A DNA stretch of 64,000 bases from Candidatus Heimdallarchaeota archaeon (lineage in GTDB: Archaea > Asgardarchaeota > Heimdallarchaeia > Hodarchaeales > Hodarchaeaceae), in the NCBI GenBank assembly GCA_011364965.1, contig RDOB01000002.1:256001-320000 (forward strand), written 5' to 3'. Under the pieces are notes generated by a model that saw only the letters and a list, made by a program, of their open reading frames with translations, had not been told where the DNA came from and searched no databases. Position 1 is the stretch's first letter. Each line of letters opens with the position of its first letter. The translations under genes and the position numbers were made by a program. Positions 1 to 64,000 of this stretch are shown here, piece after piece.

Positions 1-170
1 TTCTTATTCATTGTTCCGCTGGTCAAGGCCGTACAGGAACGATTTTGGCATCGTTGTTAGTACTTTTAGATAATCAAGATCCAATAAAAGCTATTAATAT
101 GATCAGAAATGTAAATCCATTTGCTATTGAGACAAAAGAACAAGAAGAATTTATTATGCATTTGAAATAA
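1..170 (+). CDS. Dual-specificity/tyrosine protein phosphatase, C-terminal part (5' truncated by window edge)
   Basis: Frame from position 3 reads LIHCSAGQGRTGTILASLL...AINMIRNVNPFAIETKEQEEFI, containing the HCX5R active-site loop; TAA at 168-170. Not in the ORF track. Confidence 0.9.
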   Translation, partial: LIHCSAGQGRTGTILASLLVLLDNQDPIKAINMIRNVNPFAIETKEQEEFIMHLK

Positions 171-196
171 TGATTTATTTAATTGGTGAAATTATA

Positions 197-775
197 ATGC
201 CCAAAAAATCTACAGCTATTATAGGTTTAATCTTTGCAGCAATTGGTTTTATCATCCCCTCTTTTCTTCTTGTTTGGACTGGAACTGAATCAACCTCAAT
301 GATTTTAGGAGCTAGTTATATCTACATTTGGGGATTTTTTGAAACTTCAATTGGTATTGGTTCAATAGGAGATTCAAGCATACATTTTTTTAATATTAAT
401 TGGTTTATACAACCTGATAATATTTCCCAAGGATCTGAACTGATAGATTTCTATTTGAATATTTTTGCTGTCGGTATCTATCCCGGAAACTTTTCATCTA
501 ACACATTAAGTCTTTCTGGATTAATATTCGGAATCTCTCTACTTTTAACAATACTTGGATTGATTTTTGGATTAATAAAACAAAATATACCAAAATTTTC
601 GGGTACTGCTTTCCTCTTATCAGGTACTATTGCATTGATGGCTGTTTTTTTAATATGGGGAAATATCACGAACCTTACCTTTATTGGTGGAGGAGTTGAA
701 GAGAATTTTTTCCCTATTCCTCTTGGGTGTTTGATGATAATTGGCGCAGGTATCTGGAATATTTTTAAAGCTTGA
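197..775 (+). CDS. Hypothetical membrane protein (about 4 TM segments)
   Basis: Several hydrophobic stretches. GGTGA Shine-Dalgarno at ~185-189 favours ATG 197 (MPKK) over 170. Confidence 0.7.
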   Translation: MPKKSTAIIGLIFAAIGFIIPSFLLVWTGTESTSMILGASYIYIWGFFETSIGIGSIGDSSIHFFNINWFIQPDNISQGSELIDFYLNIFAVGIYPGNFSSNTLSLSGLIFGISLLLTILGLIFGLIKQNIPKFSGTAFLLSGTIALMAVFLIWGNITNLTFIGGGVEENFFPIPLGCLMIIGAGIWNIFKA

Positions 776-793
776 ACAAGTTTTCTTCATTAT

Positions 794-1915
794 TTAATTT
801 TCTTTCAATATTGCGTTCAAGAATTTAACTAAAATTTTCTCCGTATATTCCACTTCTTTTATTGAAACTCTCTCATTAGTGACATGGATTGCTTTGGGAT
901 CTCCAGGTCCAAAAATTACAAATGGTACCTCCTTTGCCAATATTGCTGCATCAGTTGCATAATTTAATCCTATAGGAGTTTTGTTATTCGTCATTTCCAT
1001 TAGTTTTTTAACAAATAGATTATCTACTGATGTACTAACCGTAGGCATAGTTTGCATGATAATTGTCTCAAATCTAACATTTTTCCCCTTAGAAAATTCA
1101 GAAATTTTCTCATGGATTTGTGTAGCAAATTCATTGGGATTAATTGGAGGAATTAATCTATAATCGCAATGAATTTCTGCTTTCTCTGGGACCACGTTTG
1201 CGCTTGTTCCTCCTTGAATTAAGCCAATATTTAGGGTACTAGTTCCTAAGATTTCATTTTCTAGATTAGGAAGTTCGGAATATAAAATAGGGAAGATTTT
1301 AATGAGATTTTCGATGGCATTCACTCCTTTTTCAGGTGTAGATCCATGAGCTGACTGTCCATGACACAGGATCTTTAACCATAGGACTCCTTTCTCTATG
1401 ATGCCAATCTTGAGTGAGGTTGGTTCAGTTACTATCAAAAATACCGCAAATTCCATTAATCCTCTGCTTATTGCCGCTTTAGCCCCTCCTAATCCAACTT
1501 CCTCATCTGAGGTTCCAAGAAATAGGATTTTGAATTTCATCTGGTCTTCAGGAATAGTTTCTTTAATTTTTTTTAGTGCACCTAAGCACGCTGCTACCCC
1601 TCCTTTCATATCTGCGGAACCTCGACCGAGGATATAATTATCTAATTCCATTGGTTCAAATGGATCATTTTGCCAGTTTTTTCTTTCACCTGCTGGAACA
1701 GTATCTAAGTGTCCGCATAAGACAATGGTATATTTTTTTTCACCATAGGATAATACTATATTTCCTTTAAATTCATCCAACCAATGGATTTCACTTCTAA
1801 TTTTATTTTCATCAGCCCATTTTTTAATCCAAAGAATATTCTCGCGAGTAATTCCTGGAGGATTTTCTGAATTTAATTTTATTAATTCTTTGAGAATTCT
1901 AATACTTTCAGACAT
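794..1915 (-). CDS. M20 family metallo-amidohydrolase (ArgE/DapE-like)
   Basis: Motifs GHLDTVP, GRGSADMKGG, DEEVG, EPT, HGSTP..GVNAI, and C-terminal H..NE. Confidence 0.9.
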   Translation of the reverse strand: MSESIRILKELIKLNSENPPGITRENILWIKKWADENKIRSEIHWLDEFKGNIVLSYGEKKYTIVLCGHLDTVPAGERKNWQNDPFEPMELDNYILGRGSADMKGGVAACLGALKKIKETIPEDQMKFKILFLGTSDEEVGLGGAKAAISRGLMEFAVFLIVTEPTSLKIGIIEKGVLWLKILCHGQSAHGSTPEKGVNAIENLIKIFPILYSELPNLENEILGTSTLNIGLIQGGTSANVVPEKAEIHCDYRLIPPINPNEFATQIHEKISEFSKGKNVRFETIIMQTMPTVSTSVDNLFVKKLMEMTNNKTPIGLNYATDAAILAKEVPFVIFGPGDPKAIHVTNERVSIKEVEYTEKILVKFLNAILKEN

Positions 1916-1935
1916 AAAAGAACCTTCTATAAGTC

Positions 1936-2178
1936 CTAGATTGACATATTTTTCATTCTTTCATACTCCTCAATCTCCATTTCAGCAAATATTGGTCCTT
2001 GGTATTCACAATTGTGACAAATATAGGTTCTTGGCGCTAATATACCTAAAAATGTATTTGGAAGAATACTCAATGAATTTTGGAGACATACTGGGCAAAC
2101 TATGACATTTGTGTTCGATTTTGAAACTCGGTGAGTTAAATTTTTAATTTCTTTCACTTTTCTAAAGAATTGACACAT
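1936..2178 (-). CDS. Small Zn-ribbon protein
   Basis: CPVC...YICHNCEYQGP gives two CxxC pairs; co-oriented with the M20 gene. Confidence 0.75.
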   Translation of the reverse strand: MCQFFRKVKEIKNLTHRVSKSNTNVIVCPVCLQNSLSILPNTFLGILAPRTYICHNCEYQGPIFAEMEIEEYERMKNMSI

Positions 2179-2480
2179 ATTACGTCCCTAGTTAAATGAT
2201 AAATGAAAATTTGTTGTTTGATCTATGATAAATATGAAGAAAGATGTTTATTATCTGAAATATTGTCATTTTGCTATTCAATCCACATGTTCTCATATAT
2301 TTTTAGTATAAGTGAGCTTTTCTTTGAGGATTTTTTTAGATTATTTATTTGATATCGAATTAATGAACTGTTAACTTATTAATACTAATGTAATTTTCCT
2401 CTCAAACAGGGATATTGAACCTAATCATTTAATTTAATTAAGTATTAACCTGCATTGTGGCAACCTTTTTTTACTCCCTA

Positions 2481-2500
2481 TTATCAATAAGTTATCAATA
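2481..2500. promoter_or_regulatory. TTATCAATA direct repeat (11-bp period) upstream of the Rab-like GTPase
   Basis: ttatcaata at 2481-2489 and 2492-2500. Confidence 0.3.
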
Positions 2501-2547
2501 GATTAAGTTTTCTTTTATGTAATATAAGATCCTAGGCGATTTAAAAA

Positions 2548-3108
2548 ATGAGTACTATCCAATATAACTACCTAGCTAAGATTCTTCTTCTTGGGGAATA
2601 TAGAGTAGGCAAAAGTAGCATGGTACTACGATATGTCGAGGATAGATTTCCAGGCGATTATATGGCAACCATTGGTGCCAATTTTTTAGTTAAAAGCGTA
2701 AATCTCTCTTTATATGGACGACAATATAGAGTTGGACTTCAGATTTGGGATATAGGAGGGCATGCTCGTTCCTCACAAGTTGGACGTGTGTTTTTCCAAG
2801 GTGTATCAGGCGCTTTACTCGTTTACGATCTCACAAGAAAAGATACATTAGAGAAGCTTCCATTATGGATCGAACAATTGATGAAATATTCACCAGAAGC
2901 AAGGACGTATCTTGTTGGCAATAAAAGTGATCTCTTTTCTGAACGCGAAATAAGTCTAGAAGACGGGGAAAGAGCAAAAATCTCTCTAGGAATGGTTAAT
3001 TTTTTTGAAACTAGTGCAAAAACAGGGGATCATATTCAAGAAACCTTTGAAAATATGGCAAAACTGCTCATTGAGAGTAATCGGGATAAAATTCAATTAA
3101 AGGAATAA
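2548..3108 (+). CDS. Rab/Ras-superfamily small GTPase
   Basis: G1 GEYRVGKS, G2 YMATIG, G3 WDIGG(H), G4 NKSD, G5 ETSAK; no C-terminal prenylation Cys. Confidence 0.95.
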   Translation: MSTIQYNYLAKILLLGEYRVGKSSMVLRYVEDRFPGDYMATIGANFLVKSVNLSLYGRQYRVGLQIWDIGGHARSSQVGRVFFQGVSGALLVYDLTRKDTLEKLPLWIEQLMKYSPEARTYLVGNKSDLFSEREISLEDGERAKISLGMVNFFETSAKTGDHIQETFENMAKLLIESNRDKIQLKE

Positions 3109-3121
3109 AATTCTCCTTTCC

Positions 3122-3481
3122 CTAAGCCAACATCATGATCTCTTCAAATGAATGAATACCTTCTAAAGTATTTTTATAAAACTCAATTTCCTCCGATGTT
3201 ATTTCATCATTGGCGCAGAGAAATTCAATGATATCTAAAAACAAATTTTTGGCGTAATCAAAATTTGTCATCACCTCGGGGAGGGAGGAGAAGGCAAATG
3301 TTAATCTATCCGCTAATGTTGCATCTGGTACTTTCAATGCATTTCGAACAGTCTGAATATAGATCTCATCATCAGTGATTTGTTGAGCAATTTTTTTTCT
3401 TTTCTCTGCTTCTTGAGCAGCTTCATGGGTAAGTTCTGGCGGTTGAAAAATCTTCTTGAAGAAACGAATGAACCGACTCAT
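3122..3481 (-). CDS. Hypothetical helical protein
   Basis: 119-aa ORF filling the gap; N-terminus looks like an amphipathic basic helix (MSRFIRFFKKIF); no family recognised. Confidence 0.65.
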   Translation of the reverse strand: MSRFIRFFKKIFQPPELTHEAAQEAEKRKKIAQQITDDEIYIQTVRNALKVPDATLADRLTFAFSSLPEVMTNFDYAKNLFLDIIEFLCANDEITSEEIEFYKNTLEGIHSFEEIMMLA

Positions 3482-3660
3482 CGAAACTATCTCACGTTAG
3501 TAATATTTATTATATTTCAGAAAATATCAATAGCAATTCGATGTTTATTCAAATGATTTAAAAAACATCTTATTCAAATTTCTAGTAGAATATAGTTTAA
3601 GTAGAGGTTTGCATTCTACAACAGGAGAATTTACGTTCTACCTGATCAGGAGGTTTATTA

Positions 3661-4716
3661 ATGTCAGATACATCTCGTACAAGTCATTCCGAAGCGATCG
3701 CTGGAGTTCGAATCAAACGATTTCTTACGTTGGCTCTATTACATATTTCTAGTGAGTTAATGAATAAATCTGATAGTAAATCTGCAAAAAAATTTCTAGA
3801 AAGTACAATTGATGATCTCGTAAAGTCAAGTTTTACATTAAGTTCTACAGATAATCCTATCAGCCAAGCCAAGCTATTTATGGCATCATTGGGTTTTTCT
3901 CCATGTGAGATAGAATGGTCGGAAGATATTCGGTTAGGACGATTTCTTCTTGGGAAAAGCCGAATTTGGAAACCAAAATCCGCAAAAGAAGAAGAATTAG
4001 TCGCATTATTGATTTTAGCTATAGTTAAAGGCTTGGGTTATGCTTTTCTACAAACCGCTGTGGAAGTCAAATTTGTGAATGATGATTTATTACCTCCCAG
4101 ATTTTCTTACGAAATCCAATTCCGTGCTGCTGAAGATGTTTTTGCTGAATCCATAAAAACAGTAGAGACTAAAGATAAAGAACAGAGGGTTACATTGTCA
4201 GCAGGAGCACTTTTAGAACCCATACTAGGTACCAGTGTGCGGGTTGAAGAAGCAACGCGATTTTTAATTGAAGCTACTCGGGAAGTTACAGAAGAAATCC
4301 AACCAGACTTATTGAACAGAAAAGATATAGCAGATTACCCCCTTAAAATACTAGAGGTTTTATTTATTCATCTCCAGGGTAGTGATAAATCAATTGACGT
4401 AGCTCAGAGGATTGGGGAACTAATGGTAGATAATTTGAAACTAGAATATCCTGATCTCAAAAATCACCAGATTTTAAAAGGCATAGGACTAATTCCAGTA
4501 GAGCAGATTGATGAGCTTCTTTTCTATGGTAATGTTGAAATTTGTGGACGAGGAAAAGAAGGGAAGAATATACAATTTTGTCAGTTTTTAGGACATCTTT
4601 GGAGTGGATTTGCTTCTAAAGTTTTAGGAAAAAAATTCATCATGGCTGAAGATCCTTTATGTGCCTCAGGGAAGGGAAAAACCTGTATATTTACACTTGA
4701 AGAGATAATAGAATAA
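3661..4716 (+). CDS. V4R (Bet3/TRAPP-related fold) domain protein, probably two domains
   Basis: C-terminus EIC...FCQFLGHLWSGFASKVLG...LCASGKGKTCIFTL matches the Cys pattern of V4R domains. The N-half looks like a degenerate copy. AGGAGG SD upstream. Confidence 0.7.
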   Translation: MSDTSRTSHSEAIAGVRIKRFLTLALLHISSELMNKSDSKSAKKFLESTIDDLVKSSFTLSSTDNPISQAKLFMASLGFSPCEIEWSEDIRLGRFLLGKSRIWKPKSAKEEELVALLILAIVKGLGYAFLQTAVEVKFVNDDLLPPRFSYEIQFRAAEDVFAESIKTVETKDKEQRVTLSAGALLEPILGTSVRVEEATRFLIEATREVTEEIQPDLLNRKDIADYPLKILEVLFIHLQGSDKSIDVAQRIGELMVDNLKLEYPDLKNHQILKGIGLIPVEQIDELLFYGNVEICGRGKEGKNIQFCQFLGHLWSGFASKVLGKKFIMAEDPLCASGKGKTCIFTLEEIIE

Positions 4717-4734
4717 AAAAGGAAGAGAAAAGAA

Positions 4735-5937
4735 TTATTTATATGAACTCCATTTCTCCTCGAGTTTAGGATCCATAATTGTATCCATAATATATTTCCC
4801 AAATTCTTCTCCTGTTGCTCCAGTATCTCTTCCAGTGATTTTAATCTTCTTTTCGAATTCTGCACAAATATCCAAGGCCATTTCCAATTTTTTGGCCTTT
4901 TCAACAAAGCCTATATGATTTAGTAGTAGTGCAGCAGCTTTAATAATGCTTGATGGGTCAGCATAGATTTGACGTCCTTCATCAATCATTTTCAAGGCTG
5001 AACCATGAATAGCTTCAAACATTGCATAACGTTTACCGATATTTGCGGAGCCAGCTGTGCCCACTCCACCTTGAATTTGTGCAGCTTCATCAGTTAAGAT
5101 ATCACCATAAAGATTAGGCATAACAAGAACTTTAAAGGAACTTTGACGTTCTGGATCAATCAACTTTGCTGTCATTATATCAATGTACCAATCGTCCCAT
5201 TTAACTTCTGGATAATCTTTAGATACTCTTTCTGCCATTTCTAAGAATTTTCCATCAGTAGTTTTGACAACATTCGCCTTGGTTACAACTGTGATCTTAT
5301 TTATACTGTTCTTTTTGGCATATTCGAAAGCAGCTCTTATTATTCGTTCAGATCCTTGCATAGTAATAACTTTAAAATCAAAAGTAAGATCTTCAGTAAT
5401 TGCGATCCCCTTTGAACCTAAAACATATTCCCCCTCTGTATTCTCTCGGTAGAACATCCAATCAATTCCTTTTTCAGGAACTTTAACTGGTCTAACATTC
5501 GCGAAAAGATCTAGCTCTCTTCTCATTGCGACATTTGCGCTTTCGATATTAGGCCATGGGCTTCCTTTCCAAGGTGTTGTTGTAGGGCCTTTTAAAAGTA
5601 CATGGCATTTCTTGATTTCAGCTAAAACATCATCTGGAATAGCTTTCATCACTTCTGCACGTTTTTCAATGGTTAATCCTTTAATTTCACGGATTTCTAC
5701 TTTTCCAGAGTTAATTTCATCCTCTAAGAGAAAATTAAGGATTTTTATTGCATGTTTAGTGATCTCAGGTCCTATTCCATCTCCACCAGCTGCACCAATT
5801 ATAATCTTGTCAAGAGACTGATAATTGATCCAGTCTGGTTCAGATTTTAATAGTCGTACTCTTTCGAGTTGTTCTCGAATCAATTTTTCGAAATGTTTGG
5901 AACCTTTCTGAACTAATTCTTCAGACATTTTTATCAC
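4735..5937 (-). CDS. icd: Isocitrate dehydrogenase (isocitrate/isopropylmalate dehydrogenase family)
   Basis: GDGIGPEI, KGPTTTP, SANVAMRRELDLFANVRP, RENTEGEY, PNLYGDILTD, FEAIHGSA; lies in an operon with aconitase. Confidence 0.85.
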   Translation of the reverse strand: MIKMSEELVQKGSKHFEKLIREQLERVRLLKSEPDWINYQSLDKIIIGAAGGDGIGPEITKHAIKILNFLLEDEINSGKVEIREIKGLTIEKRAEVMKAIPDDVLAEIKKCHVLLKGPTTTPWKGSPWPNIESANVAMRRELDLFANVRPVKVPEKGIDWMFYRENTEGEYVLGSKGIAITEDLTFDFKVITMQGSERIIRAAFEYAKKNSINKITVVTKANVVKTTDGKFLEMAERVSKDYPEVKWDDWYIDIMTAKLIDPERQSSFKVLVMPNLYGDILTDEAAQIQGGVGTAGSANIGKRYAMFEAIHGSALKMIDEGRQIYADPSSIIKAAALLLNHIGFVEKAKKLEMALDICAEFEKKIKITGRDTGATGEEFGKYIMDTIMDPKLEEKWSSYK

Positions 5938-5988
5938 GCTATAATTTTAATTAACTTATTTGGTTTTATTACACAAAAAAGGGGAGAA

Positions 5989-7824
5989 TTAATCTGCGAA
6001 GAGGATTTCATCCCATGGTTGTCGATATAAACCAGCGCGCTGACGTTTTTGATCAAAGATATGCCCCATCATACCTATAGATCGTCCAAGGACAAATAAT
6101 CCGTTGAGTATCTCTGCGTCAATGACATCTTGCTTTTCTTCTTCAGTTAAATCTAGATTTTCCATTAAATCAAGGAAGCATATTCCGATACATCCATCAA
6201 CATTTAATATCAAATTATTCCTTTTTTGCGTAGTTAGTTTTTCGACTTCCAGAGCAAAATCCAGATAAGGATGTTTAGGAAACCTGGTGAACACAAATTC
6301 CTTCAATAGTTTAACCCTTACATCAGGATTATTAACAGATTTTATTCTGTGACCAATCCCAGGAATATTTATTTGAATGACAGTTTTCATATGATCAATG
6401 AATTCTTGTGGATGCATTCCTTTATCTCGGGCTTCTTTGAAGTACCTTGCTGCATCGGATATTGCTCCGCCGAACCGTGGACCTATTGTAAGAATACCTG
6501 ATGTGAGTGAGGACATTAGATCCTTACCCGCTCGGGCCGTGATTATTGCATTATGGGCTCCACTAACAGCTGGTCCATGATCAGCTGTTAGCTTTACGAC
6601 CATTTCAATATAATCTTGTGCAAAATCGGGTAATTTCTTTTTGAACCAAAGTAAACCTATAACATATCCTAAAGACATATTTTTTTCAATAATGGTGTCT
6701 AATCCCACTCCTGAAAACAGTGGAACGTCACCTCGATCGTCAGAAATTGTAACAACTACATCAGTTGGTCTTCTCACTAATCCAAGTTTATTTGCCATTG
6801 TATAGTCCATCGGAAGAGATGGAGGTTCGAAATCTTCTATAGGATCAATTTTTCCCTCTACTTGGAGTTTTTCAAATGTTTCTTTTATTTTATCACCAAA
6901 ATCATCATAGGAATTTGGTACGATAACTCCAACTTCCCTAAGGGCTTTATTTTTTGCATCTGCTGTTTCTTTTTCACTTCCCGCCATAGCTCCAGCATGT
7001 CCAAATTGTAGACCTTTGGGTAAAATTTTTGCTGCAGTTCCTGTAACCCATAACACGAGAGGTTTCGTTATTTTCCTATCTTTGACAGCTTCGACAATAT
7101 TCCATTCATCAAGTCCCCCGATTTCTCCCAAACATACTAACATCTTAATTTTTGGATTCGCTTCGAATCGAAGAAGGTGTTCTAGTAGAGTAGCACCAGG
7201 ATATCTATCTCCTCCGATAGCAATTCCTTCATAAATTCCATCTGTGTTTTGAGAAACTGTAAAGTACATCTCGTTACTTAATCCACCAGATTTTGAAACA
7301 AATCCCACTGAACCTGGTCGATATAATTTTGAAAGAACAATATTTTCTATTGTTCCTGCAGTATTACCGATTTTGAATGCTCCAGCTTTTATTCCTCCAA
7401 CAGTGGCTGGTCCAATTATCATTTTATTTTTACTCTTTGCAATTCGAACTAAATCTCGACTTTGCCGTTCTGGTATACCTTCAGCAATAATTACTAATGT
7501 ACGGATGGTTTCTGATTCTAATGCTTCTTTACTAGTTGAGTAGGCTGATCGGAAAGAAGAGAAATTTATTATCACATCAGCATCAGCGTGGTTTTTCATT
7601 GCTAAATTTAATTTCTTGTAGATTGGGATAACGATTTCTTTGCTCCCCCAAAAAACCTTATGATATCCAATTGCTCCATCTTGTGTTGGTCGAATAATAG
7701 CTGCAACAGATGGTGTGTTTCGTTTAGAAACAAAATCAAAATCAAGCATACGTTGAATGGCATTTGCTTGAAGGCCATAAATAATAGCTTTTGTATTCCT
7801 ATCAAATAATTCATAGTCTTCCAT
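5989..7824 (-). CDS. aclA: ATP-citrate lyase large (alpha) subunit
   Basis: IIGPATVGGIK, SKSGGLSNE, phospho-His QFGHAGA, and a C-terminal citryl-CoA lyase module (ADHGPAVSGAHN, GPRFGGA, PGIGHRIKS, LILNVDG). Confidence 0.95.
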   Translation of the reverse strand: MEDYELFDRNTKAIIYGLQANAIQRMLDFDFVSKRNTPSVAAIIRPTQDGAIGYHKVFWGSKEIVIPIYKKLNLAMKNHADADVIINFSSFRSAYSTSKEALESETIRTLVIIAEGIPERQSRDLVRIAKSKNKMIIGPATVGGIKAGAFKIGNTAGTIENIVLSKLYRPGSVGFVSKSGGLSNEMYFTVSQNTDGIYEGIAIGGDRYPGATLLEHLLRFEANPKIKMLVCLGEIGGLDEWNIVEAVKDRKITKPLVLWVTGTAAKILPKGLQFGHAGAMAGSEKETADAKNKALREVGVIVPNSYDDFGDKIKETFEKLQVEGKIDPIEDFEPPSLPMDYTMANKLGLVRRPTDVVVTISDDRGDVPLFSGVGLDTIIEKNMSLGYVIGLLWFKKKLPDFAQDYIEMVVKLTADHGPAVSGAHNAIITARAGKDLMSSLTSGILTIGPRFGGAISDAARYFKEARDKGMHPQEFIDHMKTVIQINIPGIGHRIKSVNNPDVRVKLLKEFVFTRFPKHPYLDFALEVEKLTTQKRNNLILNVDGCIGICFLDLMENLDLTEEEKQDVIDAEILNGLFVLGRSIGMMGHIFDQKRQRAGLYRQPWDEILFAD

Positions 7825-7839
7825 AAAAATCTACTCCGT

Positions 7840-9120
7840 TCAAATCTCCTCTAAGGCCAGTGGAACAATTCGAGTCATGTGCGTATATCTATCAAATACT
7901 TTGATAGGAACACCTACTTCTTTACCCACTTGTTTCATTAGTTCTAATCCTTCTTTTTCATTTGGTCCACCTCGACGAACATAGATTTTCACATTCGCCT
8001 TTTTTAATTGTTCAGCAGACTTCCTGATTGCAGATACTATTCCTGTGAACGTCGCTTTGACATCAGTAAAATTAGCGATTCCTCCACCGATTATGAGAAT
8101 CTTAGGTTTCCCTTGTGGATCTGGTTTTTCAGTTATTAGATCTATTATTGTCTTTGCATACATCTCAGTATGTTCACGACTTGGATCACCACTATATTCT
8201 CCATAATTCGCTAGTTGATTTCCATATCCTAAATCGACTATTGTATCAGTATAAATAACTGATGCTCCTCCTCCCGCCACCATTGTCCAAATGCGGGCAT
8301 CTCTGTTCAATATTCGAAGTTTTAAAGAAGCACCAGTCTGTTCATCGATTGATTGAATGAATTCCTCTTCTTTCGACATTTTTTGTCCAAAAGCAGGCGG
8401 GAATTGAACAGGAGAAGCAAGGTTTCCCCAAGTATCTTGATGTAGAAAAGAGGCAGTATCATCTAGCTTTGCTTTGAGATCTAAAGGGACAATTTTTTTA
8501 TCATCTGTTATAGCAAAAGGATTTATTTCAAGAAAAGCGAAGTCTTGATCAACATAGACCTGAAATAACCCTTTAATAAATGGAATTAAGACATCAGTTA
8601 AATCTCCAAGATTGGGAAGTTTATTTGTTACATTAAATGAATTAATATCTGTACCAATTGGAATAGATACATGCGTTACTTTATCCCAGTTTTCCTCAAC
8701 GTAAATTCCACCTTGAAAACTGAAATGAATGATGTCATTATTTCTATCAGATGTGAAAGATATATAATACTCCTTGGAGTGAGGTACAAAGGGTTCTACT
8801 AAAATTCTCTCTAATATACCTTTTGTATTTCCTACTTCTAACTCTTTACCAATTTTTTCTTTCACAAAGGCTTTTAGTCCTTCGAAATTAGCATTTAGTA
8901 AAAGCAAGCCTGCTTTACCTCGTTTACCAAATAATTGATCTGGTTTTGCTGCTAATTTTTCATTTTTAAGCCACGGATTTCTATTTGCAAGATCATCAAG
9001 GTTTGTATCCGGAGTAATTACAAGTAATTTGCTATGGTACTCATACGTTGGAAAATACTTGATTAACTGAGATGCAAGCAATTTTTTTGCATCATATTCG
9101 TAAATACTTTTCTGAGCCAA
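7840..9120 (-). CDS. aclB: ATP-citrate lyase small (beta) subunit
   Basis: KPDQLFGKRGK ATP-grasp, LEINP, AKLDDTA, IWTMVAGGGASVIYTD, NYGEYSG, GGGIANFTDV, VRRGGPN; TTG start with AGGAG SD. Confidence 0.95.
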   Translation of the reverse strand: MAQKSIYEYDAKKLLASQLIKYFPTYEYHSKLLVITPDTNLDDLANRNPWLKNEKLAAKPDQLFGKRGKAGLLLLNANFEGLKAFVKEKIGKELEVGNTKGILERILVEPFVPHSKEYYISFTSDRNNDIIHFSFQGGIYVEENWDKVTHVSIPIGTDINSFNVTNKLPNLGDLTDVLIPFIKGLFQVYVDQDFAFLEINPFAITDDKKIVPLDLKAKLDDTASFLHQDTWGNLASPVQFPPAFGQKMSKEEEFIQSIDEQTGASLKLRILNRDARIWTMVAGGGASVIYTDTIVDLGYGNQLANYGEYSGDPSREHTEMYAKTIIDLITEKPDPQGKPKILIIGGGIANFTDVKATFTGIVSAIRKSAEQLKKANVKIYVRRGGPNEKEGLELMKQVGKEVGVPIKVFDRYTHMTRIVPLALEEI

Positions 9121-9201
9121 AAAGGTTCCTCCTTGGTTTATTTTTCCATTTTAAATTCATTTTTAATTCTTTACTTTTCAAAACAAAAGGATAAATTAAG
9201 A

Positions 9202-11157
9202 TTATAAGTTGTGTTGCACGGTGTGGGTTAATTTTCCGCCAGCAATTATGATCTCTCTTTCCCTTTTAGAAAGAAAATCAAAATTAGCCTCATAATCTGA
9301 GTTCTGAGTTACATTATGCACTATGATTTTATTGTTATTGCTCATCAATGCCCTTCTAATTCCCATGATATTCAAAATGTCATTTGGTTTAATTTGATCA
9401 AAATCTCGAGGATTAAGAAACGTTAATGGTAGAATTCCGAAGTTTACTAAATTATCCTTATGTATCCGAGCAAAACTTTTAGTGAGGACCGCCTTGATAC
9501 CTAGGTACATTGGAGCTAGAGCTGCATGTTCTCTTGAAGAACCTTGGCCGTAATTATCTCCTCCAATGATAATTCCTCCACCATTTTCTTTTGCTTCCAA
9601 AGCTCGGGATGGAAAATCTTCATCTACCTGTTTAAAAACATATTTGGAGATCTCGGGAAGATTAGAACGTAATGGAAGAATTTCTGCGCCTGCAGGCATA
9701 ATGTGATCAGTTGTGATATCATCTTCCACTTTGATTAATACTCGAATATTAGTAATATTGTCTGGCATTGGTGAAAAATCTGGTAGTGGGGCAATGTTTG
9801 GTCCACGAATGATTTCGACCTCTTTGGGATCAGAAGCGGGTTCTAAAATCATTGAATCATCAATCTCAATTGTACTTGGAAAAGTAATATTGGGATAATC
9901 CCCAAGGTTTTTTGGATCTGTGAATTCACCAAATACTGCTGCCGCAACAGCTACTTCGGGGCTAACTAAATATATTTCTGCACTGTCTACCCCACTTCGA
10001 CCAAAGAAATTCCGATTAAATGTCCGAACTGAAACACCATTTGAATTTGGAGCAAATCCCATTCCTATACATGGTCCGCAGGCTGATTCTAAAATTCTAG
10101 CGCCTGCTGAAATCATGTCAGTTAATCCTCCACTTTGTGCAAGATATGCTAGTACCTGTCGAGAACCAGGCGAAATTCCAAGAACAGTTTCATTCGAGAT
10201 TTTACGTCCCTTTAGCAGTGCGGCCACGATTAACATATCTTTTAGTGAACTGTTAGTGCATGAACCTATTGCTACTTGGTCTACTTTTTTGCCATATAAT
10301 TCTGATAATGGAACTACATTACCAGGAGAGTGTGGTTTAGCAACAAGAGGTTCTAAGCTTGAGAGATTAATTTCAATTATTTCATCATAATCTTTTTCTA
10401 ATCCTTCGGGAATCTCTATCCAGAGATCTTCGCGTTTTTGGAGTTTTAAAAAAGAACGTGTGATTTCATCGGATGGGAAAATTGATGTTGTTGCGCCTGT
10501 TTCTGCTCCCATGTTTGTAATTGTAGCTCTTTCAGGAACACTTAATGTTTTTATACCTGGTCCAAAGTACTCCAAAATGCTTCCAACTCCTCCTTTAACT
10601 CCAATCCTTCTTAATATTTCTAATATAACATCTTTTGCAGTTACATATGAGGGAAGAGATCCTAATAGCTTAACTCCGATGATTTTGGGCGTTTTTATAT
10701 AAAATGGGCCACCTCCCATTGCTACTGCCACATCAAGTCCACCTGCCCCAATAGCAATTTGCCCCATCCCACCTGCTGTAGGAGTATGAGAGTCAGAGCC
10801 GATTAAAGTTTTTCCAGGGGCGCTGAATCGTTCTAAAAAGACCTGATGACAGATACCATTTCCTGGCCTAGAAAATTTTATTCCATACTTTTTCGCTACA
10901 CTCTGGAGGTAGCGGTGATCATCTGGGTTTTTGAAATCGGTTTGAAGAGTGTTATGATCTACAACACTTACAGATAATTCTGTTCTTACCTTTTCGAGTT
11001 TCATGGCTTCGAATTGGAGATAAGCCATTGTTCCCGTTGCATCTTGAGTAAGTGTATGATCGATTCGAATTCCGATCTCTTTACCCTTTTCGTAAGTACC
11101 CTCTATGAGGTGTTCCTTCAAAATTCTTTCTGCAATACTCGTCATTTGGCGAGACAC
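9202..11157 (-). CDS. acn: Aconitate hydratase (single chain, ~650 aa)
   Basis: TQDATGT, DHN, GICHQ, GSDSHT, GSCTN, CGPCIG (three Fe-S Cys), FNRNF, TTDHIMP, NYGQGSSREHA. Confidence 0.95.
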   Translation of the reverse strand: MSRQMTSIAERILKEHLIEGTYEKGKEIGIRIDHTLTQDATGTMAYLQFEAMKLEKVRTELSVSVVDHNTLQTDFKNPDDHRYLQSVAKKYGIKFSRPGNGICHQVFLERFSAPGKTLIGSDSHTPTAGGMGQIAIGAGGLDVAVAMGGGPFYIKTPKIIGVKLLGSLPSYVTAKDVILEILRRIGVKGGVGSILEYFGPGIKTLSVPERATITNMGAETGATTSIFPSDEITRSFLKLQKREDLWIEIPEGLEKDYDEIIEINLSSLEPLVAKPHSPGNVVPLSELYGKKVDQVAIGSCTNSSLKDMLIVAALLKGRKISNETVLGISPGSRQVLAYLAQSGGLTDMISAGARILESACGPCIGMGFAPNSNGVSVRTFNRNFFGRSGVDSAEIYLVSPEVAVAAAVFGEFTDPKNLGDYPNITFPSTIEIDDSMILEPASDPKEVEIIRGPNIAPLPDFSPMPDNITNIRVLIKVEDDITTDHIMPAGAEILPLRSNLPEISKYVFKQVDEDFPSRALEAKENGGGIIIGGDNYGQGSSREHAALAPMYLGIKAVLTKSFARIHKDNLVNFGILPLTFLNPRDFDQIKPNDILNIMGIRRALMSNNNKIIVHNVTQNSDYEANFDFLSKREREIIIAGGKLTHTVQHNL

Positions 11158-11200
11158 CTTTAAATTTTCTTATTAAAATCCTATTAATGCCTTCGTTGAC

Positions 11201-11307
11201 CGAATATGGGCATATACAGTCACGCCCATATCGTTGAAATGGATTATTTATTGTTATCGTATTTACAATGTAAGCTACAATATTACAATCGAATTACAAG
11301 ATTACAG
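11201..11307. promoter_or_regulatory. Divergent control region: GC-rich inverted repeat plus TACAA repeat array
   Basis: ATATGGGC (11204-11211) / GCCCATAT (11224-11231); TACAA/TACAG at 11264, 11276, 11284, 11295 and 11303. Confidence 0.55.
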
Positions 11308-11419
11308 AAAAATTGGCCAAAATCTCTCTAATTCTTATGAGCGAAACATTCATAATTTTTCCTCTTTGTGTGTTTTTTCAAGTGAAAAAGCCGCATTACA
11401 TCCAAGGTGAACTCAGTCA

Positions 11420-12817
11420 GTGAAGGGTCTAAACAGCTTTGTGTTATTCTATGGCGACCAGAAAATTACGGATTTTTTACCCTCTTTTTCAGGAACTGTG
11501 AAATTATTAGAACCTATAGAATACAAATCCCTGATAAACAGTGAGAACATGCAGCAAGAGTTTTATCGTGTCCTTAATTCCCCAATAGGATTCAAAAACT
11601 CTTTCAAGGATTTAATTCATTCAACTGTGATTGGAACAGCTAAAAAACTCGTGATAATCGTTGATGATATTACTCGACCAAATATTCACACTAAAATTTT
11701 GCTTCCAATATTATTAAATTACCTCAATGAACTTGGAGTAAGCTCTCAAGTTATGATCATGGTTGCAAATGGAACTCACTCAATGCCCACCTTAGATCAA
11801 ATTGCAACTAAAGTAATTGGCCTTCCCTTTTTTCATAAAGTGAAAAAATTAATTGAATTGCACAATTGTGACAAAAATATAGAGTACGTTGGACAAACGA
11901 GTCGTGGTACGCCCATTTATATTAATAAGTATGTTTTGGATGCAGGATTAATCGTACCATTAACTGATTCAGAGTATCACTGGTTTGCGGGACAAGCAGG
12001 GACTGTAAAATCATTATGCCCTGGGGTCGCAGGAAGGAAAACAATTCAGTATAATCATCCAATGATGTTTGATCTTCAAATTGGATTCAAAGAAAGTATC
12101 AAGCTTGGGGTAACTGATGGAAATCCAGTCATTGAAGATATGAAAGAAATTGTTTCATTGTTAACCAAAGATCATATAATTTTTGGTATTGATACTATTG
12201 TTAATAACAATCAGATTGTTTATCTACAAGCTGGAGATCTATTAGCTCTGCATCATCTTGCTAAAGAACCATTAAGAGAGCTCCGTGTTGTCCCTGTTAA
12301 ATCAGAAGGAGATATTGTTATTATCAGTCCTGGTAATCTGGGGTTGAATTTATATCAGACGGGTAAAGCTTTTCATGCTGGTTGGCATGCTGTCCGAAAA
12401 GATGGAAGAGGTAAAATTATAGTATTAGCCCCGTGCACTGAAGGACATGGAAATCAAGCTTATTACGAAGCTATGTTGAGTTGTGAATCGTTATCAATTG
12501 AAGAAGCGTTGAAGTATTGTATTAATACTTATTGTTCAGTGGATAGTTTTAAAATAGGAAATCAGAAACCAGTGGATCTTCTTCGTATAATTAAGGATGT
12601 TGGGGAAGGAAACTTGAGTGTGATAACAGAGATGGATAAAAACATACTCCAGAGGGTTTTTAGAATTAAAGCTCTTAATCCAGAGGGCAATTTTGTATCT
12701 AATTGTCTTAAAACAGAACTTTCAACTTATTTACAAAACACTAAAAATGTAATCATATATTTGATAAAAGACCCAGGTATATTAGTGGAACCGAACCAGA
12801 TTAATCAGAGAGTTTGA
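11420..12817 (+). CDS. larA: LarA-family (nickel-pincer) 2-hydroxyacid racemase/epimerase
   Basis: IIVDDITRP, ANGTH, HNCD, GQTSRGTP, HWFAGQAGTVKSLCPG, IQYNH, NLYQTGK, APCTEGHG. Confidence 0.88.
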   Translation: MKGLNSFVLFYGDQKITDFLPSFSGTVKLLEPIEYKSLINSENMQQEFYRVLNSPIGFKNSFKDLIHSTVIGTAKKLVIIVDDITRPNIHTKILLPILLNYLNELGVSSQVMIMVANGTHSMPTLDQIATKVIGLPFFHKVKKLIELHNCDKNIEYVGQTSRGTPIYINKYVLDAGLIVPLTDSEYHWFAGQAGTVKSLCPGVAGRKTIQYNHPMMFDLQIGFKESIKLGVTDGNPVIEDMKEIVSLLTKDHIIFGIDTIVNNNQIVYLQAGDLLALHHLAKEPLRELRVVPVKSEGDIVIISPGNLGLNLYQTGKAFHAGWHAVRKDGRGKIIVLAPCTEGHGNQAYYEAMLSCESLSIEEALKYCINTYCSVDSFKIGNQKPVDLLRIIKDVGEGNLSVITEMDKNILQRVFRIKALNPEGNFVSNCLKTELSTYLQNTKNVIIYLIKDPGILVEPNQINQRV

Positions 12818-13430
12818 TCGTCATTTCTAGTCCATTCGGTAAAAAAGGAATGGTTACACTAGAGCAATTTGTTAGACGTTGAAAATAATCTACCAAATCC
12901 TCGCATACTTCTGGATTTTCTTTGTGAATATGAGGACAGTCGAGAATATTATCAGATAATATAATTCCTCCAATCTTAAGCTTTGGAAGTAGTAATTCAA
13001 TGAAATTAATGTAATCTTGCTTATCCGCGTCTAAGAAAACTATATCAATCCTTTTTTCAAGTTTTGGAATCTCTAAGAATGCATTCGAAGTTATTATTTC
13101 AACATAATCCTCTAATTCTGCTTTCCTTAAATTAAGACGGGCAATACGAGCTTTCTCCTCAATTAATTCATATGTGATGACTTTCCCTCCATTTGGTTTT
13201 GCAGCAGCTCCCAACCATATTGTGGAATAACCAAATGATGTTCCTATCTCTATGATGGTTTTAGCTTGGGTAGCAATTACAAGATTAAAAAGGAATTGTC
13301 CCTCTTCAGGAGTAATGGCCAAAGACCTTTTAATCATGGGAATATGCTCCCCAGCTTCTTCTATCTTAATTTCTACTTCTCTTTGGTCTTTTAATTCCGA
13401 TAGAATTTTGAGAATATTCTCAGAAATCAT
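12801..13430 (-). CDS. SAM-dependent O-methyltransferase (caffeoyl-CoA/COMT-like)
   Basis: IIEIGTSFGYSTIW, VFLDADKQDY, GGIILSDN. Confidence 0.9.
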   Translation of the reverse strand: MISENILKILSELKDQREVEIKIEEAGEHIPMIKRSLAITPEEGQFLFNLVIATQAKTIIEIGTSFGYSTIWLGAAAKPNGGKVITYELIEEKARIARLNLRKAELEDYVEIITSNAFLEIPKLEKRIDIVFLDADKQDYINFIELLLPKLKIGGIILSDNILDCPHIHKENPEVCEDLVDYFQRLTNCSSVTIPFLPNGLEMTIKLSD

Positions 13431-13716
13431 TCATACCACCAGATCCCCTATAAATGAGTAAATTATAGATCTATCAAGCTACCAGTTTTACCTTTCCTAT
13501 AATAATTCATTGATCCTATTCCCGAATTTAAAAGTTTAAAAGGGGGATTGGGATTACAAGAAGAAAAGAAAAAAGGAGTATATAGAATCCCTTCTCCCGC
13601 CCTTAGATAATATTTAGTAAGATCTACTATCGTATTTAGAGATTTAAGGAGAAAAGAAATAAGGAGTTCAGAGAATAAATTTCTCATCTTGATTATTTAT
13701 ACTGGTAGTGTTTTCT

Positions 13717-14052
13717 ATGGTAAGTTTTTGTGAAAATTGCGGATCATTACTAGTTCCTGAAAGAAATGGTTCTGGAAAAATCACCTTAGTCTGTAAAATT
13801 TGTAAGAAAGAGTCGAAAGAGAAATTTAGAGATTCCTCTTATCAGATTTCTAGTAAAATAAAACACACAGAGAAAGATCTTCTAACCGTTATTGAAGAAG
13901 ACTTCGATATCCGTCCTATTACCAAAGTTGGTTGTCCTAGATGTAATAATAACGAAGCTAGATATTGGGAAGCAGAAGACCGTAGGAAAGAAGAATGGGA
14001 AACAACGACATATTATAAATGTACCAAATGTGGCTGGGTTTGGTCTGAATAA
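13717..14052 (+). CDS. tfs: Transcription factor S (TFS/RpoM) family paralogue
   Basis: Two Zn ribbons, FCENCGSLL..CKIC and CPRC..YYKCTKCGWVWSE; hairpin tip is non-canonical. Confidence 0.88.
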   Translation: MVSFCENCGSLLVPERNGSGKITLVCKICKKESKEKFRDSSYQISSKIKHTEKDLLTVIEEDFDIRPITKVGCPRCNNNEARYWEAEDRRKEEWETTTYYKCTKCGWVWSE

Positions 14053-14066
14053 ATACCGATCTAAGA

Positions 14067-14750
14067 TTATATAAGAGGATTCGGGGGAAATTTAATAGTT
14101 AAAAGATCCTCAATCTTTTTTCGTAGTTCTAAGAATGAATAACCTTCGTTACGAAGAGTTAAATCAAAATTTTTCTTATCACGAAAGGAAATTTTGTAAA
14201 TTCTTTCCAAACGAGTACCATCAGTCTTATCACGATGCTTAATACGCTTTACTAATTCCTCTTGATCCATGTTAAATTCCGCTCTAGTTGGGTCATGTGA
14301 AATTCTGTAAGCTATTACTTTTGCTGCCACCTCAAGCCAGATTGTGAGTCCATTTTGTCCGATAGCAAATGGAGCCATTCTTCCTACAAATATTCCTCCT
14401 TCTAATAAAGCTGTTTTTAAAGCGTGTTTCTCTATCTCAATATCAACTTTTTCAGCAAACTGTTTATCCTGCGTTTCTTTGATATGATTCATAAATTCGT
14501 CTAATCTTTTCTCTTCCCAGCCTGATTCTATTGCAATTTTTCTAACAAACTCTCCAGCTCCTGTAATTTTCAAATCCATAGCATGCTGTTTAAGGAAAAA
14601 CTCATGCACAAATCTAGCTACAGTATCCTTACCCGTTCCCGAAAATCCTCCAATAGCGATAATCGGGGTTTTTCTTGATAAAATTTGCGGTTTAAACTTT
14701 TTAAAAAGCTGTAATTCATAATCTCTCAAAAGAGGGATATAGGTACCCAT
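14067..14750 (-). CDS. cmk: Archaeal-type cytidylate kinase-like protein
   Basis: P-loop GFSGTGKDT, AGEFVR, D..I, GRMA, RD..D..R...IY.I. Confidence 0.75.
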   Translation of the reverse strand: MGTYIPLLRDYELQLFKKFKPQILSRKTPIIAIGGFSGTGKDTVARFVHEFFLKQHAMDLKITGAGEFVRKIAIESGWEEKRLDEFMNHIKETQDKQFAEKVDIEIEKHALKTALLEGGIFVGRMAPFAIGQNGLTIWLEVAAKVIAYRISHDPTRAEFNMDQEELVKRIKHRDKTDGTRLERIYKISFRDKKNFDLTLRNEGYSFLELRKKIEDLLTIKFPPNPLI

Positions 14751-14765
14751 TAGGAGTTCATCGAC

Positions 14766-15545
14766 CTATTTTCCAAATTCGGGCTTTCTTTTATTTAAAA
14801 AGGCATCCACACCTTCTTTCATATCATTATGTGCAAAGCACAGAGCAAAAAGTTCTAACTCCATTCTAACTGCATCAGATATGGCCATTTGTGTACCTCG
14901 ATTTACAGCTTCTTTTGCCATATTTAAAGCAAACGAAGGTCCTTCAGCCAAATTTTCAGCGAGTTTTTGAACAACTGAATCCAATTCTTCTTGGGGAACA
15001 ACTTTGTTTACAAGATTAACTTCATAAGCTCTCTTTGCATTAATATTATTACCAGTAAATATCAATTCCTTAGCGATTCCTGTCCCTACAATTCTTGATA
15101 ACCGCTGAGTTCCTCCGGCACCTGGAATAAGCCCTAATTTAATCTCTGGTTGACCAAGGATAGCTGTTTCACTAGCAATCCTAATATCAGCTCCCATCGC
15201 TAATTCTAAACCTCCTCCTAAACAATAACCGTTTATTGCTGCAATTACTGGCATTGGAAGATCCTCTAGCATGTTGATTACAGCTTGAAGATTTAAAACG
15301 AGATTACGAATGGTAACTGGAGTTTTGTTTTTAAATGCAGTGATATCAGCTCCAGCTACGAATGCTTTAGTACCAGCACCCTTTAAAATCACCACTCTAG
15401 TATCAGATGATTTTTTGATATCATTAAGGCAAAAAATCAATTCCTCAATGGTTTCTAAATTTAGAGCATTCAGGGCTTTTTCTCTATTAATAATTATGGT
15501 TGTAATATTATCCTCTGTCTTTACAATTAGATTTTTGTACTCCAT
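14766..15545 (-). CDS. crt: Enoyl-CoA hydratase (crotonase)
   Basis: AFVAGADI, LGGGLELA, GQPEIKLGLIPGAGGTQRL with both catalytic Glu. Confidence 0.92.
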   Translation of the reverse strand: MEYKNLIVKTEDNITTIIINREKALNALNLETIEELIFCLNDIKKSSDTRVVILKGAGTKAFVAGADITAFKNKTPVTIRNLVLNLQAVINMLEDLPMPVIAAINGYCLGGGLELAMGADIRIASETAILGQPEIKLGLIPGAGGTQRLSRIVGTGIAKELIFTGNNINAKRAYEVNLVNKVVPQEELDSVVQKLAENLAEGPSFALNMAKEAVNRGTQMAISDAVRMELELFALCFAHNDMKEGVDAFLNKRKPEFGK

Positions 15546-15764
15546 GAAAAGACCTCTGACTATTAAATAGGTGATACTCCCAAAGTGAAATTTAGTTTAA
15601 AATTCTCGTGTCCCACTTATTTTGAAATAAAAGGAACTTTATAATTCAATTATCGGTTTTAAATTCCTTTGTCCAATTAGATTCTTACAAAAATTTATCT
15701 AGTTGCTACTTTTCTCGAAAAACTTTAAATTTGAAGATTTTTTATGAATTTGTTTTACTAAATT

Positions 15765-17228
15765 TCAAATTCGTTGTCTCCATTTGAAATAGTTAACTAT
15801 ATATCGAAAAGCATGAACCATACGCTCTGGAGAAGGGAATATAGGATAATCTTGATCTGAAAGATAATTAACTGCTGGGGAATTTTGGGATGTCAATAAT
15901 GTGGTGATAAAAATTGGTTTGCAATATTCCTGTGATAGTCTAATTATTTCTTGAAAAAGCTTAATTTCAGCTTTAGAAATGAAATCCAAACTAATCTTTT
16001 GTTCATCCGGAATTAATGGGGATTCTTTAGCTAAATTAGCTAGGAATGAAAATCCTCCAATCCCTAATAGAAAGATTGCCTCAACTACAGGCATTTCCTG
16101 TAAAATAATTTCTATTATGTCTCTGATTGTGTTTAAATTTAGGGATGCAACTGTATCAATTGGATTTCCTTTCGACCAAAAAGGCGGTAGCAAATTATTT
16201 ATTTTTTCAAAAGCTTTCTCATTTAGCTGTTCAAGAATTATTCCATGCTTCGAGCATGAATCTGCAGCCATAACTCCCCATCCTCCACCAAGAGTTAAAA
16301 TGACAACTTTTCCTCGTGGAAAGGACCAATTACCCCACCGAGAGAAAGCAAGTACGAGATCGAACATCTCCTCGAGAGTTTTGATAACAACAGCGCCTGA
16401 GTTCTCAAGTACGTTTTGAAAGACTTGGTCGTCTCCAGTTATCGCTCCTGTATGAGACATTGCAGCTTGACTCCCTGCTTTACTTCCTCCAGCCTTCAAA
16501 ATAATAATTGGTTTCTTTTTCGAGATCTCTCTGACTAAATCAACAAAACGTCTCGCATCTTGTAGACCTTCAATATAAAGCCCAATAACTTTTGTTTTTT
16601 CATCATGGTTTCCGAAATATTCGAGATAATCGGACATTGTTAGATCAGCCATATTTCCTGCCGAAACATATGCATTTAGTCCAATACCTCTCCTAGACGC
16701 AACAGAGATACCTATAGTACCAATGTTTCCTGATTGTGAAATAAAAGTCATTCCTCCAGATTTAAGTCCTTCAACTGGCCACATGACTGCAGTTAGATTC
16801 ACACGAGTTGAGACAATCCCCATACCATTCGGGCCTATTAAGCGGATGTTATTATTTCGAGCAAAATGAACGCATTCCTCTTCTAGCTTACGACCTTCCT
16901 CTCCAGACTCTTTGAAACCTGCTGTGATAATAACAATATGGTGAACCCCCCGTTCTTTAGCTTGTTCCAAAATTGAAAGTACAATATCAGCTTTTACTAT
17001 AATAATAACTAGGTCGAGCTTGATATCCTTAGGGATATCCAATATAGTTGGATAAGCTTTAACTCCCAAAATTTTCTTTTTACGAAGATTGATCGGAAAA
17101 AATTGTCCATCATAATTATTTCTGATTATATTGTGAGCAACAATGAATCCCCATGATTGCAGTTGATCACTTGCACCTACTAGTGCTACTGTTCTCGGAT
17201 TAAAAAATTTCTCAAGATTATTAGTCAT
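15765..17228 (-). CDS. acdA: Acetate/acyl-CoA ligase (ADP-forming) alpha subunit
   Basis: VALVGAS, ITAGFKE, GPNGMG, SQSG, SAGN, AAMSHTGA (phospho-His), NPID. Confidence 0.9.
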   Translation of the reverse strand: MTNNLEKFFNPRTVALVGASDQLQSWGFIVAHNIIRNNYDGQFFPINLRKKKILGVKAYPTILDIPKDIKLDLVIIIVKADIVLSILEQAKERGVHHIVIITAGFKESGEEGRKLEEECVHFARNNNIRLIGPNGMGIVSTRVNLTAVMWPVEGLKSGGMTFISQSGNIGTIGISVASRRGIGLNAYVSAGNMADLTMSDYLEYFGNHDEKTKVIGLYIEGLQDARRFVDLVREISKKKPIIILKAGGSKAGSQAAMSHTGAITGDDQVFQNVLENSGAVVIKTLEEMFDLVLAFSRWGNWSFPRGKVVILTLGGGWGVMAADSCSKHGIILEQLNEKAFEKINNLLPPFWSKGNPIDTVASLNLNTIRDIIEIILQEMPVVEAIFLLGIGGFSFLANLAKESPLIPDEQKISLDFISKAEIKLFQEIIRLSQEYCKPIFITTLLTSQNSPAVNYLSDQDYPIFPSPERMVHAFRYIVNYFKWRQRI

Positions 17229-17539
17229 TGAATGATATCCTCGTGATTTTTGATTATGATTAGGTATTGTAAAGGAGTTAAAACGTTATTTTAGGGCTTT
17301 TAATATTAGCTTGTTTATTGTACAATATTCTTTTTTATTTGAATGCATTAAGAGGGTGGAAAGGATTTGAAATGCGTCCAACTATTATTTTTTTCTTTCC
17401 TAATACTCGATTTTATTAATTCCTCCAAAAGTCGCTGATAAGCATTGGGAATTCATGAATATACTTTTTCAGTTCTATTTCGTTATGTATAAAGTATTTA
17501 TTATTAATATCTAAAGAGATTTACAAAATCCAAAAGCAA

Positions 17540-17558
17540 ATTAACTCTTCGAGTTAAT
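17540..17558. promoter_or_regulatory. Perfect inverted repeat, putative operator
   Basis: ATTAACTC-ttc-GAGTTAAT, 20 bp upstream of the SDR start. Confidence 0.5.
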
Positions 17559-17578
17559 AAAATTAATGAGGTTTAGAG

Positions 17579-18367
17579 ATGGATCTAGGATTAAATCAAA
17601 AAGTAGCTTTGGTAGCTGCTTCTAGCAGAGGTTTAGGGAAAGCAGTTGCGTTTGCTTTAGCAAAAGAAGGGGCATCAATTATTTTATGTTCACGGAATGG
17701 CGATCAATTACTTTCTGTACAGGAAGATATAATGGAGTTAGGGGTTGATGTCTTAGCAATCCCTGCAGATTTGACTATATACACCGAGGTTAAGCACCTA
17801 GTTAAAGAGGCTTTGAATCATTTCGGAAAAATTGATATTCTTGTGACTAATTGCGGGGGTCCTCCCACAGGAGGTTTTTTAGACTTTTCTATAGATGATT
17901 GGGAGAAAGCTATTACTTTGAATTTGATGAGTACGATTTTTCTTTGTAAAGAAGTACTCCCTCAGATGATTCAAAGAAAACAGGGACGCATCATTATGAT
18001 CGCGAGTATTTCCGTGAAGCAGCCTATTGATGGACTTATACTCTCCAATACTGTCCGTGCAGGAGTCGCTGGTTTAGCTAAAAGTCTTTCTAATGAATTT
18101 GGTAAAGATAATGTCTTGATAAATCTTGTTTGCCCAGGATACACAAAAACTGAGAGAGTTACACAACTTGCTTCAGTTATTTCGACAAAACGAAAAATAT
18201 CTACGGACGAAGTAATCAACGAATGGGCCAGCCAAAATGCTTTAAACCGTTTAGCCACTCCAGATGAATTTGCTAATGTTGTTGTATTCTTAGCTTCTGA
18301 AAAAGCAAGTCATTTAACAGGAGTTTCAGTTCAGATTGATGGTGGATTTATTAAATCCCTTCTTTGA
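17579..18367 (+). CDS. Short-chain dehydrogenase/reductase (FabG-like)
   Basis: AASSRGLG, NCGGPP, GRII.IAS, CPGYT.T.R, VDGG-like end; the YxxxK motif is replaced by SNTVR, as in one SDR subfamily. Confidence 0.9.
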   Translation: MDLGLNQKVALVAASSRGLGKAVAFALAKEGASIILCSRNGDQLLSVQEDIMELGVDVLAIPADLTIYTEVKHLVKEALNHFGKIDILVTNCGGPPTGGFLDFSIDDWEKAITLNLMSTIFLCKEVLPQMIQRKQGRIIMIASISVKQPIDGLILSNTVRAGVAGLAKSLSNEFGKDNVLINLVCPGYTKTERVTQLASVISTKRKISTDEVINEWASQNALNRLATPDEFANVVVFLASEKASHLTGVSVQIDGGFIKSLL

Positions 18368-18497
18368 AATGATTCAAGACATGCTTTATACATCTATTCA
18401 ATTGTTAAGAAGTCACTTACTCCCTCATCCTTTTAATAGAATGTGGTGAATTTCTAAACTGCCATTACAAACAGTTCTATAATAGGTTGAATTCCAA

Positions 18498-20396
18498 GTG
18501 GCGCAGCTAGAAGTAATATTTCAAAACGAGAGTAATAAAACTCTTGTGTTGCTAGGTAATGAAGCAATCGCAAGGGGAATTATTGAATCGGGGGTTTCTG
18601 GTGTCTTTACGTATCCTGGAACACCAAGTTCAGAGATTCCCACAACACTCTATGAGGCTCAGGATTTTTTAAAAAGTATAGGGTATAAATTATATCTAGA
18701 ATGGAGTACAAATGAAGCTGTAGCCCTTGAGGCTGCTTTCGGTTTCTCATTCTCTGGACAACGTACAATTTTTATATCGAAACATGTGGGCTTAAATGTA
18801 GCTGCAGATGCATTTATGACTTTAGTTAATGCAGGAGTTAAAGGAGGCTTGGTTCTTATCATTGCTGAAGACCCTCATATGCATAGTAGCCAAAATGAGC
18901 AGGATAATCGCTGGTATACAAAATTAGCAAATGTTCCAATGTTTGAACCTTCATCAGCTCAAGAAGCTAAAGATATGCTTAAGTCTGCGTTTGAACTAAG
19001 CGAGAAATTTGAAACTCCAGTAATACTTAGAACTGTAACTCGGATAGCGCATTCTCGTGCTGATATCGTGCTGGATTCGATTAAATTTCCAGAATGGGAA
19101 AAAGATATTTCACTTGAGATTGATCCTCGACGCTTTGTCTGTGTTCCAAGGAACGCTCGGATGAACAAACAAAGAATACTCAATCTAACTAAAAGAATCT
19201 CAGAGGAGTTGGAATCCACAAAATGGAATGTTATGGAAACTGGTGATCAAGTAAATCATATATTCATAACTTGTGGTTCTGCTTATAACTATTTAAAAGA
19301 ATTTCTGAATTTAGTCGGTCTTAATCCACCTATACTTAAAATTGGTATCTCTCATCCATTTCCTAATAAAAAGATAAAAGAATATCTTGAAAGCTATCCT
19401 CACTCGGATTTAATTATTGTGGAGGAAGCAGATGATATTTTAGAAACCTTTGTGAAAAAGCTTGCTTTTGAAGTGAAGTTTAAGGGAGATATTTTTGGTA
19501 GAAGAGAAGGCGTTACACCTTCTTATGGGGAACTAACAACATATAAAGTATGGGAGGGGTTAATGAAAGTTTATCCAGGTATTCCCCCTCTTCCTATCAT
19601 CCCTAATGATCGTCTTGAGCTTTTGATTAATCGTCCACCTGTTTTATGTCCAGGATGTCCTCATCGTGCTACTTTCTATGCTTTAAATAAAGCTGTAAGT
19701 AAGAAAAAACGAGTCGTATCTACTGATATTGGCTGTTATACTTTGGGAGCTGCACCTCCTCTGAATACTGGTCACGTGGTGATTTGTATGGGTTCATCTG
19801 TCGGAATAGGATCTGGGTTGGCTCATATTGAAGGAAATAAAGAACCTATTATTGCTATCATTGGAGACTCAACTTTCTGGCATACTGGCCTCCCGGGTTT
19901 AGTGAATGCCGTCTATAACAAGAGTAAATTATTGTTACTCGCAGTAGATAATTCAGCAACAGCAATGACTGGATTTCAACCGAATCCTGGAGAGATACTT
20001 TCCATTGAGGCTGCTGCTAAAGGCGTGGGTGTTAAATATGTGGCTACAATTGACGCGTTTAAACCAAAAGAATCAATCCCAATAATCAAAGAAGCAATTA
20101 CCCACGAAGACGTATCTGTTATAGTATCTAAAGGAGAGTGCAGAATTCAGTATGTTCGACGAGAAGGTTTACCAACAACAACGTTTTTTGTGGAATCAGA
20201 AAGATGCGTTGGTTGCCATACATGTGTTCGACTTATTGCGTGTCCTGCTATCATGTGGTCAGGAATGATAAATTCTAAAGGTAAAGAAATCCCTGTAATT
20301 GATCAATCCCTGTGTGCCCGGTGTGGTTTATGTGCAGAAGTGTGTCCTTACGGAGTAATAGTATCCAAAGAAATTGAAAATGCTCTAGGTGATTAA
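18498..20396 (+). CDS. iorA: Indolepyruvate:ferredoxin oxidoreductase alpha subunit
   Basis: LLGNEAIARG, YPGTPSSE, KHVGLNVAAD, SSQNEQD, RPPVLCPGCPHR, DIGCY, GDSTF, two C-terminal 4Fe-4S motifs. Confidence 0.95.
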   Translation: MAQLEVIFQNESNKTLVLLGNEAIARGIIESGVSGVFTYPGTPSSEIPTTLYEAQDFLKSIGYKLYLEWSTNEAVALEAAFGFSFSGQRTIFISKHVGLNVAADAFMTLVNAGVKGGLVLIIAEDPHMHSSQNEQDNRWYTKLANVPMFEPSSAQEAKDMLKSAFELSEKFETPVILRTVTRIAHSRADIVLDSIKFPEWEKDISLEIDPRRFVCVPRNARMNKQRILNLTKRISEELESTKWNVMETGDQVNHIFITCGSAYNYLKEFLNLVGLNPPILKIGISHPFPNKKIKEYLESYPHSDLIIVEEADDILETFVKKLAFEVKFKGDIFGRREGVTPSYGELTTYKVWEGLMKVYPGIPPLPIIPNDRLELLINRPPVLCPGCPHRATFYALNKAVSKKKRVVSTDIGCYTLGAAPPLNTGHVVICMGSSVGIGSGLAHIEGNKEPIIAIIGDSTFWHTGLPGLVNAVYNKSKLLLLAVDNSATAMTGFQPNPGEILSIEAAAKGVGVKYVATIDAFKPKESIPIIKEAITHEDVSVIVSKGECRIQYVRREGLPTTTFFVESERCVGCHTCVRLIACPAIMWSGMINSKGKEIPVIDQSLCARCGLCAEVCPYGVIVSKEIENALGD

Positions 20397-21006
20397 GGTG
20401 GAGAAAACTCAAAAATTTGAAGTTTTTCTTTGTGGAGTGGGTGGACAAGGTATTCTATCTATCACAGATATTTTATGCAACGCAGCGGTGAAAATGGGAT
20501 TTCGTGTTAGAGGTTCAGAAACTCATGGTATGTCCCAAAGAGGAGGTACAGTGTTCTCAAATGTTCGTTTTGGAAATGTATATTCCCCTCTCTGTTTAGA
20601 ACGAAATACTGACATTTTACTTGGTTTTGAGCCAACAGAAGCACTTAGATATGCTCATTTTGTCAAACCTGATGGTTATATTCTTGTAAATGTTCATCCA
20701 ATACCCAGTCCAAGTTTTATTCTCTCAAAAGCTATTTATCCTGATATAAAAATTGTTTTGAACTCACTTAAAGAATATTGTGCAAATACTATTCCTCTCA
20801 ATGCAACAACTATAGCAATGGAGATGGGAAAAACAATCATTCAGAACATAATAATGCTTGGAACGCTTTCAGCAATCCCTAGTCTCCCCTTATCAAGTGA
20901 GTCATTATTAGAAGCTCTAAGAGAGCAATTTGATCCAAAATACTTCGATCTAAACAAAGAAGCTCTTGAAAGAGGGAGAAAAGAGTTTGAGAAAGGATTA
21001 TCCTAA
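20389..21006 (+). CDS. iorB: Indolepyruvate:ferredoxin oxidoreductase beta subunit
   Basis: GVGGQG, ETHGMSQRGGTV, NIIMLG; overlaps the iorA stop. Confidence 0.95.
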   Translation: MIKVEKTQKFEVFLCGVGGQGILSITDILCNAAVKMGFRVRGSETHGMSQRGGTVFSNVRFGNVYSPLCLERNTDILLGFEPTEALRYAHFVKPDGYILVNVHPIPSPSFILSKAIYPDIKIVLNSLKEYCANTIPLNATTIAMEMGKTIIQNIIMLGTLSAIPSLPLSSESLLEALREQFDPKYFDLNKEALERGRKEFEKGLS

Positions 21007-21014
21007 GTCCTATT

Positions 21015-21635
21015 TTATTTATCTAAGTACAATCTTTGCTCCCATTCATCTATTTTTTCCAGAATATCTTCCAAATATTTCACTTTTTTAATTTTAATTT
21101 CACGATTATAAGTAGCAACATCATATAGCAATCTTGAAGACTGACTTGTTTCAGAAAGAGCATCACGAAATTCTTCAATAAATTCAGGAATTCTTTCGGG
21201 TGATTTTTCCCAAAATCTTGAAATATTTTCTCTTAAAGACTCAATAACAATTCTAAGATCTCCTGCTTCGGAAACGGAAAGAATTGTGGTTGTTCTATCT
21301 TGAATTCTGTTCTTAATTTGATTTATTAATCTTGAAGCAGCATCATTTCGATTTTTCACGATTCCTTCAGTGATCCACTTCTCTACTACTACTTCAATCA
21401 ATTGAAATAAGGCAACATCTTCATTTGCTTGTATTTCAGGAAGGTAGTGAAACAAGCCTAATTTCGTAACTACAAGCCTAAAATTAGCACTAATGTACTG
21501 GTGTTCTTTATTTGTAAATTCAATCCGTTTAAGTAGATCTCTGAAATCTCTGACGCTTAAACGACCAGCTTGGTATTCAATAGTAAGGTTTGGTTTTATT
21601 TTTTCACAAATTTCGTCAATCTTCACTCTAGGCAC
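21015..21635 (-). CDS. Hypothetical helical protein
   Basis: 206-aa ORF with charged helical composition; no family recognised. Confidence 0.7.
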   Translation of the reverse strand: MPRVKIDEICEKIKPNLTIEYQAGRLSVRDFRDLLKRIEFTNKEHQYISANFRLVVTKLGLFHYLPEIQANEDVALFQLIEVVVEKWITEGIVKNRNDAASRLINQIKNRIQDRTTTILSVSEAGDLRIVIESLRENISRFWEKSPERIPEFIEEFRDALSETSQSSRLLYDVATYNREIKIKKVKYLEDILEKIDEWEQRLYLDK

Positions 21636-21855
21636 CAGAAGTATAATTAAATCATGATAATTTCCCGCGAAGTTCTATTAAGCTTTTCTTTTCTATAATT
21701 TTCATAGAGAAAAAAACTTTTAGCATCTTATGAGATTGAATCGGTCTTAAACTAAAATGAAAGAAAAAAATTAACAAAGAACTTGTCGAATTGGAGAGTA
21801 TGCACTACTCTCATGCATTAGATAATCCCATCTATTCCTCTGTATTAATATGAAC

Positions 21856-22134
21856 TCAAATTTTAGTGATAGTGATTTCAATTGCACTTACGTTTGACAA
21901 GTTTCCTTCTCGTGTTTCGATTTGCTCAGTATCTATTTGAATATTTGTTACATCGACGCGATCTTTCATAAAGCGCCGTCGTAAAACTTCAGCAACATCT
22001 ACAGCCCGACTGATGGCTCTCCCGCGCGCTTTGAGAACTATTGCTTCTGCATCACGATTGAACTGAGTTACGCAGGCCATTACATAAGCGGTCACTGGTT
22101 TATTTCCGATAAAAACAGTATTTTCCTCTGTCAT
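21856..22134 (-). CDS. albA: Alba chromatin/RNA-binding protein
   Basis: [30 protein letters not shown]. Confidence 0.97.
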
Positions 22135-22289
22135 GATTGATTCACTCCATGTATTCGGTTTAGGGTGGAATTCACTGAAATAATGTGTCGATTATTATTG
22201 AATATATAACTTGAAAAATCTTTCCAAAGTAGTTTCAATATTCTAGTTTCTTGATTTTATTAATAATCACGAAGATACTGGTTCATTAT

Positions 22290-22922
22290 TTATAGAGGGT
22301 TATCTTGAATTCCAGTAAAGAAACCAATGAGATTAGCAACAATATGAACTACGAATGTAGTAGGAACAAGTATCAAAAACCATTCAATAGGCCATGGAAC
22401 TATAGGATAAATAAAAATAAATCCTATCACCAAAAAACCAAGCTGATCAAGAAAGATAAATGTTTTTCCGCGTTCAATTCCACTACGACGCTTAATAAAC
22501 GAACCCAAGATATCTCCAGTAAGACCCCCAAATGTTATTACAAATCCTATTATTAAACCAGTACTGATAGGATTCTCTAAAATTTGATTCATTCTTAGGC
22601 TCCTTAAAACGCCAAATAGAAAACCATCTTGAACTAAAGAAAGATATTCAATACGTAGTGTAATATTATTTTCCGGAATGAGACGAATTGGGAAGATAAA
22701 GCTTAGTAAGCCAAACAACCCCCCGATGATTGTTGACACTAGAACTCCAGCCCAAAATCCTCGAATGGTCTTTCCATCTCCAAGTAATCGGTTTCCGTCT
22801 CGCCAATAACGTCCTCCATCAATAGGGCGTCCTCCTCCTAAAACTGTTGGCGAAGCATTACCAAACCATAAAGGAAGCACAAATACTGCGCTATCGATAA
22901 TGATTTGGACGATATCCGTCAT
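22290..22922 (-). CDS. carS: CDP-archaeol synthase
   Basis: PIDGGR..DGNRLLGDGKTIRG, GDILGSFIKRR, LDQL. Confidence 0.93.
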   Translation of the reverse strand: MTDIVQIIIDSAVFVLPLWFGNASPTVLGGGRPIDGGRYWRDGNRLLGDGKTIRGFWAGVLVSTIIGGLFGLLSFIFPIRLIPENNITLRIEYLSLVQDGFLFGVLRSLRMNQILENPISTGLIIGFVITFGGLTGDILGSFIKRRSGIERGKTFIFLDQLGFLVIGFIFIYPIVPWPIEWFLILVPTTFVVHIVANLIGFFTGIQDNPL

Positions 22923-23069
22923 TTCCAGATCAGCTCAAAATCAATTTCTGTTCATCATACCGTAAAAAAGCGTACTACGATTCTAAAATACAATTACTTC
23001 TTTGAGAAAGATATTGATGTATTTTTTTTGGGTTGCTTTTTTGTGTTATGGATTTATTATAACAGAATA

Positions 23070-23597
23070 TCACTCTTCTAGCATCAAAAAAATTTTCTCA
23101 TTCCCACCGATGATTTCCCCTTTTGATATATAGAATGTTACAATGGATTTTTCTTTATTTATTATATATTCCGTTCCTGAATAAACTGCTTTTATTGTAC
23201 CTGCCAGAATCTGCCAAGAAGAGATCGCAGGGTATGTTATTTCTTCTGGTTGAGCATAAAGGTGGATAGTATTTACTTTTGTTCTCTTAAGTTGAAAAGG
23301 ATCAGATTCGATGAGAAATTTGAGAACTGGCTTTTCCGGATTGTCCGCAAAGAAATGTAATTGAATATTTTGAATTGTCATTTGGATTTTCTTTTGATTG
23401 AGTAGCAGGTCATCAATGTTGATCCAATATTGTAAATTGTTTTTAATTAGTTCTAATTCCCCAGAAATAGCTCCCGTGGCTTTTAAGTTATAATAATTCT
23501 TATTTACATCTTCATAATAAAAATAGAGGGATTGTTTTATCATTGTTGAACTAACTTTGAAAAATGACTCAACAAATATCGGGATTTCTTTTTCCAT
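23070..23597 (-). CDS. Hypothetical protein (beta-rich)
   Basis: 175-aa ORF; no family recognised. Confidence 0.65.
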   Translation of the reverse strand: MEKEIPIFVESFFKVSSTMIKQSLYFYYEDVNKNYYNLKATGAISGELELIKNNLQYWINIDDLLLNQKKIQMTIQNIQLHFFADNPEKPVLKFLIESDPFQLKRTKVNTIHLYAQPEEITYPAISSWQILAGTIKAVYSGTEYIINKEKSIVTFYISKGEIIGGNEKIFLMLEE

Positions 23598-23681
23598 GAT
23601 TGAATTAATCTCCGATTTCCAATGTATTATTTCCTCCTATACATATAAATATTGAGTGAATTGAAAGTTATTTGACGGATA

Positions 23682-24737
23682 ATGAATGTAATACCAGTAG
23701 GAAAAGCTCCTTGGAGTATTTTAATCGAGTTAATAAAAAAGCAAGGATATACAAAGAATCTTGGAATAATTCAAGCAGCAGAGCAGGGGATTGATGTTGC
23801 AGTTTTAGATATAGCTAGTATAACTAAAACTATAAACGCAACATATAAAACTAATGAATTACCATACTTAATATACAAATCTGATCCAATTACGTTTCCT
23901 ACTCCGAATCCAGCTGCGTATCTTATAATGGTTAATAAAAATGACCTAGCAACTGCAGGTGCACTCCCTTTTGGTATTTTAGTGACCATTCTTTTACCCC
24001 CTAATTGTACTCCAAAGGATTTACTCATAATTCAGAAAAATCTTTCAAAAGAGTGTAATAAAAATAAAATTACTATCTTAGGGGGGCATACTGAGATCAC
24101 AGAGAATGTTGTAAACCCGATTCTTTCAGCTAGCATGATAGGATTTGTTCCCCCAACATTCTATATCCCTAGAAATGTCTTTTCAGGCGACGCCATAATT
24201 TGTTCGGGATGGGTTGGAGCAGAAGGAACGGGTATATTGATTACAGAAGGATTAGAGGTATTCAAAAAGCATTTAACACCTGAAGAAATTCAAACAGGAA
24301 TGAAAATAGGGAGAGAAATAGATATTTCTGATCGGATTATCAGTTGCAATAAAGAGTTCCACCATTCTATTCATTTGGTTCATGATGCGACCGAAGGAGG
24401 TATCTTGGGAGCTATCTATGAATGTATAGCGCCAAAGGGCTTTGGTTGTGAGATTGATTCAGCTAAAATCCCTATTTCAAGTATAACCAAGAAAATAACA
24501 AGTATTTTGGATATAGATCCCAAAAAATTAATATCTTCCGGCGCTGTCCTAATTCTCTGTCCTGAGATTGATTCAATTTCTATAATTAAATTCCTAAGAC
24601 ATTTCGATGTTCCAGCTGAAATTATTGGCAAAGTAACTGATTCTCAGAGCCCCCTCCTGATTGATGGGGAAGATTTGACTCCTCCAGAATCCGATCATCT
24701 AATTTCTGGTTTGTCTTATATTAGAAGGAGTAAATGA
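23682..24737 (+). CDS. AIR synthase-related (PurM/HypE/ThiL fold) ATP-dependent enzyme
   Basis: SDPIT, NDLATAGA, GGHTEIT, HDATEGG, LISSG, IIGKV. Confidence 0.88.
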   Translation: MNVIPVGKAPWSILIELIKKQGYTKNLGIIQAAEQGIDVAVLDIASITKTINATYKTNELPYLIYKSDPITFPTPNPAAYLIMVNKNDLATAGALPFGILVTILLPPNCTPKDLLIIQKNLSKECNKNKITILGGHTEITENVVNPILSASMIGFVPPTFYIPRNVFSGDAIICSGWVGAEGTGILITEGLEVFKKHLTPEEIQTGMKIGREIDISDRIISCNKEFHHSIHLVHDATEGGILGAIYECIAPKGFGCEIDSAKIPISSITKKITSILDIDPKKLISSGAVLILCPEIDSISIIKFLRHFDVPAEIIGKVTDSQSPLLIDGEDLTPPESDHLISGLSYIRRSK

Positions 24738-24771
24738 AAAAACTATAAGATTTTCTTTATTCCTCTTTTTG

Positions 24772-25839
24772 TCAATAAATACGCTTAGTCCCTTCAGAGA
24801 CTTCCGTAATGAATGAGGGGCCAAATTCCTCTAATCTTCTCTTTATTATTAGTGCTGTTTCTCTCTCACCAGCAAGAGCAAACATTGAACCCCCAAAACC
24901 CGCTCCCGAAAGTTTACATCCTAAAGCTCCATATTTTAATGCAATATCACACATTTTATCAAGTTTAGGATGGCTTACTTCATAATCTTCACGCAAAAAA
25001 GTTTGTTGTTCAGTTAGTAAATTTCCTAAATAACTAATACTGGGATCAGGTTTTTTGAGTTCTTCGAATGCCAAGCGTAAATTATCTCTTACCCCAAATA
25101 CACCTTTTAATCGTTTCAATTGAATATTAGATAATTTTCTAATTTTTTCTCCATTTAATTCAGCATCATTTAAATCAGGATTGCCTAAAATATTCAATCC
25201 TTCAAAAATATCTTTTTGAACTGTTTTTAATGGGATATCAGCCTTCCTTTCTACCCCTGAATTTCCAATTATAAAATATGCTTGATTTATCTTCTCAAGA
25301 GTGGTTACAACTGGATTAGAATCAGCAGTCATATGAATAATCCCTCCGAAAGCCACTGAATACTGGTCCATTCTGCCACAAGATATTTTCATAAGATCAT
25401 GTTCACATTCGTAAGCTATTTCAGCTACCTCTTTTGGGGATAATTGTTTCTTAAGGAGCTCATTTCCAACTAAATGAACCATAGCAGTTAGTATAGCAGC
25501 GGAGGAAGATAATCCTGACTTTATTGGAATATCACTAGAAATTTGAATTTTGCTAAGAGTTAAAAGGTCTGATGGTACCCCGAAAAATACCAATACTGAT
25601 TTCAAATAGTCGAAAGGAGAATCATTCAAATAAATGCGATTTTTAAGGAAAACTATCTCATCTTGATTAAATTGGTCGCTCGATAAATATATTTTCTCCC
25701 TGGTTTGCGCTTCAATTGTACATTTTAGATTTAAATACATATTGATCGCCATTGGAATAACAGGGAGATTTAAGTAATCTTGGTGTTCTCCGAATAAACA
25801 AATTCTTCCTGGTGATCTAATCAGTATTTGAGGCGCCAT
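24772..25839 (-). CDS. GHMP family sugar kinase (galactokinase-like)
   Basis: PGRICLFGEHQDY, PIKSGLSSSAA, CGRMDQ, KLSGAGFGGS. Confidence 0.9.
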   Translation of the reverse strand: MAPQILIRSPGRICLFGEHQDYLNLPVIPMAINMYLNLKCTIEAQTREKIYLSSDQFNQDEIVFLKNRIYLNDSPFDYLKSVLVFFGVPSDLLTLSKIQISSDIPIKSGLSSSAAILTAMVHLVGNELLKKQLSPKEVAEIAYECEHDLMKISCGRMDQYSVAFGGIIHMTADSNPVVTTLEKINQAYFIIGNSGVERKADIPLKTVQKDIFEGLNILGNPDLNDAELNGEKIRKLSNIQLKRLKGVFGVRDNLRLAFEELKKPDPSISYLGNLLTEQQTFLREDYEVSHPKLDKMCDIALKYGALGCKLSGAGFGGSMFALAGERETALIIKRRLEEFGPSFITEVSEGTKRIY

Positions 25840-26254
25840 AAAATTCAGTTGCGATATTTTCTTTCATAATTCCCTCGATAAAATTTTAATCCCGCACTTT
25901 TAATATTTCATCTCCATTGGAAAAATAACTTAACAATCTCACCATATTTTATAAATCATAAATTCTATTCAAACATTTGCCAGAATAGAAAGATATTTTT
26001 TAAATAAGAAAGAAATCAATCTTCTTATGATTTGAAATTTGAGCTAAGTTTACCTTTAAATAAAAAGCTCAGATTAAATCTCTAAAAGGAATTCTGGTGA
26101 GAGTTTCGATCCTCAATTAACAATAACTAAGCAAAAAAAAGATAGAAATAATTAAGTGAAATTATATTCAAGTGCGCATTACCTATAAATTGAAGGTTTT
26201 TAATGGAAGTTATAACATCTACTCAAAATTTAAATCATCTATAATACAGGAGTA

Positions 26255-27157
26255 ATGCATATGACCCTTAACATTAAATTAGAAGAAGATATAGATTTAT
26301 TTACGAAAGTCCTGAATGCTGCAGCTGCAGTACTTGAAGATGAAGGAACTTTTCTTATCACCCCAAGTGATGGGGTTACTTTACGCAATATGGACAAGTC
26401 TCGTTTTGCTATGGTCGATTTAAAAATAAAGCCAAGTTTTTTTAAAGGCAGTTTCAATTGTGACAAGGATTACATTATTACTATTCAAATGCAGGATTTA
26501 AAGAAAATCCTTCAGCGTGCTAGAAAAGACGATACATTGACCCTAGAATTGAATGAAAAGAACGATACACTTAATTTTCTCTTTGAAGGTCCAGTAAAGA
26601 AGAAATTTGTACTTCCTTTGCAAGCTGGGGAAGAAACATCGCTTCCAGATCTAAGTTCGCTTCAACATAGCGCTGAAGCAAAATTAAAAGGTGGAGCTTT
26701 AACAGAATTTATTAAAGATGCAGCAATCATTGGTGGGCATCATCCTGCCGTTAAAATCACAGCTGAAACTGGTAAATTAAAGTTTAGTAGTGCTCATGAT
26801 AAAAAAGAGGTCAGTATTGAGATTACCACTAGTAAGGAAGGTGAATTGCAATCTGATGCCCTTGAGATAGAAGCAGACGGTATTTGTGAGTCACTATATT
26901 CAGTTGATACATTTAAGAATTTGATTCTCGTTGATCAAGCTTTTACCTCCGTTTCACTAGCTTTTAAATCTGATCACCCCTTAAAGTTAGTTTATAATCA
27001 TAATGACGAGTTGATATTAGGCTATCTCCTCGCTCCAATGCAACCTGATGTAGGAACAGAAGAAGAAGAAGATGAATCTGATGAAGCATTATCTGATGAA
27101 GAAGATTGGGACGAAGAAGACGAGGAATTTGAAGATTGGGATGACGACGACGAGTAA
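26255..27157 (+). CDS. pcn: PCNA sliding clamp with acidic C-terminal extension
   Basis: MDKSRFAMVDL, SLYS...F, DHPLKL.Y, YLLAP clamp motifs; lies directly upstream of the RFC genes. Confidence 0.9.
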   Translation: MHMTLNIKLEEDIDLFTKVLNAAAAVLEDEGTFLITPSDGVTLRNMDKSRFAMVDLKIKPSFFKGSFNCDKDYIITIQMQDLKKILQRARKDDTLTLELNEKNDTLNFLFEGPVKKKFVLPLQAGEETSLPDLSSLQHSAEAKLKGGALTEFIKDAAIIGGHHPAVKITAETGKLKFSSAHDKKEVSIEITTSKEGELQSDALEIEADGICESLYSVDTFKNLILVDQAFTSVSLAFKSDHPLKLVYNHNDELILGYLLAPMQPDVGTEEEEDESDEALSDEEDWDEEDEEFEDWDDDDE

Positions 27158-27196
27158 AATTTCTAGGGATATCAATCGAATTTCATAGGGGTAAAA

Positions 27197-28183
27197 ATGG
27201 TAACGATAGAGCGAATGTGGACCGAATCATTCCGACCCAAGACACTTAACGAAGTAGTCGGTCAAATTCAAATAATCGAGAGATTAAAACAGTTTGTAAG
27301 AAGGGTAGATTTTCCTCATATGCTTTTCTCTGGCCCTCCAGGAGTTGGTAAAACCACCTGTGCTGAAGCAATCGTAAACGAGATTTATTCAGCCCCTGAT
27401 AGAAGTCGGAACGTGAAAAGACTAAACGCATCTGATGATCGTGGGATTAATGTTGTGAGGGAGGATATAAAGAATTTTGCACGCCTTCTTCCTTCAGGAA
27501 CAGCGAGTTTCAAGTTGATAATCTTAGATGAAGCGGATCAGATGACGAGTGAAGCTCAACATGCTTTAAGACGAACAATGGAAAATTACAACGAAATTGC
27601 TAGATTCATTTTGATCTGTAATTATAGTTCTAAAATTATTAGTCCTATTCAATCTAGATGTGCCATTTTTAGATTCACTAGTCTCGAGAAAGAGGAAATA
27701 AAGCACCGTCTGAAATTTATTGCTACCGAAAAAGGCCTAAAAATTGATAATAATGCATTAGAAGCTTTATTTGAAAGCGGAGAAGGAGATTTGCGTCAAG
27801 CAATTAATGCTCTACAAGCTTCCGCCACTATCAGTACAGATATAACATCAGATATAGTATATCAAGTTCAAGGTTATGTTAAGCCTATAGAAGTGAGAAA
27901 AGCGATAAAAGAATGTTTAAAAGACCCACCCAGTTTTATAAATGCACGAAATCAAATTCAAGCATTAATGGATACATATGGATTATCTGGTCAAGATCTT
28001 GTTAAGCATTTTAATCGAGAATTAACGAGTATGAAAAATGATGAGATCGATCCCCAGATTAGATATTCAGCTCTTTCAATTCTTTCTGAAATCGATTATC
28101 GGCTAGCAATTGGGTGCAATCCTCAAGTTCAATTTGATGCTTTTATAGCAAAATTTATAGCTGAAGCTATCAGAATGGGGTAA
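27197..28183 (+). CDS. rfcS: Replication factor C small subunit
   Basis: WTESFRP, GPPGVGKT, LNASDDRGI, ILDEAD, AQHALRR, IQSRC, GDLR; no intein. Confidence 0.97.
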   Translation: MVTIERMWTESFRPKTLNEVVGQIQIIERLKQFVRRVDFPHMLFSGPPGVGKTTCAEAIVNEIYSAPDRSRNVKRLNASDDRGINVVREDIKNFARLLPSGTASFKLIILDEADQMTSEAQHALRRTMENYNEIARFILICNYSSKIISPIQSRCAIFRFTSLEKEEIKHRLKFIATEKGLKIDNNALEALFESGEGDLRQAINALQASATISTDITSDIVYQVQGYVKPIEVRKAIKECLKDPPSFINARNQIQALMDTYGLSGQDLVKHFNRELTSMKNDEIDPQIRYSALSILSEIDYRLAIGCNPQVQFDAFIAKFIAEAIRMG

Positions 28184-28188
28184 TCTTT

Positions 28189-29784
28189 GTGGGTTCTTGG
28201 ACCACCAAGCATGCTCCTAAACGGAGATCTGATATTGTTGGTAATGAAGACTCAGTAAATGAGATAATTGCTTATTTAAACAAATTCAGAAATCCTCGCT
28301 TACGAAGTAAACTTACAAAGAAAGCTTTACTCCTGGTTGGTCCTCCAGGCATTGGCAAAACCAGCTCAGTTTTAGCCATAGCTAATGGATTAAATTTTGA
28401 TGTTGTTGCTGTTAATGCAAGTGATAAGAGAAATAAACTTTCTCTGCAAGGATTAAGACACGCATCTCTCTTTGGATCGTTAAAGGAGGAATTGAATGAT
28501 CGAATTATTGGCCAAATTCTCTTAGTAGATGAAATCGATGGATTGAGTGGAACTGCAGATCGCGGGGGTATTCGGGAAATTATTGATATTATTGAAAAAA
28601 CGCGAGTTCCCATGATACTGACTGCTAATGACGTAAGCTCTCAAAAATTCAAATCTTTAATAGATCATTGTACAGTTTGCGAGTTTTATCCTCCTAAAGC
28701 TTCAGATATAGTTGGAATTCTCAGTAGAATTTGTAAAAATGAAAATTTAGACGTATCAAAAGAGGTTCTTATCAAACTTAGCGAGTTAAGCTTATTCGAT
28801 ATTCGAGGTTCGATAAATTCCTTACAATCTTTAGCCAGTGGAAGAAAGAAAGTTAATTTAGAGGATCTTTCTTTAATAGTGACGCGTGACACTTCGATAA
28901 ATATTCGTGAGTTTCTCCACACTTTGTTTGTAGAAGCAAATGGAGATAAGGCTTATCAACAAACAAGAGTCTTAAAAGATGTTGATTACGGAAAATTGCT
29001 ACTAATTTTAAGAGATGTTTCATATCGATTCACTGAACTGGGAAATTATGACCAACTGGCGAATATATATGACTTACTCGCTCGAGCTGACGTTGCTCTT
29101 GCCAGAGCCCAAAGAGAACGTGTTTGGTCTCAACTCGTATATTTTTATGGGATGCTCACAAAAGAATTAGCTGATAGCATCACACCTGCTCCCGAATTTC
29201 CTGCAATTCCTGACTGGAAACTTCAAGTTCCATCATATTGGATTACTCTATCTCGTCAACGGAAAGGATTGGCTATCGCGGCAAAAGTTGGACAGTCATG
29301 CTTAGTTTCAAGAAATGACGCAATAAATTATTATTTTCCCTATTTACGCTATATTTTTAGTTACGGTATTGAGCTTGCTGCGAATTTAGCAATTGAATTT
29401 CAATTATTTGATGTTGAACCCGGCGTTAGGAAAACAAAAATTGTCTGGAATGGAGAGATTGACTATTTTTGTAAAGAAAAAGAGATTAATCGTTTAATAA
29501 AGAATCGAATTAAAGAGTTATATCCACAAGTTCCACGAATTGTTGAAAAGGAAGTAGATTCAGCTATACTAGAAAAAATAAAATCTGAACAAAATCTAAT
29601 CAAGACAGAAAGGCAGAAAATTAAAACCAAAGCCAGAACTAAGAAATCTCGTGAATCTAAACCTATAAAAAACAGACCAGAGAGTGTTTCAAAGCCAAAT
29701 AAGAAAAATTCTTCTAATCAAATAGAAGATTCTCAAAAAAGCACTAAAGAAAGCTCAAAAAAGAGCTTGACAGACTTTTTCTAA
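28189..29784 (+). CDS. rfcL: Replication factor C large subunit
   Basis: WTTKHAP, GPPGIGKT, NASDKR, DEIDG, basic tail ending in the PIP-box KKSLTDFF. Confidence 0.95.
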   Translation: MGSWTTKHAPKRRSDIVGNEDSVNEIIAYLNKFRNPRLRSKLTKKALLLVGPPGIGKTSSVLAIANGLNFDVVAVNASDKRNKLSLQGLRHASLFGSLKEELNDRIIGQILLVDEIDGLSGTADRGGIREIIDIIEKTRVPMILTANDVSSQKFKSLIDHCTVCEFYPPKASDIVGILSRICKNENLDVSKEVLIKLSELSLFDIRGSINSLQSLASGRKKVNLEDLSLIVTRDTSINIREFLHTLFVEANGDKAYQQTRVLKDVDYGKLLLILRDVSYRFTELGNYDQLANIYDLLARADVALARAQRERVWSQLVYFYGMLTKELADSITPAPEFPAIPDWKLQVPSYWITLSRQRKGLAIAAKVGQSCLVSRNDAINYYFPYLRYIFSYGIELAANLAIEFQLFDVEPGVRKTKIVWNGEIDYFCKEKEINRLIKNRIKELYPQVPRIVEKEVDSAILEKIKSEQNLIKTERQKIKTKARTKKSRESKPIKNRPESVSKPNKKNSSNQIEDSQKSTKESSKKSLTDFF

Positions 29785-31697
29785 AATTGATCCAATCGGA
29801 ATTTTGTTTTTCGATAAATATATCCTATCTCTGAATCCTGTGCTTCAGTGGCAATGCGTCTGAGCGCATTAATACCAGCAATATCCTCCCCTGTTTCTAT
29901 CATATAGGCAGCTTTTATTAAATAAGTGTCCAAAATTGAAGCTTTTGATCCTGACATCATTGCATATTGCTCTGCAGCTTGTATATATCTTTCTGCATGT
30001 TTAAAATTATCTTTTTCAATAGACATGTATCCCAACTGTAAATTGGCATCGATAGCTATTCTTAGATCCATCAACTCATTTTTACCAAGTTCTAATGATT
30101 TGTGATACCACTTTGCTGACTCATCAAATTCCTCTAGTAACAAATATGTATATCCCAAAGCGAGATAAGTTCGTGCAAGACCGTGAACAGAATTCCATTT
30201 TGTAAGAACCTCTAGAGATCTTTTGAGTATCTTGAGTGCTTCTGTTTCATGATTGTGTAAAGCTAATAATTCTGCTAGATATGCTACATTTAAAGGATTT
30301 ATTTGATCTTTTTGTTGAAATAAAGGTTGAAGAGTAGCAATAGCTTTTGAAAATTCTCCTTGATTTCTATAAAACGTCGCTTCAGTCCGTAAAAATTCAT
30401 TATAAGCTGGAGATCTAAAGAGAACTTCAGGATTAATATCATTTCTTATTAAAAAGAGCTGCTTCGCATTCCCGAAATTTCCTCTAGAAATTTCTATATG
30501 TCCACGCATCCGATGGATGTCTAATAATATCTGACAAAAATAATCTTCAGAAAATTTTACATTTTCTATTGTCTTCTCTGAAATTTGAAGATATTTTTCT
30601 GCCTTTTCCCAAGAATTTAGTCCAATTAATATTTCAGCAAAATTCTTATTCGATTCCAAGAAGAATATAGCTTTCATTTTATGATCAGATGTTCTAATTG
30701 AGGAGTTTAAAAATCTTAAACCCCACTCTTGAGCTTCTTGGTATCTACTTAAATTCTGAAAGAAATGACTTAATTTTTCTTCGGAAAGCATGACAGCCAA
30801 ATTGTTTTTTTGTTTGGCATGAATGTCAATCATAATTGAGAGGTAATCCAGAGTTTCTCGAAATAATCCCTGTGTCCAACTGGCGTGAGATAATTCTGAC
30901 ATGCACTCTGCCATTAAAACTTTATCATCAATTGATCTAGCTGTTTTTTCAGCTCTTTTTAGAAAATAAATCCCCTTAGAAATGGTCTCTGAGTAAAGGC
31001 TTAGTACGGTTCCAACTAGCAAAGCGAATTTTAGAGAAATAGTCTCCTTCTCAACCTCTTGAAGTTTGTGCAAAGCAGTTTCAAAATGAAAGATTGCTTC
31101 TTTAAATTCAGAATTTCGGAATAATGAAATAGCCTGAGAAACAATTTTATTAATAGTTTGATATGCAGATGAAGATGGTTCTGATATCCTATAATTGCCT
31201 TCAACTATTTTAACTAAATTACTAGAAATTTTAAGATATGTTAATAATTGATTATCTCTTTCGGGGGTTAGTCGAGGGTCACGATCTTTCAGTAAAACAC
31301 GAGTTGTTTGTTCAAATCTGCCTGTTTCAATAAAATTCCAAATAATTTTCGCAGAACGAACTTCTGCTTCGTGAGGGTCAATTCCTTTTTCCCGTGCCTT
31401 CATATAAAATTTTTTAAAGATATTAAGGAAATCTTGTTGGAAATTATAACATTCCTCTAAATCTTTCGAATATTGAGCCATGTCTTTTGTAATTACTTTT
31501 GAAAATAATTTACTTTCGAGAAGATAGTAAGTATCTTTATCTAATATACTTCTTAATCTAAAAAATATTTCCTCCTCTCGGTTTTTACTAAAAAAAAGCC
31601 TATCTAGATTACCGAAATAACGGGTTGGTTCACTCTTATAGAAATTAGAGATGAAATCCTCCCAATCATCATTCTGAATCGGATATTCTAAAGACAA
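29781..31697 (-). CDS. Tetratricopeptide-repeat protein
   Basis: Repeated A..Y..LG..Y...EFDESAKWY..SL-type helical units across the C-terminal ~450 aa. Confidence 0.8.
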   Translation of the reverse strand: MSLEYPIQNDDWEDFISNFYKSEPTRYFGNLDRLFFSKNREEEIFFRLRSILDKDTYYLLESKLFSKVITKDMAQYSKDLEECYNFQQDFLNIFKKFYMKAREKGIDPHEAEVRSAKIIWNFIETGRFEQTTRVLLKDRDPRLTPERDNQLLTYLKISSNLVKIVEGNYRISEPSSSAYQTINKIVSQAISLFRNSEFKEAIFHFETALHKLQEVEKETISLKFALLVGTVLSLYSETISKGIYFLKRAEKTARSIDDKVLMAECMSELSHASWTQGLFRETLDYLSIMIDIHAKQKNNLAVMLSEEKLSHFFQNLSRYQEAQEWGLRFLNSSIRTSDHKMKAIFFLESNKNFAEILIGLNSWEKAEKYLQISEKTIENVKFSEDYFCQILLDIHRMRGHIEISRGNFGNAKQLFLIRNDINPEVLFRSPAYNEFLRTEATFYRNQGEFSKAIATLQPLFQQKDQINPLNVAYLAELLALHNHETEALKILKRSLEVLTKWNSVHGLARTYLALGYTYLLLEEFDESAKWYHKSLELGKNELMDLRIAIDANLQLGYMSIEKDNFKHAERYIQAAEQYAMMSGSKASILDTYLIKAAYMIETGEDIAGINALRRIATEAQDSEIGYIYRKTKFRLDQF

Positions 31698-32091
31698 TTC
31701 GATTATCTCTTCAAAGTTTTTTTTTGTTCAAAAAACGAATGTATAAACAATTTGAGAGAAAGGATCATATTCTCTGCTTCTAGCCCTAGATAAATATTCC
31801 ATATATTTAATGATTACGAAATTAATTCCTTTCTTCTGTGTCCATCAATTCATCTATTATTAAGATTCCGTGAAAAACTTAAAGATCCCTATTCCCTCCA
31901 ATATCACTAGATTCAATTGATAAGCGCAAAATTTCAATTCTCATTGTTGAATTATATTAACTAAGAAATCTCCTAAACTTAAGTTATGAATCCAACAAGA
32001 GATTTCATCAAGGAAATAGAATGAAATTAAAGGAGCAATTATACGAAAATTATTTGATGAAATGATGAAGGTATAACTTGAGGAAAAGCAA

Positions 32092-33183
32092 ATGACTTTG
32101 TCAAATCAACGTCTTCAGCGTATACAGAACCTGATGAGTAATTCAAATATTGGTACAATAATAATTCCCCTAGGTATCAATTTCCACTATATATTTAGCT
32201 CCCAATTAGAGGAGCCAAGTGAAAGACTTCTTTTAGGAATTATAAATGACAATAATTCTCCTAAATTATTAGTTCCGAATTTTGAAATTGCTAGAATGAA
32301 GCAAATGACTGGGATTTCAGATGTAATTGGCTGGGAGGAAACTCATGATCCATATAAACAGATTGCTGATTTGGTACCACATGATAGACAGAAATCCATT
32401 GCTATTGAACCAAAAATGTGGTTTTCGGTTTACAATCAACTTTCACAGTCCTTGAACGAGTATACTATCGTCTCAGCTGAAAACATATTTAACATAGTTA
32501 GAGCAGAAAAAGACGAAACTGAACGGAAATTGATACTTGAAGCTTCACAGAAATCTGGTAATGCAATTATAGAAGTATTATATGAACTAGAAACTGGAAT
32601 GACTGAAATTGATGCTTCAAAAATACTAAAAGAGAAGTTGAATTGGGGAATAGACCAGAAAACATTCGCTTTGGTGCAATTTGGAGAAAATAGTGCACTA
32701 CCTCATTATCATGGAGGAGAGAAAAAACTTGAAAAAAACAATGTTGTTCTAATTGATGCTGGAGGCTCATTAGAAAATTACTGGGGAGATATTACAATAA
32801 CTGCGGTATGGGGTGAAGCACCAAGAGACTTTAAAGAAATTTTTGACATTGTATATACAGCCAATGAAAATGCTAAAGCAGCTACGAACGATAATAAACT
32901 CCCCGGTGACATTGATGCTGCAGCTCGTGATTATATCAGAAGTTTTGGTTATGGAGAATATTTTACTCATCGAACTGGACATGGAATTGGCTTAGAAGTT
33001 CATGAACATCCTTATATTGTGGGAAAGAACCATAATCCCCTGAAAACTGGAAACGCTTTCACTATTGAACCTGGAATATACTTACCCGAAAAATTTGGTG
33101 TACGTATCGAAGATAATGTAATTAAAACAGAAGAAGGTATAAGAACAAGCGAAATTCCGAGATATGAGATCATGGAAATTTAA
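32092..33183 (+). CDS. pepQ: Xaa-Pro peptidase (M24B)
   Basis: LPH, IDAG, GDITIT, HRTGHGIGLEVHE, TIEPGIY, GVRIED. Confidence 0.93.
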   Translation: MTLSNQRLQRIQNLMSNSNIGTIIIPLGINFHYIFSSQLEEPSERLLLGIINDNNSPKLLVPNFEIARMKQMTGISDVIGWEETHDPYKQIADLVPHDRQKSIAIEPKMWFSVYNQLSQSLNEYTIVSAENIFNIVRAEKDETERKLILEASQKSGNAIIEVLYELETGMTEIDASKILKEKLNWGIDQKTFALVQFGENSALPHYHGGEKKLEKNNVVLIDAGGSLENYWGDITITAVWGEAPRDFKEIFDIVYTANENAKAATNDNKLPGDIDAAARDYIRSFGYGEYFTHRTGHGIGLEVHEHPYIVGKNHNPLKTGNAFTIEPGIYLPEKFGVRIEDNVIKTEEGIRTSEIPRYEIMEI

Positions 33184-33497
33184 AAAAAAATTCGTAGCAA
33201 TTATGTTATTTAAGAAACAAGGGAATATTATTTCAGTAATCGTCTCTTGATTTTATAGAAAATTTGAAAAAAAAGATAAATTCATATTCTTTTACTTGAT
33301 TCAGGTTGTTGAAAATGCAAATGTGGAAAGTTCAAATAGCTTATACTTATCTTAATTGGACTTTATCCCATGAAGCACAATATCTTAACGATCCTGACAA
33401 GCTGGCTTTAATGATCAATTTTTACCCGATTAAATATTTAATTCCCTTAGAGAAAGCATAATATCTGTGTAACAAGTTTGGAGTCTAGTTGATTACC

Positions 33498-34511
33498 ATG
33501 GAAATTAGAAAAATCCAAGTAACGGGAGCAGGTGATACTAGGATTATCAGTCTCCCCAAAGAATGGGCTGAACGACACAATCTCGACAAAGGTTCAAATA
33601 TTATAATCAAAGAGCTGACAAATGGCGACTTGATTATCTACCCTCAAGACTCCTTATCAGAGAAACGTTTTTCGAGAATAATTGAATCGGATCATGTCAG
33701 TAGAGATATTTTAGCGGCTTATTTACTTGGTAGCGATGTAATTATTGTCAGCTCGAAGAAAGGTGAATCTTTCAGTAAAAGAAGTGAGATTAAAGAGCTT
33801 AGTCGTCAATTAATTGGATTAGAGGTTTTAGGTGAGACAAAAGATAGCATCGAACTTCATTTTTTGATAGGTGAAGAAAAAGAAAATCCTAAGAAGTATG
33901 TAAAGCGATGCTTTTCAATTGCGAACCTAATGCAAAAAGATGCATTTATGGCTTTCCTTAATTCTGATATCATTCTTGCAGATGAAGTGATCGAACGGGA
34001 TGTCGAAGTTAATAGACTTTATTTCTTAATAGTTCGAATGCTAAAAATAATGGTTGATGACAAAAGAGAGATTTCCTATTTAAAATCTACTGCTTGTTTG
34101 GATTGGCGTATGGTTGCAGCATATGGAGAAGATTTGGGTGATGCTGCTGTTGAATTTGCAGAAATGATTAAAAATTCACCAGAAATGAAGGATAAGCTAT
34201 CTAAAACAACTCTGTCCAAAATCCGCACGTTAAGTGAGTTAACAACAGATGTATTAAAAGAGAGTCTGGAGAGCTTTTTTAGTCAGAATGTCAATGTTGC
34301 AGAGAAATTGAAAAATCGGATTCGTAATCAACTTCAAAATCTTCATACTGAAATTCAGGAAGATATTTCGAAACTAGAAACAGAGGTGGTTTGGAAACTC
34401 TCGTCTCTATTGAATTTTTTTAAGTTATTGAGAGAAACAGCCATTGATATCGGTGATTTAGTCATTGCTAACGATACATCAATTGATTCGGACTCAATAA
34501 ACAATGAATAA
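33498..34511 (+). CDS. phoU: AbrB-PhoU family phosphate uptake regulator
   Basis: N-terminal RKIQVTG...IISLPKEWA (AbrB-like) and ERDVEVNRLYFLIVR PhoU helices. Confidence 0.88.
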   Translation: MEIRKIQVTGAGDTRIISLPKEWAERHNLDKGSNIIIKELTNGDLIIYPQDSLSEKRFSRIIESDHVSRDILAAYLLGSDVIIVSSKKGESFSKRSEIKELSRQLIGLEVLGETKDSIELHFLIGEEKENPKKYVKRCFSIANLMQKDAFMAFLNSDIILADEVIERDVEVNRLYFLIVRMLKIMVDDKREISYLKSTACLDWRMVAAYGEDLGDAAVEFAEMIKNSPEMKDKLSKTTLSKIRTLSELTTDVLKESLESFFSQNVNVAEKLKNRIRNQLQNLHTEIQEDISKLETEVVWKLSSLLNFFKLLRETAIDIGDLVIANDTSIDSDSINNE

Positions 34512-34591
34512 CGGAAAAAAGATCGAAATTTTAATATAGAAGTACCAATTTCCAAGCTATCAAACAGAATTTGCCTTGGAGGCAGGTTTTT

Positions 34592-34822
34592 ATGAGTATC
34601 AAAGATGAAATTGCTAGTGCATTAGATGAAATACGTCCATATTTGCAAAGAGACGGTGGAGATGTAGAATTTGTAGATTATGACGCTGAAAGTGGAGTTC
34701 TAAAAGTAAAATTAGTGGGAAGCTGTAGGGGGTGTCCTTATTCACAAATGACTTTAGCAAATGGGATTAAACAAACACTCCAACGAAATTTCCCCCAATT
34801 GAACGATGTTGTGGGAGTTTAG
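34592..34822 (+). CDS. NifU/Nfu-type Fe-S carrier protein
   Basis: IRPYLQRDGGDVE...GSCRGCP; ATG 34592 follows GGAGG. Confidence 0.93.
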   Translation: MSIKDEIASALDEIRPYLQRDGGDVEFVDYDAESGVLKVKLVGSCRGCPYSQMTLANGIKQTLQRNFPQLNDVVGV

Positions 34823-34851
34823 AATAAAAGGAGGGCATTTCTTTCTTTTTA

Positions 34852-35637
34852 TTATGATTCTAAACTTTTTTCCATCTCGTTTAACATATACTCAAAATCT
34901 TTGCCAATTGTTAGTAAATGGCCTGAATTTTTTAATCTTAAAACACGAATCTGGGTTTCAGAAGTAAACTTATTGCATATTGCTTCTTCAATTGCATGTA
35001 TTGAAACAGTTTCATCCAGTAATCCATATATAACTAAGGTAGGTATAGTGATTTGCATGTTAGTGGATTTTATCACCTTAAGAAACGTAATTAGATCTTG
35101 AATGCTCTTAGTTGGATAATAATAGTAGCTATATAGATTATTATCTTTGTACAACTGAAGGGTACCATCCCCTTTATACACATACTTTTTTACATATTTT
35201 AGAATAGGAGAAAAGTAGGCCAATTTCGATTTGGGAGCAAAGATAGGCGCTAATAAAATCAATTTACAAATATTGGCTTCCTTAACGTTATGAACCAAGT
35301 ATAAACACAATGTAGCCCCCATAGAAATCCCTATCGGTACAATATTGTCACATTTTGATTTAAGAAAATTATAACCGTCTTCTACAGAGGCATACCAATC
35401 TTTCCAAGAGTATTTCGTCATTTCTTTGTAATTTATACCGTGTCCAGCTAAACGAACTCCAAGTACTGTATATCCCTTGGAATTTAGATACTTTCCAACC
35501 GGAAGCATTTCAGTGGGTGATGCAGTAAAACCATGTACTAATAATAATCCAATTTTTAATGTTCCTTCGAAATAGAAAGGCTCTGTGAGGTGCTTCACAG
35601 CCTCAAGTTCATCTTTCTCGACTACCATGAATATCAT
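34852..35637 (-). CDS. Alpha/beta-hydrolase carboxylesterase (Est30/monoacylglycerol lipase-like)
   Basis: HGFTASP, GISMG nucleophile, D.TV, SGH. Start probably 35637 or 35628 rather than 35721. Confidence 0.9.
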   Translation of the reverse strand: MIFMVVEKDELEAVKHLTEPFYFEGTLKIGLLLVHGFTASPTEMLPVGKYLNSKGYTVLGVRLAGHGINYKEMTKYSWKDWYASVEDGYNFLKSKCDNIVPIGISMGATLCLYLVHNVKEANICKLILLAPIFAPKSKLAYFSPILKYVKKYVYKGDGTLQLYKDNNLYSYYYYPTKSIQDLITFLKVIKSTNMQITIPTLVIYGLLDETVSIHAIEEAICNKFTSETQIRVLRLKNSGHLLTIGKDFEYMLNEMEKSLES

Positions 35638-35752
35638 CGCTCTATTAATTATTTCTGTTAATATAAAATATTTATATTTGCATTTAAACTGAAATGAAAA
35701 AACTAAAGAATCATGTAACATTGCGAATTTAAGTAAGTATGCAACACTTCAA

Positions 35753-37147
35753 TTGAGAGTGAATAATTTGTTTCATCATACTCCAGCAGGTAATAAAAAA
35801 TTCAAAGTAACTTTATTTGTGCTTTGGCTTTTAATGACTTCTGGAGTGGTTTCTACCGCCACCAGTTATCAAACAGTGATCAAATCTAATCAAACTCAAA
35901 TTAGGGTTGTTGAGGAGCAATTACCGATCTTAGGAGGAATTAACTCCATAAGAGCTGTGATAGGTTCTAGTACTATTGGTGTGGGGTATGGTACACCATC
36001 GAATCCACAATCCATCGCGATCTTTACAAGTTTTTCACAGAATATCGCTAAAATTGAATTGAAGGACAGACAGGGAATTGTTATAAATCGTACGCAATTA
36101 ATTACAAGAAATAGCTTTCTCGTGTCATTAGATAGTATAATTGAATTTAATGATGTGAATGATGACAACATTTCTAGTTCATTAGAAATTCATCGAGCAT
36201 ATCGGATGATTAATTTGTCACAAATTCAATTCAATATAGAAAGAATAGGTTTTGGTCCAAACACCACAGAAGGAGAAATTCATTACCAACTCAGATTATT
36301 TGCTGAGGAGATTCCGTACATAGATTTGTGGGGAGGATCTTCCTCTGATACGCTAGATCAATTAGTTTTCACTTTTGACCTGTTCATGAGAAGGGACACA
36401 ATCATAATGAGTTCTGTGCCAATTATCTCTGTACAGCCAGTAAATCGACAACTGCGTATATCTATTGATAATGAAAATCTTACTACCCCTGCTAATAGAT
36501 TTACTCCTCGATTGAAGTTTTCTTGTAATATTTTAGGTTGGGATTATTCATCTCCTAAATCTAAATTATTACTTATAGTAAATTCGTTTACACGTGAAGA
36601 CATCCAGTCATTAGGAAATATTTCAGGACTTCCTTTAAATTCCGAGGTTTTGAAAAATACTAATTTATTATCTACCATTGGATTTATGGCAAAACGCTTA
36701 GGAGTTACAACTTCTTATAACATGGATCTCAGTGAGCGTCAGCGAATAAATTTCACTTCTTATCGGTTTTTAAATAATCAATACTCTCTTCAGAATTCAT
36801 TAAGAAGTTATTTAAATTTCAGCTGGCTACCAAATGTAAATGTAGATGGAATTGTACACCCAGTTGTATTTCAACCCTTGCTTTCAGGTGAAAGAAATCT
36901 AGATCTTGGTTTCTCTCACCAGGTTTCCACTTTTTATTTGTTAGGTGGATTTATTTTCCCACAAGGAACCGAAATAAATTATGATCCGGAAATTCAGCTT
37001 GAAGAGCTCAATCCAATTTTTAAATTCCTAGCAATCCCAAATCGAATGTTATTAGAACAGAGTAGTTTACTAATCCTAATATCTGGATTTCTCTTAGGAA
37101 TTGTAATAATATTCCGTCAACGAATTAGAATAAAAAAACAAAACTAA
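35753..37147 (+). CDS. Secreted, C-terminally membrane-anchored beta-rich surface protein
   Basis: N-terminal hydrophobic signal, EFNDVNDD loop, LKFSCNILGW, INYDPE, then a TM helix and basic tail. Confidence 0.75.
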   Translation: MRVNNLFHHTPAGNKKFKVTLFVLWLLMTSGVVSTATSYQTVIKSNQTQIRVVEEQLPILGGINSIRAVIGSSTIGVGYGTPSNPQSIAIFTSFSQNIAKIELKDRQGIVINRTQLITRNSFLVSLDSIIEFNDVNDDNISSSLEIHRAYRMINLSQIQFNIERIGFGPNTTEGEIHYQLRLFAEEIPYIDLWGGSSSDTLDQLVFTFDLFMRRDTIIMSSVPIISVQPVNRQLRISIDNENLTTPANRFTPRLKFSCNILGWDYSSPKSKLLLIVNSFTREDIQSLGNISGLPLNSEVLKNTNLLSTIGFMAKRLGVTTSYNMDLSERQRINFTSYRFLNNQYSLQNSLRSYLNFSWLPNVNVDGIVHPVVFQPLLSGERNLDLGFSHQVSTFYLLGGFIFPQGTEINYDPEIQLEELNPIFKFLAIPNRMLLEQSSLLILISGFLLGIVIIFRQRIRIKKQN

Positions 37148-37180
37148 TTTCCTAGAACATTCGATTGAGGATCAAGTATT

Positions 37181-38074
37181 ATGGGCACTAATGGTCACAA
37201 TGTATCAGAAACCCCTCCAATTCAGGACTTATACGCTGCCCTAGGTCACGCAATTCGATATGATATAGTTCAATATTTGGGAACCTTTCACAGGCCAGTT
37301 CATTATAAAGAATTGGTTGAATGGTTGAATATAAAACCTGGTTCTTTTTATTTTCATATGAAGAAACTCGAAGGCCTTGTTGCACAAGATGACCACAAGA
37401 GGTTTTATTTAACACCTTCTGGGTTATTCACTCTCGATCTATTGAGATCTGGAGAAAATCTAAGATCGCAAACACCCAAAAGAATTACAGAAGAAACAGA
37501 TGAGCCCCTAAATCCTCCAGAAAGATTTAAAATTACGTTATTTGGTGAATTCGTTCGAAGGAAGGCATTTAATGCTCAATATAAGTCGCTTATGGTAATA
37601 ATTCTTCTTTTACAAATTTTTATCCTCGAATTGGCTAAACTTGGAGTGATTCCGTTTTATTTTGATGGGCGTCTTTATATCAATGCCATCGTTGGAGCAA
37701 TTGAGCTTATCCTTACCTTTATGGTAGTATGGATTTTACTAGAGTTAATTTCGCGGTTCCTTAGCCCGATAAAAGGATTTTCAATTGAATTACTAGTAGG
37801 AATACCTTTAGCGATGTCACCGTTGTTTATTTATCCTGTTTTGGTATTCTTCGCTACAATCACTAATTTAAGTTTACTTTTGGATTTATTAGCGCATCCA
37901 GTTGTATCTGTCGGGTCATTATTTCTATTACAGATTTTAAGTGCAATATTTTTGATACAATTACTGCAAGTCATTAAATCCTTAAATTTTGAGAGAGCAT
38001 TAATTCCAGTGTTTATATTACTATATGGTTTCAGTATCCTTACTTTCATTCTAACCAATCTTATTTCAGGTTAG
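37181..38074 (+). CDS. Membrane-bound winged-HTH (ArsR-like) transcription regulator
   Basis: ALGHAIRYDI...YKEL...IKPGSFYFHMKKLEGLV.QD...FYLTPSG, followed by about 5 TM helices. Confidence 0.85.
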   Translation: MGTNGHNVSETPPIQDLYAALGHAIRYDIVQYLGTFHRPVHYKELVEWLNIKPGSFYFHMKKLEGLVAQDDHKRFYLTPSGLFTLDLLRSGENLRSQTPKRITEETDEPLNPPERFKITLFGEFVRRKAFNAQYKSLMVIILLLQIFILELAKLGVIPFYFDGRLYINAIVGAIELILTFMVVWILLELISRFLSPIKGFSIELLVGIPLAMSPLFIYPVLVFFATITNLSLLLDLLAHPVVSVGSLFLLQILSAIFLIQLLQVIKSLNFERALIPVFILLYGFSILTFILTNLISG

Positions 38075-38137
38075 ATGATTCTTGCCAATTTATAATTACT
38101 AATCATACTTATTCCTTATAATAAACCGTAATTATAA

Positions 38138-38157
38138 ATTTCAACAATGGTTGAAAT
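38138..38157. promoter_or_regulatory. Palindromic operator ATTTCAAC-N4-GTTGAAAT
   Basis: Perfect 8-bp arms; a degenerate copy TTTTCAAC-ATTG-GTAAAA lies at 38321-38338. Confidence 0.55.
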
Positions 38158-38395
38158 CTAAGAATCGCATATTATTTTCAAATTATGAGCTAGATTAAGG
38201 GATAAATGCTCTCTGATAGGATAATGTCAAACCATGCATAAATTAAAAGAGAAAAGCAGCATTTTTTTCCTATAAATGTGTTTTAAGGATTAAGTGATCC
38301 AAAAAAAGGCGATTAAAAAATTTTCAACATTGGTAAAAGTAAAAATGCTTAAACCATAAAGTGTTTGTATTAACCACACAAGAAGGTGAATACTA

Positions 38396-40255
38396 ATGAA
38401 AATTACCAAAATCAAAAAAATAATAATATTTATTCTATTCATTATATCAATCTTCGGGATGACAATTTTTCCGAGTTCAGGTACTTCATCAGAGGTTCCG
38501 ATTAGTGTTACACGTCCACTAGGTACAATGCAGGCCCAAATTCATAATGCTTTTCTGTGGCTAATCAAAAATATGCAAAGTGCGAATTTTACACCCGATA
38601 ATGTATACTACAGTGTGTTTGATAATGCAGGGAGCTATCAATATCCTATTAAAGGGGCAAGAGAACAGAATATTTCGGTTAATCTTTTACCATTAAAGGT
38701 ACAACTTAACATTACCATTGAACGAATGCAAAACGATCTTTCTGCTGATCCTTCTAATTTAGCGTATTTAGAAAGCTTGGCACTTGAACTCCGTGCTCAT
38801 AATTATATTAATATTTATAATAAAGTTGATACGGATCTTCAAATAACAAGTAACCGAGATAAAAAAGTAGTAGCAATTTTCTATGATAATGATCGTAGCG
38901 TATTTGAAGTTTTAGAACAGATTAGAAACGAGGAAGACATTACTAATCAACCCTTTACTGGGGATGAAATCCTCACTAATGTGTTTATGGAGCTTCAAAA
39001 AGATGAAGTTCTTGGAACATATGAAGTTTGGAATGAATGGAGATATCAAGAAGATGGTTTAGAGGCATCCTTATTGAAAGATTTTATTGAAAAGCTCTCT
39101 ACTCATCGCTGGCTTGTTCGAGAGCTTGCGTTCCTATATGAACTCCGAGGAATCAACATTATGCGAATGCTACTTGGTCCAGATCATTTTCAATTCACTC
39201 CTGGTCCTGAGCCCCGAACTATCGAACGAGGCCGATTTTCAATTTCTCAGTTGAAAATTGATGAGCTCACTCTACAAAAAATTGGAAATAATTTAATAAT
39301 CAAAGATTATGAATATACTTACTTTGAACATCATTTCCTTGGAAGTTTAGTGTATAATGATACTAATATGAATGGTTACATGGATATCGGGGTCAGAAAT
39401 GCGACAGTAGGGGAATATAATATTGCTTATCCCTCGATTGGAGATGAAGCACTTTTCCGTTTTGACATGGAGGATATAGAGACACGTATCTACCAAAAAC
39501 CAGTCTCTGATGGGGATGTACTGGAATTTGGTTCCGAATTCACTAATGTTGAGGGATATCTTCGTCCTATGGAAAGAAATGCAGATTATTCCATGTTTGA
39601 TGTGTCCACTGAAGAATCCTATACTATTGACGAAGTTTCCACTCTGTTCCATTTCAGCGTGAATAATACTGACGGAAGCGCAGAGTTGAAGTTTGATTAT
39701 GTATTAGGTGAATGGAGTAATGTAGAGGGTCTTGAAGGTTTATCATTTAATCAATTAATGGCTTCTACGGTTGTTGACGGAAAAAGAGAACGAACTATTC
39801 AATGGCGAAATAGTACTGATTCTGAGTTGGATGATGAATTTGAAAACGCAACTCGAATTTCTAAGTTCCGCTTTGCTGACTCAGAAGAAATGTTTGGTGA
39901 AATTCGTCTTGATGACATCCCCTATTTATGGGATGATACTGAGGAGGTAAATGCAGTTGGTCAACTTATTCCTATGAATCTTATTGACATCGCTTTTGGT
40001 GTTGTTTCGAGCGAAGCTGACTTGATAAGAAATTTCAGAGCAGATACTCAAAGAAAAACGTTTATTTATTCAGTTTCCTATCCTAAATGGGATGGTAAAA
40101 GAATTGTGCATGATCCTACCTATGCTGTCATGGGTGGCATTGCAGCAGATGCAGAACAAACTGGAGGCGTTATTGCTGGTTTTGAATTTGCAACTTTTCT
40201 CTTAGCTATCCCTATTCTCGCAGTTGGAGAGATCTATCGTAGAAAACGGGTATAA
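38396..40255 (+). CDS. Large secreted acidic surface (glyco)protein with C-terminal sorting/anchor signal
   Basis: Signal peptide, many N-x-S/T sequons, YNDTNMNG loop, LKFDYVLGEW, IVHDPT, and a C-terminal AGFE-TM-RRKR (PGF-CTERM-like). Confidence 0.8.
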   Translation: MKITKIKKIIIFILFIISIFGMTIFPSSGTSSEVPISVTRPLGTMQAQIHNAFLWLIKNMQSANFTPDNVYYSVFDNAGSYQYPIKGAREQNISVNLLPLKVQLNITIERMQNDLSADPSNLAYLESLALELRAHNYINIYNKVDTDLQITSNRDKKVVAIFYDNDRSVFEVLEQIRNEEDITNQPFTGDEILTNVFMELQKDEVLGTYEVWNEWRYQEDGLEASLLKDFIEKLSTHRWLVRELAFLYELRGINIMRMLLGPDHFQFTPGPEPRTIERGRFSISQLKIDELTLQKIGNNLIIKDYEYTYFEHHFLGSLVYNDTNMNGYMDIGVRNATVGEYNIAYPSIGDEALFRFDMEDIETRIYQKPVSDGDVLEFGSEFTNVEGYLRPMERNADYSMFDVSTEESYTIDEVSTLFHFSVNNTDGSAELKFDYVLGEWSNVEGLEGLSFNQLMASTVVDGKRERTIQWRNSTDSELDDEFENATRISKFRFADSEEMFGEIRLDDIPYLWDDTEEVNAVGQLIPMNLIDIAFGVVSSEADLIRNFRADTQRKTFIYSVSYPKWDGKRIVHDPTYAVMGGIAADAEQTGGVIAGFEFATFLLAIPILAVGEIYRRKRV

Positions 40256-40300
40256 TCTTACAATAAGACGTACTCTTTTTCCCCTTTTCTTTTTTTTATA

Positions 40301-41755
40301 TTATCCTTTGATATTTCCAATCGGAACTAGTTGTGAGACTTTCCGAGATAAATCTGCCCCATGAATGGACTCAACAACATCATTGATATTTTTATATGCA
40401 AATCCCGCTTCTTCAGCGAGTCCAGCCATCGAAGCTGCCCTGACATATATCCCTTTGGAAGCCATTTGGTCTTTTAATATGTTTCCTCTGATTTTTTTCT
40501 TAGCTTTCGCTCGAGACATAGTACGTCCAGAACCATGAGCTGTAGATCCAAAAGTTTGATCCATTGCAGTCTGTGTTCCTGCTAATAGGTAACTTCCAGT
40601 TTCCATGCTTCCTCCTAAGATAACTGGTTGTCCAACTGCACTATATATATTCGGTATATCTTTGGAACTTGGTCCGAAGGATCTGGTTGCCCCTTTTCTA
40701 TGAACTAATACTTTTTGCTTTTTTCCTTCAATCATATAATCTTCTTGTTTCGCAATGTTATGTGCAACATCATAAACCAAACTCATTTCCATATCTTCTG
40801 CCGATTGATTGAAAACTTTTTCAAATCCCATCCTAACCTGATGCAAAATAACTTGTCGGTTTGAAAATCCCATATTTGCTGCACACGCCATTGCTTTAAG
40901 ATATTCCTGTCCATCCCTACTCTGGATTGGAGCTGCAGAGAGTTCTCTTTCATATATGGGAATTCCCCAATCAGATTCCATTTTGTCCAGAAATAGCTTT
41001 AAATAATCTGAAGCAATTTGATGCCCAAAACCACGACTTCCACAGTGAATCATAGCAACAACTTGATCCTCAGAGTGAATTCCCATGATTCTTGCAGTTT
41101 CTGAATCAAAGATTTGGCTAACGCGTTGCACCTCTAGATAGTGATTACCTGAACCAAGTGTTCCAAGTTGACTTATTCCACGTGACTTCGCTTTTTCACT
41201 CACCGCGTCAAAATCTGCTCCTGGGATTTTGCCCTGACTTTCTTGCCTGTTTAAGTCTTCTTCCCAACCATAACCCTTCTCAATACACCATTCAGATCCA
41301 TTTTCGGACACATCACGAAATTCCTTTGTTGATAATCTTACAAATCCTTTCTTTCCAACTCCAGTTGGGATTAAATTATAGAGCGTGTCCATTAATTCCT
41401 TGATTTTTGGTTTTACTTGATTAAAGGTTAAATTTGTCGTTACAAGTCTCATTCCACAATTAATGTCGAAACCAATACCTCCAGGACTCACAACTCCCTT
41501 CTCAAGATCAAATGCAGCGACTCCTCCAATGGGAAATCCATACCCCCAATGGGCATCTGGCATAGTCATTGCATATCCAACTATCCCTGGTAATTTACTA
41601 ACGTTAATTATTTGCTCAAATACCCCCTGATCTAAGGTATTGTATATTTTTGGATTCCCATATATTTTTACCGGGACTTGCATTTTCATTTGGTGTTGAA
41701 TGGGAATTTCATGAATGTATTGGTTCTTTTTTTCAGCTTTATCCCTAATTGACAA
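40301..41755 (-). CDS. rtcB: RNA-splicing ligase RtcB
   Basis: PDAHWGYGFPIG, DINCG, GSGNHYLE, HCGSRG, HNIA, HRKGAT, HGSGR. Confidence 0.97.
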   Translation of the reverse strand: MSIRDKAEKKNQYIHEIPIQHQMKMQVPVKIYGNPKIYNTLDQGVFEQIINVSKLPGIVGYAMTMPDAHWGYGFPIGGVAAFDLEKGVVSPGGIGFDINCGMRLVTTNLTFNQVKPKIKELMDTLYNLIPTGVGKKGFVRLSTKEFRDVSENGSEWCIEKGYGWEEDLNRQESQGKIPGADFDAVSEKAKSRGISQLGTLGSGNHYLEVQRVSQIFDSETARIMGIHSEDQVVAMIHCGSRGFGHQIASDYLKLFLDKMESDWGIPIYERELSAAPIQSRDGQEYLKAMACAANMGFSNRQVILHQVRMGFEKVFNQSAEDMEMSLVYDVAHNIAKQEDYMIEGKKQKVLVHRKGATRSFGPSSKDIPNIYSAVGQPVILGGSMETGSYLLAGTQTAMDQTFGSTAHGSGRTMSRAKAKKKIRGNILKDQMASKGIYVRAASMAGLAEEAGFAYKNINDVVESIHGADLSRKVSQLVPIGNIKG

Positions 41756-41774
41756 TTTTACTCACCATAGAACA

Positions 41775-42221
41775 TCATAAATCAAATGTGACTCTTGCTT
41801 TCCATCCATTTTCCATTTTTCTTACGAAAAGCTGGTAATATGTAATTGCTTTAACATCAGTTATTGTTTTAACTGAATCTGTAACTTCTTGACCTTTCAA
41901 TACAGCATTCAATACAAATTTAGAGTCTGAACTGCTCTTATTGATTGAGATTTCACATTCTTTGAACAATAAATATTCTGCATCCTTTAAGAATATCAAT
42001 TCTTCGAGAAAATTAAATAAAAGTCTTTCTAACGATAATTCAGATAACGATATTACTTTTTGAATTGATGAATTTAAGGAGCTCATCTCAACACTTGTTT
42101 CCATAAGCGCATAGAATCCGCTAAGAAAGATTTCTTCAAGCGTATCCCCTGTTAATTCAAAACAAGCGTCTGCAATTGCAATATCTTCTAGCAACAAGTA
42201 AGGAAATCTTTTCACCGCCAA
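41775..42221 (-). CDS. Archease
   Basis: AD near the N-terminus, LLFNFLEELIF, VKAITY, TFDL C-terminus; directly upstream of rtcB. Confidence 0.93.
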   Translation of the reverse strand: MAVKRFPYLLLEDIAIADACFELTGDTLEEIFLSGFYALMETSVEMSSLNSSIQKVISLSELSLERLLFNFLEELIFLKDAEYLLFKECEISINKSSSDSKFVLNAVLKGQEVTDSVKTITDVKAITYYQLFVRKMENGWKARVTFDL

Positions 42222-42366
42222 ATCAGTGTTGTCAAGTTCTGAGATCGTATATTAGCTTTACTAACGTTGGGTTTAAAGAATCTTGATATATTTTTATTTA
42301 CTAAAATAGGATCTTATCAAAATAAACACAAGAAGAAATTGACAGTGATTTGATTAATTTTTTTTT

Positions 42367-43077
42367 TCAAGTTTCATCCTCAATCATTGAATGAGAGATA
42401 TATGTAATAGGTTCTATGTCGGATTTTTTCACAATTAAGACATTCTTCAAATAATTCGAACCGTTAAATATGAAAAATAGTCCGATGAATAGGAGAGTTA
42501 TATTTAGAATAGCATAAAAAGCTAGAAAATAGTTTAATTTTTCATAGACGAGGTAATAGAAGGGGAAGGTGAAAAAGGTGAAATCAATGAAGTCATTAAA
42601 TAGTAACCATATAAATGAAATAGCAAAATTCCGAAATGATCTTTCTAGGAAGAAAATAGCAATAATGATGCCTTGTACAAATAATATTAAATGAAAATAG
42701 TCAAATGGATAGATGTTTGGTAGATTTATCCCAAAAATTGGAGGTGCGTGATAGTTTTGGGGAAATAATATAAAAATCATGGGAGCTGCAAGGGAGAATT
42801 TTAATAATCCCAAGGTTAGAATCCACATGAAATTTTGATGTGTTTTTATTCGGTTTCTATCAATGAGGAATGCAGCAAAGAGAACTGTATAAAGAGGACA
42901 ATCGGGGATAAAGAGCCATAAGAAAAATGAGATTCCATTTGTTTGAGGAAAATACGCTATAAACCCTAAAATTCCCCAGAATAAGTTAATAATGATGGCA
43001 ATGAATAGAACGATGGGATGAGTGAAAAATTTTGGAATTCCTTTTTTGAGAATTGCTGAAATTGATTTCGTATGCAT
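42367..43077 (-). CDS. DUF1405-like membrane protein
   Basis: LWLFIPDCP and W...NDFIDF motifs; multiple TM segments. Confidence 0.75.
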   Translation of the reverse strand: MHTKSISAILKKGIPKFFTHPIVLFIAIIINLFWGILGFIAYFPQTNGISFFLWLFIPDCPLYTVLFAAFLIDRNRIKTHQNFMWILTLGLLKFSLAAPMIFILFPQNYHAPPIFGINLPNIYPFDYFHLILFVQGIIIAIFFLERSFRNFAISFIWLLFNDFIDFTFFTFPFYYLVYEKLNYFLAFYAILNITLLFIGLFFIFNGSNYLKNVLIVKKSDIEPITYISHSMIEDET

Positions 43078-43234
43078 TTCAGTTCAGCCATGCCGTAGAA
43101 ATAAATGTATTGCTTCTGTTTAAATAATTTTCTTGGCATAAATCTGACTTAACACATATTTAATTACAATCTCATGATTCCATAAGTCATTTGAGTCAAA
43201 TTATGCACTATAAATCAATATGTCCTACAAATCT

Positions 43235-43891
43235 TTATTTCTCTGGGATTTTAACAGGACAGTTTACACCTTTAGCAAACTCTTTTGCCATTGATTCGTC
43301 TCCTACAACTCCCGATCCCCAATGCATAGGAATAGCAAGTTTAGGGGAAAGTACTTTAGCAGCTTCAATCGCCTCCTTAGCTGTCATAACATAGGTCCCA
43401 CTGACAGGGATTAATGCTACGTCTGTTTTAATTTCACTCATTTCTGGAATATGATCTGAATCTCCCGTATGATAGATTCGTGTACCCTCTAGTGTAATAA
43501 TTACCCCGATGTGCTTATCGCTTTTAGGGTGAAATGGTACTCCAGGTGATCTAAACTTATTAATATTATATGCTGGAACCATCTCAAATTTTATTTCATT
43601 GATGATAATTTCATCGCCAGGTTGCACAAGATTTACTTTTTTGCATTTTACTCTTTCAAGAACATCCTTGGCTAAAGGGATACCTATAATCTCAGTTTCT
43701 GATGATGTAAACTTTGATATATCTTCAAAGCTGCAATGATCTCCATGCTGATGAGTACTAATGATTACATCTACAGGAGTAAAGATTCCTTTCACTCTGA
43801 AAGGGTCCAAACATACTTTTTTGCCATTACTGGATATTAGAAAACCATCATGTCCCAACCACTGAATCTTTACATTTTGGAACTCAATCAG
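43235..43891 (-). CDS. Metallo-beta-lactamase-fold hydrolase (UPF0173-like)
   Basis: WLGHDGF, THQHGDH, YHTGDS, PMHWG. The frame extends past the TTG at 43858 to a CTG at 43891 behind an AGGTGG SD. Confidence 0.9.
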   Translation of the reverse strand: MIEFQNVKIQWLGHDGFLISSNGKKVCLDPFRVKGIFTPVDVIISTHQHGDHCSFEDISKFTSSETEIIGIPLAKDVLERVKCKKVNLVQPGDEIIINEIKFEMVPAYNINKFRSPGVPFHPKSDKHIGVIITLEGTRIYHTGDSDHIPEMSEIKTDVALIPVSGTYVMTAKEAIEAAKVLSPKLAIPMHWGSGVVGDESMAKEFAKGVNCPVKIPEK

Positions 43892-44043
43892 TTTTTTCCA
43901 CCTGAAAACCTATAGTAAAACATAGTTTAAGAAGCTTATTGCTATATTATTAATTGAACGAGGAATCAAAAAAGAAAATAAAGTCCATCAGAAATTAATA
44001 GAAAGGTTAGAACATACGTAAAAAGTGGTATATATTGAGTATT

Positions 44044-44832
44044 ATGATTTTTCGTGAAAATATATATAAAATCATTAATGTAATTGAGAAAAAATATTCT
44101 TCAGATCTATATTCTATAATATTATTCGGATCATTAACATTTCCACAGTCTAATTTAGGTTCAACTGATATAGACTTGGTAATTGTAATAAAAAATGAAT
44201 CAAGGGAAGTTTTCCAGGAAATCAAGCATTATTTGAGTTTATTAGATCAAACTCAATTTTCTCAACATCGAACTTTGAGTTTTAATAAAAGTTTAGAACG
44301 CGCTACCGGAATGTTTGTGAATTTCTTTGCGTGTAAATTATCTGATTTCCAAAATAGATGTTTTCATAAAGTCTTCGGATTGAATAGGTTTGTTAGCACT
44401 ATCTTAGCTCCTCAAACTTCCGTTTGGATATCTTTATGGAAACAACATCAGATCCTTTGGGGTGAAGATCCCTTTAAAACTTGGCTGGATATCCCAAAGT
44501 TCACAAAACTTGATTTATACAGATCATTCTTAATGAATTTTCTACTAGCTCTAGGATCCATAGTTTTGTATCCATTATCGCGATCTTTCGTGAAATACTC
44601 AATGGAAGCAATGAAGTGGAGCTTATTTACATGGCGAAATGTCCAAGATCTACCTATTATTCCGATTGATAAGTTGGTGTGGTATTATACAAAACAAAAA
44701 TTATTACCTCTGGAGATGTTAGCACTTCGATATTTTGTTGAATATCGAAAAACACAAGAATCAACTGTTCTTTTTCCTGCGTTGACGTTTTATTTTGTTA
44801 TATGTCTCCATTTATTTGTATATAGAATTTAG
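44044..44832 (+). CDS. Pol-beta superfamily nucleotidyltransferase with helical C-terminal domain
   Basis: IILFGS...STDIDLVIV motif. Confidence 0.8.
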   Translation: MIFRENIYKIINVIEKKYSSDLYSIILFGSLTFPQSNLGSTDIDLVIVIKNESREVFQEIKHYLSLLDQTQFSQHRTLSFNKSLERATGMFVNFFACKLSDFQNRCFHKVFGLNRFVSTILAPQTSVWISLWKQHQILWGEDPFKTWLDIPKFTKLDLYRSFLMNFLLALGSIVLYPLSRSFVKYSMEAMKWSLFTWRNVQDLPIIPIDKLVWYYTKQKLLPLEMLALRYFVEYRKTQESTVLFPALTFYFVICLHLFVYRI

Positions 44833-46154
44833 GGGGAATATATATCTGGAGTTCTGGGAAACATGCTTGCTTCTCGAACGTGTGATAGATTAGCTACCCA
44901 TCGAATAAGTCGTTCAAAACCTAAACCATATCCTGCATGGGGTGGCATACCATATTTGAACATACGAAGGTACCATTCAAAATCATCTGGATTAAAACCC
45001 TTACCCAAAATTCGTTCATTCAATGTATCATACCTAGCTACTCTCTGGCCACCGCTTGATAATTCTCCAAATCCTTCAGGAGCCATCAAGTCAAGTGAAC
45101 GAGTGACTTCTGGATTATCAGGATCTGTTGCATAGTACATTCCACGTAAATTCGTTGGAAAGTGTGTTATAAAGAATGGTTCATCAAAACTTTTGGATAG
45201 AACCGATTCCTCTGGCGCACCAAAATCCTCTTTTGGGTTTACTTCCAATTCCATGTCTAGTAGAATTTGCTTTGCTTCTACAAACTTAATTCGTTTGAAG
45301 GGTTTAGAAGGTATCTTTATAATTCGATTTAGTTTATTCAATTGCTCTTTTGCTTCTAAATTTACTTTTTTTAGAACAAATATAACTAAATCTTCCTGAA
45401 CCTGCATTATTTCTTGATCTGTTGCGAAGGCAATTTCATTTTCAATCTGCCAAAATTCAGTCATATGTTTTGGAGTATGTGATTTTTCAGCTCTCCAAGA
45501 AGGAATTATTCCGAAAACTTTTTCGTGACACGCAAGAGCTGCTTGTTTATAAAATTGACAGGATTGAGCAAGAACAGCTGGACGACCAAAATAATCTAAT
45601 TTGAATTGTTCCGCTCCTCCCTCCGTTGAAGCTGTTAGAATAAAAGGAGTAAAAATTTCAATAAAATTATTTTTTCGGAAAAATTCCCGTATAGCTCCAG
45701 CTATAACATTCTTAATTTCCATAATTCTCGATACTTCAGGATCGCGAATAGCTAATTCTCTATATCTAAAAGCAGTATCGATATCCATCTGGGTTTTTTT
45801 TCCTGTTAGATCGATGGGGATTTTCGGATCCGCAATTGCATGAATTTTGATAGAAATGGGAATAATTTCTGCGCCAAGTTTCGAGCGCGGGTCAGATTTG
45901 ACTAAACCCCGTATTGAGACAACTGATTCTAGGGTTATCTCTTTGGCACGATCCCATATTTCTGAGCTTACTTTCTTCTCATGCAATGTTACTTGAGCAA
46001 GACCATGATGATCTCTAAGTGTAAGAAAGATTAAACGTCCTTTATCTCGTTTTTGATGTATCCATCCTGCTATTATAACTTCTAATCCATTATTCGTGCC
46101 TGTAACATCTTTTGTAGTGCTAGTACGCCATTCAGGATTTACTGCATAAATCAT
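44829..46154 (-). CDS. aspS: Class IIb Asp/Asn-tRNA synthetase (probably Asp-activating)
   Basis: OB-fold GWIHQKRDKG.LIF, TEGGA, AQS.Q.YKQ, RAE, SSGGQR, PPHAGYGLGFER, FPRTP. Start at 46154/46160 behind AGGAG, not 46298. Confidence 0.85.
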   Translation of the reverse strand: MIYAVNPEWRTSTTKDVTGTNNGLEVIIAGWIHQKRDKGRLIFLTLRDHHGLAQVTLHEKKVSSEIWDRAKEITLESVVSIRGLVKSDPRSKLGAEIIPISIKIHAIADPKIPIDLTGKKTQMDIDTAFRYRELAIRDPEVSRIMEIKNVIAGAIREFFRKNNFIEIFTPFILTASTEGGAEQFKLDYFGRPAVLAQSCQFYKQAALACHEKVFGIIPSWRAEKSHTPKHMTEFWQIENEIAFATDQEIMQVQEDLVIFVLKKVNLEAKEQLNKLNRIIKIPSKPFKRIKFVEAKQILLDMELEVNPKEDFGAPEESVLSKSFDEPFFITHFPTNLRGMYYATDPDNPEVTRSLDLMAPEGFGELSSGGQRVARYDTLNERILGKGFNPDDFEWYLRMFKYGMPPHAGYGLGFERLIRWVANLSHVREASMFPRTPDIYSP

Positions 46155-46270
46155 GTCCAATACTCTCCTCATTTTTCCTAATTTCATAAAAGTGTTAAAA
46201 ATAGCATATGTTAAATAATTTAGGGTAGAAAGATAATAAAAACCCTTATACAACCTAGGGAAGGAATATA

Positions 46271-47242
46271 ATGCAATTAATCTTACACAAAAAACCAACA
46301 GATGAAGATATCAGTCCTAATCGAGAAATTGTGATCATCGGAAGTGGGCCTGCTGGTCTAACAGCAGCTATATATGCTGCACGTGCCCAATTACATCCCC
46401 TAGTGATTGCAGGATTGGAGCCTGGAGGTCAATTGATGACCACAACTGAAGTTGAAAACTTTCCAGGATTTCCTGAGGTTGTGCACGGCCCTGATTTGAT
46501 GTCTGAAATGCGAATTCAAGCTCAAAGACTTGGAACTGAATTCCTAGAACAGAATGTGATGGATGTTAACTTTGATCAGTACCCTTTTCTTGTATTAACT
46601 GATCAACGTCAGTTCAATGCGAAAGCTGTCATTATTGCAACAGGTGCAGAACCTAAAAGACTTGAATTAGAAAATGAGGCAAAATTAAGTGGAAGAGGGG
46701 TAAGTTATTGCGCTACTTGCGATGCTCCTTTCTTTAAGGATGTTGAAGCAGCTGTGATCGGAGCTGGAGACGCAGCATTTGAAGAAGCCCTGTTTTTAGT
46801 AAAATATGCTTCTAAGGTGAAGCTAATCTATCGGGGTTCAAAAGAAAAAATACGTGCAAATAAATCTCTTCAAAATAGAGCTTTGAAAGATCCTAAAATT
46901 GAATTTATCTACAATACTATCGTTACAGAGGTATTAGGTCAGGAAAGATTACTTGGTATCAAAGTATTGAATCTAGAGTCTCAAAAGGAATATGAAATTC
47001 CCTTAGGAGGTTTATTAGTTGCAATTGGCCATATTCCCCAAACTCAATTGTTTAAAGGGAAAATTGAGATGATTAATGGATATATTCTACATAAAAGGTA
47101 CACTATGACGAATATTCCTGGGATTTTTGCTGCTGGAGATGTAGTGGATTTTCGATATCGACAAGCAATAACTGCTGCAGGGCAAGGATGTCAAGCAGCA
47201 ATCGATGCTGAAAAATGGCTACAAGATCCTAAGTTATTCTGA
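46271..47242 (+). CDS. trxB: Thioredoxin reductase
   Basis: GSGPAG, GGQL.TTTEVENFPG, CATCD, FAAGDV, RQAITAA. Confidence 0.96.
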   Translation: MQLILHKKPTDEDISPNREIVIIGSGPAGLTAAIYAARAQLHPLVIAGLEPGGQLMTTTEVENFPGFPEVVHGPDLMSEMRIQAQRLGTEFLEQNVMDVNFDQYPFLVLTDQRQFNAKAVIIATGAEPKRLELENEAKLSGRGVSYCATCDAPFFKDVEAAVIGAGDAAFEEALFLVKYASKVKLIYRGSKEKIRANKSLQNRALKDPKIEFIYNTIVTEVLGQERLLGIKVLNLESQKEYEIPLGGLLVAIGHIPQTQLFKGKIEMINGYILHKRYTMTNIPGIFAAGDVVDFRYRQAITAAGQGCQAAIDAEKWLQDPKLF

Positions 47243-47279
47243 TTAAAGAAGTAAAAATAAAAAAAGGAAGGAGGAGGGT

Positions 47280-49586
47280 TTATGGGGGGCTTCCACCGCT
47301 GAAAATATCAGTTAGTGGTACACCATCCATATCTTCAAAGAATGTTTGAATGATTTCTTGAAATCCTGGGGCGTCAAGGAGATCAAGAATCGCTTCAAGC
47401 GAGGCCATTGTATTTAGAATACCTTGGGCCAATCCTCCTATAGATCCCCCTTCAGGGTCAGGTTCTAGTTCAAATAATGGATTGGGAGTGTAAAGCATAT
47501 TTTTCCAATTCGTTTTTGCCTGACTATCAATATTATCCGCTCCATCTATAGCAAACCATCCTGCAGATGCATTGGCAATACAGAAATTCATATAATCTTT
47601 TGATTTGTTATAATCTGGATCATTCAATAGGAAATTCACAAAATCGGTAGCATTGGATGCAGCTGCATATGATGTAGTATATGATTGATTAAAGAGCGAA
47701 AATCCTTCTGTTAATGCGCTAATTGAAGATACTGTATACCCAAGTCCTGAAATTAGTCCTCCAATTTGAGTAATATTTTGACTAAAAGTAGAAAGCATCG
47801 ATGAAAATTCATTCAACATCGGACGTAAAGAGCCATCGATAATTTCCCCATAGCTTTTAGTTGTCAGGGTTTCACTGAAATCAGTTGCATGAACAATATT
47901 ACCGGCAGCTGCGTTGAAAAGAGTTGATACCTCTGATAAATCAGCTGATAGTGCTCCTAATCCTTCGGAAAGACTAATTAAGTCACTTCCATTGAATTCT
48001 AAAGTATCTAGTGTAATTAAAACGTCTTCCATCTTTGTATAACACTCTGTTCCATTTGCTGCAGCCAACGAAAACCAACTGAGAAGATTAGTCATATCTT
48101 TGAGAATTTCTACTGTTCCCCAAAATGGTAAGGGTGAATTTGGGTCTAAACCAGTGCTATTTATTGCATTTAATGTTGTATTTGCATCTATCAGATCAAT
48201 AGCCGCGCTTACTATCCAGGAATGTGATCCAATGAAGTCACTATCTCCAAGATCTTCAACCGCTAAAGTTGTTTTATAGGTTGCATTTAGAAAATCGATA
48301 GCTCCAGTAGCTATATCAAGGATTATTCCATAACCTACATCAACTTGGTCAATAATTTCAAGAATAAAAGCCATCTCTCCTGAAGTATCTACAATAACTT
48401 CTGCAACAATATCTCTAGCTCCACTAATTGCACTAACGACCCCATCACGAGATTCTTGGAAATAATCAATTGCATCAGATAAGTTTCCTAGTCCTACATT
48501 GAAATTAGGATTATAATCAGCTGAAGGTGCAGAAATAGATCCACCAGATCCACCTCCTAAATCTGAAGTACCTAATACAGAGAATGTCCTATTAAAACCG
48601 TCTACTAAGCTGAAGTAACCTAGGAGTAAATAAGGGATCTCTGAGGAGACATCAGCGAGAACTTCGGAGATATCTAATAGAATTGGCAATTTTTTTAGAT
48701 CAATACCGCCATAGGTGCCTTCGGGAAAGATATATTCCGCAAGAATAGATGTGAGAATAGTAGTGTAAAAATTCCCTTGAACTTGATCGAATTTATATTG
48801 AGATCTTCTGAACCATTCCGTGGCACGTTGAGCCGATAACATTAGCTCTTGCAATACTTCGGGATCACTAAGATCGATTGGTATTCCACCATTTTGTGCT
48901 CCAAGTCCTCCGTCTAAACTTCCACCGAATATTCCCATAAATTCAGCACCTCCCGCAACTAGTGAAATACTACCGTCCACAAGGTTAGCGATTCCATGAT
49001 ATGTGAAAGGTATAAGCAATATTAATAATATAACGAAAATTGCAGCGATAGGTTTACTTATCACAGATATAATGGAAAATTTGCCTTTTTTAGTCCAAAA
49101 TCCTGTAGCTAGCATGGATAGGAAAAATCCGAAAAATAATGCCATAAGCTCTAGGATGAATAGATCAGCAATCATTGCTCCCTGCACGACCTGATCCATC
49201 ATTGCGGCAGATTCTGCTGGAATAAGCCCCGTTTGAGTAATTGATCCCAGAGGCCCAGCTAAAGCAGAAAGCAGCCCAAAGGGATTAGGAATCATATTAT
49301 TTGATAATGTATCTATAAAGAATAGAATAACCCATGAGATTGGAGCTGCAATTACACTTAAAAGGCCTAGAAGCTTTGATCTTGCTAGAATTCCCGTTAA
49401 ACAGAATGCTATAGCAATTATTAATATCTCTAGTTGTAGTAAAAAGGCATTTCTGGCTGATCCTAAAATCCCAAATACGATAGCTACGACAATAGGTGCC
49501 ACAATTGCTGCTAAAAACGCTTGCCATAACGGAAGGGCTTTTACGGTTCGTAAATCATCAGATTCTTCTGGAGACATCATATTCAT
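47280..49586 (-). CDS. Large membrane protein: ~5 N-terminal TMs plus long acidic helical ectodomain
   Basis: Hydrophobic N-terminal ~200 aa, then an A/S/D/L-rich helical region with many N-x-S/T sequons. Confidence 0.75.
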   Translation of the reverse strand: MNMMSPEESDDLRTVKALPLWQAFLAAIVAPIVVAIVFGILGSARNAFLLQLEILIIAIAFCLTGILARSKLLGLLSVIAAPISWVILFFIDTLSNNMIPNPFGLLSALAGPLGSITQTGLIPAESAAMMDQVVQGAMIADLFILELMALFFGFFLSMLATGFWTKKGKFSIISVISKPIAAIFVILLILLIPFTYHGIANLVDGSISLVAGGAEFMGIFGGSLDGGLGAQNGGIPIDLSDPEVLQELMLSAQRATEWFRRSQYKFDQVQGNFYTTILTSILAEYIFPEGTYGGIDLKKLPILLDISEVLADVSSEIPYLLLGYFSLVDGFNRTFSVLGTSDLGGGSGGSISAPSADYNPNFNVGLGNLSDAIDYFQESRDGVVSAISGARDIVAEVIVDTSGEMAFILEIIDQVDVGYGIILDIATGAIDFLNATYKTTLAVEDLGDSDFIGSHSWIVSAAIDLIDANTTLNAINSTGLDPNSPLPFWGTVEILKDMTNLLSWFSLAAANGTECYTKMEDVLITLDTLEFNGSDLISLSEGLGALSADLSEVSTLFNAAAGNIVHATDFSETLTTKSYGEIIDGSLRPMLNEFSSMLSTFSQNITQIGGLISGLGYTVSSISALTEGFSLFNQSYTTSYAAASNATDFVNFLLNDPDYNKSKDYMNFCIANASAGWFAIDGADNIDSQAKTNWKNMLYTPNPLFELEPDPEGGSIGGLAQGILNTMASLEAILDLLDAPGFQEIIQTFFEDMDGVPLTDIFSGGSPP

Positions 49587-49730
49587 TCACGATAAATAAC
49601 TTTTAATTGATATTTACTCTAAGGATAATGAAGGTTGTTATTAAGATTATCCGTATAAAAACAAAAAAATCATCTAGAAGGTACAATTCGATTTTTCAAG
49701 AATAGAGTGAGAAAATTGAGGCTTTAATGA

Positions 49731-51713
49731 TTATGAATGAATTTTTTTGCTAAATTTATCCCAAGTTTCAATTTTAATTCCATATTGTTTAGCTTTTTCT
49801 ATTTTCTTTGATCCAGGTTTTTCTCCTAATACTAATAAATCTAATTTCTTGGTTAAAGGTGCCCATTCATATCCATGACTGGATAGTATATCCTGTAGTT
49901 CTCTTTTGGTCAAGCCTTCAATTTTTCCTGAAACATAAATCGAGATGGAATTTTCATTATTATGTGAAGTAGAAAATTCTGGTTCGGGTTTTATTGGTTT
50001 TTTGGTTGAACTAGGAAGGTATGTTTCTAGTGTAGTTTTCTTTTCCTCCTTTCTTTGAACTCTTTTCCCACTATAGTTTAATTTCAAACCTTTCGATAAA
50101 ACTTGTTCTGCTAAAGAGGAGTCTTGTAGACCTTTGATTATATAATCTGCAGTAATATCTGAAATCCCTTCGATTTTCATTAAATCTTTTGCATCTGCAC
50201 TTTTTAGTGAATTAAAATCCTGAAAATGATGAGCTAGAACCTTAGCCATACGTGTTCCAAGAGAATCTATACCTAATGCTGCAAGAAAAATACTAAAAGG
50301 TAATTCCCGTTTATTTTGGATACTCTCATAGATTTTTGCCCCATTTTTCCCTAAGATATTTACCAGGATGTTTTCACTTAGTTTTTTATCATAAAGATCT
50401 GAAAAATGCCTTACTATACCCTCGTCATAAAGTCTAGCTATATTTTTCACCCCCAATCCCATAATTTCGGTAATTTTAACCCAATGTCGAATTCGTTGGA
50501 TTTCTCGATCACGACAGATAAGTGCTTGACATTTTAAATTTACTCCTACTCTCTCAAGTTTTGAATCACAAGAAGGGCATCGAACAGGAAATGATGGTTC
50601 CAATGCTCCTTTCTCATTAACTTCGATGATTTTGGGGATTACATCTCCAGATCTTACAACGAGGACTTTATCACCTGGAGCGGCATTTAAAGATTCCATA
50701 AATTCTGCGTTATGAAGTGTTGCACGTTTAATTACTGCGCCAGCAATTTCTATGGGTTTGAGCTCTGCTACTGGGGTAATGCTTCCAGTTCGTCCTACTT
50801 GCCAAGTTATTGATTCAATAGAGGTAATATCTCCTTGACTTTCAAACTTTAAAGCGATCATCCACTTTGGATGATGAGCTGTGCTTCCTGCATTGCTTCG
50901 TTCTTTTGCAGCATTATATTTCAGCACCAACCCATCAATTTCAAAATCTAAGGTGTTTCTATCTTCTTCTACTTGTCTGAATATTTCTTTGATTTTTGTT
51001 TCTGTTGGGATTTCAATATAGCCAACAAATGCTGTCTCAAATCCCCATTCATTAAGTATTTGATTTTTTATTTTTAGATCAGCTTCATCATCATATCCAA
51101 TTAATTCAAATGCAAAAAAGTTCAATTTTCGTCTTGTTAATAGCTTTAGGTTTTTTTGTTTCAGAGTTCCCACTGCTAAATTTCTGGGACTATTATAGTC
51201 AAATCCTTCTTCTCGTTTTATCCTTTTAAACTCTGATATCTTCATATATATTTCCCCCCTTATGTTAATTCGTGCTTGAACGGGAACTTTTTTCGGTATC
51301 CTTGGAATTTTCATAACATCTATTGTTACATCATCACCCGCTGTCGCATTTCCTCTCGTTGCCGCTTGAATCAATTTTCCGTCAACATAAATTAAGGAGA
51401 GAGAGAATCCATCTATTTTATATTCAACTAACAGATCCAATCCCTTACTCCATTTTAATACCTCTTCAATATCCCCTGCTTTCTGACACGATAACATTGG
51501 AGTATCATGGATGACTTTTCCTCCTTCTGGTGTTCCAACGATATATAATACTGGATTATCTGGATCAAGTATACGAAGTTTCTCCTCTATAGCATCGTAT
51601 TCGGCATCAGAGATCACTGGTTCCCCATTATAGTACTTTTTCTTATGATAAAGGATATGATCAACAAGCCTCTGAATTTCTGATTCACTAGAGTTCCCCT
51701 GCATTATAATCAA
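49731..51713 (-). CDS. ligA: NAD+-dependent DNA ligase
   Basis: YY.GEPVISDAEYD, PMLS, KIDG, TRG.A..GDDVT, RGE, PRN.A.G, DGLV.K, VGRTG.ITP, ATLHN, Cys4 finger, HhH repeats, C-terminal BRCT. Confidence 0.96.
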   Translation of the reverse strand: MIIMQGNSSESEIQRLVDHILYHKKKYYNGEPVISDAEYDAIEEKLRILDPDNPVLYIVGTPEGGKVIHDTPMLSCQKAGDIEEVLKWSKGLDLLVEYKIDGFSLSLIYVDGKLIQAATRGNATAGDDVTIDVMKIPRIPKKVPVQARINIRGEIYMKISEFKRIKREEGFDYNSPRNLAVGTLKQKNLKLLTRRKLNFFAFELIGYDDEADLKIKNQILNEWGFETAFVGYIEIPTETKIKEIFRQVEEDRNTLDFEIDGLVLKYNAAKERSNAGSTAHHPKWMIALKFESQGDITSIESITWQVGRTGSITPVAELKPIEIAGAVIKRATLHNAEFMESLNAAPGDKVLVVRSGDVIPKIIEVNEKGALEPSFPVRCPSCDSKLERVGVNLKCQALICRDREIQRIRHWVKITEIMGLGVKNIARLYDEGIVRHFSDLYDKKLSENILVNILGKNGAKIYESIQNKRELPFSIFLAALGIDSLGTRMAKVLAHHFQDFNSLKSADAKDLMKIEGISDITADYIIKGLQDSSLAEQVLSKGLKLNYSGKRVQRKEEKKTTLETYLPSSTKKPIKPEPEFSTSHNNENSISIYVSGKIEGLTKRELQDILSSHGYEWAPLTKKLDLLVLGEKPGSKKIEKAKQYGIKIETWDKFSKKIHS

Positions 51714-51860
51714 CTATATGGAAGTGGTTTGATCTCTATCATTCAATAAATGTCAAGTTAAAAAAACTTAGCAGTTATTCAACTTGAAACATACGCGCGG
51801 GGTTTTAAAACTCATGTAGAGAGTCTGAAAAAAAAATCAGAGAAAACGTGATGAAAAGTA

Positions 51861-52700
51861 ATGGAGATCGATTTAATTATTAAAATAGGTGGATCTTGCC
51901 TATCAAACAAGATGCTCTTATACAAGGCATTAAAAGAACCCTCTGAGGAGAATATTAAAGCAGCAGTGAAAATAGATTTAGAAATCATTGACCAAATCGC
52001 AGCTGAGATTGGACAAGTCTACTTTTCAAAGAAAAGAAGAATGATAGTTTTAACAGGAGTTGGGGCTCCTGGACATTTTACAGTTTTAAAATATAATATG
52101 CACAAAGGTGACGATGGAACTTTGGAACAGCATCTGGGACTAGTTGAAGCTCAGATTGCTGTAAATAATCTGCGCCAAGCCAATTTGAAGGCATTTTTAC
52201 ATCACAAAATTCCAGCAGTACAAGTTTATGCCTCAAGTATCTATCAATCTGATAAAATGCGAATCATCGAAAGCTATACAGAAAATTTTGAGAAATTTAT
52301 TGAATTGGGAATAGTACCGATAATTTCAGGTGATATGGTTCCTGATCGGACGATGGGTTATAGTGTCCTCTCTGGGGATCAAATTTTGTTGGACTTAGCT
52401 ACAAAATTTCAGCCTAGAAGGGTGATCTTTGGCTCAGATGTCGATGGATTGTATGATTCTGATCCAAAAATCAATCGGAATGCTAAATTAATTCCAAAAA
52501 TTACACAGGATAATATGGACGGTTATATTGGAGAAATTAAGGGAGACGATGCCTCTGGTCAACTTAAAGGGAAGATTCAGGAAATTAAGAACCTTCTTGA
52601 AGCAGGTTTCAAAGATATAACATTAATGAATTTAACTCAAAAAGGGAGGTTATTAGATGTTTTAGAAGACAAAAATGTTCCAATGAGTAGATTTACTTAA
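51861..52700 (+). CDS. ipk: Isopentenyl phosphate kinase (amino-acid kinase family)
   Basis: IIKIGGS, G.GAPGH (IPK His), VPIISGD, VLSGD, SDVDGLY, DASGQL.GK. Confidence 0.8.
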   Translation: MEIDLIIKIGGSCLSNKMLLYKALKEPSEENIKAAVKIDLEIIDQIAAEIGQVYFSKKRRMIVLTGVGAPGHFTVLKYNMHKGDDGTLEQHLGLVEAQIAVNNLRQANLKAFLHHKIPAVQVYASSIYQSDKMRIIESYTENFEKFIELGIVPIISGDMVPDRTMGYSVLSGDQILLDLATKFQPRRVIFGSDVDGLYDSDPKINRNAKLIPKITQDNMDGYIGEIKGDDASGQLKGKIQEIKNLLEAGFKDITLMNLTQKGRLLDVLEDKNVPMSRFT

Positions 52701-53238
52701 ATTTTCCCTTTTCGTTTAATATTTTAATACATAAGGAGAAATCATCCGATTCTAGCTCTGAGGAAAGCACTGGAAAGGTTTCGAGTTCAGATATATTTGT
52801 CTTTGAAATTATTCCAGTGATAAATAGGGGTTTTTGATTCAGATATCGTTCTCTGAGTTTTTGAAAATCTTCTATCGATTCACAGGTAAAAATTAATGGG
52901 ATAGGGGGAAATTCCGCTGGATAACTCTCACAAACAACCACATCAATGCCAAGGTCACTTTTATTCATTATATCTAATAGTTCATCAAGTTTTTGACGAC
53001 TTTTCTGCCTTTGATAATAAACTGTTTCATATGGAGTTGAAGAAATTACTATTTGCGCTTTACTTTTTCTTAAAAGTGTTGAATCTTTATCAGGGGGTTG
53101 AAGATCAAATTTATGATGACTATATTTAATAATTGCAGCATTTAGACCTTTTTCTGTAAAATAACTTACAATCCGCAGAACTGTAGTAGTTTTACCTGTA
53201 TTTTTATTTCCTACAATACCAAATAACAATTTTGGCAT
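52693..53238 (-). CDS. mobB: Molybdopterin-guanine dinucleotide biosynthesis protein B
   Basis: GNKNTGKTT, IIKYSHH.FD...KDS, DVVVCE. Confidence 0.85.
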   Translation of the reverse strand: MPKLLFGIVGNKNTGKTTTVLRIVSYFTEKGLNAAIIKYSHHKFDLQPPDKDSTLLRKSKAQIVISSTPYETVYYQRQKSRQKLDELLDIMNKSDLGIDVVVCESYPAEFPPIPLIFTCESIEDFQKLRERYLNQKPLFITGIISKTNISELETFPVLSSELESDDFSLCIKILNEKGKFK

Positions 53239-53272
53239 CAGTGATCCTCATAGTAAGTTATTCGTATTTCGA

Positions 53273-53641
53273 TCAAAGAATATAGAAGATGAAATAAATT
53301 AACGCCCCAGAGAATGCAATTAAACCTCCGACTGTTCCACCAATTATTCCAAGGAACGCAGCTATTACAATCCAACTAGTAGTTTTGGAGTCGTGAGGTT
53401 TTTGCATAGTAGTGACAATTAGGACTGCAATTCCACATATAATTGTCACCAAACTCCATAAGAAAGATAAATTCACATCTAAGTTGAAAAAGTTCGTTAA
53501 TAGGAAGGCTGGGGGCGTTTGTTGAGTTAGGAGAGCTTGAATTCCTAATAGTATCATGAAAAGGCCCCCAATTGCTACCAATAAAACCCCAATTAGCGAA
53601 CCATATCTATACCACTTTGATTTATATTTTCGTTTTGGCAA
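53273..53641 (-). CDS. Small membrane protein
   Basis: Three to four Gly-rich TM helices. Confidence 0.7.
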   Translation of the reverse strand: MPKRKYKSKWYRYGSLIGVLLVAIGGLFMILLGIQALLTQQTPPAFLLTNFFNLDVNLSFLWSLVTIICGIAVLIVTTMQKPHDSKTTSWIVIAAFLGIIGGTVGGLIAFSGALIYFIFYIL

Positions 53642-53770
53642 ATGACTGAACCTCGGTAAGATACCTTGTTAGGTGGTATTTGAATCAATTTAAGAATTTT
53701 TTGACATGAATTTGTAACTATTTAGTTTAAAGTTACTTTCAAAAAAACAGGTATAAGAACAAGTGTTGAT

Positions 53771-54220
53771 ATGAAAATTAATAAACGCGACTCTTGGGAA
53801 AATTATTTTATGCGAATTGCACTGGAAGTAGCCACAAGAAGTACCTGTGATCGTAAACATATAGGAGCTGTCATTGTACGAGACCGAACGATTTTATCAA
53901 CTGGTTATAATGGCAGTATAAGAGGATTAGCGCATTGCGATGAAGAGGGGCATATGATGGAAAATGGACATTGTGTAAGAACAGTTCATGCAGAAGCGAA
54001 TGCACTAGCTCAAGCAGCAAAGAATGGGGTTCGTGTGGAAGCAAGTGAGATATATATAACCACATCTCCATGTTGGACGTGTTTTAAATTACTAGCAAAT
54101 TCTGGAATTACCAAGATTTATTACGGTGAATTTTATCGTGATAACCGCATATTCGATGCAGCTAAGGAAGCAAACATTCAACTAGTGCATTTAAGCATTA
54201 AGGATCTTTGCTCAGATTAA
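53771..54220 (+). CDS. dCMP deaminase (ComEB-like)
   Basis: RSTC.R.HIGAVIV, TGYNG, HAEANA, SPCWTC. Confidence 0.93.
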   Translation: MKINKRDSWENYFMRIALEVATRSTCDRKHIGAVIVRDRTILSTGYNGSIRGLAHCDEEGHMMENGHCVRTVHAEANALAQAAKNGVRVEASEIYITTSPCWTCFKLLANSGITKIYYGEFYRDNRIFDAAKEANIQLVHLSIKDLCSD

Positions 54221-54331
54221 TTATTGAAATATTTTTCAAAATAAAAAGAAACCGATGTTAATTTAAGCACTTCTCTCCCCTATAGGAAAAAAAGAGAAGA
54301 AGATTCTGAAAACCGTTATTATATTCTTCCT

Positions 54332-54712
54332 TCATATATTATATCTTTGAAAGAATTGCATACGAGATTTCTTGACTCTTTTTTTTTGTCCCTTCTTCAT
54401 TATCGTTCTACGTTTCGTTGGCTTTAATTTTTGGCTATTCTTTCTGAATGAAAATTTTTTTTGTTTCTTTGGTGAATCAGGTAATTCGGAATAATTTTTG
54501 ATTGGCGTTTTTCTGTTCTTCTTCTCAACAATGATTTCTGAGGATTGAATTTCGGAGTAGGATTTCTCATCTGATTTTGAGGCATACTGCCTTTTTTTCT
54601 TTTCTAAGAGTTTCTTCGTCCGTTCTTTTTCTTCCTCGAAATATTTGGTCGCTATATCAATTTCTGTACGGCCATATTTATTTCTTCTTGAGTGTGCTGT
54701 CATTGTAATCAC
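54332..54712 (-). CDS. Highly basic small orphan protein
   Basis: 40 of 126 residues are K/R (hand count); low-complexity, probably disordered. Confidence 0.65.
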   Translation of the reverse strand: MITMTAHSRRNKYGRTEIDIATKYFEEEKERTKKLLEKKKRQYASKSDEKSYSEIQSSEIIVEKKNRKTPIKNYSELPDSPKKQKKFSFRKNSQKLKPTKRRTIMKKGQKKRVKKSRMQFFQRYNI

Positions 54713-55010
54713 ATGTAACCAAAATCGAGCAAAATTATACTCGATGCCAGTCAGAGAAGCATCACTCGATGCTCTATTCCTGTATGTCTTCGAGGAACTC
54801 GAGGATTGTTTGACTTGTGATAACTATTTGCTTTTGAATCGCTTGGTATCAGATATTTAGTATTACTTGGGTGTACATTGCCCTTTTAATACGATTGTAT
54901 TGAATTCAAAGCCAGATTTTAAGTGTATGTATCCACTTTATCGTATCTCCAAGCTCTTGAAATTGGAATCCCTCAATAAACCAGAGATACTGTTTATTCA
55001 GTATCTCACT
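54713..55010. ncRNA. Candidate structured non-coding RNA / long 5' leader
   Basis: At least seven complementary pairs, including nested long-range helices, in ~290 nt with no credible ORF. See finding. Confidence 0.45.
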
Positions 55011-55124
55011 TAAATTTTTAAGCCTATCTATTTAGATATCTTAAGAAATAATTAGAATTTTTGAGTAATAATACTAAGCTAATCATTGTTCAAAGGTTAA
55101 AAATACATTATTTATGGGATATAT

Positions 55125-55841
55125 ATGCCTCAAATTAACGTAGTTTTCTTTAATGCGGGAGGTACATTAATTCAATTAAAAAATACAACTATTCCCAAAC
55201 TATATTCGCAAATTTTGTCAAAAATTCTAGGAAAACACATACCAGAAGAAGTAATCTATAGATGTTTTCATGAAGCAGATCAATGGGCGAGGTCTCGGAA
55301 GGTTCTTACATTATTCAATGATTTAGAACAACGAAAATATCAAAATGTTTTTTATAGTCACCTAGGTATCACAAAGAGGAAAGAAATTAATAAAATTGAA
55401 CATCTTGTGGCTCAAGATATTAATTATGACTTTGTCCTTGAAACTAACGCGAAGAAGGTATTAAAACAGCTACAGAAAGAGTATAAAATTGGATTAATAT
55501 CGAATTGGGATGAGAATCTGTTTGATATTCTAGAAGATCTTGCTATTGTGGATATATTTGATTCTATTACAATTTCAGGTGATATTGGCTATAATAAGCC
55601 TAGTCAAGAAATTTTTAAATCCGCTCTTTCAGATTTTCCAGATTCGAAGCCTAATTCAACCATTTATATCGGTGATGATTACTATACGGATATCATCCCC
55701 GCGCAAGCAATGCGTATGCATTCTATCCTTTTTGATAAAGGTCCTACGGGTATGCATGGTCATCCATTTCGCTCCGAGATGAAATGTGCTAAGATAAATA
55801 GTCTTGATCAAGTTTATCATACCATTAGTAATATCTTGTAG
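55125..55841 (+). CDS. HAD-superfamily hydrolase (subfamily IA) with non-canonical motif I
   Basis: FFNAGGTL, ISNWD, KP..EIF, YIGDDYYTDI. Confidence 0.88.
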   Translation: MPQINVVFFNAGGTLIQLKNTTIPKLYSQILSKILGKHIPEEVIYRCFHEADQWARSRKVLTLFNDLEQRKYQNVFYSHLGITKRKEINKIEHLVAQDINYDFVLETNAKKVLKQLQKEYKIGLISNWDENLFDILEDLAIVDIFDSITISGDIGYNKPSQEIFKSALSDFPDSKPNSTIYIGDDYYTDIIPAQAMRMHSILFDKGPTGMHGHPFRSEMKCAKINSLDQVYHTISNIL

Positions 55842-56010
55842 TTTCCTATGCTTTTTCCTAGTCATCTTTGGACGATTATCGATTTCCATTGAGGAAACAA
55901 AATTTCTATTCATTCTCATTTTAATAGAAATGATTAAAATAATTCCAATTATTTCTAAAATAGGGATCGTTAATTTAATTATTCATAGATTAGATTGAGG
56001 ATGTTCGAAT

Positions 56011-58143
56011 TTGCAAAGAGAATTAATACCTCAGACTGAAATTTTGTACTCCAGTCGAACTGGCCATCTATTTTCCGTGATACGTCTATTTCCTTTTCAT
56101 TCAAACTCTTTATTTGCGTCAAGTTCTTTTGATGGTACTGTTAGGATCTGGAATGATTCGAAGCAAGAAAGAGTTCTATTCTATTTCTCTGAAGCAATAG
56201 AAGGTCTACATATTACTCCCAACGACAAAGAAATCATAGTTATATTGGCAGATTCATCCAAAGCATACATTTATAATCTTGAGTCAGAAAGCTTACTCAC
56301 AATAGGGGAGGATCAACTATTTCGTAATATTATTGGAACTAATCCTAGTAGTACGAAAACAGCATTAGTTACATTTAATGATGAAGTATTGATATACAAC
56401 CATCAAACAAGAAGGATAAGTTCTTCTGTACTTATTGAAAATATATCTGGGGATTCTTTAATTTGGATTAATGATGAGAAATTTTGCGTTCCAAAACGGA
56501 ATGGATCTATTTGTATTGTTGATTTGGATAAAAAAGAATTGAAGAGAGAAATACCGGTTCATGATGGATTGGTCACCTCAATTTGCCTGAATGGTGGGGA
56601 TATTATTACTGTGTCAGAAGATGGAACTGGTAAAGTGCTAGATATTGATTTCAATCCGAAAAAGGGATTTAAGATTGATTTTTTGCCAATTTCTGTTGAT
56701 TATAATGCAAAAGCAAAGCTAATTGCTGTAACTGGGGAAAGAAATTTACTTATCATTAACACTCGAACAGGGGAAATTTTGCAATTAGAGCAAGAATTAT
56801 CAGGTTCCAATGCTATTATTTTAGACGATGCAACAATAATTAAAGGATCTGGGGAGCATGATATCATTTTTATTGATATTAATGGGAATTTGAAAAAAAA
56901 AATTGAGGGAAGGTTTCATACTGCTGAATTTACAGCTTTTTTGGAGGAAAATAAATTAGCAATTGCCTCGGGAGACAACTCAGTCCATCTATTAGATTAT
57001 TGTCATCATCTTGATCAGATACTCCAAACTCATAAAGAAACTGTTTCTGCAATCATTTTTAGTCCTCAATACAATTTATTGATTTCTGGAGCATATGATG
57101 ATAGTTTAATCATTTGGGATATTATAAATAATCGCTTGAGAAAACAAATCGACGGATTACCCTTAATATCTGCATTAACACTTTCACCATCATCAGATAA
57201 GATAGCAGTGGGATGTAGCGGAGACAATACAATACATATTTTTACTATAGAAGGTGAAGAGCTGACTAAATGGGAGGCTCATCGAGATTTCATCTCATAT
57301 CTCATATTTATGAGCGATGAAGTTTTAATTTCAGGTTCAGATGATTCTAATATTAAATTTTGGAAACCTGATGGAAAATTGATAAGTTCAATTCAAGAAA
57401 AGTCTCCAATAAAATCTATTGAAACAACTATTGACTTTGATTATTATATCACTGGACATAAAAATGGGGCTCTTAATATTTATGAAAAAGTATCAAACCG
57501 TAAGGTAGCATATCATCTTGCTTCGTCACAGGTTCAACAAATTAAAATTATTGACAATAAAAGAATCCTCTTTGCTTCTCAGAATATACTTCATCAAATT
57601 GAGTTCGACGGATACCACATCGTTGACATACAAGAGATAGATAGCCATGTAGAGCCGATTCGTGGAATAATGTGGTATGAAAATCCATTTAGAATCATAT
57701 CTGTTTCTCATGCAATAGAGATTCATGAAACTTTATTTAAGACTAAAGACATTTCTATACCCTTAATAGATGAAGAAGACTCAGGAATGGTAATTTATGC
57801 TCCAGAGGATTTCGAGGAAACTTCTGATCAAATATTAAAACCGGAAAGTTCCGACTCAAAAGTAATAAGGGCCGAAATCGATGAAAAGAATCTAGGGAAT
57901 GTCCTAGATTATCTTGATACTATATCGAAACAATTTAATGATTTGATCATCCCAAAATTGCAAATTTATGGGATAGAATTCAATCTTTTCAATGAATCAT
58001 TAGATCAGATACGTATAAAGATACAAAATCTCATCAAAGATAGACAGGCTATAAAGCAAGAGAGTGATAAGAATTTGAACGTGAGGGAAACCACTGAAGA
58101 TTGGAAAAGCATCGATTGGGGAGGAAAAAAACATAATGAATAA
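56011..58143 (+). CDS. WD40 repeat protein (probable double beta-propeller plus C-terminal helical region)
   Basis: SSSFDGTVRIW, SGAYDDSLIIWD, SGSDDSNIKFW, VSEDGTGKV, with His-initiated repeats over ~570 aa. Confidence 0.9.
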   Translation: MQRELIPQTEILYSSRTGHLFSVIRLFPFHSNSLFASSSFDGTVRIWNDSKQERVLFYFSEAIEGLHITPNDKEIIVILADSSKAYIYNLESESLLTIGEDQLFRNIIGTNPSSTKTALVTFNDEVLIYNHQTRRISSSVLIENISGDSLIWINDEKFCVPKRNGSICIVDLDKKELKREIPVHDGLVTSICLNGGDIITVSEDGTGKVLDIDFNPKKGFKIDFLPISVDYNAKAKLIAVTGERNLLIINTRTGEILQLEQELSGSNAIILDDATIIKGSGEHDIIFIDINGNLKKKIEGRFHTAEFTAFLEENKLAIASGDNSVHLLDYCHHLDQILQTHKETVSAIIFSPQYNLLISGAYDDSLIIWDIINNRLRKQIDGLPLISALTLSPSSDKIAVGCSGDNTIHIFTIEGEELTKWEAHRDFISYLIFMSDEVLISGSDDSNIKFWKPDGKLISSIQEKSPIKSIETTIDFDYYITGHKNGALNIYEKVSNRKVAYHLASSQVQQIKIIDNKRILFASQNILHQIEFDGYHIVDIQEIDSHVEPIRGIMWYENPFRIISVSHAIEIHETLFKTKDISIPLIDEEDSGMVIYAPEDFEETSDQILKPESSDSKVIRAEIDEKNLGNVLDYLDTISKQFNDLIIPKLQIYGIEFNLFNESLDQIRIKIQNLIKDRQAIKQESDKNLNVRETTEDWKSIDWGGKKHNE

Positions 58144-58154
58144 ATCATCCATTT

Positions 58155-59330
58155 TTGAAAAAAAAGATACTTTTATCAAAGCTACTTAATGAACTGACTG
58201 ATAGCGAGGTTAAAAAAATGAATGGAAATCAAAAAATTGCTGATATAAATCAAAAATCCCCAAGCTTTTTATTAAAAGTTAAAGAACACATGCTTGAAAC
58301 TCTCAAGATCATGTACAATAGTATGAGATATCCAGAATTCAAGTTTACAAGATCAGGATTAATCATTTCAATTATCTTAATAATTGCTTCGGCATTAATA
58401 TTTCTAATTCCTCTTATAATAGGAGAAATCAAATTCTTAACCTTTAGTATTCCAGCTAACCTTCTTGGAATACCTATAAGTCTACTAGTTGCATTTTTGG
58501 TTATATATTTATGGTTCTTACTCGGATTGAAGGTAACTCCGATTATTGCTCACCTCCTAGTTGATAATAAAGTATTAACCTTATTGTTTACTAAAGGAAA
58601 TGTCCATTATGTGGAATATGTTCCGTTAGAGAAGCGAAAAATTGCTTTTCCACATATTCTAAACAAATATATTGCTCTGATAGTAGCTTGGGTTTCTGTT
58701 TCAGCATTTTTACTTAATCTTTTAGCAGGTTTCGTAGCTGGAGGAGATCCTCGACTTCTTGTGAGTCCAGGTGAAAATATCTTCTTCTTTATATTGAGAA
58801 CCGTTGTTTTATTTGTGTTTGTACCAATTATCTTCACAGGTTTATATCCAATCGGTTGGATGCTTATCGATGCGAAATTAAAGGCTTATAATAGTGTAAC
58901 CCAACTAAATTGGTTGATTGGAAAAAAGGTGCTTAACATTACAGCTGGTATTATAACCATTGGATCCGTTCTGGCCTTGGGAGCTAGTGTAATTGAGTAT
59001 TTTGCCGTGAGGGCTCAATTAATTGTAGATCTTCTTCTATTCTGTGTTGTTAATATTTCATTAATAGTTTCACTAGTTACTGTTTTTTATAATATGTTCT
59101 TTCAGGGAAAGTTTTACCAAAACATAATAGATTCGTTGAATGTGGGATATGGTATCACCTCCGTTACTTTAGTAGATGCAGAAGGACTACCCATTCACAA
59201 TAAAGAAGAAGAGGAAACACTTGTTGAAAAACCTCTTGAAGAAGTTAAGAAAGAATCGATGCATGAAATAAGTTCTGATAATGTAACAGAGGTTTCACGG
59301 TTAAAAGAGGATCATGAAGAGATAGAATAA
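58155..59330 (+). CDS. Polytopic membrane protein (~6 TM) with acidic C-tail
   Basis: Hydrophobic segments; start uncertain (58155 or 58218). Confidence 0.75.
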   Translation: MKKKILLSKLLNELTDSEVKKMNGNQKIADINQKSPSFLLKVKEHMLETLKIMYNSMRYPEFKFTRSGLIISIILIIASALIFLIPLIIGEIKFLTFSIPANLLGIPISLLVAFLVIYLWFLLGLKVTPIIAHLLVDNKVLTLLFTKGNVHYVEYVPLEKRKIAFPHILNKYIALIVAWVSVSAFLLNLLAGFVAGGDPRLLVSPGENIFFFILRTVVLFVFVPIIFTGLYPIGWMLIDAKLKAYNSVTQLNWLIGKKVLNITAGIITIGSVLALGASVIEYFAVRAQLIVDLLLFCVVNISLIVSLVTVFYNMFFQGKFYQNIIDSLNVGYGITSVTLVDAEGLPIHNKEEEETLVEKPLEEVKKESMHEISSDNVTEVSRLKEDHEEIE

Positions 59331-59436
59331 TTTCTATCAAAGTTTTTATTTCACCCTCATTGGAACAGTTGGAACTTCTTAAGTTCAATCATCATTATCG
59401 GATTTTAGAGTAAATGCAGGAAAGAGTAGAAAAATA

Positions 59437-60954
59437 ATGGATTTCGCTTCAGTTTTAAATTACTATTGCAGGAAGATAGGTACATGGTTTTTAGGGGTAA
59501 TCCCTATTTTATTGACAATATTGTTATTTTTGGTTATGTTTACTCAATATCCCACAAGTGCAACGGATAGTGATTATCTTTCTCAATCCTTAAATGACCC
59601 AATTCATTTCTTAATTGTTTTTTTATACATTACACTAATTATAGCGGCAATTCCATTTTCTTTGAACGGTTTCTTCATGGAAACAGCGTTCAATAAAGAA
59701 GTTAAGAGAATAACCAAGACTGGATTACTCATAAGAAGAGGAGTAGAAGGTTTTTCAGAGGTTGAGTCTTCAATTAAGCTTCTTTATCGGGGATCTTATT
59801 CAGTAATCGCAACTGTCATAATAAGTTTTTTAGTATTCTTGTCCGCCTTAATTCTACAAGAGTATGCTAATGATGCGATACTTTTCCATTCTACTAAACT
59901 ATTTATCTTTACTGCAAGTATTGGATTGTTAGCTATATCTTCAGGAGCTTCTATATTATTGAAACTTCCAGATAAATCTGCGTTACAACCCGGAGGATTA
60001 ATGCGATATTATTCCCCCAAAAGTCTCGCGCTGCGTCTAGATAATATATTATCTGACTCAATTTTTACTCAACTCGACCCAATTACTCGAATAAAAATGG
60101 ATGAATGGGCGAAATCAATATCCGAGAATTTTAATGTTAATTTCATTCCTCACGAAGACAATCAAACAAGACTGGAACGGGCTAGGGAAAAGATATTTTT
60201 GCTAGTCTATTTAAAAGAGTTTATTCCTGAGTTAATGACAGAGGATATCTTTAAGAATGAAATCGGAGAGATATTTGCTCCCAATTATATGAACATATTC
60301 ATAGAAGGAAAAGATTCTGGAATTTCATTACAAGTTCTTTCAACGATTATTAGAGATGTTGAAAAAGAAATCCCCCAAATTTTTGAACTTGTTCAAAGGA
60401 TTTTTGTATTAGTTAAAGATAATCTGAGCTACCTGAGAACCAAAGAGGAGATTATAACGATTTGCCATCCAACACATCATATTGGTAATATTGATCCCTT
60501 CCGCATAATAATCTTTATTCTAAATTTAAAAAAGGAAGTAAGAAAGGTTTTGATACAAGCACAAACTTCAATGAGTTCTTTAGATCCAGATGACGCCTCT
60601 CAATCCCTTTTACTAGATACAGGTGATCTGTTTATTCCCAGAACTGAGAATGAGATAAAATTTTCATCATCTGAAGACCCAGTTGATATTATTCGTCTTG
60701 TAAGTTCTATTTTGCAAATTGGAGATGCTTTAGCTCTACAATTTCGTCCTAATAGGTTTGGAACTCATGTTCTAAATATTTCAATTGGAAATGAGGAAAT
60801 TGGTATAATTACGGGAAAATCTGTCGTGATCGATGTCCATCGTGACATTCAATTTTATGTAAAAACATTTGGAGCAAAAGCTCTTGGTTATATCGGAGCT
60901 GCCCTTTCTTTCATTGGAATTGGTTTAGGTTCATTTGTTGGCCTGTTTGGCTAA
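59437..60954 (+). CDS. Membrane protein (4 N-terminal TMs, soluble helical and beta domains, C-terminal hydrophobic helix)
   Basis: Hydropathy pattern; no family recognised. Confidence 0.75.
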   Translation: MDFASVLNYYCRKIGTWFLGVIPILLTILLFLVMFTQYPTSATDSDYLSQSLNDPIHFLIVFLYITLIIAAIPFSLNGFFMETAFNKEVKRITKTGLLIRRGVEGFSEVESSIKLLYRGSYSVIATVIISFLVFLSALILQEYANDAILFHSTKLFIFTASIGLLAISSGASILLKLPDKSALQPGGLMRYYSPKSLALRLDNILSDSIFTQLDPITRIKMDEWAKSISENFNVNFIPHEDNQTRLERAREKIFLLVYLKEFIPELMTEDIFKNEIGEIFAPNYMNIFIEGKDSGISLQVLSTIIRDVEKEIPQIFELVQRIFVLVKDNLSYLRTKEEIITICHPTHHIGNIDPFRIIIFILNLKKEVRKVLIQAQTSMSSLDPDDASQSLLLDTGDLFIPRTENEIKFSSSEDPVDIIRLVSSILQIGDALALQFRPNRFGTHVLNISIGNEEIGIITGKSVVIDVHRDIQFYVKTFGAKALGYIGAALSFIGIGLGSFVGLFG

Positions 60955-60974
60955 ATAAAACAGAGAAATGCAAC

Positions 60975-62300
60975 TTGAAGGTTCATAAATCAACAGTTCC
61001 CTTTAAAATCTTATTCCTATTTGTTTTATTACTCATAAATGGGGTCGGAGCCACCTTACCTATTCCTAATTTAACTGTCCTAGCTCAATATTATAATTTT
61101 CAATATTTTGGATTCATAGAGGCAATTTTTATACTTATATTGACAAGTACGCAATTATTATGGGGTTTCTTAATAGATACACTAGAAAGAAAAAGATTGA
61201 TGAATGTAGCGAACACTATTTGGGTATTGACATCTATTTTAATCTTTTTTTTCCCTGAATATTTCTATTTTTATCTCATTAATCGTTTAATAATGGCTTT
61301 GGGGCTCTCTGCTTTTTTGCCTCTAGCATATTCTGCTATAGCTGATTTTACGGAATATAATAATCGTGGAATAGTCGCTTCGTTACTAAATATTGCTTGG
61401 GTTGGATCTAGCGCCTTAGGAATTTTGATTGGAGGATTTTTCTCTAATTCTTGGCCTTTATCATTTGGACTTGTTGCTTTATTAGGTATTTTTGTTGGTT
61501 TCTGGAGTTATTTTGTGTCTTTTCCTGAAAGAGGTAAAAAAGAACCAATTTTTCAATCCTTACCACATTATAATTACCCTTGGAGGATTCAAACTAAGGA
61601 ATATATGTTAATCCTGAAATCTAAAACAAATTTTTGGTTGCTTGTTCAAGGAATCTTCGCATTAATTCCAGGATCTTTTTTTACATACTGGATGGTTTCT
61701 TTTTTAAACTCTAATCAAGGATTCTACTTTGATATTACTCTTGCTAGTTTATTAGCCATTGTTATCGCAAGTGGGAGGGTATTCGGATATCCTACATTTG
61801 GAAAATTGGGAGATTTCTTAACCAGAAAAAGGAAATCGCCTCATAATCGTGTATTCATTGCTACTTTATGCATGATTTTTCAAGCTATATTTTTTTTCAT
61901 TGCCTTTACTATCCCAGGAAGTTCATATGCCTCGTTCTTCGCATTTTCTTTTTTTTTCTGGATTGGAAGTTTTATAGGGGGGGGTTCTGGCCCCAATCGA
62001 ACTTCAATATTATTTGAGGTAACCCTCCCCGAACATAGAGGTACTGTAGGTTCTTTATTTTCGTTTGTTGATCAAATCGGAATTTCAATAGGTTTATTTT
62101 TATCAACTTTGTGGATTCCTTACTTTGGGTATAGAGTAATGTTCGTTTTTGGTTTAATATTTTATTTATTTGCTGCTTTTTCTTGGTTTATTACCATTAT
62201 TCCTTTGAGTAAGGATAAAGAAAAAATGAATAAAGTTTTAGAGTCTCGTAAAGCTGAAATTCAGGATGAAGAAATCGTAAATGGTTCGATTGGTTATTAG
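60975..62300 (+). CDS. MFS transporter
   Basis: About 12 TMs, WGFLIDTLERKR (motif A-like), AIADF...RG, GKLGD, PEHRGT. Confidence 0.9.
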   Translation: MKVHKSTVPFKILFLFVLLLINGVGATLPIPNLTVLAQYYNFQYFGFIEAIFILILTSTQLLWGFLIDTLERKRLMNVANTIWVLTSILIFFFPEYFYFYLINRLIMALGLSAFLPLAYSAIADFTEYNNRGIVASLLNIAWVGSSALGILIGGFFSNSWPLSFGLVALLGIFVGFWSYFVSFPERGKKEPIFQSLPHYNYPWRIQTKEYMLILKSKTNFWLLVQGIFALIPGSFFTYWMVSFLNSNQGFYFDITLASLLAIVIASGRVFGYPTFGKLGDFLTRKRKSPHNRVFIATLCMIFQAIFFFIAFTIPGSSYASFFAFSFFFWIGSFIGGGSGPNRTSILFEVTLPEHRGTVGSLFSFVDQIGISIGLFLSTLWIPYFGYRVMFVFGLIFYLFAAFSWFITIIPLSKDKEKMNKVLESRKAEIQDEEIVNGSIGY

Positions 62301-62318
62301 CAGCTTTTTCTTTATTTT

Positions 62319-62752
62319 CTAGCATATTTTCTGTGAATAGATTTGACTATGATATTTGACAGCCCAAATTATAGGTTGCTTCTGCATCGCGTCACCCAGT
62401 TTTATCATATCTGCTATATCTAAATCAATAACTTGAGTAGGACTGTGACTGATTGTATAATGAATTCTGCTAGATTCTAGTTTAATGTGCTTTTTTGAAT
62501 CTGGATGCGCACTATACCATGAAAGTGAACTTGGGTAACGCTTTAATGCATCCTCAATAAGTTCCGCTGGGATAGGAACGCGCGCGCTATCTATCTGGCA
62601 TCTATTTTTATTTAAGATCTCCAGAGCTTAATTTGTGAGAATTTTACACCAGTTGTATCCAATAAACGCAAAATTGCTTCATGACTCTCCTGAACTTGAT
62701 TCTGAGTCATCAAATCAAGAGGAGGATTATTGGTTTTAATTCCAAGGAGCAT
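62319..62752 (-). pseudogene. Frameshifted, truncated trimethylamine methyltransferase (MttB-family) remnant
   Basis: ATG 62752 gives MLLGIKTNNPPLDLMTQNQVQESHEAILRLLDTTGVKF. After a frameshift near 62630 it reads ALEILNKNRCQIDSARVPIPAELIEDALKRYPSSLSWYS...VIDLD, which matches the MttB N-terminus. Confidence 0.75.
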
Positions 62753-62941
62753 TGAATCGCCTTTAAGGAAACAGGATTTAATAGAATTAGTTGGGAATTA
62801 AAATGAGAAAAGTATCTACTGAAAATAATCTTTTCAACATAATTCTGTAAACTAAACATTTTTTAGCAGATTATTTCCAATTCAAATATTATCTCTATAA
62901 TTAAATTTATTAGAATTTAGACATCAAGAGGTGTAAAAAAT

Positions 62942-64000
62942 TTGCCAGCAAATTTATATTTTAGATCATTCGCGATACTAACTTTCCTCTGGGGATTGGT
63001 ATTTGCTTTAGGAATGGCTTTGATTTTAATAGCATCATTATCCGGAGTGATTCCTCCAGGTTATGAGTATTTAATTATCATAGCCCCTGTCCTTTTTGCA
63101 TTTATCATTGTGGGAATACAGTTTCTAATATCACCTTGGATAATGGATATTACGATCGCGTGGGTATATAAAGCAACGAAATATCCAGTTGAAGATCTCC
63201 CTCCCCATATTCGGGATTTTTTATACAACCAAATGCAAATGAACAATTTCTCGTTGAAATGGGTTGCTATCATTCATGATAACAATCCAAATGCCTTCAC
63301 TTACGGTCACACAAAGAAAAGGGCCCGTATGGCAATAACCGAGGGGATTTTGAATTACTTGGATGAATCAGAGCAGATAGCAGTTGTGGCTCATGAATGT
63401 GGTCACATAGTTCACCGTGATTTCATCTGGATGACAGTAGCGGCAGCAATCCCCTTAATTTGCTATTCTTTCTATCAGGGTCTCTGGACATTTGCTCGTG
63501 TATCTTCTCGTTCCCAACGTGGTAGCCGAGACGATGCAGCTTCTGTTGGTGCCATTGCTCTGGTCGTAGCTATACTAGCTTGGGTTGTATATTATATTTC
63601 TCATTATATAGTTTTGCTTCTTTCTCGGGTACGCGAATATTTTGCTGATTCATTCTCTGCTAATGCCACGGGTGATCCTGGAGCTCTTTCTAGGGCTTTA
63701 GTGAAGATTGCATATGGAATGGTGAAATCCGATGCAGAATTAGCTTCACGTATGAAGGATGAAGGATACTCTCCTGCTGAACAACGTCAAGCTGCAAAAC
63801 AAAGTGCTTTTAATGTTGGTATGCGTTCCCTCGGGATATTCGACGTTTCAGGTGCAAAAAGCCTTGCTATGTCGGCATATGGTCGTGGAATGGACTTGAA
63901 TGAGGAAACCGTTGCAAAAGCGGCCCAATGGGATTTATCGAACCCTTGGGGTGGATTTCTAGAACTTTCATCAACGCACCCTCTGCCAGCTAAGAGAATT
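62942..64000 (+). CDS. htpX: HtpX/M48 membrane zinc protease (3' truncated by window edge)
   Basis: TTG start after GAGGTG; NPNAFTYG, AITEGIL, AVVAHECGH (HExxH), SRVREYFAD, LSSTHP. Not in the ORF track. Confidence 0.93.
   Translation, partial: MPANLYFRSFAILTFLWGLVFALGMALILIASLSGVIPPGYEYLIIIAPVLFAFIIVGIQFLISPWIMDITIAWVYKATKYPVEDLPPHIRDFLYNQMQMNNFSLKWVAIIHDNNPNAFTYGHTKKRARMAITEGILNYLDESEQIAVVAHECGHIVHRDFIWMTVAAAIPLICYSFYQGLWTFARVSSRSQRGSRDDAASVGAIALVVAILAWVVYYISHYIVLLLSRVREYFADSFSANATGDPGALSRALVKIAYGMVKSDAELASRMKDEGYSPAEQRQAAKQSAFNVGMRSLGIFDVSGAKSLAMSAYGRGMDLNEETVAKAAQWDLSNPWGGFLELSSTHPLPAKRI

Follow-up and report, generated by a model that had tools for sequence, protein, structure and literature searches.

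A candidate structured mRNA leader upstream of a genus-restricted basic protein gene in a Hodarchaeales archaeon

The non-coding segment at positions 54713-54975 of the window (the whole stretch of 64,000 nucleotides, or 64 kb, that was analysed) probably represents a hairpin-rich 5′ leader of about 290 nt, read from the minus strand and acting in cis, in the mRNA of a genus-specific basic protein of 123 aa; this is a reading that we hold with slightly better than even confidence. It is most likely that the structured leader is real and genus-specific. One of its hairpins, close to the ribosome-binding site on the 5′ side, is shared by the whole genus. The leader occupies the coding strand between a putative promoter and the start codon with no terminator between them, and its predicted length in relatives ranges from 258 to 354 nt. 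Selection on structure is indicated by the Shine-Dalgarno-proximal hairpin, which covaries and keeps a fixed position. The comparison of relatives shows the conservation, the synteny, the hairpins, the covariation of the last of them, the strand bias and the Shine-Dalgarno site, whereas we infer transcription, the start site and each functional step of the leader model. The 5′ end of the element is located 15 nt beyond the limits given in a preliminary description of this DNA, which leave out a promoter-like box (55009-55029) as well as the first hairpin's 5′ arm (54981-54990).

The segment is contained in a 412-nt spacer between the basic ORF (54332-54703, minus strand, 123 aa) and a divergently oriented gene for a HAD-family hydrolase (55125-55841, plus strand). 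The ORF was originally listed as 54332-54712, and its true ATG is found at 54703-54701; it is neighboured by a dCMP deaminase gene at 53771-54220 (plus strand). The host was placed in the Hodarchaeales, among the Asgard (Promethearchaeota) archaea, by means of the database names of relatives of the ORF. Of 21 other genomes in the genus, 19 contain the basic ORF, and the query used found it in none of 62 genomes that represent 17 further genera of the class. In the relatives the gene order is kept as membrane protein, dCMP deaminase, basic ORF, spacer, HAD hydrolase and WD40 protein, with spacers of ~370-440 nt across the genus. A metagenome scan added 12 loci, and the deduplicated set comprised 27 distinct upstream regions; these leaders represent ~8 lineages within one genus, so that the counts given here overstate independence. 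No paralogous copies of the segment were detected by whole-genome blastn. A covariance model of the 3′ module of the leader gave one match per genome, always beside the basic ORF only, and this co-occurrence of RNA element and ORF is not independent evidence since the model includes the start region. It is worth adding that the best NCBIfam matches of the HAD hydrolase include pyrimidine 5′-nucleotidases (YjjG-like), which, with the dCMP deaminase, suggests a conserved pyrimidine-nucleotide context for the orphan ORF.

All of the base pairings listed in the preliminary description could be located in the sequence. The local ones comprise ATCGAG 54724-29 with CTCGAT 54740-45, AGCATC 54758-63 with GATGCT 54768-73, and TCGAG 54790-94 with CTCGA 54798-802; the long-range ones are GCTTGG 54841-46 with CCAAGC 54949-54 and AGATA 54851-55 with TATCT 54944-48; and the outer pairing joins GAGGATT at 54801-07 to AATCCCTC at 54967-74 with one bulged C. 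The 9-nt repeat ACTCGATGC does occur twice, at 54739-47 and 54764-72. When folding was compared with dinucleotide shuffles, as had been advised, 54713-54975 proved moderately better than its shuffles on both strands, with a z of −2.05 on the plus strand (5 of 200 shuffles as good) and −2.36 on the minus strand (4 of 200). For the whole predicted leader in the ORF sense the z was −3.26, a value based on 25 shuffles only.

The characterization of the segment as non-coding, hairpin-rich and of no known RNA family was upheld. An Rfam search of 53500-56000 at E<=10 returned nothing except a match to CRISPR-DR45, and no family reached its gathering score anywhere in the 64-kb window. The CRISPR-DR45 match (55613-55636, plus strand, 24 nt, 19.3 bits, E 6.1) falls within the HAD coding sequence and is ascribed to chance. 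Likewise, the segment matched neither RNase P RNA nor SRP RNA nor tRNA, as the preliminary description had maintained, and ARAGORN found no tRNA. An identity as RNase P RNA was rejected, as the copy of this genome is on contig 12 (153.9 bits). A divergent SRP RNA was considered because Archaea_SRP (RF01857) could not be detected at E<=1 in this assembly (G000), which is 87% complete; it was rejected as well, since four leader-bearing genomes of the genus have SRP RNA at loci unrelated to the leader. Among eight same-genus genomes searched, four gave matches to RF01857, all below the gathering score (69.6-87.1 against 96.5 bits), and the genus may have an SRP RNA that departs from the Rfam model. 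Inspection of the alignments for C/D-box or H/ACA guide RNA features (C box RUGAUGA, D box CUGA, pocket hairpin plus ACA) did not reveal a guide RNA; locus L052 alone carries AUGAUGA...CUGA, and the boxes are not retained in other clades. An apparent internal repeat, between the region of the transcript start and the motif that precedes the last hairpin, was dismissed on a similarity that was not significant (mean z 0.5).

The last hairpin (H-last), AUCGAG-loop-CUCGAU at 54724-54745 on the minus strand, is located just upstream of the ribosome-binding site, and its stem is recognisable in 27 of 27 leaders, with 5-12 bp and loops of 6-23 nt. The stems of G001, G016, L041 and L047 are bulged or interrupted and were read off the alignments. 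At least six distinct stem sequences occur among the lineages, the core stems being UAUCGAGAC/GUCUCGAUA, UAUCGGGAC/GUCCCGAUA, AUUCGAGU/ACUCGAAU, UUCACUC/GAGUGAA, AUCCGAGAGAUC/GAUUUCUUGGAU and CGAGAAAAU/AUUUUCUCG. In a test anchored on the Shine-Dalgarno site, 23 of the 27 leaders had the 3′ end of the hairpin 19-22 nt ahead of the ATG, and 20 had it at 20±1 nt; from the Shine-Dalgarno site itself the distance is 8-9 nt. Gapless stems at this place averaged 7.8 bp, compared with 4.8 bp in shuffled sequences, and P was below 0.05 in 19 of 27.

Covariation across homologues, another of the checks that had been proposed, was found for H-last (54724-45). On the covariance-model alignment of the 3′ module, pairing in this helix reaches 77%, and both partners vary in seven of its nine pairs. 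For the two modelled helices of this module together, the covariation score was 0.317 versus 0.221 in shuffled alignments, with none of 500 reaching the observed value, and when the partners were slid the same two helices scored 0.07-0.18. Register errors remain in the alignment for one clade and these figures are therefore conservative.

Upstream of H-last (in the ORF sense) the 3′ module contains an unpaired conserved motif at 54776-54791, minus strand, which reads GAAGACAUACAGGAAU in this genome and has the genus consensus GAC-A-yy-CAA-n-GA; its columns are nearly invariant. It is preceded, on its 5′ side, by a small hairpin, Hp-A (UCGAG-UUC-CUCGA, 54790-54802, minus strand). Most clades have a small hairpin at this place, of the form CCCU../..AGGG, CUCCC/GGGAG or CCCUAG/CUAGGG; in fixed columns Hp-A is 57% paired, and its stem is degenerate in six clade-A genomes. 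Two of the local hairpins first described, at 54724-45 and 54790-802, stand where the relatives also have hairpins, while another, AGCAUC-GAGU-GAUGCU at 54758-54773 on the minus strand, is peculiar to this genome: it is an insertion absent from all 26 other leaders and stems from a local duplication of GCAUCGAGU. The same private duplication accounts for the repeated ACTCGATGC. On the minus strand the duplicated unit is GCATCGAGT, whose copies are 25 nt apart within 54739-54772.

The Shine-Dalgarno site is found at 54708-54713 on the minus strand. It reads AGGUGAU in nearly all relatives and UGUGAU here, and the weakened form (TGTGAT in the DNA) is shared by this genome and metagenome locus L052. 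In this genome AGGTGA peaks 10-15 nt before the starts of long ORFs. Since an AGGUGAU site precedes the ATG, the ORF would be translated from a leadered mRNA.

Two larger structures of the preliminary description fared less well, namely a multibranch junction closed by the long-range helices and an outer helix, GAGGATT with AATCCCTC, that was thought to act as a switch. For neither could a counterpart be found in the folds or alignments of the 26 related leaders, and the long-range and outer helices clash with a lineage-conserved 5′ hairpin at 54943-54990. Nothing resembling a conserved ligand-binding core was seen, so that the description as riboswitch-like is not supported. A new riboswitch, in which a ligand-binding multibranch fold toggles between the 54801-07/54967-74 helix and the hairpin at 54790 and so controls the ORF, is in our estimation extremely improbable, even though its helices can be drawn in this genome and form part of the minus-strand MFE fold, and no known family explains the region. 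Besides the failure to find the long-range helices in the 26 relatives, what the 27 leaders have in common is limited to short motifs and one hairpin, with no larger block of invariant core nucleotides, and the sequence diverges quickly inside one genus. Furthermore, the conserved hairpin leaves the Shine-Dalgarno site uncovered, and no U-tract is conserved after it; the leader alignments showed no expression platform, be it a conserved mutually exclusive pairing that hides the Shine-Dalgarno site or a terminator. The segment resembles riboswitches in being a structured non-coding RNA in cis, upstream of a gene; it differs from them in that it matches no Rfam class, conserves neither a core nor an alternative pairing, and is not connected with the product of a metabolic gene.

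Several observations bear on the strand from which the element is read. RNAalifold applied to the 3′-module alignment gave −8.49 with H-last formed in the ORF sense, compared with −2.08 and no H-last in the antisense, and within the H-last stem five G·U pairs were counted as opposed to 0-1 A·C. For whole leaders, the mean z was −2.81 in the ORF sense versus −1.64 in the antisense, with the sense strand better in 22 of 27 (25 shuffles each). Oligo-T tracts are the signal for transcription termination in archaea, and on the sense strand of the leaders only two T-runs of at least 5 were observed where composition predicts 11.3, with 25 of the 27 leaders devoid of any such run; A-runs were about as expected (31 observed, 36.6 expected). 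This asymmetry is in keeping with transcription across the entire spacer in the ORF sense and speaks against long transcripts in the HAD sense. The local hairpin energies of H-last favoured neither strand, and the counts of G·U versus A·C in the other hairpins were balanced. The Logan contigs with relatives of the ORF are multi-gene DNA contigs and not transcripts. RNA-seq runs DRR620298 and DRR620299, for strains HC1 and SC1, are listed in the preprint 10.1101/2025.02.26.640444.

The same data can be set against a view of the spacer as DNA signals, according to which divergent promoters and palindromic sites for regulators would serve the ORF and the HAD gene, and the hairpins would be by-products with no role as RNA. 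We regard this as unlikely. It is true that the spacer separates divergent genes, that the strongest conservation is in A/T-rich boxes, that the 5′ half shows no significant covariation, and that joint changes can likewise arise in the two half-sites bound by a dimeric regulator. The spacing of the arms, by contrast, is variable (6-23 nt in H-last and 8-36 nt in the 5′ hairpin), unlike that of operator half-sites; H-last contains G·U and almost no A·C and is predicted in one strand only; and both the excess in folding energy and the depletion of oligo-T are strand-asymmetric.

The preliminary description had also proposed that the minus strand runs from a TATA-like element into the basic ORF, and this arrangement was borne out. 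Box 1, a BRE/TATA-like block at 55009-55029 on the minus strand, reads AGATAGG-CTTAAAAAT-TTAAG in the ORF sense. No other block of the spacer is as well conserved in the alignments, where it is present in 27 of 27 copies with the consensus GATAAGCTTAAAAATCTAGGG. The upstream regions of tRNA genes displayed no clear promoter signal, and positional k-mers before long ORFs revealed the Shine-Dalgarno peak only and no promoter consensus. For this reason, a local consensus was derived from the RNase P RNA genes, with the sequences upstream of them taken from 13 genomes of the genus. These promoters have a purine-rich GAAAAG followed by TTTAAAWA or CTTATAAA, and their TATA box begins ~29-34 nt before the RNA. 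In the ORF sense box 1 (GATAAG plus CTTAAAAA) fits this consensus; in the HAD sense its BRE position is pyrimidine-rich, CCCTAG. By this resemblance, box 1 is a putative promoter for a transcript in the ORF sense, and the predicted start site is at ~54990-54992, at the foot of the 5′ hairpin.

The 5′ hairpin, H1 (54943-54990, minus strand), extends from GUAUCUCUGG to UUGGAGAUAC at the predicted 5′ end of the transcript. Here and in most lineages a stem at this position begins 30-32 nt after the start of the TATA element, with arms that differ by lineage (GUAUCACA/UGUGAUAC, GUAUCAUA/UAUGAUAC, GAGAUUCAA/UUGAAUCUU and UGAAAUAUUUG/CAGAUAUUUCA) and with loops of 8 to 36 nt. A covariance model for the 5′ half aligned all 27 copies. 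The arms of H1 and those around a second box (box 2) were 59% paired, compared with 28-37% in the slid-partner control, and their fixed-column covariation over all clades was not significant (0.136 versus 0.138 shuffled).

Box 2 is a TATA-like element at 54914-54925 on the minus strand, in sense CACTTAAAATCT, with the consensus TGAC-TAAACTTATAAGA, and lies 98-99 nt after box 1. It could serve as a second promoter or, alternatively, represent a loop motif that is conserved. The former would give two transcription units, in which box 1 drives a short H1 RNA of ~50-100 nt and box 2 the mRNA of the ORF with a leader of ~200 nt; were box 2 the real mRNA promoter, H1 would be outside that transcript. 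The resemblance of box 2 to box 1 (TARRCTTAWAARA) and to some TATA boxes of the RNase P RNA genes of the genus, together with the fixed distance between the two boxes, speaks for such a division, which we nonetheless consider improbable. There is no oligo-T terminator between H1 and box 2, or elsewhere in the leader; box 2 is degenerate in two genomes (G001 and G016), both of which still have the ORF and box 1; and in several clades it is flanked by complementary arms, of ambiguous register, as in an RNA hairpin.

The remaining part of the leader, at 54803-54913 on the minus strand, is variable. It forms genome-specific hairpins that appear in MFE folds (GGG/CCC at 54869/54881 and AATAC/GTATT at 54888-901), and diverges too fast for alignment between clades. 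Read in the ORF sense, the aligned leaders all keep one succession of parts, namely box 1, H1, box 2, this variable part, Hp-A, the unpaired motif, H-last, the Shine-Dalgarno site and the ATG. An upstream frame of ~17-20 codons (MLxNNK...HGRK...) was noticed among the clade-A leaders (L022, L023, L024, L028 and L029), some 120-180 nt ahead of the ATG. Several close relatives have it open and others have it cut down to 8-10 codons; as it also lacks a Shine-Dalgarno site, it probably does not code for a peptide.

The protein encoded downstream is very basic. Its N-terminus (MTAHSRRNKRGRTEIDIATKYFEEE...) and its C-terminus (...KRxRxQYFQRYNV) are conserved, while the middle is variable, of low complexity and rich in Lys and Ser. 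The basic ORF is a genus-restricted orphan family: among 1.84 billion representative proteins, a profile search brought up seven clusters only, and searches of Pfam, NCBIfam and the PDB yielded no relative of the protein and no known RNA-binding domain. AlphaFold2 predicted one confident helix, at residues 17-42, and no confident fold elsewhere. A likeness to eukaryotic nucleolar basic proteins (LLPH, YBL028C_N) emerged from a language-model (atlas) search and was set aside, with scores of 0.81-0.84 that are below the lead level of 0.9 and no HMM support. Several relatives of the ORF use a TTG start.

The strict co-occurrence of RNA element and ORF, and a protein that is extremely basic with little confidently predicted structure, speak for another reading, in which the leader is excised, or persists, as a stable non-coding RNA and makes up a particle with the adjacent basic protein, the two being a dedicated RNA-protein pair. 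This we judge to be very unlikely, as the RNA has no 3′ end signal before the ORF, most of it evolves quickly, and its G+C is not raised, unlike that of the stable RNAs of this genome. The G+C of the leader is 0.366, compared with 0.348 for the genome and 0.421 for RNase P RNA, and fits an mRNA leader more than the RNA of a stable RNP.

According to the mRNA-leader model, transcription would start ~30 nt downstream of box 1, at the foot of H1 (54943-54990), and the transcript would read through the short hairpins into the ORF without meeting a terminator. H1 may protect the end of the mRNA, and H-last with the conserved unpaired motif could form a protein-binding platform that sets ribosome loading. 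The protein that binds this platform may be the basic product itself, which would amount to autogenous control. A more specific proposal is that leader and protein constitute a lineage-specific RNA-protein regulatory pair, in which the protein would bind the Shine-Dalgarno-proximal hairpin and the motif and throttle its own translation, or else that the leader belongs to a new class of cis-regulator that senses a signal; taken jointly, these two options are conceivable, and we would place them on the doubtful side.

Known systems offer partial parallels. Autoregulatory leaders include the mRNA of the ribosomal protein L1 operon in Methanococcus and the 5′ UTR of the L7Ae gene in Sulfolobus, where L7Ae binds a K-turn. 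Similar to these, the present segment has a structured 5′ element near the ribosome-binding site, a hairpin that covaries and keeps a constant distance to the start, and a gene for a small basic protein. Unlike in these, the protein is of no known family and its RNA binding is putative, no K-turn or rRNA-mimic motif was seen, and the leader, at ~290 nt, is much longer. Long 5′ UTRs have been mapped on mRNAs of Methanosarcina mazei and other methanogens, and they too comprise leaders of several hundred nt upstream of a Shine-Dalgarno start; the evidence for the present leader is, in contrast, comparative and concerns one gene in one genus of Hodarchaeales. Bacterial mRNAs can carry stabiliser hairpins at their 5′ terminus, an example being the ompA leader. 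As in ompA, one hairpin is predicted at or within a few nt of the 5′ end and a second one just before the ribosome-binding site, but here the host is an archaeon with presumed beta-CASP 5′-3′ exonucleases and the start site is a predicted one.

To our knowledge, descriptions of cis-regulatory RNA elements from Asgard archaea are very few, and we know of none tested in the Hodarchaeales, the archaeal order placed closest to eukaryotes. The locus provides a compact and testable case: it combines a promoter-like box and a hairpin at the 5′ end with a second hairpin, which covaries at a fixed distance from the ribosome-binding site, and has the orphan basic protein as a possible partner. If the leader model is true, post-transcriptional control in this lineage would for the first time become approachable, and a gene family that lacks annotation would gain a function. 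The locus has no bearing on a long-standing open question, and a structured mRNA leader is a familiar kind of element.

On the opposite side of the spacer, a TATA-like stretch, TTAAAAATAC, was observed at 55097-55106 on the plus strand. Because this sequence is centred ~24 nt before the ATG of the HAD gene, the HAD mRNA of this genome may be leaderless or nearly so. In the relatives, the nearest A/T box is ~45 nt upstream of the HAD gene, and A/T-rich candidates are present between box 1 and the ATG.
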